In this document: positions 1 through 64,000 of the stretch, piece by piece
How the letters are laid out: the number at the start of each line of letters is the position of its first letter
Position numbering within the stretch: the stretch's first letter is position 1
Source of the DNA: Plasmodiophora brassicae
Taxonomy: Eukaryota
Assembly: GCA_036867785.1 (NCBI GenBank)
Contig: CP145421.1
Coordinates: 682,001 to 746,000, forward strand
Length of the DNA stretch: 64,000 nucleotides
Direction: 5' to 3'
Notes under the pieces: model-generated
The model's input: the letters and a program-made list of their open reading frames with translations, nothing else
The model's database searches: none
What the model was told of the DNA's origin: nothing
Position numbers and translations under genes: made by a program

Positions 1-575
1 GTCCCCGACGACCATCGTCGTGTGCAGGATTGATTGCGTAGAAGCGATTGCTTTTGCTTGATGGCGACATACTGGTCCAATGCTGTTAACGTTACGGGCT
101 CCTAGCAAGTATATCCTCACGTAACGTCGTCAGATGACATGAGAGCCAGCCCTTCGACGTTTTCTTGAACAATTTCAAGTCGCCGACTTCGTATTCACCA
201 AGGGCTTGATACAACGCGTTCCGTGGTTGGATGCTTACGTACGGTTTCACCGTCGCGCCAAGGCTAAGGTGGTACAACGCGGTACTGTTGACTCTATCGT
301 CGTCTTCGCTTCCCGTACGTTTGTCATGATCGTCGAGGACCTCATTGGCGGTTGATCCCCGGAGCCGGACGACACCGTCGCGGGTCCAACACCTGGCAAG
401 CTGAAAGCGCTGACCGCAGGCCGACGTATGGAGTTTTGTGGCCATCAGGAACAATCCGAGATCCTCACCAGTCACCCTCCACGAAGTGACGTCGCGATAC
501 TTGGACCCAGGGGTGACAATTGACGCACGAATTGCCAGACCAATACTATATGCCGGGCTACAATACGGTCAAGGG

Positions 576-1605
576 TCATCCGAAGGCGTGGCTTGGCTCG
601 AGACGGCACTTTGCTGGAACCTCCTGAGTGAATGTCGTCCAACACGTCTGGAAGTACCGGCCCTGGGGCGAATAGTCCTGGACTTCGGTGCGGCCAACCC
701 ATTCTCCTGTGTACTTCCTCGGCAGCGGGAACGGGCGCGTATCCGATTCGAACTTGCCACAGTGGAAGCTATCGTGCACGATGCTATCCTCGACCACGAA
801 CGGCCACAGTACGTCTCCTAGCCAGGTCTCCTCCTTGCATGCGTCTGTGTCACCATTGTCCTGTGATCTGCAACGGCTGAGAAACTTGTCAATACTGGAC
901 GGGACGTCAACCACGTCGCGAACGCTTGGCGCGTATGCACCCCAGGTGCCCTGTGTGAACATGAAGTTGCAGTGGGGCGTATGCAGATCGAGGTTACCGA
1001 TGGGATTGGGTATGCATGCTGTACAGGATGGTCCCGCATGATGTGGAACGTCCTGTTCGACATCATCCAGGCGTGGATCGCCGCAATCTCCCGGTCCGAG
1101 ATCCTGGTCGAGCACGCTCGCATGACGGCGAACTCGACGGCCGGATCGGCCAGCGCCAACGTTCGCCAGAATCGCTGCGAGTCGCCCGTCCATTTCGCGG
1201 AGGCATTATCGTCACGCAGACGAACAACGTCTCCACCCGCCTGTCGGATTTCGTCGGCGGTGCTGTCGGGGAACGACTCGCCGACGTAGAAACGCGATCG
1301 CCACCCAACGAGATACAGCGGCACGCTTTTGGCGTTCTCGATCGCACCGATTACTTCGGCCGGTTCGGTGCTGAGCAGCGCGAAGGACACGACCTTGGTC
1401 GCTGCGTCGAATCCAGGCCGCTTCCAGAACGGGACCGTCCTGTGCGGCCATCAGTGTCGGGGACGACGCCGCTGACCGCAATCACGGCAGACCGGTCGAC
1501 GGTCCGCGTCGGACCCGACAGCGTCCCGGATCGGGTCGCCCAGACCGCCAGCAGAACCACGACCTGGAGCGCCACCCACACCGCCAGCAGGTCGCTGCGA
1601 CGCAT
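576..1605 (-). CDS. Putative type II membrane glycosyltransferase-like protein (multi-exon)
   Basis: N-terminal hydrophobic anchor (MRRSDLLAVWVALQVVVLLAVWA). Motifs ISDREIAAIHAWMMSNRTFHIMRDHP, GTWG and LWPFV..HDSFHC..PFP, spread over ORFs 1351-1647, 818-1390 and 576-1193, recall an uncharacterised GT-like family. Confidence 0.5.
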
Positions 1606-1876
1606 CCGCCGCTGCGCCGTCTGCCCCGGCAACGAATGTGACGGCATGCACCACCGCAGGGCACGGCAAACCGTGGGGCACCACTGCCGACCCCCATACT
1701 ACCTATCGACTTGCGCCGCCGTTTCACAATGCGCAGTGCAGTTTTCTCCGACTGGCTATGCCATCGGGGGGCATCACACCAGTCGCCAGTCATCACCTGT
1801 CTCTGGCCCGCTGGACTTGACTGCAGTAGCGTCATTTTTGTTTGGGGTGTGCGGCGGCGACGTCGGGGGGATCGGG

Positions 1877-2320
1877 ATGGTCGTCGCCACGACCGTGTAC
1901 CGGCTGACGGCGCAGCGCGACCGCATGTACCAGGCGTTCCGGTTCGGCAGCGTCTTTCAAGTGTTTGCCACGGGTGCGTGTGCGATGGCGCTGCCAGTGG
2001 AGCTGGCGCCGGCGGGCCATTTGACGATGCTGGCGGTGTCCGGTGTCGCGGCTGTCGCTGTGCGATCGTTCACGAGGCGTTGCGTCCGGGAGATGGCTGT
2101 TGACGATGCAGGCCGGGTGACGATCACGTGCGTTGGCGAGCGTGTGACCGCAAGTTGCACGGATCGACAACTGGCGCAGGCGCTGCCGTACCATCTGGAC
2201 AGATCAGTCCCGTACCTAGCGCTGAAGCTTCGTAATCTTAAGCGTCCACTGTACATTGATATCGGCAACGACGTTCTTCGGGGCGACCGGCTTGAAGAGA
2301 TTGCCAAGCGACCCGTTTAG
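1877..2320 (+). CDS. Small two-TM membrane protein (possibly TMEM70/TMEM186-like)
   Basis: ORF from ATG 1877 with two hydrophobic segments followed by a beta-rich C-terminus. Family assignment is tentative. Confidence 0.4.
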   Translation: MVVATTVYRLTAQRDRMYQAFRFGSVFQVFATGACAMALPVELAPAGHLTMLAVSGVAAVAVRSFTRRCVREMAVDDAGRVTITCVGERVTASCTDRQLAQALPYHLDRSVPYLALKLRNLKRPLYIDIGNDVLRGDRLEEIAKRPV

Positions 2321-2515
2321 TACTGTATACACACACGGTGATAACCTATCAACATTCTCAACTATAAGACCGCATTCGTGGCTCTAGATATTGTCTACGG
2401 GCGGGGGTCATGCACTCGGGTCGACTCGTCCCGTCGATCGAAATATCCCAAGCCGATCGCTGCATAGGTTCATTCGTTTGGGTCGCTGGGCAACACGGTC
2501 GAGGAGGGCGGCGTC

Positions 2516-3494
2516 ATGGCTACTGTCCTGCAGACGCATCTCAAAGCGGAGAAGGTGCCCTCTCCCCGGAAGCTGCTGACGCGCCACCTAACCTGTGTTT
2601 GGTGCAAAGGAACGATTGGCGAACCCACGTCGAGAACTGTACCTGAAGACCGTTGGCAAGGGCGGTGCGAGCTCGTCATTGGCACAGCCCAAGAAGCAGG
2701 ACAAGGGCAAGGGTCCGCCGCGCTGTGGGGCGATGAAGGTCCATCCGAACAAGGAGATCACTCAGTTCCGCCGGTTCTATGACCGCGGAGACCTGCCGAT
2801 TCGCGTGTCGTTTGCTGGTGCAACGCGTCGCGTCCAGTGGAAAGCTGACATCGCCAAGCTGGACTTTCACCATTACCTGCCCATCTTCGTGGACGGCCTT
2901 CGGGAGAAGACGGAACCATATCGGTTCCTGGCGTTTGCGGGAACGAAGGATTTGCTCGCCAACGGTGGTGATCGAATCCTGCCTGTAATCCCCCAGATCA
3001 TTATTCCCATTAAGAGTATGTGAATGTGCGGGCTTGGGCGTCTCTTGGTACTGAAAGGCTGCTGCAGCGGCCCTGAACACACGTGATCCAGAGATCATCT
3101 GCCCGCTGCTGCAGGTTCTACAACAACTGGTTCAATCGGGAGACATGATCGGCGAAGCGCTTGTCCCGTACTACAGGCAGATTCTTCCCGTGTTCAACCT
3201 CTTCAAGAATAAGAATGGTAACGTGATCGGTTTGGCATGTCTGAGATCCAGGATTGATGTGTACTGTTGTTTAGTGAATAACGGTGATGCAATTGATTAC
3301 GGACAGCGAAAGCGGGACAACCTCGGCGACCTGATAGAGGAGACGCTAGAGCTATTCGAGATTAACGGCGGCGACGATGCTTTCATCAACATCAAGTATA
3401 TGATTCCGGTACCCATGCACAATCTGAGGTCTGCCCAATGCGGATGGTTGACAGAGATTGCGTGCAGACCTACGAGAGCCATGTCCTGAACTGA
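2516..3494 (+). CDS. PACRG: Parkin co-regulated gene protein (axonemal), multi-exon
   Basis: [77 protein letters not shown]. Confidence 0.95.
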
Positions 3495-3627
3495 GCCGCC
3501 AGGGATCATCATACAGCTCCGACTGCACAAAGTGCGGTTATACACCATTCCTACATCAGTGTATTGAACCTCGCTCGTAGTCCATCAATATCGGTTAATT
3601 TACATAGTTAAAAGCAACGAGATACTG

Positions 3628-6600
3628 TCATTCCGACCGTTGTAACTCAGCCAGCGTTGCAAGCATGGCGTCGAGTTCCGTCTTGAACTGTAGGATCTGC
3701 GCGTTCTTCTCCTTGATGATCGCTTCATACTTCTGGGAAGACTGAGAAGACTGCGCCGCTTGCTGTTCCTGGAGGGTCTGCATCGCAGAATGCAAAACCT
3801 GTTCCCGCTGAGCATGGCGGGCTTCGATCTCAGCAAGTTTCGCTTCGAGAACTGACAGTTGGACATGGCTTGGCATTGAACGTAGGCTGACGAACAATTG
3901 TTAAATGTTACAATGAGTGGTTCCACGTGATTACCGGGAGAGCTCGTATTGAGTCTCAATCAGGGATTCTCGTAATGACTGCTTCTCTCTATTGGCGATC
4001 TCCAACTGCGACTGTAAAGACGCTATCAGCTGCATCACCTCGATTCAGTGTTAGAAAATTATGAATTCAACATATAACTGACATGGGACGAAGCTGTCGT
4101 GTCTAACGATTTCGTTGCGTTGACGGTCAAAGTTTCAATCTGCCTGCGAAGTTCTTCCAGTTGGCTGCTGTGCGCCTGGCTCATTGCTTCAATCTACAAC
4201 CTCCTATTTAGTACGTGCGCAACCGTCAATATTGACACTTCCCGTACAACTGTGTCATAGTCCTTGTCAGTGGCAGCACGCCCGCCAGTAGCCAACGGCT
4301 GGCTCTCCAGGGTCCGTATATGTTGACGATAATTCTGCATTTCCTTGTCAGCCGCCTGAACAACGATCACTAATGATATAATAGCACCGTTGACCCCCGT
4401 AAGGATACCTCCAATTTAGAGCGCAGTGCAGTTATTGTTTGCATGGCTTCGTTCAACTGAGACCGTAGCATTGGAGATTCACCTTCATCATCAGCGTTGC
4501 TTCTTGTGGATCGCGAGATTGCCTTGTCGCCACCTGGTCGCGATGGCTGCTGAATAACAACAGCGCCTTTGCGACGGTAGGTCTCCCGCATCTCCTCAAT
4601 TTGCGCTTCCAGTTCTTGTATTCTGCTGTTCGGACGGTCGCGATCTCGTTTGTCGGCTGTAAGCTCGGCGATACGTTCGTCATACTGCATCCGCATCTTG
4701 TCGTACCTAGAAAAGGCGGTCACACACTCGTAGAACAAAGGCATCAGAAATGTAAATACTCAAGGCGAAGGCTTCTAATCCTCGACAGGTACTCGTCATC
4801 TTTTGCAACCAGTTCTGCTTGAAGGTCGGTGACTTGCTTCTTGAGCGCTTCGACTTGGCTAGCAGACGGTTTTATGCTCTTGACAAGGGCGTTCACTGGA
4901 CCGTGCCGCGATTGTAGCCCAGCAATCTACAAATTGGAACTCAATAATGGTCACGGTTCGTCCAGTAGACGTACTTGAGCCTCGAGTTCTCGAATTTTCT
5001 TCTCGTACTTTGCTGATGAGGGAGCAGGTGCGGGTTTCGGCTTCGAACGGTTCTGGGCGCTCTGATTCTGTAACACCTCAATCCGTTGCTGTAAATTTCG
5101 AATCGTCTCGGACTTCGCCCGGCTTTCATTCTCCACCTCGTCGATCACCGTCTGGTTTTTAATATACCAGGCCAGTTTCTGACAGGCAAAAGGTGAGCGC
5201 AATCCACAGGGACAGTTTCGTACAACAAACCTCTTTCAACTCATTAACTTCTTTGGCATGCGATTCTGACATTTGCTGGATCTGCGGAACATTAACCCCA
5301 GCGAGGATCCCATAGCATACGCCACCAGACCTTCATTCTGAGTTCGATGTCTCCTTCGTGGTGTTTCCGTGGGGAAATGGGGTCGTAATTGTCCAGCTTG
5401 TACTCAAGCTCGTGCTGAACTTTGCGCTGCTTTTCCAACTGGTACTGAAGCTCTTTGATTTTGCCCTCAGATTCATGTCTGACTTGCACTAGAGCCTGCT
5501 TCAGTCGCCGAATTTCATCTAGAGCAGCTTCGTCGGCAGTGACGAACTTCGAACCCCGCAGCTCTTGTATCTGTTCAATCGTCGTGACCAACAGATACTA
5601 CAGATCCACTCCCAACTGCCAAACCTCAGACTTTGCAGCATCCAGTTCGGATTTTAGCGCCTTGTTTCGGCTAAGCATCTGCTGCGTCGTTCCTTTCATA
5701 GCAATCTGCTCGCCTCGAAGAGACGCGCACAGCTTCGCGTTCTCCTCATTGAGCGCGGAAATGATATTTTCCATGGTCCGCATCTCCTCACGGATTGCTG
5801 TATCACACAGGCGGTTTAGCACAGCGCAGATAATCACCTCTGTATAACAAACCGTCAAGATGGCGAGCTTCAATCACAGGAGATGACGCATCAGGAGAAA
5901 GCATGGCAAACCTATCGCGAAACGTCCCATTGGCGCTAACGGATAGCTCTTTGAGCTTCGCTTCCAACAAGAACTTTTCACGCTCCAGTTCGTTTACGCG
6001 TTCCTGTTACCATGTTAGCGAGGGGAACCAACACCACTATGTTGAAAATGACAACCTGTTGGGTTTGAGCAACCGCATCCTGGGGATGGCCCACTTGCCG
6101 CGTCACGCCATCACATGAATCCCTCGCTCTGCTTCCTTTCCGAGATCGCACCTTGTCTTTCAGACCCTTAAGAGCTTGCAACGGAGGGTGCTTCAATTGT
6201 TTCGTTTCCATATTCACTTTCGGTTCATCAGTGCCGCCATGCACTGCTCTGGTTGCGGTCGCTGCTGCAGGAGACTTAAGGAGGGCACCCTGAAATTCGC
6301 CGATCTCTGTATGCGGAAGACGTTCACTTTCTCCATTGGAAGGCGTTTGGTGTCCCGTCTCAGGCGACGACGAGTCAGAGCTTGCTGCTCGATGACTGTC
6401 TTCTCGTGACGACGAGAGATCAGCATTTGCCTCTTCTTCACAGCCTAGCGGCTGGGCAACTGGTTCGCGCATGGGCTCTTGTCTAGGCTCCGAAGGCTCA
6501 GTTGTAGTAGTTGACTTTGCAGCGAGAGGCTTTCGATCGGCAGTGTTGTCATTACTCGTGCTCGTGTTTTGCGTAAACAGTTCAGGTCCAATCTTAGCCG

Positions 6601-8050
6601 AATTCGACGCGGCGCTTGCTGATGTGGAACCCGGCCCGGTCAACAATGCCATCCCATTACTAGGCATAGACGGCATTGAAAAGACTGCAGATGGATCATG
6701 CACGTTTGCCGGGGCGGTAGCGATACCAGCAATAACAGGACGTGACAATTCAGTTGGCGTGGCAGTCACCTGATACATTAGACCGGACGGTGGTGCGGCG
6801 GGAGCGTTGCTTTGGGCGTCTTCAGAATTTGAAACCAAGGCGGTGGATGTAACTGGGTTCGAAGGTTCCACAGCAGCGGGTCCAGGAGTTGGTTCAGAAG
6901 ACGAAGCCGTTGGAACATGGTTGCTATTCGCTTTCGAAGAGAGCAGACTTGGAGTGGACAGATCGGTGAGCGATGGTGCAGGAAGACTGACCTGCACCAT
7001 CGGAACCTGTGAACTTGTTGTGGAGGCAGTTGAGCTTGAAGGCTCCAGAGCATGAGCCTCAGAGGCAGGTTTGGCAGGCGGAGAGATCATCGAGCTAGGG
7101 TTGATCGCCACTGAGGGACGGTAAAGGCTTTCCAGCGCAGGGATGGCAACGACCGGAATACGTGCAGGTTCCGGATTCGTTTCTGGGATTGTCGGGGTCG
7201 GAGCGGGCCGAGTCGCATCATCACCGCCAGGGTGCTCAGTTCCGGCCGGTGCCGTAGACGACGCCTGGTGGGATTTCATTTCTGCAAGCGATTCAAGAAA
7301 CGACTTTGACCGAGACAGCGTTCTCGTTGGCGGCTCTAATATTTCAATGGCTGTAGGTTTCGCTTCTTCTGAAACACCATTCCCAGTCAACAAATGAAAC
7401 ATGAACGACGTACAATCATTCACCGGTGATCAGCGTCCCCGGTTCCGAATCAACTGTTTCGAACGGGTCGTCTCCTGTAAAAGGCGAACGTTAGGAAATC
7501 CCGGCATGCAGTATGGAGGGACGACAAACCGTAGTCGATCTCAGCATTGTCCTCATCGTCATCAAAGTCGACGAGTTTGTCGGGCACGCTGGGCCAGCAC
7601 TGAGCTAGCGCTATCCACACAGACAAATGACGACGGACCTGCTCTTGGGCGGAGGAGAAACCGATACGGCAGGTGGGGACTTTGCCCTGGATGCGGTCTT
7701 GAACGCAGCCAGAAGCGATGCTGCCGACGGTGCGGATCTGCCCTTCGACGTTTCTTCCTGGTGCAACATTACGCTCTTAGCCGCTGCCTGACCACCACAC
7801 TGGTTCGCGTCACCTCGTCCGATGAGAACGTAATGTCGTCAATGTCGATGTCCTTGATTTCGACACGGGGCCGACCGCTCCGTCTCCCGTGCGACGCCGC
7901 TGCCATTGCTCAAAACAACCGTCACGACGCGTATTTCGTCACGCAGTCAAGTCAGCCAGCATCATCAGCCCAGGAGGCCTAATCGCTGTCTAATTGGGAA
8001 TGCTGCATACGATACAGGGCACAGTGGACCACGATGCACGATCATGGCTC
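3628..8050 (-). CDS. CEP162: Large coiled-coil centriolar protein, CEP162/QN1-like, with a long Ser/Pro/Ala low-complexity exon (5978-7423)
   Basis: C-terminus EKNAQILQFKTELDAMLATLAELQ and KLAWYIKNQTVID resemble conserved CEP162 blocks. Many coiled-coil exons; the 5' boundary is uncertain. Confidence 0.6.
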
Positions 8051-8659
8051 CATCCCTGCCAAACGCAGTCTCATCGCTTCGAGCGCCGATACGAACGCGG
8101 GCATGCCGTGCATACCAGAGTTTGACCTGCTCATCGCAGAGGTCGCGCCCGCGAACGGAGGTGATTAATCCGTCAGGCTCGCCGATGCAGCCTTTGTTGC
8201 ATGAGCGAACATTATATGTACAGTATGAAATATCGTGGATCTGGAGCGTTGTGGTGCGGGCGGAGCGGCCTTAAGGGGCATATTATCGTCACGGTGCGAG
8301 GGATCTTGGAGGCCCACCAAACGATGTGATTGACGTACATTTCGTTTCTTCACTGTGTTGCCCAGATCTGTGTACCCAGGCTAGGTTTTGACAGCGCAGT
8401 GAAGATGAGAAATGTACGTCGATCTCAACGTATGGTGTGCTTGAAATGCACTACAGGACCTTCGAGGTCTGTTGCCTGCCGCGCCGCCGTCGTCTCCAAG
8501 TGCGTCTCCGTTGGTCGTCCATTGTACAATATTTAGGGCGTCGTGTCATTGCAAGGTATACGCATGCACTAAACTCCGTTTCAGTAATGAGCCTGAACGA
8601 CGACCGGTACGACGATGTTCGTCGCTGGTTGGCCAATCCCAGTAACTTTGTCTCTTACC

Positions 8660-9130
8660 CTATTTTCGGTTCGCCCCAGATTGGTTGACGCGATGATGCG
8701 GGAGGTCGTGTTGAAGTCCAATTTTCTGGAAGAATATTAGGAAAGACGTGCACGGTGTTGACGTTAAGACAAGGCACATGTTTCGGCATCTAGCGGGTGA
8801 GACGTGGCTGTCTGACGCTGTCATGAACAGCGTCACAGAGGTACTGCTGGCCAACGAAATGGCACGACTGCGGACATAATCGTGACGACTTGTTCGAAAT
8901 TCAGGAACACGACGCGCTGGGGTCGTCTTACATGTTTGTTCTACTGGTAGCGTTCGAAAATCGCCACAGCGACCAGGTTCGTGCGAGCAAACGACAACGG
9001 GTTGGTCAGAAGTAAGTATGACGCGGTACTCGTCCCTTCCGTTGTTATCGTTGCGGACGACAATCCATGACAATACGACTGGTGTTAGCGCGGTCACCGT
9101 CACGACTGTAAGAAGCATCGTTCCGTACAA
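8660..9130 (-). CDS. Hypothetical secreted Cys-containing protein (probably spliced, 3' end uncertain)
   Basis: Signal-peptide-like N-terminus (MLLTVVTVTALTPVVLSW) and several cysteines. Confidence 0.4.
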   Translation of the reverse strand: MYGTMLLTVVTVTALTPVVLSWIVVRNDNNGRDEYRVILTSDQPVVVCSHEPGRCGDFRTLPVEQTCKTTPARRVPEFRTSRHDYVRSRAISLASSTSVTLFMTASDSHVSPARCRNMCLVLTSTPCTSFLIFFQKIGLQHDLPHHRVNQSGANRK

Positions 9131-9632
9131 TGGTACACTCGATCAATCGAAAGAAGTACCCAGCATTTGGGTGCGAGTCAAATCATGTAGAGCACCGGAG
9201 CAGATACAAAGACAAGCAGGCCGCCTCCAAGTGAGTTTTGACTCTCGGTTAAAATAGGTTAGAGGGACAGATAGAGGAACCTTCGGTCCATGGCGATTTG
9301 TCGTGTACGACAATCAAGGCTTCAATTCGTCACAATGAGATGTCTGTCAAGGGATGCATGCCGCCCCTACCCACCTGGTGGCATATTTCAACAGTTTAAC
9401 AGCCACAAGCATTTCAGCCGGTTTTCGCTAGAATGAACGTTGGCGAGCATAGTTCAAACGTTCGCGCCCATTTGGAGATCATTACAAAGTAAACGCCGGA
9501 CAGTAGGGCGCCATCACAAGATTCTGCTGCAAAAACGTTCATGTGTAGCTGCAAGTTGTCGCGACGGTTGTTTTCACTCCCAGAGCGACCCCGTTTTGCC
9601 GATCGCATGCCTGTCGCTCGTCTAATGTCTCC

Positions 9633-12600
9633 ATGACGGAAACGATTCGCGGCAGAATCTGGTGCAGAACTGAACCGGATCTGAATGCGGGTGGGGATAG
9701 GATACAGACGACATCGTCGGTCTGGGCTGTTAACGCGGCAAGGACCGTGCTGGCCAGAGTTCTAGACGGGAACCGGATCGAGATTGTTGACCATGGGAAG
9801 CTTCAAACGGTTTGGGCGGTGTCGAAAGTGAAGTCTCATACAGTGTCGGTCAGACCTGTTTTTATTGCATCGATCGACTAACGTCCGACACAGCTCTCTT
9901 ATCACGTCCGTCTCTGTTGTGGATACGGGGGCTTCTTGGCGCTGTTTGATCGGAGACAGCGAAGGGCTGCTGGCCTGCTTCAGTCAGGTAACGCAGAATG
10001 CTCTGCATTGATTTCCTTTCGACATCTGACGAGTCGAGTTTATAGACCCGCGAGCTGCTGTTTTCTTATGTACTTCATCGCGAGCCTGTTCTTGCTATTT
10101 CAACCCAACGTAACTTTCGTTCACCGATCCAGTTAAGGTGCTGGAAGCCCCCCAATGATCCGATCCTGAGATGGAACTACTTTACACAGGTCAGCGAAGG
10201 ACCTTTTGATTCGATACGAAAGCGTGATCGTCATTTTGGATGGATTCTCTTTCGAATATGTTTGCACGTCGCGTGACGAGGCACACACCACGTTGCAGTA
10301 CCTGAAGTTTCGAATCAAGCACCAGACAACGCTGGGTGGAGCTGTCGTTTGCGGTTCGTTACGTCACTCCCCACGATGCGTTTTACTTAGTACTGTATCG
10401 GCAACAGATCCGACAGCAGCGCACGGTCATTGCCATGACGTATCTAACGACGGTCTTAATTGCTTTCATCTCCTTACCGTGGGAGGTCAGGCAGTTTTCT
10501 CGTTTCGTATTTCTTAATCTGACATGTAACTAGCACCGTTGATGCTGGCGTACAGCGTTTGTCCCAACGAGCCTTCTTCTTCGGAGATTGTTACGACGGC
10601 AGTAAAACTCGGGGTGGACGTGGCGAAGAAGGTTGCATCAGCGTTCTTCTCCTTCGGGCGAACGATGCTTATTGCAGATGACGACCACGCGGTCGCACCG
10701 AACTCACCAGCGCGTGGTGGCGCAAGCAATTCAGCCACCAGGTCTTCATCTCTATCGAGTAGCGATCTATCTTCTGAACCAGAACTGTCGGGGAGTATCA
10801 CTGTGACTGCAGGACGACTCATTAGTGTATGTATTATGTCGATCAACGCACACCCCCTTTGCTGAAATAATCCGTTTGCGATAGCCAGAGACTGCAATAT
10901 CCGAGCCTCTGTCGACGGGGCACTCTCTAGTTTCAATCGCAGTCAGTCCATTCGAGAACGATCATCTTGCTGCCTGTTGCGATAATTTCGGAAGAATCAT
11001 GCTCTTGGATATGCGGCAGTATATCTTTGTTCGGATGTGGAAGGGGTGATGGGCTGTAATTGCGGTCGCTCTGGCTTCTGGATCTGACGTATGCACGGTT
11101 TCTCAAAGGTACCGAGATGCACAGGTGGCGTTCATGATGTCGGAAGAGGGTGGTAGCTCAAATGCCATACTCGTCATCTACATATCGTCCCGGGGACTGC
11201 TAGAACTATGGCAACTGCCTTATGGTCCACGGGTGTCTGCTGTAAACATCGGCCGGGGCCACTCACTCCGCCAATGCCAAACCGAATGCTTTGTCCTGAG
11301 TGCGTCTGGACATGTCGTCAGTGTCCAGCTCGATGTCAACTTTCGCTTGATCTATGGTGCTCTATCGCTTCGGAACGAAGATCGAAGTCCTATCGCGAAG
11401 CATATTGTAGGGCTTCTCAAGCGTGACCCTCAGGCTACAATGCAGCGCATCGTTGATGCGATGCACTGTGATTGGACGAACCTCCCCGCTGCAATGTCTG
11501 TATTTGAAGAGACGGCATTGCTCCGCGATACAGAACTTGATCGTACGATCCGCATCCTGAAGGCATATGCATCGTTCGTCGCTGCTGTAAATACGGACGA
11601 TAACGTTATTCCTTTCGCTGATGTTCATCGGATTGCGTTCCATCCGCGCGACCTGCTGGTCAACGCCGAACTCTGGACATCGTTGGCACGGTTTACGTTT
11701 GATCCTACCCTCTCTGGCGATGCGGAAATGGTCGGCGAGGTTGGGAAATTTCTCGTTGGTCTCGATCTCCCAACTGACATATCTGTCGGCCTGTTCTTTG
11801 ACTGGATATGGGACGTTGACTGTCCGACTTCTTCGGACGTCGCTTTGATAATGCCCAGACTATTTGACGTTTCAAACATTGATCCATATGCTCGCCGTCG
11901 TGTCCGAGAAACTACCGCTACTGGGCCAGCCTTTATTCTTGCGGAAGCCTTTGCCGCCTTGCTCTGTGACCAATGGTGGACCGATACTGTCCATCATCTT
12001 CTTCGCGTTCGCAGACTGCGAGAGATTCTATCCGACTCGTCAGCTGCTACCGAAAGGATATCCCTGCAGTGCCTGGAGTCGGACCGATTGTCTGTCTCGA
12101 AGGTGGTGGCTTTGGACCTGTGCTCTCGTCAGAATCACTGTAACGATATCGTTCGAGAAATTACTGGCTCATCCGGCAGAATGGTTGCTGATGTTCAGGA
12201 CGAGTTCCCTGATTGCGGGATAACTTCTGACAGTCTTCTCGTGTCATGTGCTTTGGTTATTTTCGACCTTCGTGGTAGTTTGGACGATTCCCTGTCTTTA
12301 CTTGGACAGGGACAGTCTTCCCGTCAACGCTCTGCTGCAGCAACCCAATTATGGGAGCGAGTTGGGCGCCCCGCCCTTGCAGGGTATTTCGAGGTGAGGC
12401 TGCGGCCGTTTTAGGTACCTGGACGACTGAAGTTTCCGTTCAGGACGGCAAAGCGTCTGAGGCTGCTGGCGCGGACGAAACGGTTGACGTCAAGTGGGGA
12501 TCCATTCTGCGCTTGCTTCGAATGATAGATTGCACATCTGAACCTGTAAACGAAGTTGCGGTATGCTGTACACATGTATCGATATCCACGTTTGTCGGGC

Positions 12601-13404
12601 TGATCATCGCGTCGATAGGTTACATGGCCCGCCAGTTGTTGGCAATCGGGTGTCTCGGGTGCAATTCTATCACCGGATGATGTGGAGTTGTATAGCCTGA
12701 TCTGCCGTTGTGCGTCAGTCGCTTCTCCGAATCTGGTCGATCTTCGTGATCTGTTCCCAGGCGTCGACGTTACCGCATCGCCTTCGTCGGCACCCTCTTG
12801 TCCCCTCGTGACGTCGCCCGTGAAGGCTGCTCGACGTGACTTCATTCTGCACCATTTGAGTCGCGCGAACTGCTCGGCCATCACCGAATCCGAATTGTTG
12901 GACCTCGCGCGCGACTTGTCAGTGTACGATGGCGTTATGCAGGCCCACATCAGTCACCTGATGAGCGAATCGCCTGCGAACGAACGCCTCCTTGACTATT
13001 TGACGTCGGGTCACTGTGTATACTCCCCGGCGCTTGCTGTACAGCTGGTCGATCGGGCACGTTTGCTCGTTGTCTGCATTGTTGCCGCTATCAGACAAGC
13101 TACACAGTCCAGGAGCAGGTTGGTGTGTTCGCTGACAGGAAGCCCCGCAATCGTCTGATTTCGTTCCCTCCTCGCCCAGGTCGGTCAGTACTCGAGCCAA
13201 CCGCATCCTGGCAGCACTCGATCGAAGCCTGACACAATGGCTCGAGGAAGATGTCACCAACTGTACGAGCCTTTCTGGGCAGCGCCGGTTTCGCACTCTG
13301 GCCAGCACGAGCGCGTTTGCCATCGAAGTCGAGCAGTTCGTCGCCGCAGTCGTCACATTCGTTTCCAATGCACCCGGTGATGGACATCTCAATGTTCAGC
13401 GTAT
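9633..13404 (+). CDS. RAB3GAP2: Rab3 GTPase-activating protein non-catalytic subunit, multi-exon
   Basis: DNFGRIMLLDM..FVRMWKG/YRDAQVAF (about 10980-11135) and LVIYISSRGLLELWQLPYGPRV are hallmark RAB3GAP2 N-terminal motifs. The 3' end is approximate. Confidence 0.8.
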
Positions 13405-13540
13405 AGAGCAAGCAACGCAGATTTCCCAGACGATTCAGAGAATCGCCGATGCAATCAAATGTACTAGATAGCCTGTCGTTTAACCTTATTGTTCCATTTG
13501 CAACCGGCACCGTGACGCCTACGCATATCGAAATTGTGCG

Positions 13541-13807
13541 ATGTGTGATCGGCGTGAAGACCTGGCGTCTCGATTGACAGAGGCGGACTGCTCGACAGTG
13601 TACAACAGTCTGCAAGGCAGGGGATTGCCGGCCTCTCGTCAGAAACTGCGGACTAAGCTCTCGTTCGCGTGTGCAGATTGCCTTGTTGTCAACGAGCGCG
13701 ATTGGACAGCGTGCCAAGTGCAGGTGAAGGCGTTCCGTGAATGCTTTGAAGCAGCCAAGAAAGCGGGTGTAAAGGTCGAACCTAAACATCAGCGGTCGAA
13801 CTTGTAG
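13541..13807 (+). CDS. Twin CX9C mitochondrial protein, COA4-like
   Basis: After removing a 60-nt intron (13617-13676) it reads CSTVYNSLQDC..ERDWTACQVQVKAFREC, giving two CX9C motifs and the DW..CQ..V.AF..C pattern. Confidence 0.7.
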   Translation: MCDRREDLASRLTEADCSTVYNSLQGRGLPASRQKLRTKLSFACADCLVVNERDWTACQVQVKAFRECFEAAKKAGVKVEPKHQRSNL

Positions 13808-13879
13808 GGCTATCCGTCTACAATACACAGCAGATTGTCGTCTGCGTACGATAGCGATCCAGTCTCACATGATCGCATT

Positions 13880-14140
13880 ATGCAACCCAGGCTCGTCGTC
13901 GTCATTTGTCTCATCGCTTCTCTAAGTGTAGTTGTTCGTGCCCATCTTCTCGATGACAGAGCCCGAGCCCGTCGTGTGCACATGCGGTCGCTCTTTGAGC
14001 GGATCCTCGCAATGGTGCCGCCCCGGGAGAACGTGACTGATCACGATTACGAAAACGTTAAGCGGTTCCTCTTCAGCCTGTCTACGCCCGGTGACGAGTC
14101 TGTCGAGACGACACGAGCAACGCAACATCAAGAATTGTGA
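13880..14140 (+). CDS. Small protein with signal peptide and C-terminal HQEL
   Basis: MQPRLVVVICLIASLSVVVRA signal-like segment; ends HQEL-stop. Confidence 0.55.
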   Translation: MQPRLVVVICLIASLSVVVRAHLLDDRARARRVHMRSLFERILAMVPPRENVTDHDYENVKRFLFSLSTPGDESVETTRATQHQEL

Positions 14141-14179
14141 TACGCTTCAGGTTTTGCTGGCTGTTCACCGATACACTAT

Positions 14180-14656
14180 CTATCGCTCTATCAGGCGTTC
14201 GATCCTGACGCACCATCCACAGAGTGCATTGTCGATATTAAGAAGAGCGTTCGTGGTTGACGGCGCCCGAAGACGTTGCCTGGTACGGGTGGCACGCAAA
14301 GAGAAGCCAGAACATGCAGGCACCCAGCGACCAGACGTCGGCGTCTGGCCCTTTCCTCGCGTACACCTCAGGGCTATGTGCTGCAGGGAGTTCGTCCATG
14401 GCGACCGGGCACGAACGATGCCGCCAGTTGGGACGACATTCTCAAGTGCCAGGCCGACATCATCCAGCTCGACGTCAGGGATTCCGCACTGAACATTATA
14501 GTACGCTGGGAGCAGTCGTCGTCGAATTGCGTTGCGCTTGCACAGAGAGTGCGTGCTTGATTCGACGACTTTCAGAACCGTTCGCCCTACAGTAGGCACA
14601 TACTTTAGTGAGTAGTGGCTGGGCTCTGGCAGTGCCAGTGGGACGATCAGTTTCAT
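14180..14656 (-). CDS. Hypothetical protein
   Basis: ORF from MKLIVPLALPEP, divergent from the thymidylate kinase; no recognised motif. Confidence 0.35.
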   Translation of the reverse strand: MKLIVPLALPEPSHYSLKYVPTVGRTVLKVVESSTHSLCKRNAIRRRLLPAYYNVQCGIPDVELDDVGLALENVVPTGGIVRARSPWTNSLQHIALRCTRGKGQTPTSGRWVPACSGFSLRATRTRQRLRAPSTTNALLNIDNALCGWCVRIERLIER

Positions 14657-14737
14657 TTTGGCGGTGTGGGCGGCGTTGCTGTGCGGCGGGGTTGCGTCGT
14701 CGTCGTCGTGGAGAACCCCGAGCTGGCGAACCAGACG

Positions 14738-15657
14738 ATGCGAGGCGGGCGCGGCGCGTTCATCCTGCTCGAAGGGATTGACCGCAGCGGGAAGAGCACC
14801 CAGGCTCGGATGCTGGCCGACGCCCTGAAATCGCAAGGTCACCGTTGCGAGATCATCAACTTCCCAAGTCTCGACGTCGTCGCTGTATGCCGGTCGACGC
14901 GTTTGACGTTTGCTTGCGACTTAGATCGGACAACGACGATTGGCAAGGTCATTGACGAGTATTTGAGTGAGAACACGGAGATTAACGACCAGGTCGGCTG
15001 AGTTTGAAGCAATCCAGCCGCACGCCTGTCTCGACTAAGCCTTGGATGCAGGCAGTGCACCTGATGTTTTCTGCCAACCGATGGGAAATGAGGTATGTGC
15101 ATGCACGAATGAATCGTTTGGCTGAGGTGACGCTCATCCTGCATCTGTAGTGCTCACATCCAGTCGAAGCTGTCTGCTGGAACAATACTGATTGTTGACC
15201 GATATGTCTATTCCGGAATTGCATTCTCTGTCGCGAAGGTCTCCCCTGTTTTCCACGCCATGCTGCGCGTAGCTGAACGCGTCGTCAGGGTCTTGAGGTT
15301 GACTGGTGCCGAGCGTGCGATGTTGGGTTGCCATCACCGGACATCACTCTGCTCCTGGACATGTCAATCGAAGCGTCCAAGAAGCGAGGCGGGTTCGGTC
15401 GCGAGCGCTACGAAACCGAAAGGACGCAGGTCCAAGTTCGCCGGATTTTCCAGATGCTGCAGAAGCCGGAATGGAAGGTAACCGGGTTCCACAGCGTCCT
15501 CCGGTTCTACCGTTGCCCTGATGTCCCTCTTCTCATGCAGATCATCGACGCGTCGCGTCCGGCTGAACAGGTTCACAGCGACATATGCTCGGCCGTCGTA
15601 CCGAATCTCGATCGTATCGCCAAGAGCCCGTTGGCGTACATCACCCTGGACTTGTGA
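14738..15657 (+). CDS. DTYMK: Thymidylate kinase (dTMP kinase), multi-exon
   Basis: RGAFILLEGIDRSGKSTQ P-loop, HLMFSANRWE, VDRYVYSGIAFS, PDITLLLD, GGFGRERYE. Confidence 0.95.
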
Positions 15658-15836
15658 CCAATTGTTGTACAGAACTCCTCTATCTGTCCAATTATTATAT
15701 ACAAGTGTGTTGCCCCTTGTCCGAAGGGCCCTCGTTCACGTCGATCATCGTCTGAGGCACCTCCTCTCGACGGGCCTCGCACCGTTCCGTTTAGAATACA
15801 AATCGCGCGCAAGCGGCGTACTGCGTGCGGGCGACC

Positions 15837-18800
15837 ATGCAGGAGACGATGGTCGACGACGATGACGATCGCAACCTGATGATGGTCGCCAAGCCCGACT
15901 GGGTCGACCATGGTACGCTCAGTGTCGTTGAGCGCGCCCCGGCTGATGTGCGATATTGGCGGAACGCGTAGAACAGACAGCGATCAATGCCGTATCGATT
16001 CATCCCGAAGGGGCTCGCATGGCGACCGCTGGCGGAGGTTGGAACAATCATGGGTTGTCGGATCGTCTCCACTGATGTCGCCTGTGCCGCAGATTCTCGC
16101 GTCAAGATCTGGGCTGTGGCCCCGTTGTTACAGGAGCCGGCTGAACACGACGATCGCATCGAGAAGCTTCTGTGCACGTTGACGGTCCACACGGGCGGTG
16201 TCAATTCCGTGCGGTGGTCGCCCTCCGGGCACCTCCTCGTAAGCAGAGACAACGGGCTGATTGCGACAGCGCCTACACTGAAGAGGCATCGTTGCAGGCG
16301 TCGGGTGGAGATGACAGGGCGGTCCTGCTGTGGATGTACGCTGGCAAGGCGTCGGGCGGGAATTCATTCTCAGGACCAGCGGTCGAATCGTATAAATGCG
16401 TTGGCAACCTCGTCGGGCACGAAGCCGATATCCAGGACCTGGCGTGGTCACCGGGTAAGGATCCGATCTGTTCGTTCCATACCGTGGATAACGTTGTGGG
16501 CAGACTGCAGGAGGCTGGCGTCCTGTAGTGTCGATAACAGCATTATCATCTGGAATACGGACACATTCACGAAGGTTGGCCAGGTCGTTTAGCGTCTGAC
16601 GGGTGCCACCTAATCTCCCGTGCAGATTGCTACCTTGACAGGTCATACGAACTGGGTGAAAGGTCGCTTGACCGTGCCGGACCCAACGTTCGATGTCACC
16701 TGTCTGTAACCATCGCCTTCTCAGGTCTAGCGTGGGATCCGCTCGACGGCTACTTGATATCACAATCAGAAGACGGCACGATGGTAGTGTGGCGAACCGG
16801 TGGGGTCGTGTCATCGGCACACTCCAAGCGTCCTGATTGTGCACCTGTGTAGAGGATTGGGTGGCCGAACACACTATTAGGAAGCCATTTCTGGACAAGC
16901 AGTTTGCCCACAACTATGCAAGCGACATCAATCGGCAGATTGTTTTTCGGCGGCCGTCATGGTCGCCGGACGGTTCCGTCGTTGTTGGTTCCTATGCGCA
17001 TCATAAGGTTGCGATTTGTTGACGTGAATGTCCTATGAAAGTGACATGGCTGCGTCCGCAGGTGTTCACATCGCCCGTGCTGAATCGAGGCTCGTGGAAG
17101 AAGAACGTCGCATTCGTTGGGCACACCCGCCCGACAACCGTGTCCCGATTCAATCCACGCCTGTTTACTCGCGATGGCCCGTCCAAAGAGGGCGGCGGCA
17201 AGTTCTACGTCTGTGCTGGTACGCCAATCGGCCTATGCTGTAGGGGCAGCTGAGGTCATACGCTTTATAGTTGGCTCGATGGATTCCTCTATCTCTATCT
17301 GGGCGACACATAGCAAGACCCCGCTTGCCGTCTTTCGTCATTTCTTTGCGCAGGCTGTTCTTGATATGTCATGGACGCCAGATGGATTGTTCGTCGGCTC
17401 GATTTGCGCCGTTGTGGTCTTCGCTTACTAATCGTGCGTCATGCGAAGGTCGTTGTTGATTTGTTCGCACGAAGGAGAAATTGCCGCGATTCGATTTGGT
17501 CTGAACGACTTTGGGGGCCGCCGTATGACCGATGCCGAACAAAGGGCGGCCATTGATGAGCAGTCTGTTCGCGTTGTTGCCCCGATCGCGGAAACCCCTA
17601 CTGCTCTCCAGTTACGTGCAGGAGCTCCATTTGGCGAAGGTGCCTCGTGGCCTCAGCCGCCGGAGCGCAGCCGGTATGTTACGTTTGGCGTATAGCACGG
17701 CATCTGTCTAATCGCCATCGCACAGCCTTGACCGGTTAGACCGTCTCATGAGCGGAAGGCAATCGTCCGCCATTGGTGCTTCCTCCCAACCTGGCCCAGA
17801 CCTTCTAAAGACTCAGCAAGTTCGTTACAACTTGCGAATGTCATGCCATGCCTTTAACATTGCGGATAGGAATCACGGGCGCCTGATGGCAAACGGCGCA
17901 TCGTGCCTGTTCTTGCGAGCGGTCCTAGTGGTCCGGCCGCTCCTCCTGCTCCAGGTCCCAGCCAGTCCGTACAGCGACCTGCTGCACTGCCTGCCGTCGA
18001 ACTCCCTGCAGAACACAGTATGCAGCCACAGCCTTGGGCGAAACCGGTGTCGATAGCTGCTCTCGAGCGCAGACAAAGGTCAGGAGTGTGCGCTCGCTTT
18101 TCGTTCATCTGGTTTCATGGCCCGCTAGGTTCGCCGTCCCTGTCGACACAAGCATGTCTGACGAGACCCAGAAAATACTCGGATTGCAACCGCTGACACC
18201 CGAGCCCATTGTCGTCGAAGTTATCACGGGCGCGTCAGGTGACGCCAATCGATTGACAGCAGAACAACGTCGCCGTTTCCTTACCCGTGTCTCCAGGGAC
18301 ATCACAGCTGCGGGCATCGAAAGGGTCGACGACGGTCTGGCGAGCGATTCTGCATGGAACTGTTGTTGACTTCCGCGCCAACTCCTCCGTTTGTGTCGCA
18401 GTGACGTCGGACGGCGACATGTTCTGGTTGTCACCGACTGGTATGCGCACCCATCCGCCAGTTATCCTTCCTGCCCAACGTGAGTCGCTGTCCTCTGAAA
18501 TTCCCCCTGTTTCTGACCTGTCACCTTAGCGAGCCATTTGTCGTTAAACTCGTCGTGCCGTGTGCTGACGATTTGTTCCGATGCGTCGCTGGCTCTCTGG
18601 GACGCCGTTGCAGGACGGGTTCTGCTGGAGGCGTCCATTGCGCCATTGCTACGACCTGGTACTATCGCACTGGTTTGTTCTTGCGTCGATGGCTAACGTC
18701 TAGCGCGCCAGGTTTGCAATTTTCGACGGCCGTGATCGATCCTAAGAGCGGTTATCCCTTGGTGACGCTTTCGAACTCGTACACGTTCACATATTCTGCC

Positions 18801-19472
18801 GACCTTCGCGCATGGTTGCGTATCGCTGACGACTCTTTCGTTCAATCTGAGCTGTATTCGTCACTTTCGGGAGGCGCGTCAGGTTTGCTGTGTACTGAGA
18901 CATTGTCGAGAGAACAGGTCTGTGATGTGGTGCCACAGGCGGATCACTAGCCCCGCTGGCTTACATGAGCGTCGACGACCGGGCGCTCATAACGCTGGCA
19001 CACGCCGAACACCAGCTTGCAACTGCGGACGTGACCGGGTCATCAGAGGAGTACAGGTTCTGGGCGCTCACCCTGTGCAGATGTATGCCTTCCGATTCGT
19101 CCCACGAAACTCGTCTGAGTGATCGCGTCAACAGGTCTCGTGAAGCGCGCCAGCGCCGCGCATCCCCATTACCAGACACGGCTCGGCGAGTTCTGCTTTC
19201 GACTGCTGGGCCCGTTGCCGACAGCCGGGTCTGCGCCGCCCCCATGGCAATCGCATGCCGCCGTACGTTCCCCTATGCCGACTCGCCGAACAGCACGCGT
19301 CCTAACCCGGAACGATCTACAGGCTGGCCGCGTCAGCAAACGGGACCTGCTTCGACAATTCATTCCCGTGATCGCCGAGAACCCGTCGCTCCAGAAGCTG
19401 GCCGTCCTACTTGCGCAACAGCTCGATCGCCTATCGTCGAACGACACCGCCGACAGGCGCGCGCAGGCGTAA
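15837..19472 (+). CDS. HIRA: Histone chaperone HIRA (WD40 + Hira domain), multi-exon
   Basis: KPDWVDH start, HTGGVNSVRWSPSG, GHEADIQDLAWSP, FRRPSWSPDG, B-motif-like DGKRRIVP, YTFTYSADLRAWLRIAD, TLAHAEHQL. Confidence 0.9.
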
Positions 19473-19548
19473 ACATTGGAGCACACTCCCTAAACTATAC
19501 GCGCGCGTAGATCAACCCGTGTGGTGCGAATTCGTCGCGGCAGGTTAG

Positions 19549-20394
<846 letters not shown>

Positions 20395-20659
20395 TCTGTC
20401 TCTGGGCCACCTGGTCCTTAATCGAACCCAGCGCAGCTCTGCGACCCAGCACCATCCTACCCCAATACAATCACAGTGGCACATTCATTGGCTAACGGCA
20501 CGGGTCGGCGGCCCCGTTGGAAACCCGGATGACGATGCGTCCCGGTGCCGCCACATTCCTCTGGGGCGTTCGGTCGAACAGGAGGGACCTGCCCCGGTCC
20601 GTGTGCCTCCGACGCGTCGCTGGCATTCATCCGGGCTGGTGGCGCGTTCGCCCAAGACC

Positions 20660-21683
20660 ATGGGCACGACAAAGACGTGGGTCGTTGCGGTTGCCCTTCT
20701 GGCCGTACACGTCCTTGCGATGGTTCCGCAGGCGGCCAGATTGCTGGCCGCCGTCCAGATACGCCCCCGGCACCAGATGGTGATCCCGATCACGCCGAGC
20801 GCGCCGTTTCGCAGGCCGATCCAGTCGTTGACGATCACCGTTGAGATCGCAGGCGTTCAGAGCGACGTTGGCCTGAGCCCGGTCGTGTCTGCGAACCTGG
20901 TGCATTCGCAATGGTGCAACAAGGTGGGTGGCGCGCACGAGGTCCCCCTGCAGGACAGCGTGCCAACCCCCGCGGTCACGTTCGAGGTGTCGTCGCAGGC
21001 GACCAAGGTCATCGAGACGCCTGGCTGGACCGACGGCGGCGTCTGCCTTGTCATTCGCCCGGTCGGCAAGGAAATCGGCATGATGGTCAGCGAGGACGCC
21101 TGGGTCGTCCACCTGAACGTTGGCGTGGAGCCGCACCTGAACTGGCACCAGCTCGCCCTGCAGTACCTGTTCTGCGCCACCGTTGCCCTCTGCATCGCGC
21201 GCATCGTCGGCGACTTTGCACGCAACGGCGTCGCCGAGCCGGCCACCGCCGTCCAGGCCGACCCTAAGGTACGCCGCGTTTCACCTTCGCCGTCCCTTCG
21301 TACACCAGCCCCACACCGGTTGACACGGGCCGTGGATTGGACAGGGTGACGGAGCGGGTCGTGGTGGTGGTGCCGGGGCCGCGATCAACGCCGGCGACCC
21401 GTTCTGGTGTCGGTGTGCCGAATGCGCCGACGATGACGTGGACTTCGGCGACGACGACGACGACGACGCCCCGAGCGTCAGCAGCGTCGGCGACGATGGC
21501 CGCGTACGCGGGGACGATCGTCCAGGCTACAGGGGCGATGCACCGGCGACAACGTGCGCGTCGTCGAGTGACGACGACAGCGAGCGGAAGCCCGACGGTC
21601 TGGCCGGCCGCCGTCAATGGATTGACGTCGACGACAACCGCGACGCCGACGAATACGAATACGTGTCTGTGTGCAACGACTAG
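20660..21683 (+). CDS. Hypothetical single-pass membrane protein with acidic tail
   Basis: Signal-like N-terminus, TM segment (LALQYLFCATVALCIA), intron at about 21268-21344, then an Asp-rich exon. Confidence 0.5.
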
Positions 21684-21789
21684 ACGCGCCGCCTGCCCAG
21701 GAACAGTCGACACTACAATGGTCTCTCTTGTGTTACAGGGTTCCTGTCCATTGGAGCGGCATTGTCGCCTTCTGTATAGTGCAGTGACG

Positions 21790-24307
21790 TCAGGCGACTT
21801 CGGTGCGTCGACGCCCCGACGGCGCCTGACGATTGATCAGGTCCTCGGCGGACGACGACCGCCGGAACTCGTGATCCGACTTGCTGCCGCTGCTGTTCCC
21901 CTTCTTCTCGGTCAACAGCTCCAGGTCGCGCGCCAGCATCAGGCTGTTCCTCCTGGCGAACTGGCTGCGTACCTGGAGCATGGCGACCGTCTTCGTCACG
22001 CTGCTGCGCTTGTGCATGACGCGGGCGACGAAGTTGCGGTCGAACTCCTCGTCCCGGGAGTGGATCAGGTCGAGCTGTCGTTCGCTCTCGACGGACGACG
22101 GCAGCTTCTTCACCTCGGCGATCCGGATCCTGGACCAGTTCTCGCGAACCGATAGCATGTTCCGCACCATGAAGTCCATGTTCTCGAACGCGTCGGCGAT
22201 GCAGGCTATCAGCGGGGCGGCGATGAAGTCGATGAAGTTCAGGGACATCTCGGCCTGCGAGTCACGCCGCCGGTCCATGTAGGGCGAGACGGGCAGGTGC
22301 ATCTGCCGCTCGAGGTCGCCCTGGTTCCAGAACTCGGCGATGCACAGATCGGACCAGCGTTTCGCCTGTGGCCACTCCTTGCAGACGTTGTTGATGTCGG
22401 CGCAGTGCTGTCGCATAGCCCCGGGTCAGACGCGCGTCGTGCGGAAACAAGAGCCACACAAACGGGACCAGACCATCATGATGTTCAGCGCCAGTTTGAC
22501 TTCTTTCTTTCGGGCCTCGTCGAACGTCGACGACAGGTTCGGTCGGGAGTCAGACGCGTGCTTCTTGTACATCTTCGCCAGGCAGTCAGACATCCGGAGA
22601 GACGAGGCGGCGGGCGCGGCCGCTGCGAGCAGTGATACTGACCTTGATCTTCTCGAAGACCATGTCGCCCTTCGCGACCAGTTCGAAGTGGAACTTCATG
22701 TCGGTCGCCATGATGCAGGACAGGATGACGGAGCGGACCTCCGACTTGATGGGCGACTTCATCTCCGCCAGGATGTTGTACTCGGGCTCGGTGAGTATCG
22801 AGTACAGCGTGGCGGCATGGTGGTTCTCCAGCACGCTCTGGTCGTTGTACAGCAGCGCTAGTTTGCTGCCAGTATTGACCTGCAACGCCACAGCGTTCAG
22901 TGACGCCCGGGTCAGGGCAGGCGATACCCGGCAACACGTCACCTGGAACAGGTTGTTCGTTCCCGGGTGCCCTATGTCATGGGCCAGGGCGGCCACCAGG
23001 AACCCGAGCTTCTGCCACCCTGCCGAGATGGCGTCGAGACCCGACCGTTTGTACATGAAGTAGCACGTCTGCAGTACGTCGACCCCATGGTAGAAGTTGT
23101 GGAACGGGTTCGTGTTGATGTACGCCTTCGAGATGCGCCGTATCAGGCTGAGCGTCATGTCGGACGTAACCTGGCGACGACGACATTGAGCGTTCCGGGC
23201 AGGAGGCGGGCGCGCCCGTTCGTCCGGTTTCGTACCGAATACTGCTGCATGACGCCGGCGGAATGGAAAATGGCGAACGCCACCATGTCCAGGTTCTCCA
23301 GGGAGTAGGCGAACACGTCAAAGTTCTCGCTGTCGAGGCCGCCCAGAATGCTCTCGTCGGAGATGCCCGGGATCGACAGACGATTCGGGGTCGGGATGCC
23401 GGAATCGCTGTTCGCCTTCGCCTCCGGCGTGCTCGGCAGCGGTTGTCGCGGTTGGTTGGTCAGCGAGAACGAGAACCTGGTCGGCCTGATGATCGACGAC
23501 CGCGTGAACTCGTTCGTCAGCCAGCGTTTCGCCTGGGTGTCCAGCCCGCTCTCCTCGATGACCTCGTCGTTGACGTCGTTGTGGATCACGAGGCCCTGCT
23601 GCCTGAACCGCATGACCAGCTGCAGAACGCGTTGGGCACAGGCCGCGTAATCGGTCGACTGCGACTCCCGATCGTCACCCGTTGTCCTGCACCGGCCAGA
23701 ACGGCGTCAGCATGGGGGGTGGGGCGTTCCGCTCCCCTCTGGCCGATGGGATCATACCTGTTGGCCGCATACTCCGTTTGGGCTTCCTCGTACTCGTCGA
23801 CGACCTTCATGATGGACGACATCAGCTGGTAGGCGTCGGTGGACGTCAGCGTTTTCATGTCCAGCAGCGTCCATTCGGCCTGCTCGAGCTTCTCGCGCAG
23901 CACCTGCATCTCCTGCGGGTCCACTGTGCCCAACGAGGATCAGCAACAGGTTGCCAGACGGGTGGGCCGCTTCGACGCTGCGTCGTACTACCTGCAGGCT
24001 GTGCCAGCGCTGGGAACAGGGTCTCCTTCAACGATCGCCGCCGTCCGCTGGACTGCTTGGCGTCCTTCGCGCATGGCGAATCGTACGCCTTCGTCTCGGC
24101 GAACTCGTCGTCCGCCTTGCAATTCACATCGATGTCGATCGTCGTCGCCGGCGCGACCTTCGGGCATCCACTCGGGCGCCACGCGATCGGGATGACGGCC
24201 TCTATCTGGCCCAGATCCGCGGGGACGGGATCACAAGCGGTATCGCGCTGCAACGCCGCGTCCGGCTCCCCTCTAGCGGCGGCTGGCTTCGAGAAACAGG
24301 TCCCCAT
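21790..24307 (-). CDS. 3',5'-cyclic nucleotide phosphodiesterase (class I), multi-exon
   Basis: NPFHNFYHGVDV, AALAHDIGHPGTNN, YNDQSVLENHH, IMATDM, HCADINN, EFWNQGDLE. Confidence 0.93.
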
Positions 24308-24782
24308 GGACGGCCGCGACGCCTTCAGAGCCGCAAAGGGCACCGTGGAGCGCCTCCGACACACATAGACGTTAGATTAGCGCCGACCCCCCGGGTGGGT
24401 GCTCCATGCGCGTACGCTACGATCGACCCACGTAATAGTTGGCCCACGAAGCATCGGTACCCAGTCAGCCGTCTACTATTCGTTTAGCCTCTCATGATAA
24501 GTGCGGAACTGCGTTTTCGCATCTGTGCGCGGGGACCCGGTAGGCCAGGCGGGCCGCCGAGACTCGCCAGTGCGGACTGGGGACTGGGCACACCCGTCTG
24601 GCACCTCAGTGTCCGCGAGGAGCAGCATACGACACTACATACCATATCAGTCAGCGTCGAAGATGTCGTCTAGTCGTCGTTCGCGAGACTGTTGCATTGT
24701 GCGGGTAACGGGGTGGCGATGGTCGAACGTCAGTGCAGTGCGGGGACGTGCAGTCAACGCGCGTCGCAGTCCGTGCCGCGTG

Positions 24783-25274
24783 ATGGCGTCGTCGTCGACA
24801 GGGACGGCGTCGACGGTGGTCGAGTCGCAGTCGCCGGCCGACGCCGTTGACCCGGTCGCGCTGGCGGTGCCGCCCAATGCGATCGTGCCGCTGCACCTGC
24901 GGCGGGGGGCGCGACCGCGACGACGCACGTCCCCGTCGAGGTCGGTCCAGTTCACGGCCGAGACCGTCGACAATGAGCACCTGGACAAGAAGAAGTCGAA
25001 GAGTAAGGGTGGTGGGCGGCCATTGTTGTACGTCTGCTCACAAGGACGTCTGGCAGAGTGCTGCATATTCCACAAGAAACGGGTCTTCGGGGAGAGCGAC
25101 AGCGAAAGCGGGGACGATTCGCACGGCAGCTGTAGCAGTGACGGTGGGCCACAGCCGACATCGCCCGGCAGCAGTAGCAGTGACGGGGGGCCACAGCCGT
25201 CGTCGTCGGCCACGAGACACAGCAAACGCATAGCGACAAAGCGGCGTAAGGATTTCTACCATGGCGGCCAATGA
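24783..25274 (+). CDS. YPI1: Protein phosphatase 1 inhibitor-3 (Ypi1/PPP1R11 family)
   Basis: RSVQFTAETVDNEHLDKKKSK(intron)CCIFHK..FGESDSES. Confidence 0.9.
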   Translation: MASSSTGTASTVVESQSPADAVDPVALAVPPNAIVPLHLRRGARPRRRTSPSRSVQFTAETVDNEHLDKKKSKSKGGGRPLLYVCSQGRLAECCIFHKKRVFGESDSESGDDSHGSCSSDGGPQPTSPGSSSSDGGPQPSSSATRHSKRIATKRRKDFYHGGQ

Positions 25275-25331
25275 AACAACTATTATTGTGAAAGCTGACG
25301 AGTTGTATGAGAGCGGATGGAGGCATGGTGT

Positions 25332-27378
25332 TCACTCGAGAGGCGTGCCTTCCGGGACGCTGTAGAACCGGACGGTCGGTTCGTTGGGATCGCGCAGGAT
25401 CACGTACGTGCCGCAGTCCAGGGACTCGATCGTCGCCAGGAACATGTGGAGCGAGCCCCAGAGGTACGTCGGCTTGACGCCGACCTGGTGGGCGAACTCC
25501 AGCGGCTTGAAGCGCTGGACGCCGAGAATCGTGTGCTGCTTGGGGTCGGCGGGCGCGATCCTGCTCACGAACCCCATGCGGACCTCATCCACACCGGACA
25601 GCAACGTCTGGCACGGAACACGGTTAGCAACGTTCGGCGAGGAGCCCTCACTACGACCGTACCTGTCCAATCCAACGCGTCATCTTGCAGGCGTTGTTGC
25701 GGAACTCGGTGGCGATGATGTAGCCGCGTTGCACGTCGAGCTTCTGGCGCCAGTCGGCCACGCCCGTACCGGTCTTGGCATCGAACTCCAGAACGGAGCG
25801 GACGGCAAGCAGCAGCATGTCACGATCCGTATCGGAGGATTTCTTCTCGACGGCGGCCTGGATCTCGGAACGAACAACGACGCGCTTGTTGTCGCCCAGC
25901 TGGAACCGTCGGTACCGGTACGCCGACGGCGGCACACCGGTCACCGTCGCCGGGCGAGCATCAGGGAACGTCAGCGCGATTTCATCTTTGACGACCTGGG
26001 CAATGAAGTCGCGTTGGACGCCGGTGGCCTCATGCATCAGCTGGGTGGCGTGGTTGATGGAATCCGCAGGAGGTTCTTCCTCGACGAGATCTTGCCCGGT
26101 CTCGTTCACGGTCTGGAAGCCGATCAACGAGGACGGACGACGATCAAGGAAGACGCCTTCGGGGGTCTTCCGAACGACAATGTCCCAGCTGTTGACGCTC
26201 CGAGGAGCCGCCATCAGCAACGACAGAACGGTGTCGGTCGCGTAGTAGTCTCCTGCCTTGTCCGCCGTAAGTCGCTTCATGAACACGTCCTCATCAGGGC
26301 GAATTCCAGTGAACCGGGCAGTGCTGCCGCGAAGCTTGGCCGGTGCTCGCGTCGTGATACGATCGACCACCTTGTCGTACAGGCGTAACCCGCCCGACTC
26401 GTACAGCGTCTGGACCGACTGCGATTCACGACGCATACGGGATTCCTCATCCTCGCTGCTATCGTCAGCGCGCCCGCGCATGCGCTTCCCGCCGCTTGTC
26501 TTCTCGAGGAAGGCCAGCGTCGCGCTTTCGAGCTGAGCGATCGAAAGCTGAGCGACCTCGGACCATTCGGGCTGGACGGTGATCGACGGCGGATTGACTT
26601 TGGGCGCGCGGTCCCAGTCACGAGGGCCGAAACGGCGACGAGGCTCCCAGCGGCCCTTCTGCTTCTTCCGTTGCTGTTGCTGCTGAGGCGCGCCAGACTG
26701 ACCGCCCTGACCCGCACCGGACGCGCCGCCGGAACGTCCGTCTTGAGCCCCAGAACCATGGTAGCCGCCCCGGCCGCCACCCCAGGCTCCACCACGACCG
26801 CCACCCCAGGATCCACCACGACCGCCACGTCCCCCACGAGGACGGTTGCCACCGATTCTCTGAATCCCGAAGCGGGACTTCGGCTTGGGCTTCGTGTCGA
26901 CCAGCGAAAAGGACGTTTCGTCCTCTGTAGTGACAGTGTCAGAGCGTCGCGAAGCAGACAGCAAATCAAACAGTGCAATCCAGCAATCGTCAAACGTGTT
27001 CAGAGAGAAGATTAGGAAATATTCGTCATTGAAGACTCGGGAGGAACATTCTCATCACAACGCGACAGGGCCGAAACGTCGTCGGCGTACCTTGTTTGTT
27101 AAACGCCAGCGCAGTGGTCGATGCGCCGCCGTACGAGGCCCCATATCGGTCACGGCGGCCATCGTGAGACGACTGCTGTGTGGACAGGAAATCCGCGGGC
27201 CTGCCGATCCTGTCCGACTTGCTGAACAGCGCGAACGGCACCGTCAACTCGCCTATCCATGCGCATTCAGCGTGTGCACCACGGCAACAGTGCACGGCCT
27301 CGGCATACCATCCGTCGAGAGGGCCGGCCCCCAGCCGTCCTTATGCGACGCGCAAGGCTTCAGATGCAACAGCGCCAT
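25332..27378 (-). CDS. EIF3D: Eukaryotic translation initiation factor 3 subunit D, multi-exon
   Basis: DGWGP, PFALFSKSDRIGRPADF, FSLVD, YATDTVLSLLMAAPRSVNSWDIVV, DWRQKLDVQRG, MGFVSR, YVILRDPN. Confidence 0.95.
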
Positions 27379-27653
27379 TGGTTGTATGGCAGACCCGCGG
27401 ACTCCGTGCGCCGATTCCGTGAGGCCGTGTCGATGTCGCGGACTGCGTCGACAGACAGCGATGCCGGTTCGGGCGAAGTAATTCTGCTTGATCGAATAAT
27501 GTTGTAATGAAGGGGTGTTTGTTTACAAGCCTGTTTTACCGTTCCGGAGCCATTGTCGTGCGCCTGTATGTGTCGCCGTCTGTCGTAAAAGAACGAAGCC
27601 TTCAAACATTTTGGTCCGAGCTTCCTCCACTTGATATATGGTGTCGGACATGT

Positions 27654-27853
27654 CGGCAGCTGCCTCTGCTGCCCGCGATATGTCATTACACTATCGTGCA
27701 GTCTCACGCGCACACGCTCGTGCCCTGTTCAACGGTGTGGTCGCCACAGATGGGTAGGTGTGGCGACCACACCGTCGAACAGGGCACGAGCGTGTGTGCG
27801 TGAGACTGCACGATAGTGTAATGACATATCGCGGGCAGCAGGGGCAGCTGCCG
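27654..27853. repeat. Near-perfect inverted repeat: 95-bp arms, 10-nt loop
   Basis: 27654-27748 is the reverse complement of 27759-27853 with three substitutions, all transitions. Confidence 0.95.
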
Positions 27854-28034
27854 GGACGGTCGGTCGCAGGGTCACGTTCGCAAGAAACTGCTTCGGGACG
27901 GCGCGGCTCGGTCCACGCAGTACGTATTTGCGATACTAAACGGCCGATACTTGTCAGATATTCGGCCGAACCCCGTTAGCGCCTTATTCCCAGTAGTGGT
28001 TGCGATCGCAACGCAATCGAGCGTGAGGAGAGGG

Positions 28035-28538
28035 ATGCTGCCGCTCCAGGCCGACCCCGACTATAACCCATTCTTCGATGACCCGTCGTTCTTTGCGGCA
28101 GACCCCGACGTCCAGGCGATCCTGGAATCGCGCGTGGGCCAGTATGGCGGTCAGGCGGACAGGCACGACGGCGTCGATCAGTACCTGCTGCACGGCGACG
28201 GCGTGTCAGACCCCATGCCGCTACCCACACCAAACGAACTTGTTCTCGGAGAGCCGATGCTGACTGCGGTCGACACGCCAAGGAAGAGGGGTTCGTTGAT
28301 GCAGCGCGACCCGACCGAGAATTTGTATTTCAACTGGACCATCATCAAGGACATCGAGAAGCGCTGCAAGGTCATCCGATGGAAGAAGAAGAAGATCAAG
28401 ATCCTGAACGGCGACTCCATCCCTACCAAGTACGAGCGGCGCCAGGTCTACGCCAAGAAACGCCCACGCGTCAACGGGCGCTTCATGTCGGTCAAGAGTC
28501 AGCAGACAACGACGATGCCCGAACAGTCCTCATCATAG
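28035..28538 (+). CDS. Intronless CCT-motif protein, copy 1
   Basis: C-terminal KVIRWKKKK..KYERRQVYAKKRPRVNGRF resembles the CCT (CONSTANS/TOC1) motif. Confidence 0.75.
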   Translation: MLPLQADPDYNPFFDDPSFFAADPDVQAILESRVGQYGGQADRHDGVDQYLLHGDGVSDPMPLPTPNELVLGEPMLTAVDTPRKRGSLMQRDPTENLYFNWTIIKDIEKRCKVIRWKKKKIKILNGDSIPTKYERRQVYAKKRPRVNGRFMSVKSQQTTTMPEQSSS

Positions 28539-28584
28539 TAGTACAGTAGTCGTCATCCTCCTCCTCGTAATCTGCGCTCATATC

Positions 28585-29723
28585 TTGCAGCCAATTTGCT
28601 GTTGCTTAGCGTTCGTGGAGGGAGACGAGTCAACATTTCCATCTGTTATGCATATCTCTCGTCGCCATTTGCCTACCATCTTCGATCTCTGCGTCCTGTT
28701 AATGCTGCAACCGCGCTCGGTTTAAAGTTCAAAAGCATGTAGAGCCTCGTTTTCGGCCGCGCGCTTCAAGGGCGATCGGGTGCCCTGCACCCGTCCTCGC
28801 ATCCACAATGGGTCCCTTTTTCTCGCAGTTCGCTAACAATATCAAGCAACCTTCTTGCATCCCGATAGTCGAGCGCGTTGACGGGAGAGTACGCGATTGC
28901 TGGATTTGTGATTCCGCTCACCGCCGACAGCGCCGTGCAAGCGAGAAAATACACGTTTCAGGTCAGGGTACCGGAGGTCATCTGCCAAATTCCACAGATG
29001 ATGTGGTTTGACCATGAGATCTTTAAATTCGCTATCACCATCGCACCGCGCAAGGTACTTCCCAAGTCCTCGCATTCACAACGGGTCCCCTTTTCTCGCG
29101 ATTCGCTGACAACATCAAGAAGGCGTGTTCGGAGTGCCTTCCCGGCCACGTCGATAATGATTCACTGCTGCAACAGTGCACGCAAGCACTCAGGATTACC
29201 GTTCGCGGTAGTGTTGAGTTCGGCCGGCAGTTGACAATACAGCTTGGGAAGTACCTTGCGCGGTGCGATGGTGATAGCGAATTTAAAGATCTCATGGTCA
29301 AACCACATCATCTGTGGAATTTGGCCGATGACCACCGGTACCCTGACCTGAAACGTGTATTTTCTCGCTTGCACGGCGCTGTCGGCGGTGAGCGGAATCA
29401 CAAATTCAGCAATCGCGTACTCTCCCGTCAACGCGCTCGACTGTCGGGATGCAAGAAGGTTGCTTGATATTGTTAGCGAACTGCGAGAAAAAGGGACCCA
29501 TTGTGGATGCGAGGACGGGTGCAGGGCACCCGATCGCCCTTGAAGCGCGCGGCCGAAAACGAGGCTCTACATGCTTTTGAACTTTAAACCGAGCGCGGTT
29601 GCAGCATTAACAGGACGCAGAGATCGAAGATGGTAGGCAAATGGCGACGGTTGATGCATAAACGGATGAACATGTTGACTCGTCTCCCTCCACGAACGCT
29701 AAGCGACAGCAAATTGGCTGCAA
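28585..29723. repeat. Long inverted repeat (about 480-bp arms, 176-bp spacer) containing a hAT transposase C-terminal fragment
   Basis: 28585-29066 mirrors 29243-29723. It encodes HHLWNLADDHRYPDLKRVFSRLH..GERNHKFSNRVLSRQRARL, which resembles the hAT dimerisation domain. Confidence 0.9.
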
Positions 29724-30336
29724 TAGCACTTTCAACGCTGACACCCCTTCGCAGTACGTCGAACTGGAATACAGTTGTCAGAACCGCACGCATTGTACAT
29801 GAAATTTGAACCAACAAAGACAGACGTCGAACGTGGCGTCGATCTTCAGAACTTGTACCATGCCTTCGAGTTCTATCGCCCTCGAAAGCTTGAATAACAC
29901 GACTTGGACACGGGCAAGACGGTCGAGCGTGCATAGATTCGAACCCCAACAAGTTTTCGAAGAGGATGAGATTAACGCGCTTCCTGTACTTCAGCAGGCG
30001 TTGAGCGTCGAGGAGTTCAGCCAGCCGTTGGACCGGATTGATGCCTCTGACAATATAGATGGACTCCGTTACAATCTTAGAGATCGTCGGGTACGTCCGC
30101 ACCAAGTCCATGCAGAACTTGGGGAGCGCGTGGGCTGCACTTCCGTAAGAGAACATGAACGCCTTGTTGTAGGCGCACAGACGACGAAGCGTTTCACGAC
30201 ACTGGGAGACTCGTTCCGAAAGGTCCTCATAGATGGACCCCACATAACGGTCATCAGAAGTCGCAAATCGGGGAGCATTAGGCCGCTCGTCAGACGAGCC
30301 GGCGGAGACAAAGCTATCAAGAGGCTGGCGAATCAT
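29584..30336 (-). CDS. Hypothetical protein or pseudogene; 3' end lies within the hairpin arm
   Basis: 250-codon open frame with no motif I recognise. Confidence 0.3.
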   Translation of the reverse strand: MIRQPLDSFVSAGSSDERPNAPRFATSDDRYVGSIYEDLSERVSQCRETLRRLCAYNKAFMFSYGSAAHALPKFCMDLVRTYPTISKIVTESIYIVRGINPVQRLAELLDAQRLLKYRKRVNLILFENLLGFESMHARPSCPCPSRVIQAFEGDRTRRHGTSSEDRRHVRRLSLLVQISCTMRAVLTTVFQFDVLRRGVSVESAIAANLLSLSVRGGRRVNMFIRLCINRRHLPTIFDLCVLLMLQPRSV

Positions 30337-30623
30337 CGCTCGTAGACGTCACTTGGCATCGACGAGAGTGTTCAGAAGGTTTTCCGAGCTTTCGCGTAGC
30401 AACCCCATAGAGCAGGGTTGAAGATATAGAGCGCACGGACCACTGGCCATTATATTCAACACCTGATGTGCCAATATTAAATAGAGGAAGTTGTTTACAG
30501 ACTCTCAGGCATACCTGTTTTCCAACGACGTGTGTTGTCCCACGCCGTCACCGCCAGTCTATACAGCCGTGGCATGGAGACACGTCCGACCGTCGCCGAC
30601 ATCGTGGCATCATTAACCAGCCA

Positions 30624-30856
30624 GGAGTTGCGGAGTGCACAACGGCGTTCGCGTGCTGCAGGGATGTGATGGCTGCCGACTACCTGACGAAGCCTGCCCC
30701 CAGCGCGTCGTTCCACACAAACCTAACCCTGGCAGGCATCATCGATACCTGTCCCAGGCCGTGTGCTGCTGGAGGGGGCGTGTTGAACAACATGTCCAAT
30801 ACGACCAGCAGCACATCCCTGCGGCAAGCGAACGCTGCCGCGCACTCCGCAACTCC
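30624..30856. repeat. Imperfect inverted repeat (about 45-bp arms, about 140-bp spacer)
   Basis: ggagttgcggagtgcacaacggcgttcgcgtgctgcagggatgtg (30624-30668) versus cacatccctgcggcaagcgaacgctgccgcgcactccgcaactcc (30812-30856). Confidence 0.8.
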
Positions 30857-30869
30857 ACGATGTTGTATA

Positions 30870-31378
30870 CGCAGCGACAAGAAGTTCACCTCCGATCCTA
30901 GAAGCTGGAAGCTGTAGGAATAGCCCATGCGGGGTGCAGCCTGATCTGGAAGAACTCTTCCAGTACTTGGTTTCAAACGTCGGGAACGCCATCAACGATC
31001 GGTGCATGGCACGCGCAAACAATTCTTCCAACATACTCTGCTCCTCTGACGGCATGGAATCCAACCACGAGGAAGAATTCGACGAATCAAAGGTCCTTCG
31101 AGACGAATGACTGACCGAACGTGCAGGAGTGAGAGTGGTGACCGCAGATGTAGTGGCAGTTATCGACTTGTTTCCGCTGACGAGGACGACGTTGCGCATG
31201 ACACCGGTGGAACCGTTCTGACGCGCCTTGCAAGTGTTAAAGTGGTTCCGCATACGGTCAACGTTCTTGACAACTGAGGTGTTGCAATAATTGCAAGCAC
31301 GGCGAGAGTTCTTTGCCCATCAAGTGGAGGAAGCTCCGGGCCGAAATGTTTGAAGGCTTCGTCCTTCTTCGGTCCCAT
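30870..31378 (-). mobile_element. hAT transposase N-terminal remnant (BED zinc finger), frameshifted
   Basis: MGPKKDEAFKHF..CNYCNTSVVKNVDRMRNHFNTC (BED-like), then EELFARAMHRSLMAFPTFETKYWKEFF..PT, typical of BED-hAT transposases; frameshifts present. Confidence 0.7.
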
Positions 31379-31525
31379 CCCAGCCAGCACGCTATTAATA
31401 TGAACGATCGACAACGACGACAGACAAGACGACGACGACCACTCGCACGCACAATAATGTCTCCGAGCCAAATCGTTCGCGCAACCGACCTATCTCACTT
31501 CAAGCAAGGCAAGCAAAATGTATTA

Positions 31526-33089
31526 TTATAGATTACGAAGCCATAAAATACGATAGAGTAGGTTAATAGGCCAGATAACTGAGGCCATAAAAGACTTTTT
31601 ACGTCGCGATAAGGTGACGCCAGCAATGTACACGAACAGAAAGAAGATGCTGCGACGCAACCGGCGAGCCTCGTTAATGCTCTTGTCAAGAGTGTCCAGA
31701 GACGATGACACGCAATGTAGAGGGGCCGATGCCGTCCCCATGAACTCTGGTGGGAATTGGGTCTCACAACGTGGTCTGATCCATTCAAGAACATCGTCAA
31801 ATAATCGCGCTCTGAGTTACTCTCGTTAGCAACACCAGGACGGTAACTCAAGACACAAGTGACACACCTGTCGACGTCGTTATGAATCTCGTGGAAGGCG
31901 CCCTCGAAAATACGAACGCTCTTGTCTGTGGAGCTAGCCTTTTCAACGAATTGCAACGACGCTTCGGCGTCCGTCAGCTGATCCGCGCTTCCATGGAAGA
32001 GTAGTATTGGGGTCTAACGGCACATTTAGAGACAGATATACCAATAATATGAATAGCTGTCGGGACCTTCATTTCTGCAGCCCGCTTCAACGTCTGGCGC
32101 GCTCCCCTGAGGCGACATTCATATATGAACGCAACCTCGGTATGCAGTTGACATACGAGAGGATCTGGAAAACAAGACGAACCGTAATAAACGGAAGGCA
32201 AAGACGGTCATTAATCGCAGCCGACGCGACACCGTCGATGGATGACAGTGAGCACGGGTCGACGTTCTGTCCGCAGGGTTAGAGCAGTTCCAGTCGATTC
32301 CGGCAAGCCTTACCGATGAGATAAGGAACTCTTGGAATAAAGGCCAAGACACTTTAAGAAGCAGAACCTTCCACCACTTTGGCTGGACGATACGCGACAG
32401 CCTCAGCCACGGCGAGGTGGCGATCACACCACGGAGGCGATGTTCAGTGTCGTGAAGCGCGTACGAAATGGCCAACATGCCTCCCATTGACTGTCCGTAT
32501 AAAAACACAGGCAGCCTTGGAGACGCCGCTGTCGCTATACGATGCAGTTGCCCAATGTCATTAATGAAATCCGCGAACAGGCCGTCTGCTCGAGGGCCCC
32601 CAGACAAGCTGAACACGGTAGTCAGCACCTCGGTACCAGACTACACAATGGAGCCAAACCCGTGTCCTCGGAGGTCGATCGTATGAACATCACATTGCGC
32701 ATCAGTCAACTCCTAGCATGCTTTGATTAAGGGAAAGTGCTGCCAATCTGAGAGCACGACAACGTACTTTGATCACGTGGTAGAACCGTCCGACATGCTC
32801 GCCAAACCTGCAAGCACGCGTTAACATTGCCAGTTGCGGTGACGTTTCCGGCACGATACCCATGGATTAATAGAACGATGCACTTCGCGGGCTGATCGGA
32901 CCTGCGGAACCGCTGGTAGAACAGTTTGCAGGCACTGACCCCGAGGATGTATCGGCGCTCGATCGGCGCGATTTCAACAATCGGTACCGATTTGATCTTG
33001 AGCAGCGTCGACGACTGGTTCCGGGGCAACGTTGCCCCGCCCCCGTATGACACGTTCAGCTTGGCTTCGTCGGCGTCGTTGGCCACCAT
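31526..33089 (-). CDS. Monoacylglycerol lipase / lysophospholipase (alpha/beta hydrolase), multi-exon
   Basis: LLIHG, DLRGHG, FLYGQSMGG (GxSxG), FHGSADQLT, FEGAFHEIHND. Confidence 0.9.
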
Positions 33090-33219
33090 AGCGCCACCAC
33101 GAACGCGTCCGACTGAAAAATAATATTCTGCGGCGCCGCAAAACGAATGTGGTCCGGTTCCACTGACTTCCGGTTCCACTGACTGGCCGTCATGCCACAA
33201 ACATTCCGGCGGCTGTTAC

Positions 33220-35736
33220 TTATGAAGACGGAGGGTAGACTTTATTCACGATGCCGATTGCTGTGGTCTTGCCGTCGCGGCGGAGCGTGAAGCGACCGAG
33301 TTGCCGAGAGACGTCCAGAGGTTCTAGCCTGAATTTCCGTCACAACCATTTAGAAACGTTCAGCGCGGAACCAGTGTCAAACGGACCCAATGGGACGCTG
33401 CATTTCGATAACGACAGAGGCGCGCATCGCCGATGTCAGTAGACGTGGATGACGTTTCAGGACCGCCCCTGTCGTCTTGTGCAGCTGGGCTCGCAATCTG
33501 GTAATGATGCAAGGCTCTTCGAAGTACTGAGCATGCAGGACCATCTACCAGAGCGTCAGCAGGATCAGGACAGGAGGGCAAACCAAACCGTACCTCGGAT
33601 CCCGCTAGAACTGGACGCGACATCGATTCCAGCGTGACGATCGTCGCTTGAATCTTCGATGTCATTTGAAGCGGACTGTTCACATCGCACAGAATCGATC
33701 CCATCATAACAACAGCTTCGTCACTGCAACCAGAGATGCCGATCTCGATCCGTTCACCAGGAACAGCATATTCGACCGCGTCGGTACCGTTTCGTAGGAT
33801 GGCTTTAACGGTCACGACTTGGTTTGCGGGTAGCAGCAGAACACGGTCTTGCACGATAACACACCCAGTCTGGACGATACCGGCGACAGCGAGGCCTCCC
33901 AGCGCTTGCGACTTAAATACATCGGAGCAGGACATTCGCATCGGCATTTCAAGCTGTCGGACAGGGACAGAAAATTCATCAATCATTTGCAGCAGATGGG
34001 GACCTTTGTACCACGATGTCAGTTCGGGAGCGGACGCCGGCTTCGTGAGGTTCTCTCCGAGCAGTCCTGAGCACGGTACGAAACGCACCGAATTCGGCTT
34101 GAATCCGATGCTCTTGAGAAACGGCGTGACCAGCCCCACAATCTCATCGTAGCGCGCTTGCAACCATCCCATCATATCCAGTTTGTTGACGACAACCACG
34201 ACTTCGTTGATGCCCATTGACTTCAACAGGATGGCGTGTTCTTTGGTCTGCCCGTCATCTTTGAAGCCAGCTTCGAATTCCCCGGTGACAGAGTCGACAA
34301 CCAATAACGCGCAATCTGCCTGAGACGCGGCCGCAAGCATATTCGGGACGAAATCGCGATGCCCAGGCGCATCCAGCAACGTGACCCGGCGGTGCTCCGT
34401 TGAGAAAACGTTCACAGCGACGTCAACAGTGACACCGCGGCTCCTCTCATCATCCGCGACATCAAGCACCCAGGCGAACATGAACGAGGCCTTGCCTTGT
34501 TCGCGAGATTCCTTCTCGAACCGATGCATGTCTTTCGAAGACACAGCTCCGGTCAAGTACAGCAGATGCCCCATCAACGTGGACTTGCCCGCATCGACGT
34601 GACCGCCGGCGATCATATTGACATTCGGACGTGATTCAGCCTCTTGTGAAGCGACAATCTTCTCAATCCGCTCCCGTCGCTTCCGAAGGGCTGCTTCGCC
34701 AAGACCTTTTACAGGAGCAGCAGCGGGTTTCCCTACGAGGATTTCCTTATCCTTGCCATCATCTCCAGTGGTTTCCACACGTTTTGGGGCACTGTGTTTC
34801 GCCTATCACGACCCTGTCAAACATCGGGTAACAACCAACGTAAACGTGTGTGCGCTTACGCGAAGCTGTGAACTGCGGGCTTTCTCGTCAGGTGACGGTT
34901 CTTTAAACTGAAACGGCGTAATTGACGACGCAGCAGCCTCCACGCCTTTGTCTGTTACAGCAGGTGGAATCGACGTAACAGGTTTCCTCGGGTCGAGGCT
35001 TGCACTTAACGCTTCACCCAGGAGGGAAACTGGTTGTGAAGTATGCGGAACGGTTTCCACAGCCGGTTCCGGGAGTTCCCGAAACGAGGGTAGTTCAATG
35101 ATTGCTTGACCTGGCTCTTTGGCCTCTTCCTGCATATGCCGCTGTTAAAAGTGGTCGGATGTGCAACCGTTGCAAACGTTAATTACGCTAGGCGCTAAAT
35201 CATGAGCGCCCGTCAGCACAGATTCGTCGAAAACGGGCGCCCTTGCTTCGTTGGCAGCTCCAAGAAGCATGGCTGTGAACATGAAATCAGGGACGCAAAC
35301 CATATCACATGCTGTGAGGATGGACCTGTAGCGGCATCAACGTCAAAATTGCACTGCTCGATAGCAATGCGAATTTCGGCGCGATCGATATCACCGACGA
35401 TTTCTAAAACGCGATCGATGGCCTCCCTCATACTGTCTGTAGACAACCCCCAGGATGAAATCAAGCGGGAACGGGAATTAAATAGAGCTAACCTGTCTTT
35501 GGTGGCTGCTGTGTCGAAATAAAACTCGACAGGTTATTATACAGCGGATTGGCTAGGTACGCCGCGCTGCCCGGTGACATGGCTGATGCCACCGGCGACT
35601 GCCCGTACGCCTCATCATAGTAGTCGTCCTCGTCCTCCTCGTAATCTGCGCTCACACAATCAGCCGGCGGACTTCCAACCCGGTGCCACCACTCACCGTC
35701 GTAGTCCAGGTCGCGAACTATTCGATGGCGCGACAT
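33220..35736 (-). CDS. HBS1: HBS1-like translational GTPase, multi-exon
   Basis: MSRHRIVRDLDYD..YGQS N-terminus, GHVDAGKSTLMGHLL, DAPGHRDFVPNM, NKLD, LGRFTLRRDGKTTAIGIV. Confidence 0.93.
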
Positions 35737-36385
35737 CCCTCACGTCTTGTCTGCAAACTCCGTCGCACGGCACGGGCCCGCTGCTTTCCTGTTGCAACAA
35801 GATAAAGCACATCCGCTGCTTTCCCGCCAATGAAGTGATATACCGTACTGATCCACAGAACGTTAGTTTTCTTTACTCAGAAATGTTACGGAAGGGTGCC
35901 TGTTCTGCGGGATCACAGGGCGGAGTGCATTGGGCACAGTGAAGGCATGGACGGGAAAGAAGAGCCCGGCCGAGAAGCGGTATTTCAACTGGATCTTCAT
36001 CCTTGCAGCGCTTCTCGATGTCCTTGATGAAGGTCCACTTGAAATACCGCTTCACGGTCGGGCTCTCCTTTCCCTGCGTCGCACTGCCATGCCTGCACTG
36101 TGCCCAATGCACTCCGCCCTGTGATCCCGCAGAACAGGCACCCTTCCGTAACAATTCTGAGTAAAGCAGACTAACGTTCAGTGGATCAGTACGGTATATC
36201 ACTTCACTGGCGGGAAAGCAGCTATTTTGTTGCAACAGGAAAGCAGCGGTCGCGCCATCGGATAGTTCGCGACCTGGACTACAGTATCTACGACGGTTAG
36301 TGGTGGCACCGCCGCACCGGGTTGGAAGTCCGCCGGCTGATTTTTTGAGCGCAGATTAGGTTCGAGGAGGACGAGGACGACTACT
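35619..36385. repeat. Inverted repeat (about 370-bp arms) duplicating the HBS1 5' end and upstream DNA, with a CCT-gene-like fragment at the apex
   Basis: 35619-36001 mirrors 36026-36385 with indels; the 24-nt loop is 36002-36025. Confidence 0.9.
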
Positions 36386-37715
36386 TGAGCGCCGGCGGAC
36401 AACGCTGTCTTGATGCCCCGAGGTCTGAAGGACTTCCTGGAGTCGACGAGCATCGTGAAAGTCGGCAAGTCGATTGCAATCGACAAGCGACACCTATGCA
36501 ACGATTACGGTCTCCGTGTCGACAGAACAGAATCCAGGATAGGGCTGGGGCAGTGTCGCGGCGCTGCTCCGAGTTCGTCGAGCTTGGCCAACTCGTCCAG
36601 ACGATTTTTCAGCAAGAGCTCCCAAAATTTGAGCTAATCCCTTAGTTGAACTGGGAAGCGAACGAGCTTTCGTCCGAGCAGGTGTGCTATTGTGAATTGT
36701 GGCGATTGTTCTACATGTCTTCAGGTAATATACACCGCTCTGGACGCGTACGCTAGCCTGAGGTCTACTTCCGCTTGGAGGCAATCCCAGATCCGACAGT
36801 TCACCTCACCATTCCGGGGTCGTCTCGCACTTGCAACGGCGCAGGTATTCCTGTTCCTGACATGGCAGTCGGCCTGCTTGCACAAGGCACTCATGTCGTC
36901 GTTGCTCGGGCACGTATTTCACAGTCGCAGCCCGCCATTTGGGAACGGACGAAGGTGACGAAAGGCCGCATTGTTGTCGACGTTGTAGAGGTAACTATTT
37001 CAAGATCTAAGCAATAGCTCGGCTATTGACCATCATAGGTTCTGGCTTCTGCTGCCGAAGCCAAATATCATAGGGACTCGAAGAGGACTCTGAGTTCCTT
37101 TTGGATATTGTTCGTTCGCGCTCTTAGTTGACATAACGTCGCTCCGCCCTACAATCCACCCACAAAGTATTTTTTCGTATTGAGATGAACATGGTCGTTC
37201 TAATTATTCGTTTATACCACAGAACAATGATGACGGAACTTCCCCTGATGTGAGCTCCGTCTCTGTCGAGTCAGTCGAAGGTAAGCGTCGCTGCACCCGT
37301 GCAATGCGTTCCTTTGTGATATGCGTCGTTAGAGTCAGGTGGCGAACCAGTGAAACGTGTCCTGCAAGACATATCCACATCATGAAAAGGGTGAAGATCG
37401 GGAATACTCTTCCGTTTTACCTGTACGGGTAATCGCACTTAGCGATGCGAGGACGACGAGCAGCGTATCAGTTGCAGGCCGCGTTTTTATTTCTCTCTTC
37501 TCACTATATTTCCTGTAGGTGATTAATAGCCTGGTTAGCGGCGGCGAGAATCCGCTGTCGTGGAGAATCCATCGCTGTGGCTATTTCCTTGACCGCGTTC
37601 GCCGAAGAAATTCTCCTCCAGGCCAGCTGGAAGAACATCTGAACCTTGTCTACAAGGCGTGTTCTGGTCTGGCAGACAATGAATGGTTCCGCACTGAGTA
37701 CTTATAACGAAGAAA

Positions 37716-38008
37716 GGCCATCCTCACCGCCGGCAGTGTAAAACGGGTACTCATCCCCTTCCGGATCACTGCGGCAGCCCTTTCGAACATGTTCCAGAAC
37801 TTTCCGAAACTCAGCGTGTGCACGATCGTCGAAAAGGGGCACGCTTGCTACTCAATGAATGATTCCGTCGTGGAGTTGCAGGCGTGCCTCTTCGACGATC
37901 GTGCACACACTGAGTTTCGAAAAGTTCTGGAACATGTTCGAAAGGGCTGCCGCAGTGATCCGGAAGGGGATGAGTACCCGTTTTACACTGCCGTCGGTGA
38001 GGATGGCC
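37716..38008. repeat. Hairpin of Zisupton-like transposase sequence (about 135-bp arms)
   Basis: 37716-37852 mirrors about 37872-38008; loop aatgaatgattccgtcgtg. Confidence 0.92.
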
Positions 38009-38041
38009 ACGGACCCATGTTGTATCGGTGCCACCGTGGCA

Positions 38042-38313
38042 TTAACTCCTGCGAGGCCAGCCACAACGTCCTGAAAAGGAAGTTCGGAACCATGAACGCA
38101 GGCGTCGCATTGACGCACTGCTTGATGCTGTGGCACATACAAGCCAAGGTCGGAAATGCCCAAGAACCGGAGAGCCGTCTCCGAAGGATTCTGCTGCGCG
38201 AATGTTTGTGCGCAGTATGTGCCACAGCATCAAGCAGTGCGTCAATGCGACACCTGCGTTCATGGTCCCGAACTTCCTTTTCAGGACGTTGTGGTTGGCC
38301 TCGCAGGAGTTAA
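38042..38313. repeat. Hairpin of Zisupton-like transposase sequence (about 99-bp arms, 74-bp spacer)
   Basis: 38042-38140 mirrors 38215-38313; the spacer is an inverted copy of about 40548-40621. Confidence 0.92.
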
Positions 38314-40088
38314 CCCTTTACCGTTTTTGCGACACAATTGCGTCGCAAATTCGGGATTTCGATTTTCTGACATTCATTGCGCAGACTGGTGAGGTTATTC
38401 GCATCTGAAAATTTTACTGGGCGACCCGACCATGCATTTCTCCAAATAAACGAAATTATAACTTCCTATCAAAATTCCATGAAAAGTTATCGGACATTGA
38501 AAGTTAGTCACGATCGTGTCTAGGACTGGTCAAAAGCAGTCCCGCCAAATTCTGAGCGTACTGTAGGTCAAAGCACAATGGCCGGCGCAGCAGATGTCGG
38601 AGGGGATGCTGGCATACCCAGACGACAGTACAAGTGCTCGTATTGCAAGGCGCTCGGTCACAATCGCATGACATGTTCGTCGCGGAAGGGGTCAGGCGGA
38701 GGTCCTGCGGGAGATCCATCTCTGGCAGGCAGTGGCAGCGCACCAGCAGCTCCAGCTCCTAACCGTACACCTCTAGGAGGTAATAGGCAATGTTCAAGTC
38801 GCGACAGATTTGCTCACTGGTCCTTGATGTCGCAGATAACGCCCAAGATGTCGGTGAGGGTCATGCTGACGACGACATCGGAGTGGACCAAGTCGATAGA
38901 GGCGAAGTGCTTCACGTCTTTGCGCCAGAAACCGACTCTGACGGCTCAGAATCCAATCCAGATCCGTACGAGGCCCAGCCAGTCGAGGTTGACGCTTCCG
39001 ATGATGACGGCGCCGATGATAACGATGGATCTGGCGTTGTTCAATTGGACGGTCATGGGCATCGTATTCGCGTACACGTTGGTCTCTGCGATACTGGCGC
39101 TAGCTGGCGACCTTGTAGATGAACGTATACGGGTGGAATATCGAACATCCAGAGAGTATCTAGGACGGAACGTTCCTGCTAGATATTCCAGAGTTTCTGA
39201 GCCGTGCCACGTACGGGTCCGCCCCGCACGAAGTTCGAAGGCGTGGACACACTAAGTGAGCACGACGCCGTCCACTTGATCTTTGGGCAGTTCCTGGATA
39301 CGTCCATGCTGAATACGATTGTACGTTGTACGAACATCTATGCTGCACAGGTCAAGTACGTATATACCGCGATTGGCGACCGTTGACTACTGCAGGGACT
39401 GAGAGAGTGGCTCGCTGTTGTCCTGTGCATGGGTTTGACCTAAATAACAGGAACGTAATATGCACTCTAATGAGCGGACTGATCTTGAACGGCGACATTG
39501 TTGAGGTTTCGTTCGTTATCACCCTTTGCGGCGTGTCTATCGCGTCAACCACAGCGGAACTCGGCCGATATGAACGCGACTTCGCCTCCGTCACCTCGGC
39601 TCGGGCATCGGCATCGGATAATTCGTGAGCTTTGGCGACCACTTTCCGCTTGGCATAGCGTATGCACTTGTCGCACGCGAGAAACCCGGAGCTAACGCCT
39701 TTCCTAGCCGTTCTCGTCGAGGAACCCCGTGGGTGCTCGGAACTCGCCAACCGTGTGTGATCCAGGAATCCGGACGGCCTTGACGCGGCATACCGCCGCG
39801 CTCTCATGATCTGTGGCACCAGCTCCCGTTAAAGCTGTTCCATTTGGACAGCTACATATAAAGTTATGGCTTGCCCAAATTAGCGACGCGATCGTGTCGA
39901 AGCGACTTTCCGCATAATCTAACTTTTGTTATAATTGTCGTCTGGATGGGCTGAAACCATCTGTATGCTCCTCGCGTCGTGTTCTATTCGAATCTGTTGG
40001 TCGGACGTTTCTACATGCGATATTCAAAAAGGTATTGCAGTTTCTATATGCGACACGATTGCGTCGAAAACTCCGAAGCCATAAAGGG
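38314..40088 (+). mobile_element. piggyBac-like element, degenerate, with TTAA target-site duplication
   Basis: TTAA (38310-38313) CCCTTTA ... TAAAGGG TTAA (40089-40092). The flanks rejoin into the uninterrupted sequence seen inverted at 40435-40464. Subterminal gcgacac(a/g)attgcgtcg repeats; IFGQFLDTSMLNTIVRCTNIYAAQ..WRPLT resembles DDE_Tnp_1_7. Confidence 0.85.
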
Positions 40089-40452
40089 TTAATGCCACGG
40101 TAGCACCGATACAACGTTTGTCCGTGGCCATCCTCACCGACGGCAGTGTAAAATGGGTACTCATCCTCTTCCGGATCACTGCAGCAGCCCTTTCGAACAT
40201 GTTCCAGAACTTTTCGAAACTCAGCGTCACAATCGTCGAAAAGGGGCACGCCTGCGACTCAATGAATGATTCCGTCGTGGAGTTGCAGGCGTGCCCCTTC
40301 GACGATCGTGCACACACTGAGTTTCGAAAAGTTCTGGAACATGTTCGAACGGGCTGCTGCAGTGATCCGGAAGGGGATGAGTACCCATTTTACACTGCCG
40401 TCGGTGAGGATGGCCACGGACAAACGTTGTATCGGTGCTACCGTGGCATTAA
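40089..40452. repeat. Second copy of the Zisupton-like hairpin (about 170-bp arms)
   Basis: 40089-40260 mirrors about 40280-40452, with the same loop sequence as the 37716 hairpin. Confidence 0.92.
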
Positions 40453-41964
40453 CTCCTGCGAGGCCAACCACAACGTCCTGAAAAGGAAGTTCGGGACCAT
40501 GAACGCAGGTGTCGCATTGACGCACTGCTTGGTGCTGTGGCACATACTGCGCACAAACATTCGCGCAGGAGAATCCTTCGGAGACGGCTCTCCGGTTCTT
40601 AGGCATTTCCGACCTTGGCTTGTAAGTACCTGTTATTAGCGATTGCTGCGTTCTGAATCTGTTTCCAGGTCGACTTCATTAACATGTATGCGACCAAGGT
40701 ATGGGGAGAGCCACAGCTCCCTCAGTTTTCAACCGCGCTCGATTGGCAATGGGACGAGTTGCGTCCGTATTGCCAGATGTTGCACTTTGGATGGGGAATG
40801 CGACCCTGCACATGCGTAAATCCCGCATAGAACGTGCAAGTGCATGCGCATGCTCTTTAATACTTGACGTCTTATAGGGGCGACCCACACCCGCTTCTCT
40901 CCGACGACAAGCGGTTCTTAGCCAAGTGCCAGGGCTCCACAGTTCCCTATCTTCCTGTGCACACTGCCGAAGAGGCCCATATGTCCCGAAAGGTACTGGC
41001 CGACTACCGGTACGCAGATCGCGACCGCTCGACTGGAAAGGACTTCCAGGCGTTGGCGTCTCTGTAAAACCAGCTGACGTTGTCGCTATGGCAGCAGGTT
41101 AACCACAATCGTCAGTGTAGTGAGCAAGGCAATTCTTGGCATGATGAAGGATCGGACCAAGACGCGCACCCTAACGTTTTTCTCAAATTTGCTATTCATC
41201 TACGCAGGTTGTTGGTTGTCTGACTTCATGGGATAGCTAGCTAACACGGTAACCAGGTATGATGAGCAGTTCCAAGCCGCAGTTATCAACCGCGAGTCCC
41301 GACGGAAAGCATCTCCAGAGACTTCCCCCTGTTTGATGTTCTGCGCGGGCCGAATTGACGACGTCCTACAGTCGTAGAGCCGGACACATTGCGTACTGTT
41401 AACTGAATTAATTCTCCGCCGTTTGATCAGTACCGTGAATGCGAGACCGGCAGCGAAGAATATCGCGAAGCGGCTCACGGGGACTCTGCGTAAAATTGAA
41501 TCGTACGACGAGAGAGATCCACAGCATGTTCAGGTGCGTGCTGGTTGCGCAAGGTTATCATTGCATTTAGGGTGTCGTGCAATGCAGAATACGGCGGCCA
41601 GCTCCGATGGTTTTCACGATCTAGAAGTGCCCTCCTGAGGGCCAATATAGACCAGAACCGCTTCCAGAAGGTCAACATGGTCTAGGAGATCCTCCACGGG
41701 CCCCAGAGGTTCTTCCAGAACGTCCACGTGATCTGCAGGCGTCCGGGCAGCACAGTAACGTATGATTTTAGCCCACCATTTAACGAAAGCGGCGCTCTGG
41801 CTTGAATGCGTTTCTTCAGGTCGTACATATACCGGCAATTGCGTTCGACAGCTCCACGTGTCTGTGCTTTCTGCAGGTCGACCAGCTAGCTCAGATAAAC
41901 GATCTAGCGCGTCGTATTCGGAAAGGCGTTGCCACGCCCTTAAGTCAAGAATGGTTAATGATGA

Positions 41965-42112
41965 CGACGACCTTCTTTGTGGCAAGCAAGGCTGCAGTGG
42001 ATTACGAGGCCATCAATACGGACGAGTCTACATTTCTGACACGCAAACGACTCGTCCGTATCGATGGCCTCGTAGTCCACTGCAGCCTTGCTTGCCACAA
42101 AGAAGGTCGTCG
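41965..42112. repeat. Inverted repeat: 64-bp arms, 20-nt loop
   Basis: 41965-42028 mirrors 42049-42112 with two transition mismatches. Confidence 0.93.
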
Positions 42113-42686
42113 AGGCGGCCCGCGACGCTGAAAAGAAAAGTCATAAGCAGCTGTTACTCCTAAGCATTTTACTGGCAATACAAGATTGAAATCGATTGAG
42201 ATCTAGTACGTAGATTTCCTAATAGTACTGGTGCCGATCTCCCAGCGCATTATCGACATTGGGTGTCGCGCGTATTGAGGCTGAGGGTGGCTACTACACG
42301 CGCAAGCAGTATTATTTTGGTCGTTTGTACTCAAACATTTTGGCCGACGCGCTGCGCGGCGGCCGGTGAAGTTCATTCGAGCGGCAGTTGAGCGCCAGCC
42401 GGTTGGCCATCCGACCAACAGATTCCCCGACAGCGATTTCGAGCGCCAGCGCGGGGCCTCAGACTAAAAGCGAACCCGACCTCCAAAATTGCGCAACAAT
42501 GCCTGCGGGGCGCCAAAACAAGGTTTGCCACTATTCGACGGTAACACGGCTGCGACTAGCGAACATAGGGCATCTCTGTGTTCAAAAGTGCCGACGATTC
42601 CTACAGTTCCTACAACTTTCTTTCCCTCTCTTCTTCTGGGACTTTTAGTCTCCTCGAGAACCACAGGAGGCTAAACGTTAGCCCTA

Positions 42687-43193
42687 CTATGATGAGGTTG
42701 CTTGTTCGGGCGTCGTCGTTGTCTGCTGACTCTTGACCGACATGAAGCGCCCGTTGACGCGTGGGCGTTTCTTGGCGTAGACCTGGCGCCGCTCGTACTT
42801 GGTAGGGATGGAGTCGCCGTTCAGGATCTTGATCTTCTTCTTCTTCCATCGGATGACCTTGCAGCGCTTCTCGATATCCTTGATGATGGTCCAGTTGAAA
42901 TACAAATTCTCGGTCGGGTCGCGCTGCATTGACGAGCCCCTCTTTCTTGGCGTGTCGACCGCAGTCAGCATCGGCTCTCCGAGAACAAGTTCGTTTGGTG
43001 TGGGTAGCGGCATGGGGTCTGACACGCCGTCGTCGTGCAGCAGGTACTGATCGACGCCGTCGTGCCTGTCCGCCTGACCGCCATACTGGCCCACGCGCGA
43101 TTCCAGGATCGCCTGGACGTCGGGATCTGCCGCAAAGAACGACGGGTTATCGTAGAATGGGTTATAGTCGGGGTCGGCCTGGAGCGGCAGCAT
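42687..43193 (-). CDS. Intronless CCT-motif protein, copy 2 (inverted relative to copy 1)
   Basis: Near-identical translation to 28035-28538 with a few substitutions. Confidence 0.75.
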   Translation of the reverse strand: MLPLQADPDYNPFYDNPSFFAADPDVQAILESRVGQYGGQADRHDGVDQYLLHDDGVSDPMPLPTPNELVLGEPMLTAVDTPRKRGSSMQRDPTENLYFNWTIIKDIEKRCKVIRWKKKKIKILNGDSIPTKYERRQVYAKKRPRVNGRFMSVKSQQTTTTPEQATSS

Positions 43194-43361
43194 CCCTCTC
43201 CTCACGCTCGATTGCGTTGCGACCGCAACCACTACTGGGAATAAGGCGCTAACGGGGTTCGGCCGAATATCTGACAATACAATGTATCGGCCGTTTAGCA
43301 TCGCGAGAAACTGCTTCGGGACGGCGCGGCTCGGTCCACGGAGTACGTATTTGCGATCGTT

Positions 43362-44248
43362 TCACATCAGGAAGGGGATGACGACCAAGACGGCGGTGAC
43401 CGCCCACGAGATTGCGGTGCGGGAGGCATCCGATTTGGCCGGGGACCCACCCGGGTTGCTTCCCGGACCGGGGGCGGGCGTAGGCGGAATGATGGCGCCG
43501 TTGATGCTTCGGACGTAATCGGTGCTGAACGCTGGGTCGCCGGCGATGCGGACGTCGAGGATGTGAACGGCGTCGGGCGTCTGGCACGACTTCCCGACGA
43601 CTTCGGCGAAGATGATCTGATCGAACAGGGTCGTGCTGTTGGCGAAGCCCGCGACTGGAACGGTCACCATGACGGTCGACGATCCGGGAAGGTCGAAATC
43701 GGTCGTGAAGACATCCCGCGGGACACCGGCGTTGTGGATCCGCAGCCCCAGCGTCACAGGCTCATCCGTCTGCAATGTGACGACGACTGATTGCACCAGG
43801 TTCAGGCGGTATTTCTTGCTGGTATCTGTTTTTCACTCATTAGGGCACCGTCCTGTGAAAGCTCTTACAGTATACGAACCGAAGAACGCGATTCCGTTGA
43901 ACGCACAGGCTGTCCAAAGCTGGAACAAATTCGCGATTAGAACGTTCGTGAACGAATTGACGATACAACTATTGACTGACGATCTCAGTGGTCAGCTGTT
44001 TGAAAGGGTTCGCACCCCATGGAGGAACCGTCCACGTGCCAGACTTGCGACCCTGATGATAGACGAGCACGGTTCCCACGGGCAACGGTGCCGCCGATGG
44101 CACAGGCGTCGCATCTGTGTCATTAACTGCCGCTGATGTCCTGGTCGGCACGCAGCATTTGTTAGACTCCAGCGCAGGACGACAGACGGCAAATGTACCC
44201 ATAGACGAGGACCGCCAGGACAACCGCAATCCATTCGCAGGCGCCCAT
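43362..44248 (-). CDS. Predicted secreted/GPI-anchored surface protein, multi-exon
   Basis: Signal-like MGACEWIAVVLAVLVYG; Pro/Gly-rich linker then a hydrophobic C-terminus (SDASRTAISWAVTAVLVVIPFLM). Confidence 0.55.
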
Positions 44249-44364
44249 CGTCGTCGAACGCTCCTTTGGTGTGCTGACCTGTACGCAGACTGGAATGGCA
44301 CGCGCCCGTTCGGCCGAAAACCAGAAAGGCATTCGGACGCGTGCCGCGTGCAATTGAGATTTCT

Positions 44365-47088
44365 TTAGCGTGTACTAATATTAGTTGACGGGACCAGACG
44401 ATCCGATTCAGAGATGGACACGACAGTGGACATTGATGATTCGTCATCCTCTTCGCTGTTGCTGATTTCGACGGTAACGGAGCTGCCTGGCCCATTGGTT
44501 TCCTCGAGACGTCGAATGGGGTCCCTCCAGAACTGGAAGTGGCTGAACGACGGGTGCACACGATGCTTGCACGTCGTTATAGGTGGAAACATGTGCTCCA
44601 CTTGCTCGTTCAGCAGAACGTACGACGTTCGGTGGATGCTGTTGCAGCGGTGGATCGCACCTTTCGGATCAATGATGAAGATCATCGCTGGCGGGACGCC
44701 AACAGCAGTATACGATTCAATATCAGTGTCCCGATTCCCAAAACCTGTACAGCTATTACCAATGTGACGTATCCGACATAGCATATCGGCCAACCTGCAA
44801 CGAAAGGGCATGTCCCTTTAGGGAACAAGTGTGCAATGTCGCGAAGCGCGGGGATCTTGAATTCTTGGGGACGCCTGTAAATGACTTCGCGTTTGAAGGA
44901 CGAAATCAGGGAATCAGGAGACATGATAACAGGGCCCTGGCGGAACCGGCGTCAAATGATGCGATCCGGCGGTGGTTATTGGATATGACCAATATTCACC
45001 TGGGGTAATGAAATGGCTCCTTGTCGAACAGAGTGCAGGTAGGCTCTCGTCACATTCGCCTGGCCTATTGCTCTCGATGTCAGGTACAGGAGATGATAGC
45101 CGTTCCCAGCGATATTTGAGAACAGAGACGTAACGCCATATTGGCTCCAGTCTTTGCCCATCAGTGGCATAATGTTGCCCAGGAGATCGGAACGCGTAAT
45201 GGTGCCGTCGACATCGGAAACGACAATGCGATCGGACTCTTTCCAGAGATAGATATAGGCTTCGACGATCTGGATGCCCTGAAGCGACGACACGACTGAA
45301 AACGAGATCACGTTTGCACCTGGATTGAGATCCAAACTGCAAAGCATATCCGACGTTGGACGTAACGTCTTTCGGTACATCGGGGACGTTTCCTCATCCA
45401 GCGACTCGGGAGGCGACAGAAGCCCTGACTCAGGAATCAAAACGGGAATGGCCGAAGTCGCAGACGGTTCGACAGTGGCAACAAGTGGCGGTGCTGGAGC
45501 CGGGGTTGGGATAGCTGCCGCAGCGGTAGCTGAGGAAGTGCTAGACCCACCGAACCAACGATACAGAAAGCTTGGACGCGATTGCTGCGCCTGTGGTGGT
45601 TGCGGCGGCTGGTCTTGCTGCTTCTGTTCTGGTTCAGGCTTGAGAACTGCTCTGGCGGCCATGGATAAACCAAGCCTTTCCAGGGAACCCGAGTCCAACG
45701 GTTTGCCAAATGCGAGCAGGGACATGATCAATGGAAGGGCAACCGGACCAGGATAGAGAATGTCGTTGTACCGGACGACGAGGTTCGGGTCATAGACCAC
45801 AGATGGATCGGCGCACAGTCGTTCGAACGTGACCAAATGATCCTGGAACACCGTCGCACTCAGTTGGGCATCTTTCTCGAACAAATGCCCACAAAGCGAT
45901 AGTTCGAACGACGCGGCAGAATCAGTTGAACCCGGTTTGACGTGCTCAAGGGATGCAGGAGGTGGAAACTGGCCCTGGTAAATGTTCGTCGAGGGATCAA
46001 CCTCCGTCGACTCGGGATGCAGATCGATCTTAAGGCGAAGGTGGCCGTTCGCAGTAACGAACACCCGGACATCGACCAGGTCTGGATCATGTTTAGGAAG
46101 AGATGCGGCCTCGATTCGCCGAAAGAGTCCGAAGAAGGACGACACCCAAGATAGTGAGCGCGTCAGAGAAGGTTTCTGAGTACCGTCTTCATGATTGCCC
46201 GATCCGAAACCACGGGGCACTTCAGCGACGATCATGTCGTCTCCGAAATCTTGGACCTGCGATATTCTCCTAACAGGCAGAGAACCCCAGCGCCAGCTCC
46301 ACCAGGTCCAGACCCGCTCACCATTAGCTGAATGCGGTGCCGCCGTTGGGATTGCGGATTCGGATATGGTCAGGGGCGGGGGCTCTTCGATACTCGACAT
46401 TGTGATTTCTTGATCAATGCTTTCGTCTGAGTCGTCGATGATGGCTTCATCACTCGCAGCCAACGCGTCGATTCTGTCCATTGCCAGGGCCCTCTCTGTG
46501 ACGTTGAAGAACGTGTCAACATTGGCGTCGACCTCGACGTCCTTGAAATGGTCTTCAACGGAATCGATTAAATCATTGAGGCAATCGACAACCGCCTGAC
46601 GAAACGCGTTCTCATGAGGAAGTGTTCTAAATCTTGAAGGCGACAATGACGGCGAATTGTACGGCGAGTGAATCGGCGACGTTGCCCATTCATCGTCGAT
46701 CGACTCATCACCGACCTCTTCAACAAAGAACGCCTCGCCTGCAGAGAGAGAGAGCACGTCAATGGCAGATCTTCCCTTGCGACCATCCATGCAGCAGACC
46801 TGCTCGACCCAACTTCATGCTGAACGGCGCCTTCTCGCCATTGACCATGATGGTCACGACCTTCTCCCTGCTCCGGAGTAGCTGAAGCTTCCCGAACCTA
46901 ACATGAAACGGCGTCGAATGCCTCGTCCCGTCATCGTGCTCGACAACGACAATATCAATGCATCCGGAAAGCGTTGCCTATCACACGGAACATGAGCATC
47001 GTGTGCCGCGATCGACGCGCCAGCGCACCTGGTTGAAATCGAGAGCCTCGGATAGCGTGCCGACGAACCCCTTCAGCAGTGACGTCAT
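44365..47088 (-). CDS. PAH1: Lipin / phosphatidate phosphatase, multi-exon
   Basis: N-LIP ([31 protein letters not shown]) and C-LIP ([31 protein letters not shown]). Confidence 0.95.
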
Positions 47089-47631
47089 GACGGTGTTGCT
47101 GGCCTGACGAGGGCAGCGCCGACCGGCTGGCCTCGCCGGATTTGGCGATGTGTTGCCTCTCGATTCGCCAAGGCACGGCAAAGGGAGCCAAGAAACTGCG
47201 TGACCGAACTGAATGGATGGCGAAGAACCTATTCCGCCCTCGTTTTAGATGCCCACATCCACGCCAGTCCAAGGATATTCATTGGGTCTGACAGGTTGCC
47301 CGGCTTCAACGACGGCATCGGAGACCTGTATGGTTGTCCGGATGCGGATCCGATTGCTGAGGACGATGCGCGAGGAGCGTCGTCATCTGGTCTGGACTCT
47401 GTCTAGGGCGCGTCTGTTTCACTGCCCGCTGGCGCTGTCTGTGTCCCTTGGGGGTTGTGGCGTCGCAAGGGGGTCCAAAAATGGCGACCCCCTGCCGTGC
47501 GAGACGTCACGTCATGCGCCGTACCTACCGGTATACCTTATCGACGGCAAGCGCGTTTTTGCCGTATGTGGGACACCGTTTGGTAAGTGGAGTCGGCAAA
47601 GCAACGGGGGCGCCCCGTCCGATCCGCCGCG

Positions 47632-48987
47632 ATGTCGTCGAAGTCGCCCTTGCGGGCGGTGCTGCGCTGGCCGAGGAGGGTGCTGGCCAGGGCGGCGTTA
47701 CTCGAGGCTGTACTCGCGTCGCTGATCGTTGCATCGTTGATCCTCGGGGCACTGCATCTTCGGCGGCCAGCGACGGGGGCGCCCGCTGTAAAGTTCGAGT
47801 ACTCGACAACCGAGACGCATGTGCGTACCTGGACCCGACCGGACCTCGTACCGAAGACGCCTTATCACGAATGGAAGTCGTCCGGCGTACGGCCATTGTT
47901 CCCGAGAGTCCTTGTCCTGACTCCCATGAAAGATTCCTCCAAAGACCTACAGCTATACTTCTCACTCTTCGGTACGTGCTCGCTTTGGCCCGCGCATGCT
48001 CGCGTCCTAACCATACATGTGTTCACAGACCGGATATCGTATCCGAAAGAACTGATGTCTCTTGGCATACTTGAGGGCGATAGTACAGACGACACGTACG
48101 ACCGCATCTTGTCCGTGCTCGAATCCATGTCGGTCGAAGGCGTTATGCGAAGAATAACTCTTATTCACAAGAACTTTAAGCTGGGCAACAAAAAGCTTGC
48201 AGGCGCCGAGCGGCATGGCTTCACTGTACAAGGTCGATGGCAACGGTTCGCATCGTGTCTTGGACCTTTTCCTGACGTCGCAATATCGTTTCAGGCCGGC
48301 GGCGTGCTGTTCAAGCAAAGGCCCGTAATCACCTAATGTCAATTGCGCTGCATGACGAGGACATCGTACTATGGCTTGATTCTGATCTCAAGCAGTACCC
48401 TTCGGACATCGTTCAGCGCATGCTGGCGACAGGCAAGCGCGTCGTTTCAGCAGACTGCATTCAAACATCTGGAATGTGTTACGATCGAAACAACTGGCGT
48501 GAAACACCAAAGTCGCTCGTCGTCAAGCAAAGCTTACCTGAACACGTTCTCATGTTCGAGGGATACCCTGACATCATGATGACCCATAGGGAGTCGTTGT
48601 GCGATATCAGTGAGCTTCGAGGACGTAGCCTACCTAAGTGGTCGTACTCATGTCTGGATTAACAGCTGAAGGCATCGACGAGAACGGGTTGGTCGAGTTA
48701 CAAGGCGTCGGCGGCACTGCGTTGATGATTGAGGCGGATCTGGTTCGCGAAGGACTTATATTTCCTACGTTTCCGTTTAGACATGCGATTGAGACCGAGG
48801 TGCCGTGTAATTCTGCCACTATCCGCCATCTCGCCTCTGAACCTCTTGTCAGGGTGTCGCCCAAGTCGCGAACGCCATGAACGTCAAGGTATACGGTATG
48901 ACAAATCTCAAGGTGACTGCCCAGTCAGATCAGTCGACCCGTTTCACTCTGAAACTGATCGAGAGATGCCGCACAGGTTTTCCATGA
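47632..48987 (+). CDS. Anp1/Mnn9-like glycosyltransferase (GT62-like), multi-exon
   Basis: TM anchor, VLVLTPMKD, ISYPKELMSLGILEGDSTD, VLWLDSDL, YDRNNW, LQGVGGTALMIEADLVREGLIFP, IETEG. The 3' end is approximate. Confidence 0.8.
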
Positions 48988-49155
48988 TTTGGATTAGAAC
49001 GCGCTATTTGTGAATAATACATTGCGACCTCCCCAACGGTAGTTGTCTACTTCAAATCGACGGCAGGAACGTCGTCACGAACCATTCATCAGCGAAGAGG
49101 CCGCACCAGCCTGGCTTAGGCGCGGTTTTGGTGCCGCCTGTTCGGCAATGCAACA

Positions 49156-50846
49156 ATGGGGAGTCGCCTGCCGACAACGGTGCGCATCGTCGGGACAGGG
49201 ATGACGAAACTAAACCCACGTCCCGTACCGTTACCCTCTCAGCTCATGCAGCAGGCCCTCCGGGCGGCGCTGATTGATGCAAACATGAGCGTCAGTGACC
49301 TGGATGCTCTGATCGCCGTCCCGTCTCTAGCCGAGCCGCGCTTCATGGTCATTCGACTGAATCTATGGGCAGCATGGTTCACCTACAACGCGTGTTTCAG
49401 GAGGCACATAACCTGAGTACCCAAATCGGGCTACTTCCCCGCCCCGACGTCATCGTCAGGACGATTGACACTGGAGGGGCTGGACCGATCAGCGCTCTGC
49501 TGGTATGTCTCGGGTGACCATTCCGTCTACGTAACGCATGCTAATGAGTGCAACGTCCGCGGATTAGGAAGCGAAAAGGTTAATCGAGACGGAAGGAAGA
49601 CATGCTGTCGCCGTTGTCGCGGGTACACTCTCTGCGCAATAGGGTCATCTCGAACGCTGGATTTCATCGAGTGCCCAGGTGACGCTGTTAGCTCATTGTC
49701 GAGAGAAGAGTTTCTCAAGCGCGCCGACCAGTCGTGCCAGGATCCAAACGGATCCCTTCCTTCGCCTGTCATCCCACATGGGTACCATTTCGTCCGACGC
49801 GATAGGGCGTGGTCGTCGATGCTAAATCCCTGCTCAGCTATGATCGGATTGCACAATGGCAGACGCGGACGTATGGCACAGACAGAAAGCAGTACGCGAT
49901 GTGCAGTGTTATCATGAGCATGATGGCATCCAGGCATCCGGTTGCTCTAACTCGCCGACCGCACACCCTCGACGACGTCCTGAGCTCGCCTCAGATCGCG
50001 CCAAGCACAACGTTGCTGGAATGCGCAAGGAGGTACGTTGAAGTATCACCCCTCCCAATGACGCCGATAACGTGCACGTGCTGGCAGAGCTGATGGAGCT
50101 GCCGCCCTCATCGTGGCCAGCAGCCGATTTATGGAAAAGGGAGGGTTCCCCGTGAAGCGCTCAGTGGAGGTCATTAGCGGTGGGGAAGCCTCTGGAAGCC
50201 TGTACCCGCCGCCAATCGATGAAATCAACGAAAACGTGTTCAGCTGTCAACAGGTACCGGCTAGAGTCGTAGCACGAGACGGATATCAAATTCATTTGTG
50301 GACGATTCCCATTAGGCAGCAAGAATTGCATACGCGAAGGCGCACCTGGGAGTCAGCGACATCGATTTCTTCGGATTATATGATTGCTTCCCAATCTGCC
50401 TGATACGTGCCATTGAATGTCAGTGAATATGGGGCCTGTGTAGCAATGCGGTTTCGTAATCGCTGTGTCACAGCCGTAGGCCTGGCGCCCGTCGGGACAG
50501 GCGGCGATTACGTGGAACAAGCGTACAACGAAGTGATGTCCATGATTGCAAACAACGGCCTATCAGGAGCCCGCTTACAGGTCACATGCAACGGCGGCTT
50601 CAGCGGAGGTCGAACTGAATCTCGGTAGCTCAGGAGGTGTTCCCCATCAATACTCACGGCGGCCTTCTATCGTTTGGAGCCCCATGGGAGGCCCCTGCGC
50701 TCTACCTCGTTATCGAAGCCATCATGCAGCTGACTGGCCAGGCGAAATCCCGGCAAATTCCAAACGCCAAGCGCGCGCTCGTCTACGGCAACGGAGGCAT
50801 ATTCTCGTCCAGCGCTGTTGCCATTCTCGGCAGCGGGCAGTACTGA
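49156..50846 (+). CDS. Thiolase-like protein (SCPx/archaeal type), multi-exon
   Basis: IVGTGMT, DTGGAGP, ADGAAALIV, LYDCFPI, INTHGGLLSFGAP, ALVYGNGG. Confidence 0.85.
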
Positions 50847-51444
50847 GCGGGCTGCAGCTGTCGGCCGTGTCATGTGACACACGACAGGTATATCACTGAG
50901 AAGTAATGCAGATACTTCCTCCAAGCCAGAGAGTTCTTCGTACACCGTCAAATAGTGATCTCAGATCTGCTATGCAAGTGACGCCAGATATCGGCATTTT
51001 AGGAAAACCACATCGCCATGGTTATTCTCGTTGTCCCTTGAGAAGGCTCAGTCGCTGATAGAACCCTCACCGCCAACCAGAAAGGCGCCAGTTGGCAGAA
51101 CAGCATCCTTTGTTCGACGCTCGAGAGTCGACGCTTTTCTCGTGTGCAACGATGTGGAATCGCAATTCGCAATCTCGGCGTTGCAGCAGTTAGGCATTCC
51201 CTCTTCTCGCATGCCCAGTGGTTCCAGCTTCAAGAAGGAACGCGAAAGCCAGGCTCTTTGAAACGAGTACGTGCTATCGTATCGGGCCTACCTACCTAGG
51301 CCACTTGCGCCGGATGTTGTCGAGCTCCGAAAGAAGCAGTGCCGAATGCTCGCCTGCAGTTACAATCGGGCCTGCCCCCAGTCGACAGAATGAATAGGAT
51401 TTGTCAGCGGCGTGGTTTGCCGCTATTTCGTGATGTTCTGCGGA

Positions 51445-54400
51445 ATGAAGGCAACGTGAGTGAGACGGAGAGCGGGGTCCGTGGCCAGTGCGCGGCGAAC
51501 AACGCCATGCAGGTGTCCGATGTGTTACAGCATGACGTTAGCCGCCTGGCCAATACGCACTGGGCACCCGGGTCAAAGTCGAAATTTGACGGCAAGGTCG
51601 TGCGGAAGCTGTACGATGAGTACCTGAGCGATCCCCGCGACGATGACTATGAAGGCGTTGCGGTGCTGGAGATGAGCAGCTACTTGGAGAAGTCAGACCG
51701 ATAGATGCTGCCGTAGTCGTGGGCTTACCCGTGTGTCCCTCCACACAGTTATCTCTGGAGGCATTTTTCGCCAACGAAAGTGTCCGAAGTGCACCTGTTA
51801 TCGATCCTGGCCATGATCAATGAGAAGATGAGGATCAACGCGCCGCTCTGGGGTACGGATCGAACGCGGTGGCGTTGTTACGCGTCCATGTTCTAACCTC
51901 TGTGGCAGACTGCTTCAAAGATCGCAAAGATGATTTCGAGGCCATGCTGAACAGCCTGTTCGCTCTCCAAGAGCGGGTGAAGCTCTCAGAAAGGACGCGC
52001 GTATCATTCGTCAGGTTTCTGATTGGTGTCTATCAAAACCTGGAGAACGACAGTGTTCGCCGTGTTGCGCTTCGGTTTTGTTCACTGCCCCTATGGGCGA
52101 CTTTACCTAATCGGGCTAGGCGCCGCATCTTGAACGACCATCCCGATCTGGCCGACACTGTGGAATCGTTTGATACCAAATCAGATGGTCGGGCGCTGTG
52201 ATCTACTGGGCTGATTCATTCAGTGATATGCTGTTACAGAGTGCCAGTTGATGCGGAAGCTCCTGACCGAGTTCGTATCGTCCATTTCGAAGGATGGGAT
52301 TGAGGAAGACTACACCGCACGTTTTCTCGAACTTTTGACAGACCTTCTGAGTCAGCTTCCGACTCGACGTTTCATTCGCCCGTTGATCCTGGCAATGCAT
52401 GTCCTCGAGCATGCCCATTTGAGTGCCGGTAAGCATACCAGTAGTGATCCGGTATCTCCTTTCTGAAACCTGAAATGTATAGGTATGAAGCGGTCGCCAT
52501 TGTGCACCCAAATGCTGGAGATGTGTGAATTCTACATGTTTTTCGAAATCGATGACCGCACTGGGCAGCCACTGTCAGATAGCGACATGGAGCAGAGTCA
52601 TTACCATCGGGTCCAGGTCGTACAAGGGATTGCGTTCAAGTATTTTCAAGACAAGCTGTTGTCACTGGCGCTGTCACCCGTTCGCTCCATCGACAACCCC
52701 GACCTGCTTCGGGAGTACATTACTGCTCTGGATGACGTCGACCTGCGACAGTTTCTCGTTCGTCTGGAGTTGGTCGACGAGAATGAAGGCGACCTTGCGA
52801 GGGAGCTCCTTGAACAGATTCTTGTGACGTTTGCGAGCAAGAAACCGTCGCGGCTGCAGGCTGTTCGTAAACTTCCATTGTATCCAACGGAGGCGCTCAT
52901 GTTTGATGAGAGCGTCATGCCATCCAGTACGATGCCCCTTACTGTGTATGTGCCTACCGCTTATACTCTGTCCAGGCGATTACAGAGGCGACCGTTGCTT
53001 GGCGCTTCCCAAGCTGAACATGCAGTTTCTGTCAATCAACGATTACCTGCTTCGAAACTTTCATCTATATCGTCTTGAGTCGACGTTCGCGATTCGACAG
53101 GTTGACCGACTGAGCTGGTGGTGTTACCGTGCACTCACCCTTTGATGATACTGTAGGATACTCTGGAAGCTATCCGAAAGATCGACGCCCGCCTCCATCC
53201 CGAGATGCAGGATCGCACGATCTTCACCGGATGGTCCCGCATGGCCATTCCAATTAGGGCCTTCTCGATGACGAAAATTGCTCGTAGCAACATCGGCGAC
53301 GATAAGCCGTCCGAAGTCATTGCAGGTGAGCATTCGCGTTTACATGCCGCTCGAGTTTCTACCAAGAACTGATTGATATACGTACTGTGCAGAGATTGAA
53401 GTTGATCTTCGCCCATTCATGGGCGATATTCGCCAGGAGTGGGAAGATTTGAAGGAGCGCGATGTTCTGTTCGTCCTTGAGGTCGTTGCTTCTCGGCATT
53501 CTGATGAAGGCAGTAACTCCCACAACGGCGAGGTACCTCGTGCTTTACGTTTCCAGGCCAGCAGCCATCTAACGTTCCAGCACAGTTTGCCAATACGGAA
53601 CGACAAATTCGTCGAGTACGCGGATGTGAGATCGTTGCTGTTAAAGACCAGACCGGGAAGGTCATCGACGTCCAGAACCCCACTCCTGTTGGTGATACCC
53701 GCACGTTCGTCGTTGCTTTCGACTGTGCGCAGTTCAAGGAAGACTTAGATCATCACACTAAGGTCGTTGCGTCTGATCATCCTGTGTGATTCTGCATAAT
53801 GAAACCTCCTTCCAGGGTGGCGACGAAGGCGCTGTCGACGGCCGTAGCGTGTACGACCGTATGAACATTCTCGTTCGTCGACGACCGAAGGAGAACAATT
53901 TCAAGGCGGTACTGTCTACGTTGAGAAACATGATGGAGGGTGGCATTGCGTTCCCGCCTTGGCTATCAGAAGTGTTTCTTGGATTCGGGTCTCCAGATCA
54001 GGCCACGTACTATTCGCTCCCAGATCAGCTCCCGCATGTCGACTGTCATGATACGTTCGTTGACGAAGGTCATCTTCGCAAGTCATTTTCTTCCCATAAG
54101 GTCGAGGTTCAAGAAGCGACGATTCCTGACAATGTAGTGCCAGCGTATCGGGTATCGATACCTCGAGGCGTTGCGCCTGGGAAAACTCAGGCCTCTGGCA
54201 ACCATGATCGTGCTAATACGATGGAATGCGAAGAGGCATCGCCTAATGAGGATTTTGCATCCATGACCGTCGTCGAGTTGCGCAGGCATCTGTCAGAAAA
54301 GGGCCTTTTAACATCAGGCAAGAAAGCCGAACTCATCGAGCGTCTTCAGTCCTTGCCGACGGAGGTATTTCCTATTCCGTGCTTTGCACTTCTGTATCAA

Positions 54401-56567
54401 ACATTTGTGTCTAGGAACAGGCGTCATCGGAACCAGGATCTGTTATCACGTGCGAGCCGTACCTTCCAGGAAGTATGGCGTTTTACGCTGCTGATACCCG
54501 GAACAATGTTCGCTTCACTCCTGTCCAGGTACGGGCGGCTTGTTTCCTCGAATGGGTTTGTGTACTGATAGATTGTATGGTAGGTGGAGGCCATTGTGTC
54601 TGGGTGTAACCCAGGTTTGACGCTTGTCGTTGGCCCGCCTGGGACCGGCAAGACGGACGTCGCGGTGCAGACGATCGTCAACCTGTTCCATCAGTTCCCC
54701 CAGGAGCGAATTCTTATTGTCACCCACAGCAACCACGCGCTAAACGACTTGTTCGACAAGCTTCGTTGTCGGGACATCGACCCTGGCGCCATGCTGCGCC
54801 TTGGCCAAGGTCACAAGCAGCTGCGATCCGATGGCGATTCAGATGATTTCAGCGTCCGCGGACGAATCAATTTCATGCTGAGCCGTCGCCTGATGCTTCT
54901 TGATCAAGTGAAACATTTGGCCGTGACCATCAATGCTCAATCGAGCTTCCCGACCGTTACCTGTGACGCTGCGAACAGCTTCTACATTACTGTTATCCAG
55001 CCCAGAATCCTGAAATTCAGGTGAGGGGCGTTCCGCCACGAGCACTGTCGCAGGTTTTACCTGACGTTGACTTCATCAGGTCTCTCGAGCACGTTACGGT
55101 TGACGATTTCCCGTTCCGGCAGTACTTTGCAACGACTTCCTTTCCGGAAACCGAACCTGAATTGCGTTCAACTGCCGAGCGTTGCTTCTCGTACCTCGCG
55201 TTCGCGTTCGCCCAACTTGCACAGTGTCGTCCGTTCGAGGTACTGAAACACGGGAAGGATCGCTCCGACTACCTCGTTATCAAGCACGCGCGTATCGTGG
55301 CCATGACTTGCACGCATGCTGCCTTGAAACGCGACGACTTCTTCAAACTAGGGTGTGTTATTAATCGGTTTACGCGATGCAATATACTTATCCATGTGCA
55401 GGTTCCGTTTCCACAGCCTGGTTATGGAAGAAGCTGGACAAGTCCTCGACTTGGAGACATCGATCCCGATCTTGCTACAAAGTGCAGATCCAGGTCAGCG
55501 TCTGTTATATCATTCCATGGCCATCATCTTAACGTGAATACCCCAGAGTTTGGATGCCTTCTGAAGCGAGTTGTACTTCTTGGGGATCACCGGCAGCTTC
55601 CGCCGGTGATTCAGAACCAGGTTTGTATCAATCACGAGCAGTGCCCTTGGATAGCCGTTGCTTACTGCTGATCGCAGATCCTGCAGAAGTACTCGCATCT
55701 AGATCAATCATTATTCGCGCGTATGGTTCGGCTAGGCGCACCGGCTATTGAACTCAATTACCAGGCATGTCGTCTGGACCTCAGAAGTGTGTGGCTGACA
55801 CTAATATGTGCTGCAGGGTCGAACGCGTCCGAGCCTTGCGTCGCTGTTTAGTTGGAGATACCCCAATTTGCAGAACCTGGACAACGTTCTCACGGGTGAC
55901 TATGTCGTTGCCAATGCGGGTATGCGGTTTGACTACCAGTTCATCAACGTCGACGACTTCGAGGGTCGCGGAGAGACATCGCCCGTACGCCACTTCTACC
56001 AGAACCTGGGTGAAGCCGAGTACGTTGCCCAGGTGTACACGTTCCTGAGGAAGATTGGACATGATGGTCGCCGGATTGCCGTCCTGACGACGTACAACGG
56101 ACAGAAGCAATTGCTTCGCGACGTGTTCAATGCCAGGTGCCGCCACATTGGTCTGCCTTCCAAGATCACGACAGGTTTGTCATAACTGCTTACGTTAATC
56201 TGGCCTGTGTTAACCTGTGGGTTTCTCCATAGTCGATCGGTATCAAGGCCAGCAGAACGACATTGTCTTGCTGTCTCTGGTGCGAACGCGCAACGTCGGC
56301 CACATTCGCGACGTTCGTCGCCTGATTGTTGCACTTTCGCGCGCTCGCCTCGGCCTCTACATCTTCGGACGCCAATCTCTGTTTGCGAACTGCTTTGAGT
56401 TGGCCCCGTCGATGTCGCTGTTACTGTCGCGACCGACCAAACTGCATATCGTCGTCGACGAACGACACCCTACAGAACGCGGTGTTGACGCCGAGGCTGA
56501 CAGCGTCGTCGTCAATGACGTTGTCCACATGGGCGAGATCGTTCAGTCCATGATGGAGAGGTCCTAA
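51445..56567 (+). CDS. AQR: Intron-binding spliceosomal RNA helicase Aquarius, multi-exon
   Basis: [93 protein letters not shown]. The start is approximate. Confidence 0.95.
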
Positions 56568-56859
56568 CAACTGATAAAACGCTTCTCGGTAATCAGCCGT
56601 TCCGAAAGTATACGGTCCCTCGAATGTGTGTGCCTGTATCAGTCAAGTCACTTGTCATGTGTTTGGCGCTCTATGGCTATTGATAGTCCCGAAGTACGAA
56701 GCCAGGTTCCCGGAATGTCCCGCAAGTATGCAGCACGACTGGTGCCGTCGAGTCGTCGTCTGATGGATATCCTGTCCAAGGTGTGCCAGCCGTTGCCTGG
56801 CAGCGGCGGTGAACGTACTAAACAGACAAACTCGTCAAAGGGCACGGATGCCGATGCAA

Positions 56860-57250
56860 TTAGATGCTGAAGAACCTTGCGAGTGAGACCGAATTCTGAG
56901 ATAATACGCCAAACAGTCGGGACACTGATGCTGGCGCGCCATTCGAGCATGAAGGCCTGCTGCGTTTCGTCTAGGAACGACAGCGGATGATCCGACATGT
57001 ATCGAAAACCCCACTCGCGTTGTTCGGAAGAAAACTTCGAATTCGAAGTCTTCGAGGAAAGGCGATCCAGGCGCCGCGTCTTCTCGTACCGACTAACCCA
57101 CCGGCTAATAGTCGACCCCGTGATGCGCGACTCGTATCGTGCACAACCCCTCCAGCTATGGACAGGAGTCGTTGTTCCGCACCCTCCTAAGCGAAACGAG
57201 TCTAAGGCCGTTTCGGTGAACCTGTTCACTAAAACATGCTCGATCCTTGG
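56860..57250 (-). mobile_element. IS630/Tc1-mariner-type transposase N-terminal (HTH) remnant
   Basis: STISRWVSRYEKT..HPLSFLDETQQAF..SISVPTVWRII..GLTRKVL; no DDE domain or TIRs seen. Confidence 0.7.
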
Positions 57251-57325
57251 GAACTGTGCCGTGCGTCGAGCAGGCACACACTTGGCAGCGGGGTCCATGG
57301 CGCCGAACACCCACGTCGTGTCGAC

Positions 57326-58489
57326 ATGACCTGCGCCGCATGCTGTCCTGAAGCGCCACGCGCGCTGCGTCTGGCTTATCCTTGTGCAGATGCCGTTCCG
57401 TTATACGGAGGACGCTGGTCAGGCTATTTGCGGCCTCGCACGCCGCTACGAAGCCAGGTGTCCGGGCTCTCGCACGTTCGTGTGATGTTGTTTGCCGCGC
57501 GTCTCGATGGACTTCACACACGACTGCTGTCGAAGCGCATCGCGGACACCGACAATGACGGCGCCGTACTCGACGACATTGACGAACTGATCAGCGATGC
57601 TGTCGCGTCGTCGTCTGTCGAACGGATCGACACCCTGTCCAAGGTGTGCCTGCCGTTCCTGACGGCGCTGCTGTCGTTCGCCATTGACGATCCGTCGAAA
57701 GGCGAGCACCTGGACCGTATTTCAAGCCTGGTTAGCAGGCTGTCATCGTCCCAAGGTGCACCAGTTGAAGGCAAATCGGTTGGCCTCATGTTGATTATTG
57801 TTGGACAGGGCGATCAAGAACGCGGTCGTGGTCGTATTCGTTTGGGAATGTCGAACTTCACGATGCTGACATCTGCGACGCCGACCTGGGGTCGCAGACA
57901 TGGGAGAGCGGCGTGATCCTGGCAAGGTCACCCTCGCTGCTCCACATGATGGCACCCGTACTGAAACGATGAACGCGATAGGTTGATTGATGAAGCAACA
58001 GTGCCAGTCGGCGGTCGCGTGGTCCTCGAGCTGGGCTCTGGCACTGGCCTGGCTGGCATTGTCGCTAGCAAACGGAACGCGCGTCGCATCGTCATGACCG
58101 ACTATCACGACGGTGTCATCGCCAACATCAGGCACAATCTCAGCTTGAACGGCCTCACGATCACCGACGCAGTCGACGTCGTCGCTGTCGACTGGCGATG
58201 TCCTCCGGCGCTTCCCGACGATTTCACCGTCATCGTCGCCGCCGATTTCTGCTACGATCGAGAAGCCGCTGGCCTCGTCTGGGCCTGCGTCGCCAAGTAC
58301 CTGTCGGCAACCGACGAGGGCGCCAGGTTCCATGCCGTCGTACCATTCCGTCCAGGGTTCGCAGACGAGGTCGCGGCGTTCGAAGCGTTAGCGCCCGTTA
58401 ACGGGTTCGTACTGGAGTCGTCCGCAGACGTGGACGCTGAGCGGATGCGGCATCGGTACTACGTGTATAAACGAGGCGGGAAGGACTAA
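57326..58489 (+). CDS. SAM-dependent protein methyltransferase (family 16 / METTL21-like)
   Basis: TWGAA, VVLELGSGTGLAGIVA, IVMTDY, VDW, IVAADFCYD. The start is uncertain. Confidence 0.8.
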
Positions 58490-58666
58490 CGCCCGATATC
58501 TGTAGAGATTCTGTCGTGGGTCGCGCCAGCTCCTGTTCGATCGCAAATATCGGATCGGGTCGTGGGTCGCGTGTACATCATCATCATCAGTTGAGCCATT
58601 ACGCTGGCGCCAAGGCCTGCACGTAACGTCGCGCCCGGTCGGTCTCGTGGACGCGACCGCCATGCA

Positions 58667-59444
58667 ATGAACGACGCCCCGCCGTACGTCCTGGACCGGA
58701 TGAACCGTATCGTGCCGCTGGAGACGACGATCATGGCACCGACCGTCCGCCCCAAACGAGCGTCGTTACCGCTGTCCGGCCGTTCGTCGCGAGCCGCTTC
58801 CCAGGAGTTGTACGCCGTCTCCGACCCGATCCTCGTCTCTGACGACTCGACCATCATTGTTACGCCGCTCGGTGCCGAGGAAGGTTCATCCAACGACCCG
58901 TCGTCCAAGTCTGATGGAGGGAACCCGTCCAAGCGTTCGTCGCTGGAGAACCTCGTCCCTATCATGCTGGAGCCCCGAGGCATGGCCAAGGCCATGAAAC
59001 TGCTGGGCATACGATCCGATGCGGTCGACCGCTCGAAATGCTTGCGTGTCCTGGGCATGACCGAAGACGACTATCAAGCCAGCGTGGAAGGTGTGTGCCG
59101 CCCACTGGGCCCCGTACCTGGAAATGGGCCAGCCACTCACACCTGTAGGGCATGATGCAGTGTTCCAGCTGTTCAACAAGATCGACGCGTCCAAGAGCGG
59201 CGTGTCGGCGTCGACCAAGGCGCAGTCGCATCTGGGCCTGGACGGCCGGTCGCTGAAGCTGAAGAAGCCGTTCCAGAGGCTCGGCATCGACAGCGGCGAC
59301 CTGGACCGGGAGCGCATGGTCGCCCTGTCGCTGCTGGGCGGCGGCCACGACCACCTGCTGAACGTCATCGAGCCGTACGAGGGCGGCGACTCCCGGTCCG
59401 GGCCCACCCAGCTGTTCTGCTCCTGTACTGGCACCCGCGATTAG
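58667..59444 (+). CDS. Hypothetical protein (two exons)
   Basis: Two overlapping ORFs joined by a plausible GT-AG intron at about 59091-59148; coding-like codon bias. Confidence 0.5.
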
Positions 59445-59712
59445 CCAGCGCCCCCCCGCTGCGCTTAGGCCAATGTGTGACGATGTAAAGCAATACGCAC
59501 CTGGTTTCTTCAAAACAGCCGGCCAACGAACGCGGCTCGGGACGGCGGACCCGGAAGAATTTCCCGCCCGGAGTTCGCAGGCCCCGGGGTATAATAACCG
59601 GCGTTCCGCCCGCGCCGCGAGTTCGAGAATAAAAACGGTCCAGTTGTTCGCCTGGCGGGCAATTTTTGTGTCTGTGGGGGGCTGGGCCTGGGAACGCGCC
59701 GCTGGGGGCCAA

Positions 59713-62618
59713 ATGTCGACCTGACCATGGCGATTGCCTCGGCGACGTCGGCCTGATGGGGAACCAGGGCAGCGCCCTGCAGGATGTGGGCGGCGGGCAG
59801 GCGCGGTCGAAGCGGTCGGCGTCGGTGTCGGAGGCGGAGAACCGGGCGAACGCTGCCGCCGTCGCCGCCGCCGCCGCTGACAGTGCGCTGTCGCGTCGGC
59901 GGTCGATTCCGCCGACGCTGCCCATGGGAGGCATCACGACCGAAGGGCATCAGCATCGTACGGTCTACATGTGGTGCAGTTGGTGCTGGAAACAATGTAC
60001 GATCCGAGGCAGATCCTGGCATTTGCAAGTGGCCGAATAACAGCATCGCCGCGTAGGTTTGCACGGGCGGTCCCAGAAGAACAGGCTGAGACGAAGCGTG
60101 TACCAGTGCCTGAACTGTGCCCGTCGCACGCTGCCGTGCCGCTGGTGCACGGAAGCCATGGCTCGTGGCCACTCCGATTATGACGACGTCCTGTGTGCCC
60201 GATGCGATGGCACCATCGAGAAGTGGGGCGAAGTTCCCGCCATCAACCGGACGATTGGGCACTGCAGCTGGTGCTTCGACCTCACATCCCATGACCTGCG
60301 CATGACGAATGTCGTCCGACGTAATTCGTACATGTGCGAGGCCTGCGGTGGTCGGACAGCCCTGTGCATTTCGTGCCGGAGCGCGTTCACCAGGTGCGAC
60401 CAGTTCTACAATGATATCCTGTGCGCCCTCTGCAAGGGCAGCATTGCCACGTGGGACGATGTGGAAGGCAATCGGAGGAAGAGTATTGCTGAAGGGGTCA
60501 AGGTCCTCGATCACGACGACCCGTACCAGTCGATGTACCCGCTGCGGCGTGGGCAATCCGTTCGCGCTCTGATCGATGGGAAAGACTGTTATATGGCGCT
60601 GGCTGATGCGCTGGATGCTGCGCAGGAGACGATCTACATGAGCTTCTGGCATATGAACCCGAGGATCTACCTCAGGCGAACTCCTGGACAGGAGTTCCGC
60701 ATCTCGGATCGGTTCGACATGATCGTTCAGCAGCGGGCCATGGCCGGCGTCAAAGTCTACATCATACTTTGGCGCGAGAACGTCCCGGCGGTTGTGAACA
60801 ATTTCAGCGAAGAGGTCGCCACAGAGATGATGTCGCTGCATCCGAACGTGACGGTGATTCGACATGGCCCCAGTCCCTTGCTCGTCAAGTTTTGCCACCA
60901 TCAGGTGCATCTCTTCCACGAATCGTGCAGCCAACCATCGCATTGACGTTTCGCTACAGAAGTTCGTCGTCGTCGATCAGGACATTGCCTTCGTGGGGGG
61001 CTTCGATGTTTGCCTAGGCCGTTACGACGATCCCGCACATGTCCTGACAGATGAAGACGCCCAGATTTGGAAAGGCGTGGACTACTATAATCCCCACCGT
61101 CTGCGGCCTGCCTCTATCAAGTCGTTCTTTACGGATGTCATTGATCGGACCATGGTGCCAAGAATGCCCTGGCACGACATCGACGTCGAGGTTGGTTCGG
61201 CCCTCTCGCATTGCACGGGCTCCTGCTGATCGCTCTGCGGCAGCTACGTGGGTTGGCGGCCAGAGACGTTGCGCGAAATTTCATTGAACGGTGGAACCAT
61301 CACACGAATGCGACGAAAGAGACCGCTCTCCGTATAAAGTCGAATGACGCGCCACCCCTTGTAACGATCGCTGACGTTTCATTCCCTTGATGACACTGAC
61401 GCTTTGCCATTGTAGCACCCCGTTTCTGAAGGCACTTGCCTTGTACAAGTCGTGAGGTCAATGGGTACTTGGAGTGGGGCCAGTCGCTTGGACAAATCCA
61501 TATGTAATTGCCCTCTGGAACCAACCTCACCTGTTGCTGATTGGGTGTTTCCAGATGGCGCTTATCTCCATGCAGTCACGTCGGCAGAAAAGTACATCTA
61601 CATCGAGAACCAGTACCTTAGCTCGAGTGTTGCCGGTGGAGGCGTTGAGAACGTCATTGTCCAGCGTATCATTAATCGCGTACGGGAGAAGATCTTGGCA
61701 CAGGAACCCTTCCGTGTCATCATCGTCCTGCCTCAGCCAGAGGAAACCGGTGATAGCGCCATGGAGCTGTTAAGATGGCAATATCAAACAATTAACCGAG
61801 GCGGGAGTTCTCTACTTGAGCAGCTGCATAGAGTTATCTGTGCTGCTGGTTTTCGCATATTGCTCGACTAACACGCTGTTCGTTAGGCGTTCCCCGATGT
61901 CGACCTTGAGCAGTATGTCTCATTCTTCTTCCTGCGGCAATGGGGACGATTGGGTGGTGCGCCCGTAACCGAGAAAGTCTTCGTCCACAGCAAGCTGCTG
62001 ATTGTCGATGACCGCATTGCCCTCGTTGCATCGGCGAACTTCAACGATCGAAGCCTGCTGGGTGATCGCGACTCGGAGCTTGGAGTGACAGTGGAGGACG
62101 AAGATTCGTTTGAGATATCAATGGACGGCAAGCCCTGGATGGTTGGCAGGTTCCCCCACGAGCTACGTTTGAGGCTATGGGCCGAGCACCTGGGTCTAAA
62201 GCCAGACGAGGTACACGCCATTTCGGATCCAATCTCTGACGCGGTATACAATGGCATCTGGCTAAAGACAGCCCGCGAGAATACTGCGATCTACGAGAAA
62301 GTGTTTCCCAGTAAGTTGCTGGGCTGTTTCGCGTCCCACGATCGTTTAACATCATCGTCCGTCAGGTATTCCCCAGAACTGCCATCGAACCATGAAGGTT
62401 GTGTAGCCGCTTCGTTATTTGTAGAAAGCGTCGTCTCAACACTGTTGCAGATTTTCAAGAGTGCAAACGGTCTCCAGGTACCGGCGCCCGCTGTCACAGA
62501 CGGGTCCGAGCTTGCTGGCGTTCGCGGCACGCTGACCATGCACCCCATCGGGTTCCTCCTCGATGAGGAAATATCGACCAAACTGTCGCTCGTCCTCGGT
62601 GAAAACATATCTCAATGA
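59713..62618 (+). CDS. PLD: Phospholipase D with N-terminal Cys-rich repeats, multi-exon
   Basis: Two HKD motifs (HHQKFVVVD, VHSKLLIVDD), PRMPWHD, IYIENQY, SANFNDRSLLGDRDSE, LRLRLWAEHLG. Confidence 0.93.
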
Positions 62619-62689
62619 GTCAAATCGTCGCACAACGCATACGACGCCGGTTCTGTATTCAGAGACGGCAAGGGCCAGTGGCACCATAT

Positions 62690-64000
62690 TCACGAGGAGT
62701 AAGAGAACGAGCACAGCGCGTAGGCCTCGCGTAACATACGCTTGCAGATGCAAGCGGAGCCGCAGACGGTGCTGCTGTAGGTCAGGCGCGCGACGCTAGG
62801 AACATCGCTAGGGGCAGGGGCAGCGCAGGTCTCCGCGAACGTCCAGTGGTCAAAGTACGGCAGTGGCGTTTGGGGCGCTGCCACCGACGTCTCCACCATA
62901 TGAAGGGTCTTGCAGAAGTCGTCGTTGTCATCGTCGTCGCTTCTCTCGTCGATGGCCCTGCATATGCCCGGCATGACGAACACGTCGAGAACGTTCCAGA
63001 CCGGGTCGCGACGAACGGCGATGCCGCTCCAGTCGTCGTGGGCAATGTTCTCACACTTGCCCTGCGTCGTCACCGAGCTGGCGCCGCCGAACGACTTGGC
63101 CGTAATGCTCCCGTCCGGGTTCATGTACACTGACAGCGTCTGCTGGCCTTTGCCGCTGGACGACGGCTTGTGGTAGATGCTGAAGATGTTCAACGGCGGC
63201 GTCGTCGGCGTGTCCAGGTAGTTGCCGTTGTCCGCGTTCGGGTGAACGTAGAACATGTACGTGTACTGTGTGCTGTTGACCACGCTCGGGTCGAACGCGA
63301 CTGGCGCCGCCACCGCCGTCTGCGTCGACACGGTCGGCTTCCGCGGGCCATCCAGGAGCAAAGTGTACGCGTGCGAGATCGTGACATGGCCGAACAGCAA
63401 TAACGTAGCTAGGTAGGCATCTGGACAAGGTGGTTCACCAGTGAGACGGCGTCCTATGTACCGGGACCACATGCGCCCTACAGCGTGCGTTGACAGAGTT
63501 CATGGTCGACAGTCGAGGCAGCGAACGCTCCACCGCTATCCAACGAACCGATCTGTTAAATGACGCTACCAAAGCGTACGAATCTCGAGAGACCCAGACA
63601 CGCGCCTGCCATGGACGATAATATCACATGCAGATCGCCGCGAATATCTTCCCGGCCGGAACGGGAATCCGGATCCAGAGATATCAGACGACGATGGAGC
63701 GCAGGACCGACTGACGTGATCGGACAACGCCGTTACGATCGACAGCGACACGGACGTCGATGCGCGCCAAAGTGAACGGCGAGTTGCCGTTGGCGTTCAG
63801 GCAGGCGAACAGCTCGGTGACGACGTGCCTGTGCGTTGTGACGGCCAGTTTGGGGCACAGGCCCCCACAGAGACTGCGGACGACATCGGGGCACGCCATG
63901 CAATCCAGAACGCCGTTCACGCGAACGGGCAGGCCGCGATAGGCGAACGATGATGCGTCCACGACAGACGACGGGTCAGGCACCTGGCGCCCGATGGTGT
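62690..64000 (-). CDS. 3' part of a hypothetical extracellular/membrane protein, truncated by the window edge
   Basis: Long beta-rich, Cys-containing exon (62790-63400) and hydrophobic C-terminal segments. Confidence 0.4.

Follow-up and report, generated by a model that had tools for sequence, protein, structure and literature searches.

The window, a 64,000-nt stretch of the Plasmodiophora brassicae genome, contains an island of about 16 kb (27545-43360) in which eight hairpins (H1 to H8) are interspersed with decayed element-like sequences, host genes and two copies of a CCT gene. The CCT copies are inverted relative to each other and 93.5% alike over 678 columns; their codon differences comprise 8 replacements and 5 silent changes. 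CCT-B (42684-43360, reverse strand) lies directly behind the stop of the upstream gene and, by this position, is probably the native copy; an RNA contig shows its B-type letters. CCT-A (27874-28541, forward strand) duplicates CCT-B together with its promoter, has an open frame (28035-28538) and contains a flipped 57-nt piece (27878-27934). Both copies score 24.2 bits (E = 3.5e-05) with the Pfam CCT model, for which the curated cut-off is 28.4; a word-based protein search with CCT returned, among 11 candidates, only the window's own protein. The initial annotation portrayed the island as made of fragments only, but it encloses two intact host genes, both single-copy in the DNA run: a Hydrolase_4 (lipase-like) gene (31494-33215, reverse strand), spliced in all three RNA runs, and a spliced translational GTPase gene of the Pfam family GTP_EFTU (33250-35736, reverse strand; 3' end approximate), which we take to be HBS1 and which has its ATG at 35736 and its first intron joint at 35645-35697. 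The connection of HBS1 to RNAi clean-up, as given in the available parts of the literature, is probably a coincidence.

A decayed but transcribed hAT-like transposase relic (29120-31378, reverse strand) is single-copy in the DNA run, apart from an insert around 30516-30627 that occurs in high copy. Its 5' coding end recurs at 27584-27635 (forward strand), inverted relative to 31319-31371. The family assignment is a lead suggested by Atlas neighbours (ZBED1, DUF659 and FAM200, at 0.85-0.86); hAT transposase domains were detected neither by Pfam in read-through frames of the relic nor by word search. A piggyBac-like insert (38314-40088, forward strand; 1775 nt) interrupts the other relic, element Z. 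The hallmarks of piggyBac elements are a TTAA duplication and CCC..GGG inverted ends, and the insert has TTAA on both sides and the ends CCCTTTA..TAAAGGG; the resemblance was noted by eye, with no Pfam match to DDE_Tnp_1_7 in six read-through frames. This insert has several copies in the DNA run and is represented by spliced RNA. Element Z (36413-41208, forward strand) is a relic of a gene of a family combining DUF6729 with a 3'-5' exonuclease, these domains being found in 11 and 17, respectively, of the 27 relatives scanned. It had been called Zisupton-like; the hallmarks of Zisupton/KDZ elements are, in the portion of the source available, a KDZ transposase domain and an 8-bp target duplication (PMC12730594), and this identity is not supported, a KDZ family having been hit by 0 of the 27 relatives; the ends of the relic were not located. 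No papers on DUF6729 were found in the literature searched. An unfolded second copy of element Z is present as RNA, and this extra copy, together with the decay, suggests that element Z is a transposon. A Pfam search of six read-through frames of two relic regions identified no transposase domain, and word-based protein searches with the element Z and hAT pieces yielded none among 6 and 512 candidates, respectively, which are weak negatives.

All eight inverted repeats that had been reported are present, with arms that are 85-99% identical and loops of 10-176 nt. H1 (27654-27853) has 95-nt arms (92/95 aligned columns matching) and a 10-nt loop, and H8 (41965-42112) has 64-nt arms (62/64) and a 20-nt loop; the source of both is untraced. 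A derivation of H8 from a hAT end was considered and dropped: homology to element Z does not extend past 41208, and no match was obtained for 41208-42028. H2 (28585-29723) consists of 483-nt arms of the hAT-like relic (470/484) and a 176-nt loop, and the 48-nt arms of H3 (30624-30856; 41/48, 85%) lie within the same relic. H4 (35619-36385; 267 matches, 11 mismatches and 5 gaps) folds the start of HBS1. Element Z supplies the 122-nt arms of H5 (37716-38008; 118/122), the 99-nt arms of H6 (38042-38313; 96/99) and the 140-nt arms of H7 (40088-40453; 137/140). These last three hairpins derive from a single element. The right arm of H6 ends at the left TTAA of the piggyBac-like insert, and the left arm of H7 begins at the right TTAA and carries on the inverted copy of H6, so that H6 and H7 represent one fold-back cut by the insert, and the eight hairpins reduce to about six independent events. 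Nor do all of them lie between the CCT copies, as had been stated, H1 being located to the left of the start of CCT-A at 27874.

Self-BLAST of the window detected 10 short-range inverted repeats, 8 of them inside the island, whereas none of 20 Markov controls contained any. Of the remaining two, one is of low complexity (21788-21831) and the other reaches 71-76% identity (8312-8440); both are weaker than those of the island. In shuffling tests, six hairpins gave folding z-scores from -10 to -34, and H4 gave -51. An Rfam search of the window produced 0 matches. The arm mismatches include G:U pairs in similar numbers on the two strands (16 vs 14, with 17 others); since no strand bias was detected, there is no sign of selection on an RNA stem.

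The longest direct repeats flanking any hairpin are 0-4 nt, with the edges slid by 3, so that neither the hairpins nor the CCT-bounded block show the target-site duplication expected of a TIR/MITE or Foldback element, and the view of the island as a single bracketed unit is not borne out by the CCT pair. The junctions instead have the geometry of fold-back or template-switch copying, as had been suggested. Older stems are nested in H2, where the loop contains a 54-nt arm relic (87%), and in H4. The left arm of H4 is the start of the live HBS1 gene plus about 215 nt upstream, and the right arm is an inverted copy of it that lacks the ATG; the loop is a captured, itself folded CCT fragment (35953-36074) that is continuous with neither arm, contrary to the claim that the spacers are contiguous with one arm. 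An antisense copy of 35610-35654 from HBS1 also sits between CCT-A and H2 (28528-28580, forward strand), sharing 14 letters with the end of CCT-A at the join and then joined to H2. Element Z holds copies of one piece of about 350 nt in alternating orientation (+ - +), resembling an inverted triplication. Short-loop inverted copies of neighbouring DNA, microhomology switches, nearby captured pieces and + - + arrangements are likewise described, in the available portions of the reports, for templated fold-back insertions (PMC11724301) and ODIRA (PMC10766183) in yeast. There, the fold-backs are mostly 5-34 bp and the ODIRA amplicons gene-sized, whereas those of the island are 50-500 nt, of different ages and fixed in a natural genome.

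Two published P. brassicae miRNAs (PMC13547706) match the window exactly, both on the reverse strand: Pb-miR164 at 41987-42007, inside the H8 stem, and Pb-miR165 at 30832-30852, inside the H3 stem. These matches place the window on contig 12 of that study. The published miR164 precursor maps to 41964-42113, that is, H8 plus one base on each side; the miR165 locus reaches about 31255, 400 nt past any stem found. Pb-miR166, predicted to straddle the left edge of the window, was not found, which is uninformative. The phased-siRNA (PHAS) loci were placed by an offset fixed with miR164 rather than by sequence, from the authors' locus tables, of 435 PHAS and 240 miRNA rows, rather than small-RNA reads: PHAS21-78 maps to 28512-29835, on H2; PHAS21-77 to 35678-36359, wholly inside H4; and PHAS21-76 (P listed as 0) to 37717-38014, on H5, starting no more than 1 nt from the arm edge. 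Hairpins, which cover 3418 of the 64,000 nt, contain 86-100% of the length of each of the three loci in range; an equal overlap was obtained with 213 of 53,000 rigid shifts, grouped around zero. Because miRNA loci are hairpins by definition, only the PHAS loci test the fold-back idea. Altogether, five of the eight hairpins (H2, H3, H4, H5 and H8) coincide with listed small-RNA loci and, conversely, all five listed loci wholly inside the window fall on fold-backs. Neither the remaining 60 kb nor the transcribed, multi-copy insert carries a listed locus; H1, H6 and H7 are strong stems for which the published tables list no locus. Since the DNA run has a single copy of H2 and of H4, small-RNA reads assigned to these two hairpins probably do not originate at other loci. 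Among the predicted targets of miR164 (6/6) and miR165 (22/23), none is conspicuously perfectly complementary.

The RNA status of the three runs was deduced from splice joints, and the read check covered 29067-40087, with CCT-A, H1, the left H2 arm, H7, H8 and CCT-B outside this range. An RNA contig without differences spans 29074-29704, that is, the H2 loop and one arm, crossing the loop junction; none of the contigs shown joins the two arms of a hairpin, and the contigs carry no strand information. Promoters face one another across H2. Each miRNA lies downstream of, and on the same strand as, a gene (CCT-B for miR164, lipase/hAT for miR165). DNA contigs cross into both H4 arms; the right arm has a low contig depth (2-7), which carries no evidential weight. 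HBS1 is present as RNA, as is the second element Z copy, and thus any silencing would be incomplete. A metagenome scan for another haplotype gave 0 matches.

We consider it likely that DNA-transposon relics in decay folded back during replication or repair, giving rise to the hairpins, and that these are transcribed by read-through and diced to 21-nt RNAs. Under this scenario, the island would be a patch of such relics that surrounds two normal genes. DNA ends left by breakage or stalling would there have snapped back or changed template recurrently, producing short duplications in inverted orientation. RNA polymerase, entering from promoters nearby, would copy both arms into one RNA with a long stem, which the Drosha-like PbDRL could cut into phased RNAs of 21 nt that serve PbAGO1/2. 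The precursors of H2, H3 and H8 are predicted to come from the reverse strand. In this way the hairpins would supply dsRNA without an RdRP; the natural targets would be further copies of these elements and, incidentally, the HBS1 and CCT mRNAs. In P. brassicae, RdRP and Dicer have not been found and PbDRL yields 21-nt products in vitro, dependence on it having been demonstrated for miR002 only (PMC13547706); the candidate processing enzyme is accordingly PbDRL rather than the Dicer invoked in the initial annotation. The two options posed there, an siRNA locus or a fold-back hotspot, appear to hold together, as suggested by the junction geometry and by the location of five of the eight hairpins on 21-nt loci.

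The island is best read as a variant of Mu killer and hpRNA loci rather than a dedicated system. In the portions of the reports available, maize Mu killer (PMC3440606) and Ac/Ds composite insertions (10.1101/2020.01.07.897926) likewise combine a partial transposase gene duplicated in inverted orientation, suggested read-through from a flanking promoter, hairpin RNA and 21-22-nt siRNAs. Inverted duplication of transposon sequence is seen here in H2, H3 and H5-H7 (for the hAT-like family, as a lead), and small RNAs from the arms are known from the published tables. The maize loci stand singly, with arms of kilobase length and transposon termini; their heritable silencing has been demonstrated, and the host plant possesses Dicers and RdRPs. 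The island instead has many stems of 48-483 nt, derived from internal pieces of several different sources, and silencing by it would be conjectural. With Drosophila hpRNA loci (PMC10317233, in the portion available), the island shares young inverted repeats, siRNAs made without RdRP, possible complementarity to host genes and, in the three PHAS loci, phased RNAs of about 21 nt (by the authors' phasing call, score at least 10 and p <= 0.001). For the hpRNAs, targets and phenotypes have been demonstrated, and Dicer-2 is the processing enzyme; in the island, the candidate enzyme is Drosha-like and one H4 arm is a live gene's own start.

A selected silencing cluster, in which fold-backs are kept as an immunizing transposon archive like gathered Mu killer loci, would account for the repeated folding of the same spots, for the transcribed, unfolded element Z copy as a possible target, and for the fact that the island ties for the densest 16 kb of small-RNA loci in the published tables, our proxy for a genome-wide hairpin count. 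Yet 2 to 6 clusters in these tables are equally dense, and accumulation of relics alone predicts clustering; moreover, host genes are folded as well and two normal genes divide the island, the G:U bias is absent, and the piggyBac-like insert broke the longest element Z stem. One H5/H7 copy has two sites at which both arms are altered, requiring either arm-to-arm copying or recurrent change, but these are just two sites and conversion is also neutral. We therefore regard a dedicated silencing locus, as proposed earlier, as unlikely. It is quite improbable that the hairpins are inert scars and that the small RNAs, made from sense and antisense transcripts that overlap or at other copies, merely map to them. 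Such mapping would fit the 2-3 near-identical copies of H5 in the DNA run, the extension of the miR165 locus beyond its stem and the facing promoters around H2, but not the close agreement of PHAS21-76 and the miR164 precursor with hairpin edges, the enclosure of PHAS21-77 in the single-copy H4, or the absence of listed loci from the rest of the window and the multi-copy insert.

The two long inverted CCT copies invite the reading that the 15.5 kb between them is a mobile element, composite or of Foldback type, whose termini are the hairpins, a very improbable view that is already largely refuted: direct repeats at its flanks do not exceed 4 nt and miss the edges, CCT-B is in an ordinary gene context, H1 lies outside, the arms are internal coding pieces rather than termini and each enclosed gene has one copy in the DNA run. 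Amplification chimeras also produce short-loop inverted repeats, and the DNA run compared may be the window's own source; chimeric amplification or assembly artefacts are nevertheless hardly credible, given that substitutions separate every arm pair and indels several, a transposon has inserted into one inverted copy, RNA and DNA contigs enter the H2 and H4 structures, and the stems carry published small-RNA loci.

The 2026 study of this major crop parasite reported abundant phased 21-nt siRNAs and stated the source of their dsRNA precursor as unknown (PMC13547706). Five of its loci correspond to hairpins of the island, miR164 and miR165 by sequence and PHAS21-76, -77 and -78 by position; the legend of Fig. 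2G mentions a palindromic region making miRNAs, and the loci are not described as transposon or gene fold-backs (the word 'inverted' occurs 0 times in the main text). The fold-backs under all five offer a concrete candidate answer to the question of the dsRNA source, and reads from one arm mapping antisense to the other would explain the opposite-strand signal with a 2-nt offset in that study. More speculatively, and with considerable doubt, DNA fold-backs may have replaced RdRP: most of the several hundred phased-siRNA loci would be short inverted duplications from breaking transposons, each family vaccinating the genome against itself, and occasionally the start of a live gene such as HBS1 would be folded, yielding siRNAs made in cis against a housekeeping mRNA and its promoter. 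If general, this would amount to transposon control via DNA rearrangement in a little-studied eukaryotic supergroup, and many of the listed 'miRNAs' would be hairpin siRNAs from transposon scrap.

The initial annotation claimed at least eight hairpins in the island at 27545-43360, and all eight listed were found in place: H1 (27654-27853), H2 (28585-29723), H3 (30624-30856), H4 (35619-36385), H5 (37716-38008), H6 (38042-38313), H7 (40088-40453) and H8 (41965-42112). Their arms, 48-483 nt long and 85-99% alike, carry substitutions in each pair and enclose loops of 10-176 nt; in total, the hairpins account for 3418 of the 64,000 nt of the window. Of the 10 inverted repeats that self-BLAST detected at short range within the window, 8 belong to the island; none of 20 third-order Markov controls contained any. 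Outside the island, the inverted repeat at 21788-21831 is low-complexity; the one at 8312-8440 is decayed (58-nt arms, 76% alike; folding z of -10.8), and its G:U pairs number 6 for the plus strand and 1 for the minus strand. The hairpins were said to lie between two inverted CCT genes, CCT-A (27874-28541, plus strand) and CCT-B (42684-43360, minus strand); this holds for all except H1, which is outside the pair because CCT-A starts at 27874. Direct repeats flanking the hairpins or the CCT pair never exceed 4 nt, which rules out the hairpins as element termini.

Small RNAs of P. brassicae, in the accessible part of the RNAi study, are 90.3% 21-nt, with phasing, and the machinery includes two AGOs and a Drosha-like enzyme, PbDRL, with no Dicer or RdRP reported; the source of dsRNA is stated there as unknown (PMC13547706). 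Our small-RNA evidence consists of the locus tables available from that paper. The 240 miRNA rows were scanned by eye, and three on Ctg_12 were chosen, the only ones searched for in the window: miR164 matches exactly at 41987-42007 (minus strand) in H8, with one mismatch to the opposite arm; miR165 matches exactly at 30832-30852 (minus strand) in H3; and miR166, searched by sequence, was not found in the window, whose left edge its locus is predicted to straddle. The listed miR164 precursor, 150 nt, is H8 plus one base at each side, and yields the offset (window position equals 412377 minus the Ctg_12 position) at which the miR165 locus starts 2 nt from the edge of H3; that locus continues to 31255, past any stem, which counts against a neat fit. 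PHAS loci placed by the same offset fall on H5 (37717-38014, 98% inside the stem), H4 (35678-36359, 100%) and H2 (28512-29835, 86%), and 213 of the 53000 rigid shifts leave each of the three with 80% or more of its length in stems; these 213 range from -60 to +152. The tables list no locus for the rest of the window at this offset, and Table S7 has no Ctg_12 row (PMC13547706). H1, H6, H7 and the 8312 stem also have no listed locus, but the tables leave out the 78,890 siRNAs, so this is not proof of silence. Overall, the annotated island is real and, going by the published tables, has at the minimum a function as a source of small RNAs, although its description was partly wrong.

Merging the 435 PHAS and 240 miRNA rows of these tables at gaps of 300, 500 or 1000 nt gives 545, 528 or 505 loci. 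The island contains 5, 5 or 4 merged loci per 16 kb, the maximum each time, which is common to 4, 2 or 6 clusters, respectively. Neighbouring PHAS rows are at most 500 nt apart in 81 of 416 cases, as two arms would be, judging from table positions, not sequence. Thus, what the island shows at high density is a common feature.

On the left, a 52-nt copy of the 5' end of a hAT-like relic (29120-31378, minus strand) stands before H1. The left arm of H1 (27654-27758) can be read as a short frame that opens with ATG and runs to a possible GT donor within the loop, and possibly represents exon 1 of a gene yet to be identified. The sources of H1 and H8 are untraced. CCT-A is a copy of CCT-B including the promoter, with codon differences that are replacements in 8 cases and silent in 5; a 57-nt promoter piece (27878-27934), bordered by short inverted words, has the opposite orientation to that in CCT-B. 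The two CCT-motif proteins (28035-28538 and 42687-43190), whose motif scores just below the Pfam cut-off, appear as a rhizarian orphan protein, and a word-based search found no relatives. H2 and H3 are fold-backs inside the decayed transposase relic, for which neither Pfam nor word search gave a match; its Atlas neighbours are hAT-derived families at 0.85-0.86, a lead only to a hAT assignment. The H2 loop contains an older arm (54 nt, 87%), which indicates that this spot folded twice. At the left edge of H3, the relic carries an inserted high-copy fragment (~30516-30627; depth in its bin ~25x single copy in run X15), other copies of which continue with different sequence. RNA contigs from runs X5 and X6 share 8 substitutions and several indels at 30871-31071 and are nearly exact at 29343-30465; the differences possibly represent a second haplotype of the relic, which may lack H3.

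In the middle, a lipase-like Hydrolase_4 gene (31494-33215, minus strand) and a gene with the Pfam domain GTP_EFTU (33250-35736, minus strand), presumably HBS1 as initially annotated, are intact and spliced in 3 of 3 RNA runs. The left arm of H4 comprises the live HBS1 start, the first intron and ~215 nt of upstream sequence; the right arm copies this in inverted orientation but without the ATG, which was lost, and a 62-nt fragment of CCT, itself folded and nearer to CCT-A at the single telling site, forms the loop. CCT-A ends with 14 letters in common with HBS1, followed by ~50 nt of HBS1 antisense and then H2; together with the CCT fragment in H4, this shows that pieces of CCT and HBS1 moved both ways across 7 kb. 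Against spliced HBS1 mRNA, the right arm of H4 can supply 7 antisense 21-mers without mismatch; given that HBS1 RNA is present, H4 small RNAs would at most tune the gene. In the region upstream of the HBS1 ATG (35736-35950), an intron-like stretch could be either an intron in the 5' UTR or what is left of the end of an adjacent gene since lost.

On the right, the relic at 36413-41208 (plus strand; element Z) has 193 relatives at E <= 0.001, including a P. brassicae paralogue, and a profile from 63 relatives aligns colinearly along it. This paralogue, together with the exact miR164 and miR165 matches, supports P. brassicae as the source of the DNA. The Zisupton-like source proposed initially was not borne out: among 27 scanned relatives, 0 match a KDZ family, 11 match DUF6729 and 17 a 3'-5' exonuclease. 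These 1000-1500-aa proteins with DUF6729 and 3'-5' exonuclease, some with OTU, are widespread in eukaryotes (fungi, protists) and look like an unnamed mobile-element family; our literature search found no paper with the term DUF6729. An insert of 1775 nt (38314-40088) has TTAA at both sides and ends CCCTTTA..TAAAGGG, the hallmark of piggyBac; its ends are intact, several genomic copies occur in X15, and it yields a spliced plus-strand RNA (joint 38777-38834) and carries a zinc-knuckle frame (38524-39255). The accessible miRNA and PHAS tables list no locus on it (PMC13547706). Its flanks match the downstream plus-strand copy of element Z at 177/182 (left) and 161/170 (right) and meet at the TTAA of that copy, so that the right arm of H6 and the left arm of H7 once formed a single inverted copy of ~350 nt between two direct copies, and the insert arrived later. 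H5 repeats the stem and loop of H7 (425 nt, 94.6%); among the four arms, two loop-proximal columns split left vs right arms and two distal columns split H5 vs H7, a pattern that requires arm-to-arm copying or recurrent change.

The best explanation, which we consider probable, is that fold-back relics give rise to read-through hairpin RNAs diced by PbDRL. Breaks or stalled forks in and around relics would be repaired through fold-back priming and through template switching where short words are shared, an origin suggested by the geometry and modelled, in the accessible descriptions, in yeast (PMC11724301, PMC10766183); arm identities and nested stems that differ in age suggest that folding occurred several times. 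Read-through transcription would produce the hairpin RNA, given that each of the two minus-strand miRNAs has a gene of that strand upstream: CCT-B lies ~570 nt before H8, and the lipase gene and the start of the relic itself precede H3 and H2. H5 may be driven by the HBS1 promoter copied in the right arm of H4, which is directed towards element Z, and PbDRL would dice the stems. That the island is an archive maintained by selection seems unlikely, and that the hairpins are inert scars and the reads come from elsewhere is more doubtful still; a composite element is improbable, and an artefact scarcely credible.

Contigs of four runs, which show neither strand nor level, were compared over 29067-40087; X1, X5 and X6 are RNA, by splice joints, and X15 behaves as DNA, with no such joints among the matches listed, and may be the window's own source. 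An X1 contig (29074-29704) covers the H2 loop and arm with zero differences. In an X5 contig, positions 37677 and 37887 are linked by 14 letters that are not those of the window, with divergence of several percent in the vicinity; its sequence is that of an unfolded element Z copy that occurs as RNA, more likely a second locus than an allele given the mixed letters in X15. X15 covers 30/30 bins at a depth of ~95 in single-copy parts, 650-1300 over the piggyBac-like insert and 2372 in bin 30539-30906, and its contigs run from HBS1 into the left arm of H4 and, on the other side, out of the right arm into flanking sequence.

The island would work like Drosophila hpRNA loci and like Mu killer, as far as the sources consulted describe them; Mu killer is defined by silencing of its target, and the island is likened to it, not counted as a member. 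The loci on H2-H5 and H8 are already published, in the accessible tables, as miRNA or phasiRNA-like loci (PMC13547706). Their fold-back origin was not found in print by a literature search of non-subscription papers and term searches of the accessible text of PMC13547706 and the main text of the pangenome preprint. What the window adds is the match of hairpins to phased loci, a hairpin made from a host gene and an order of events.
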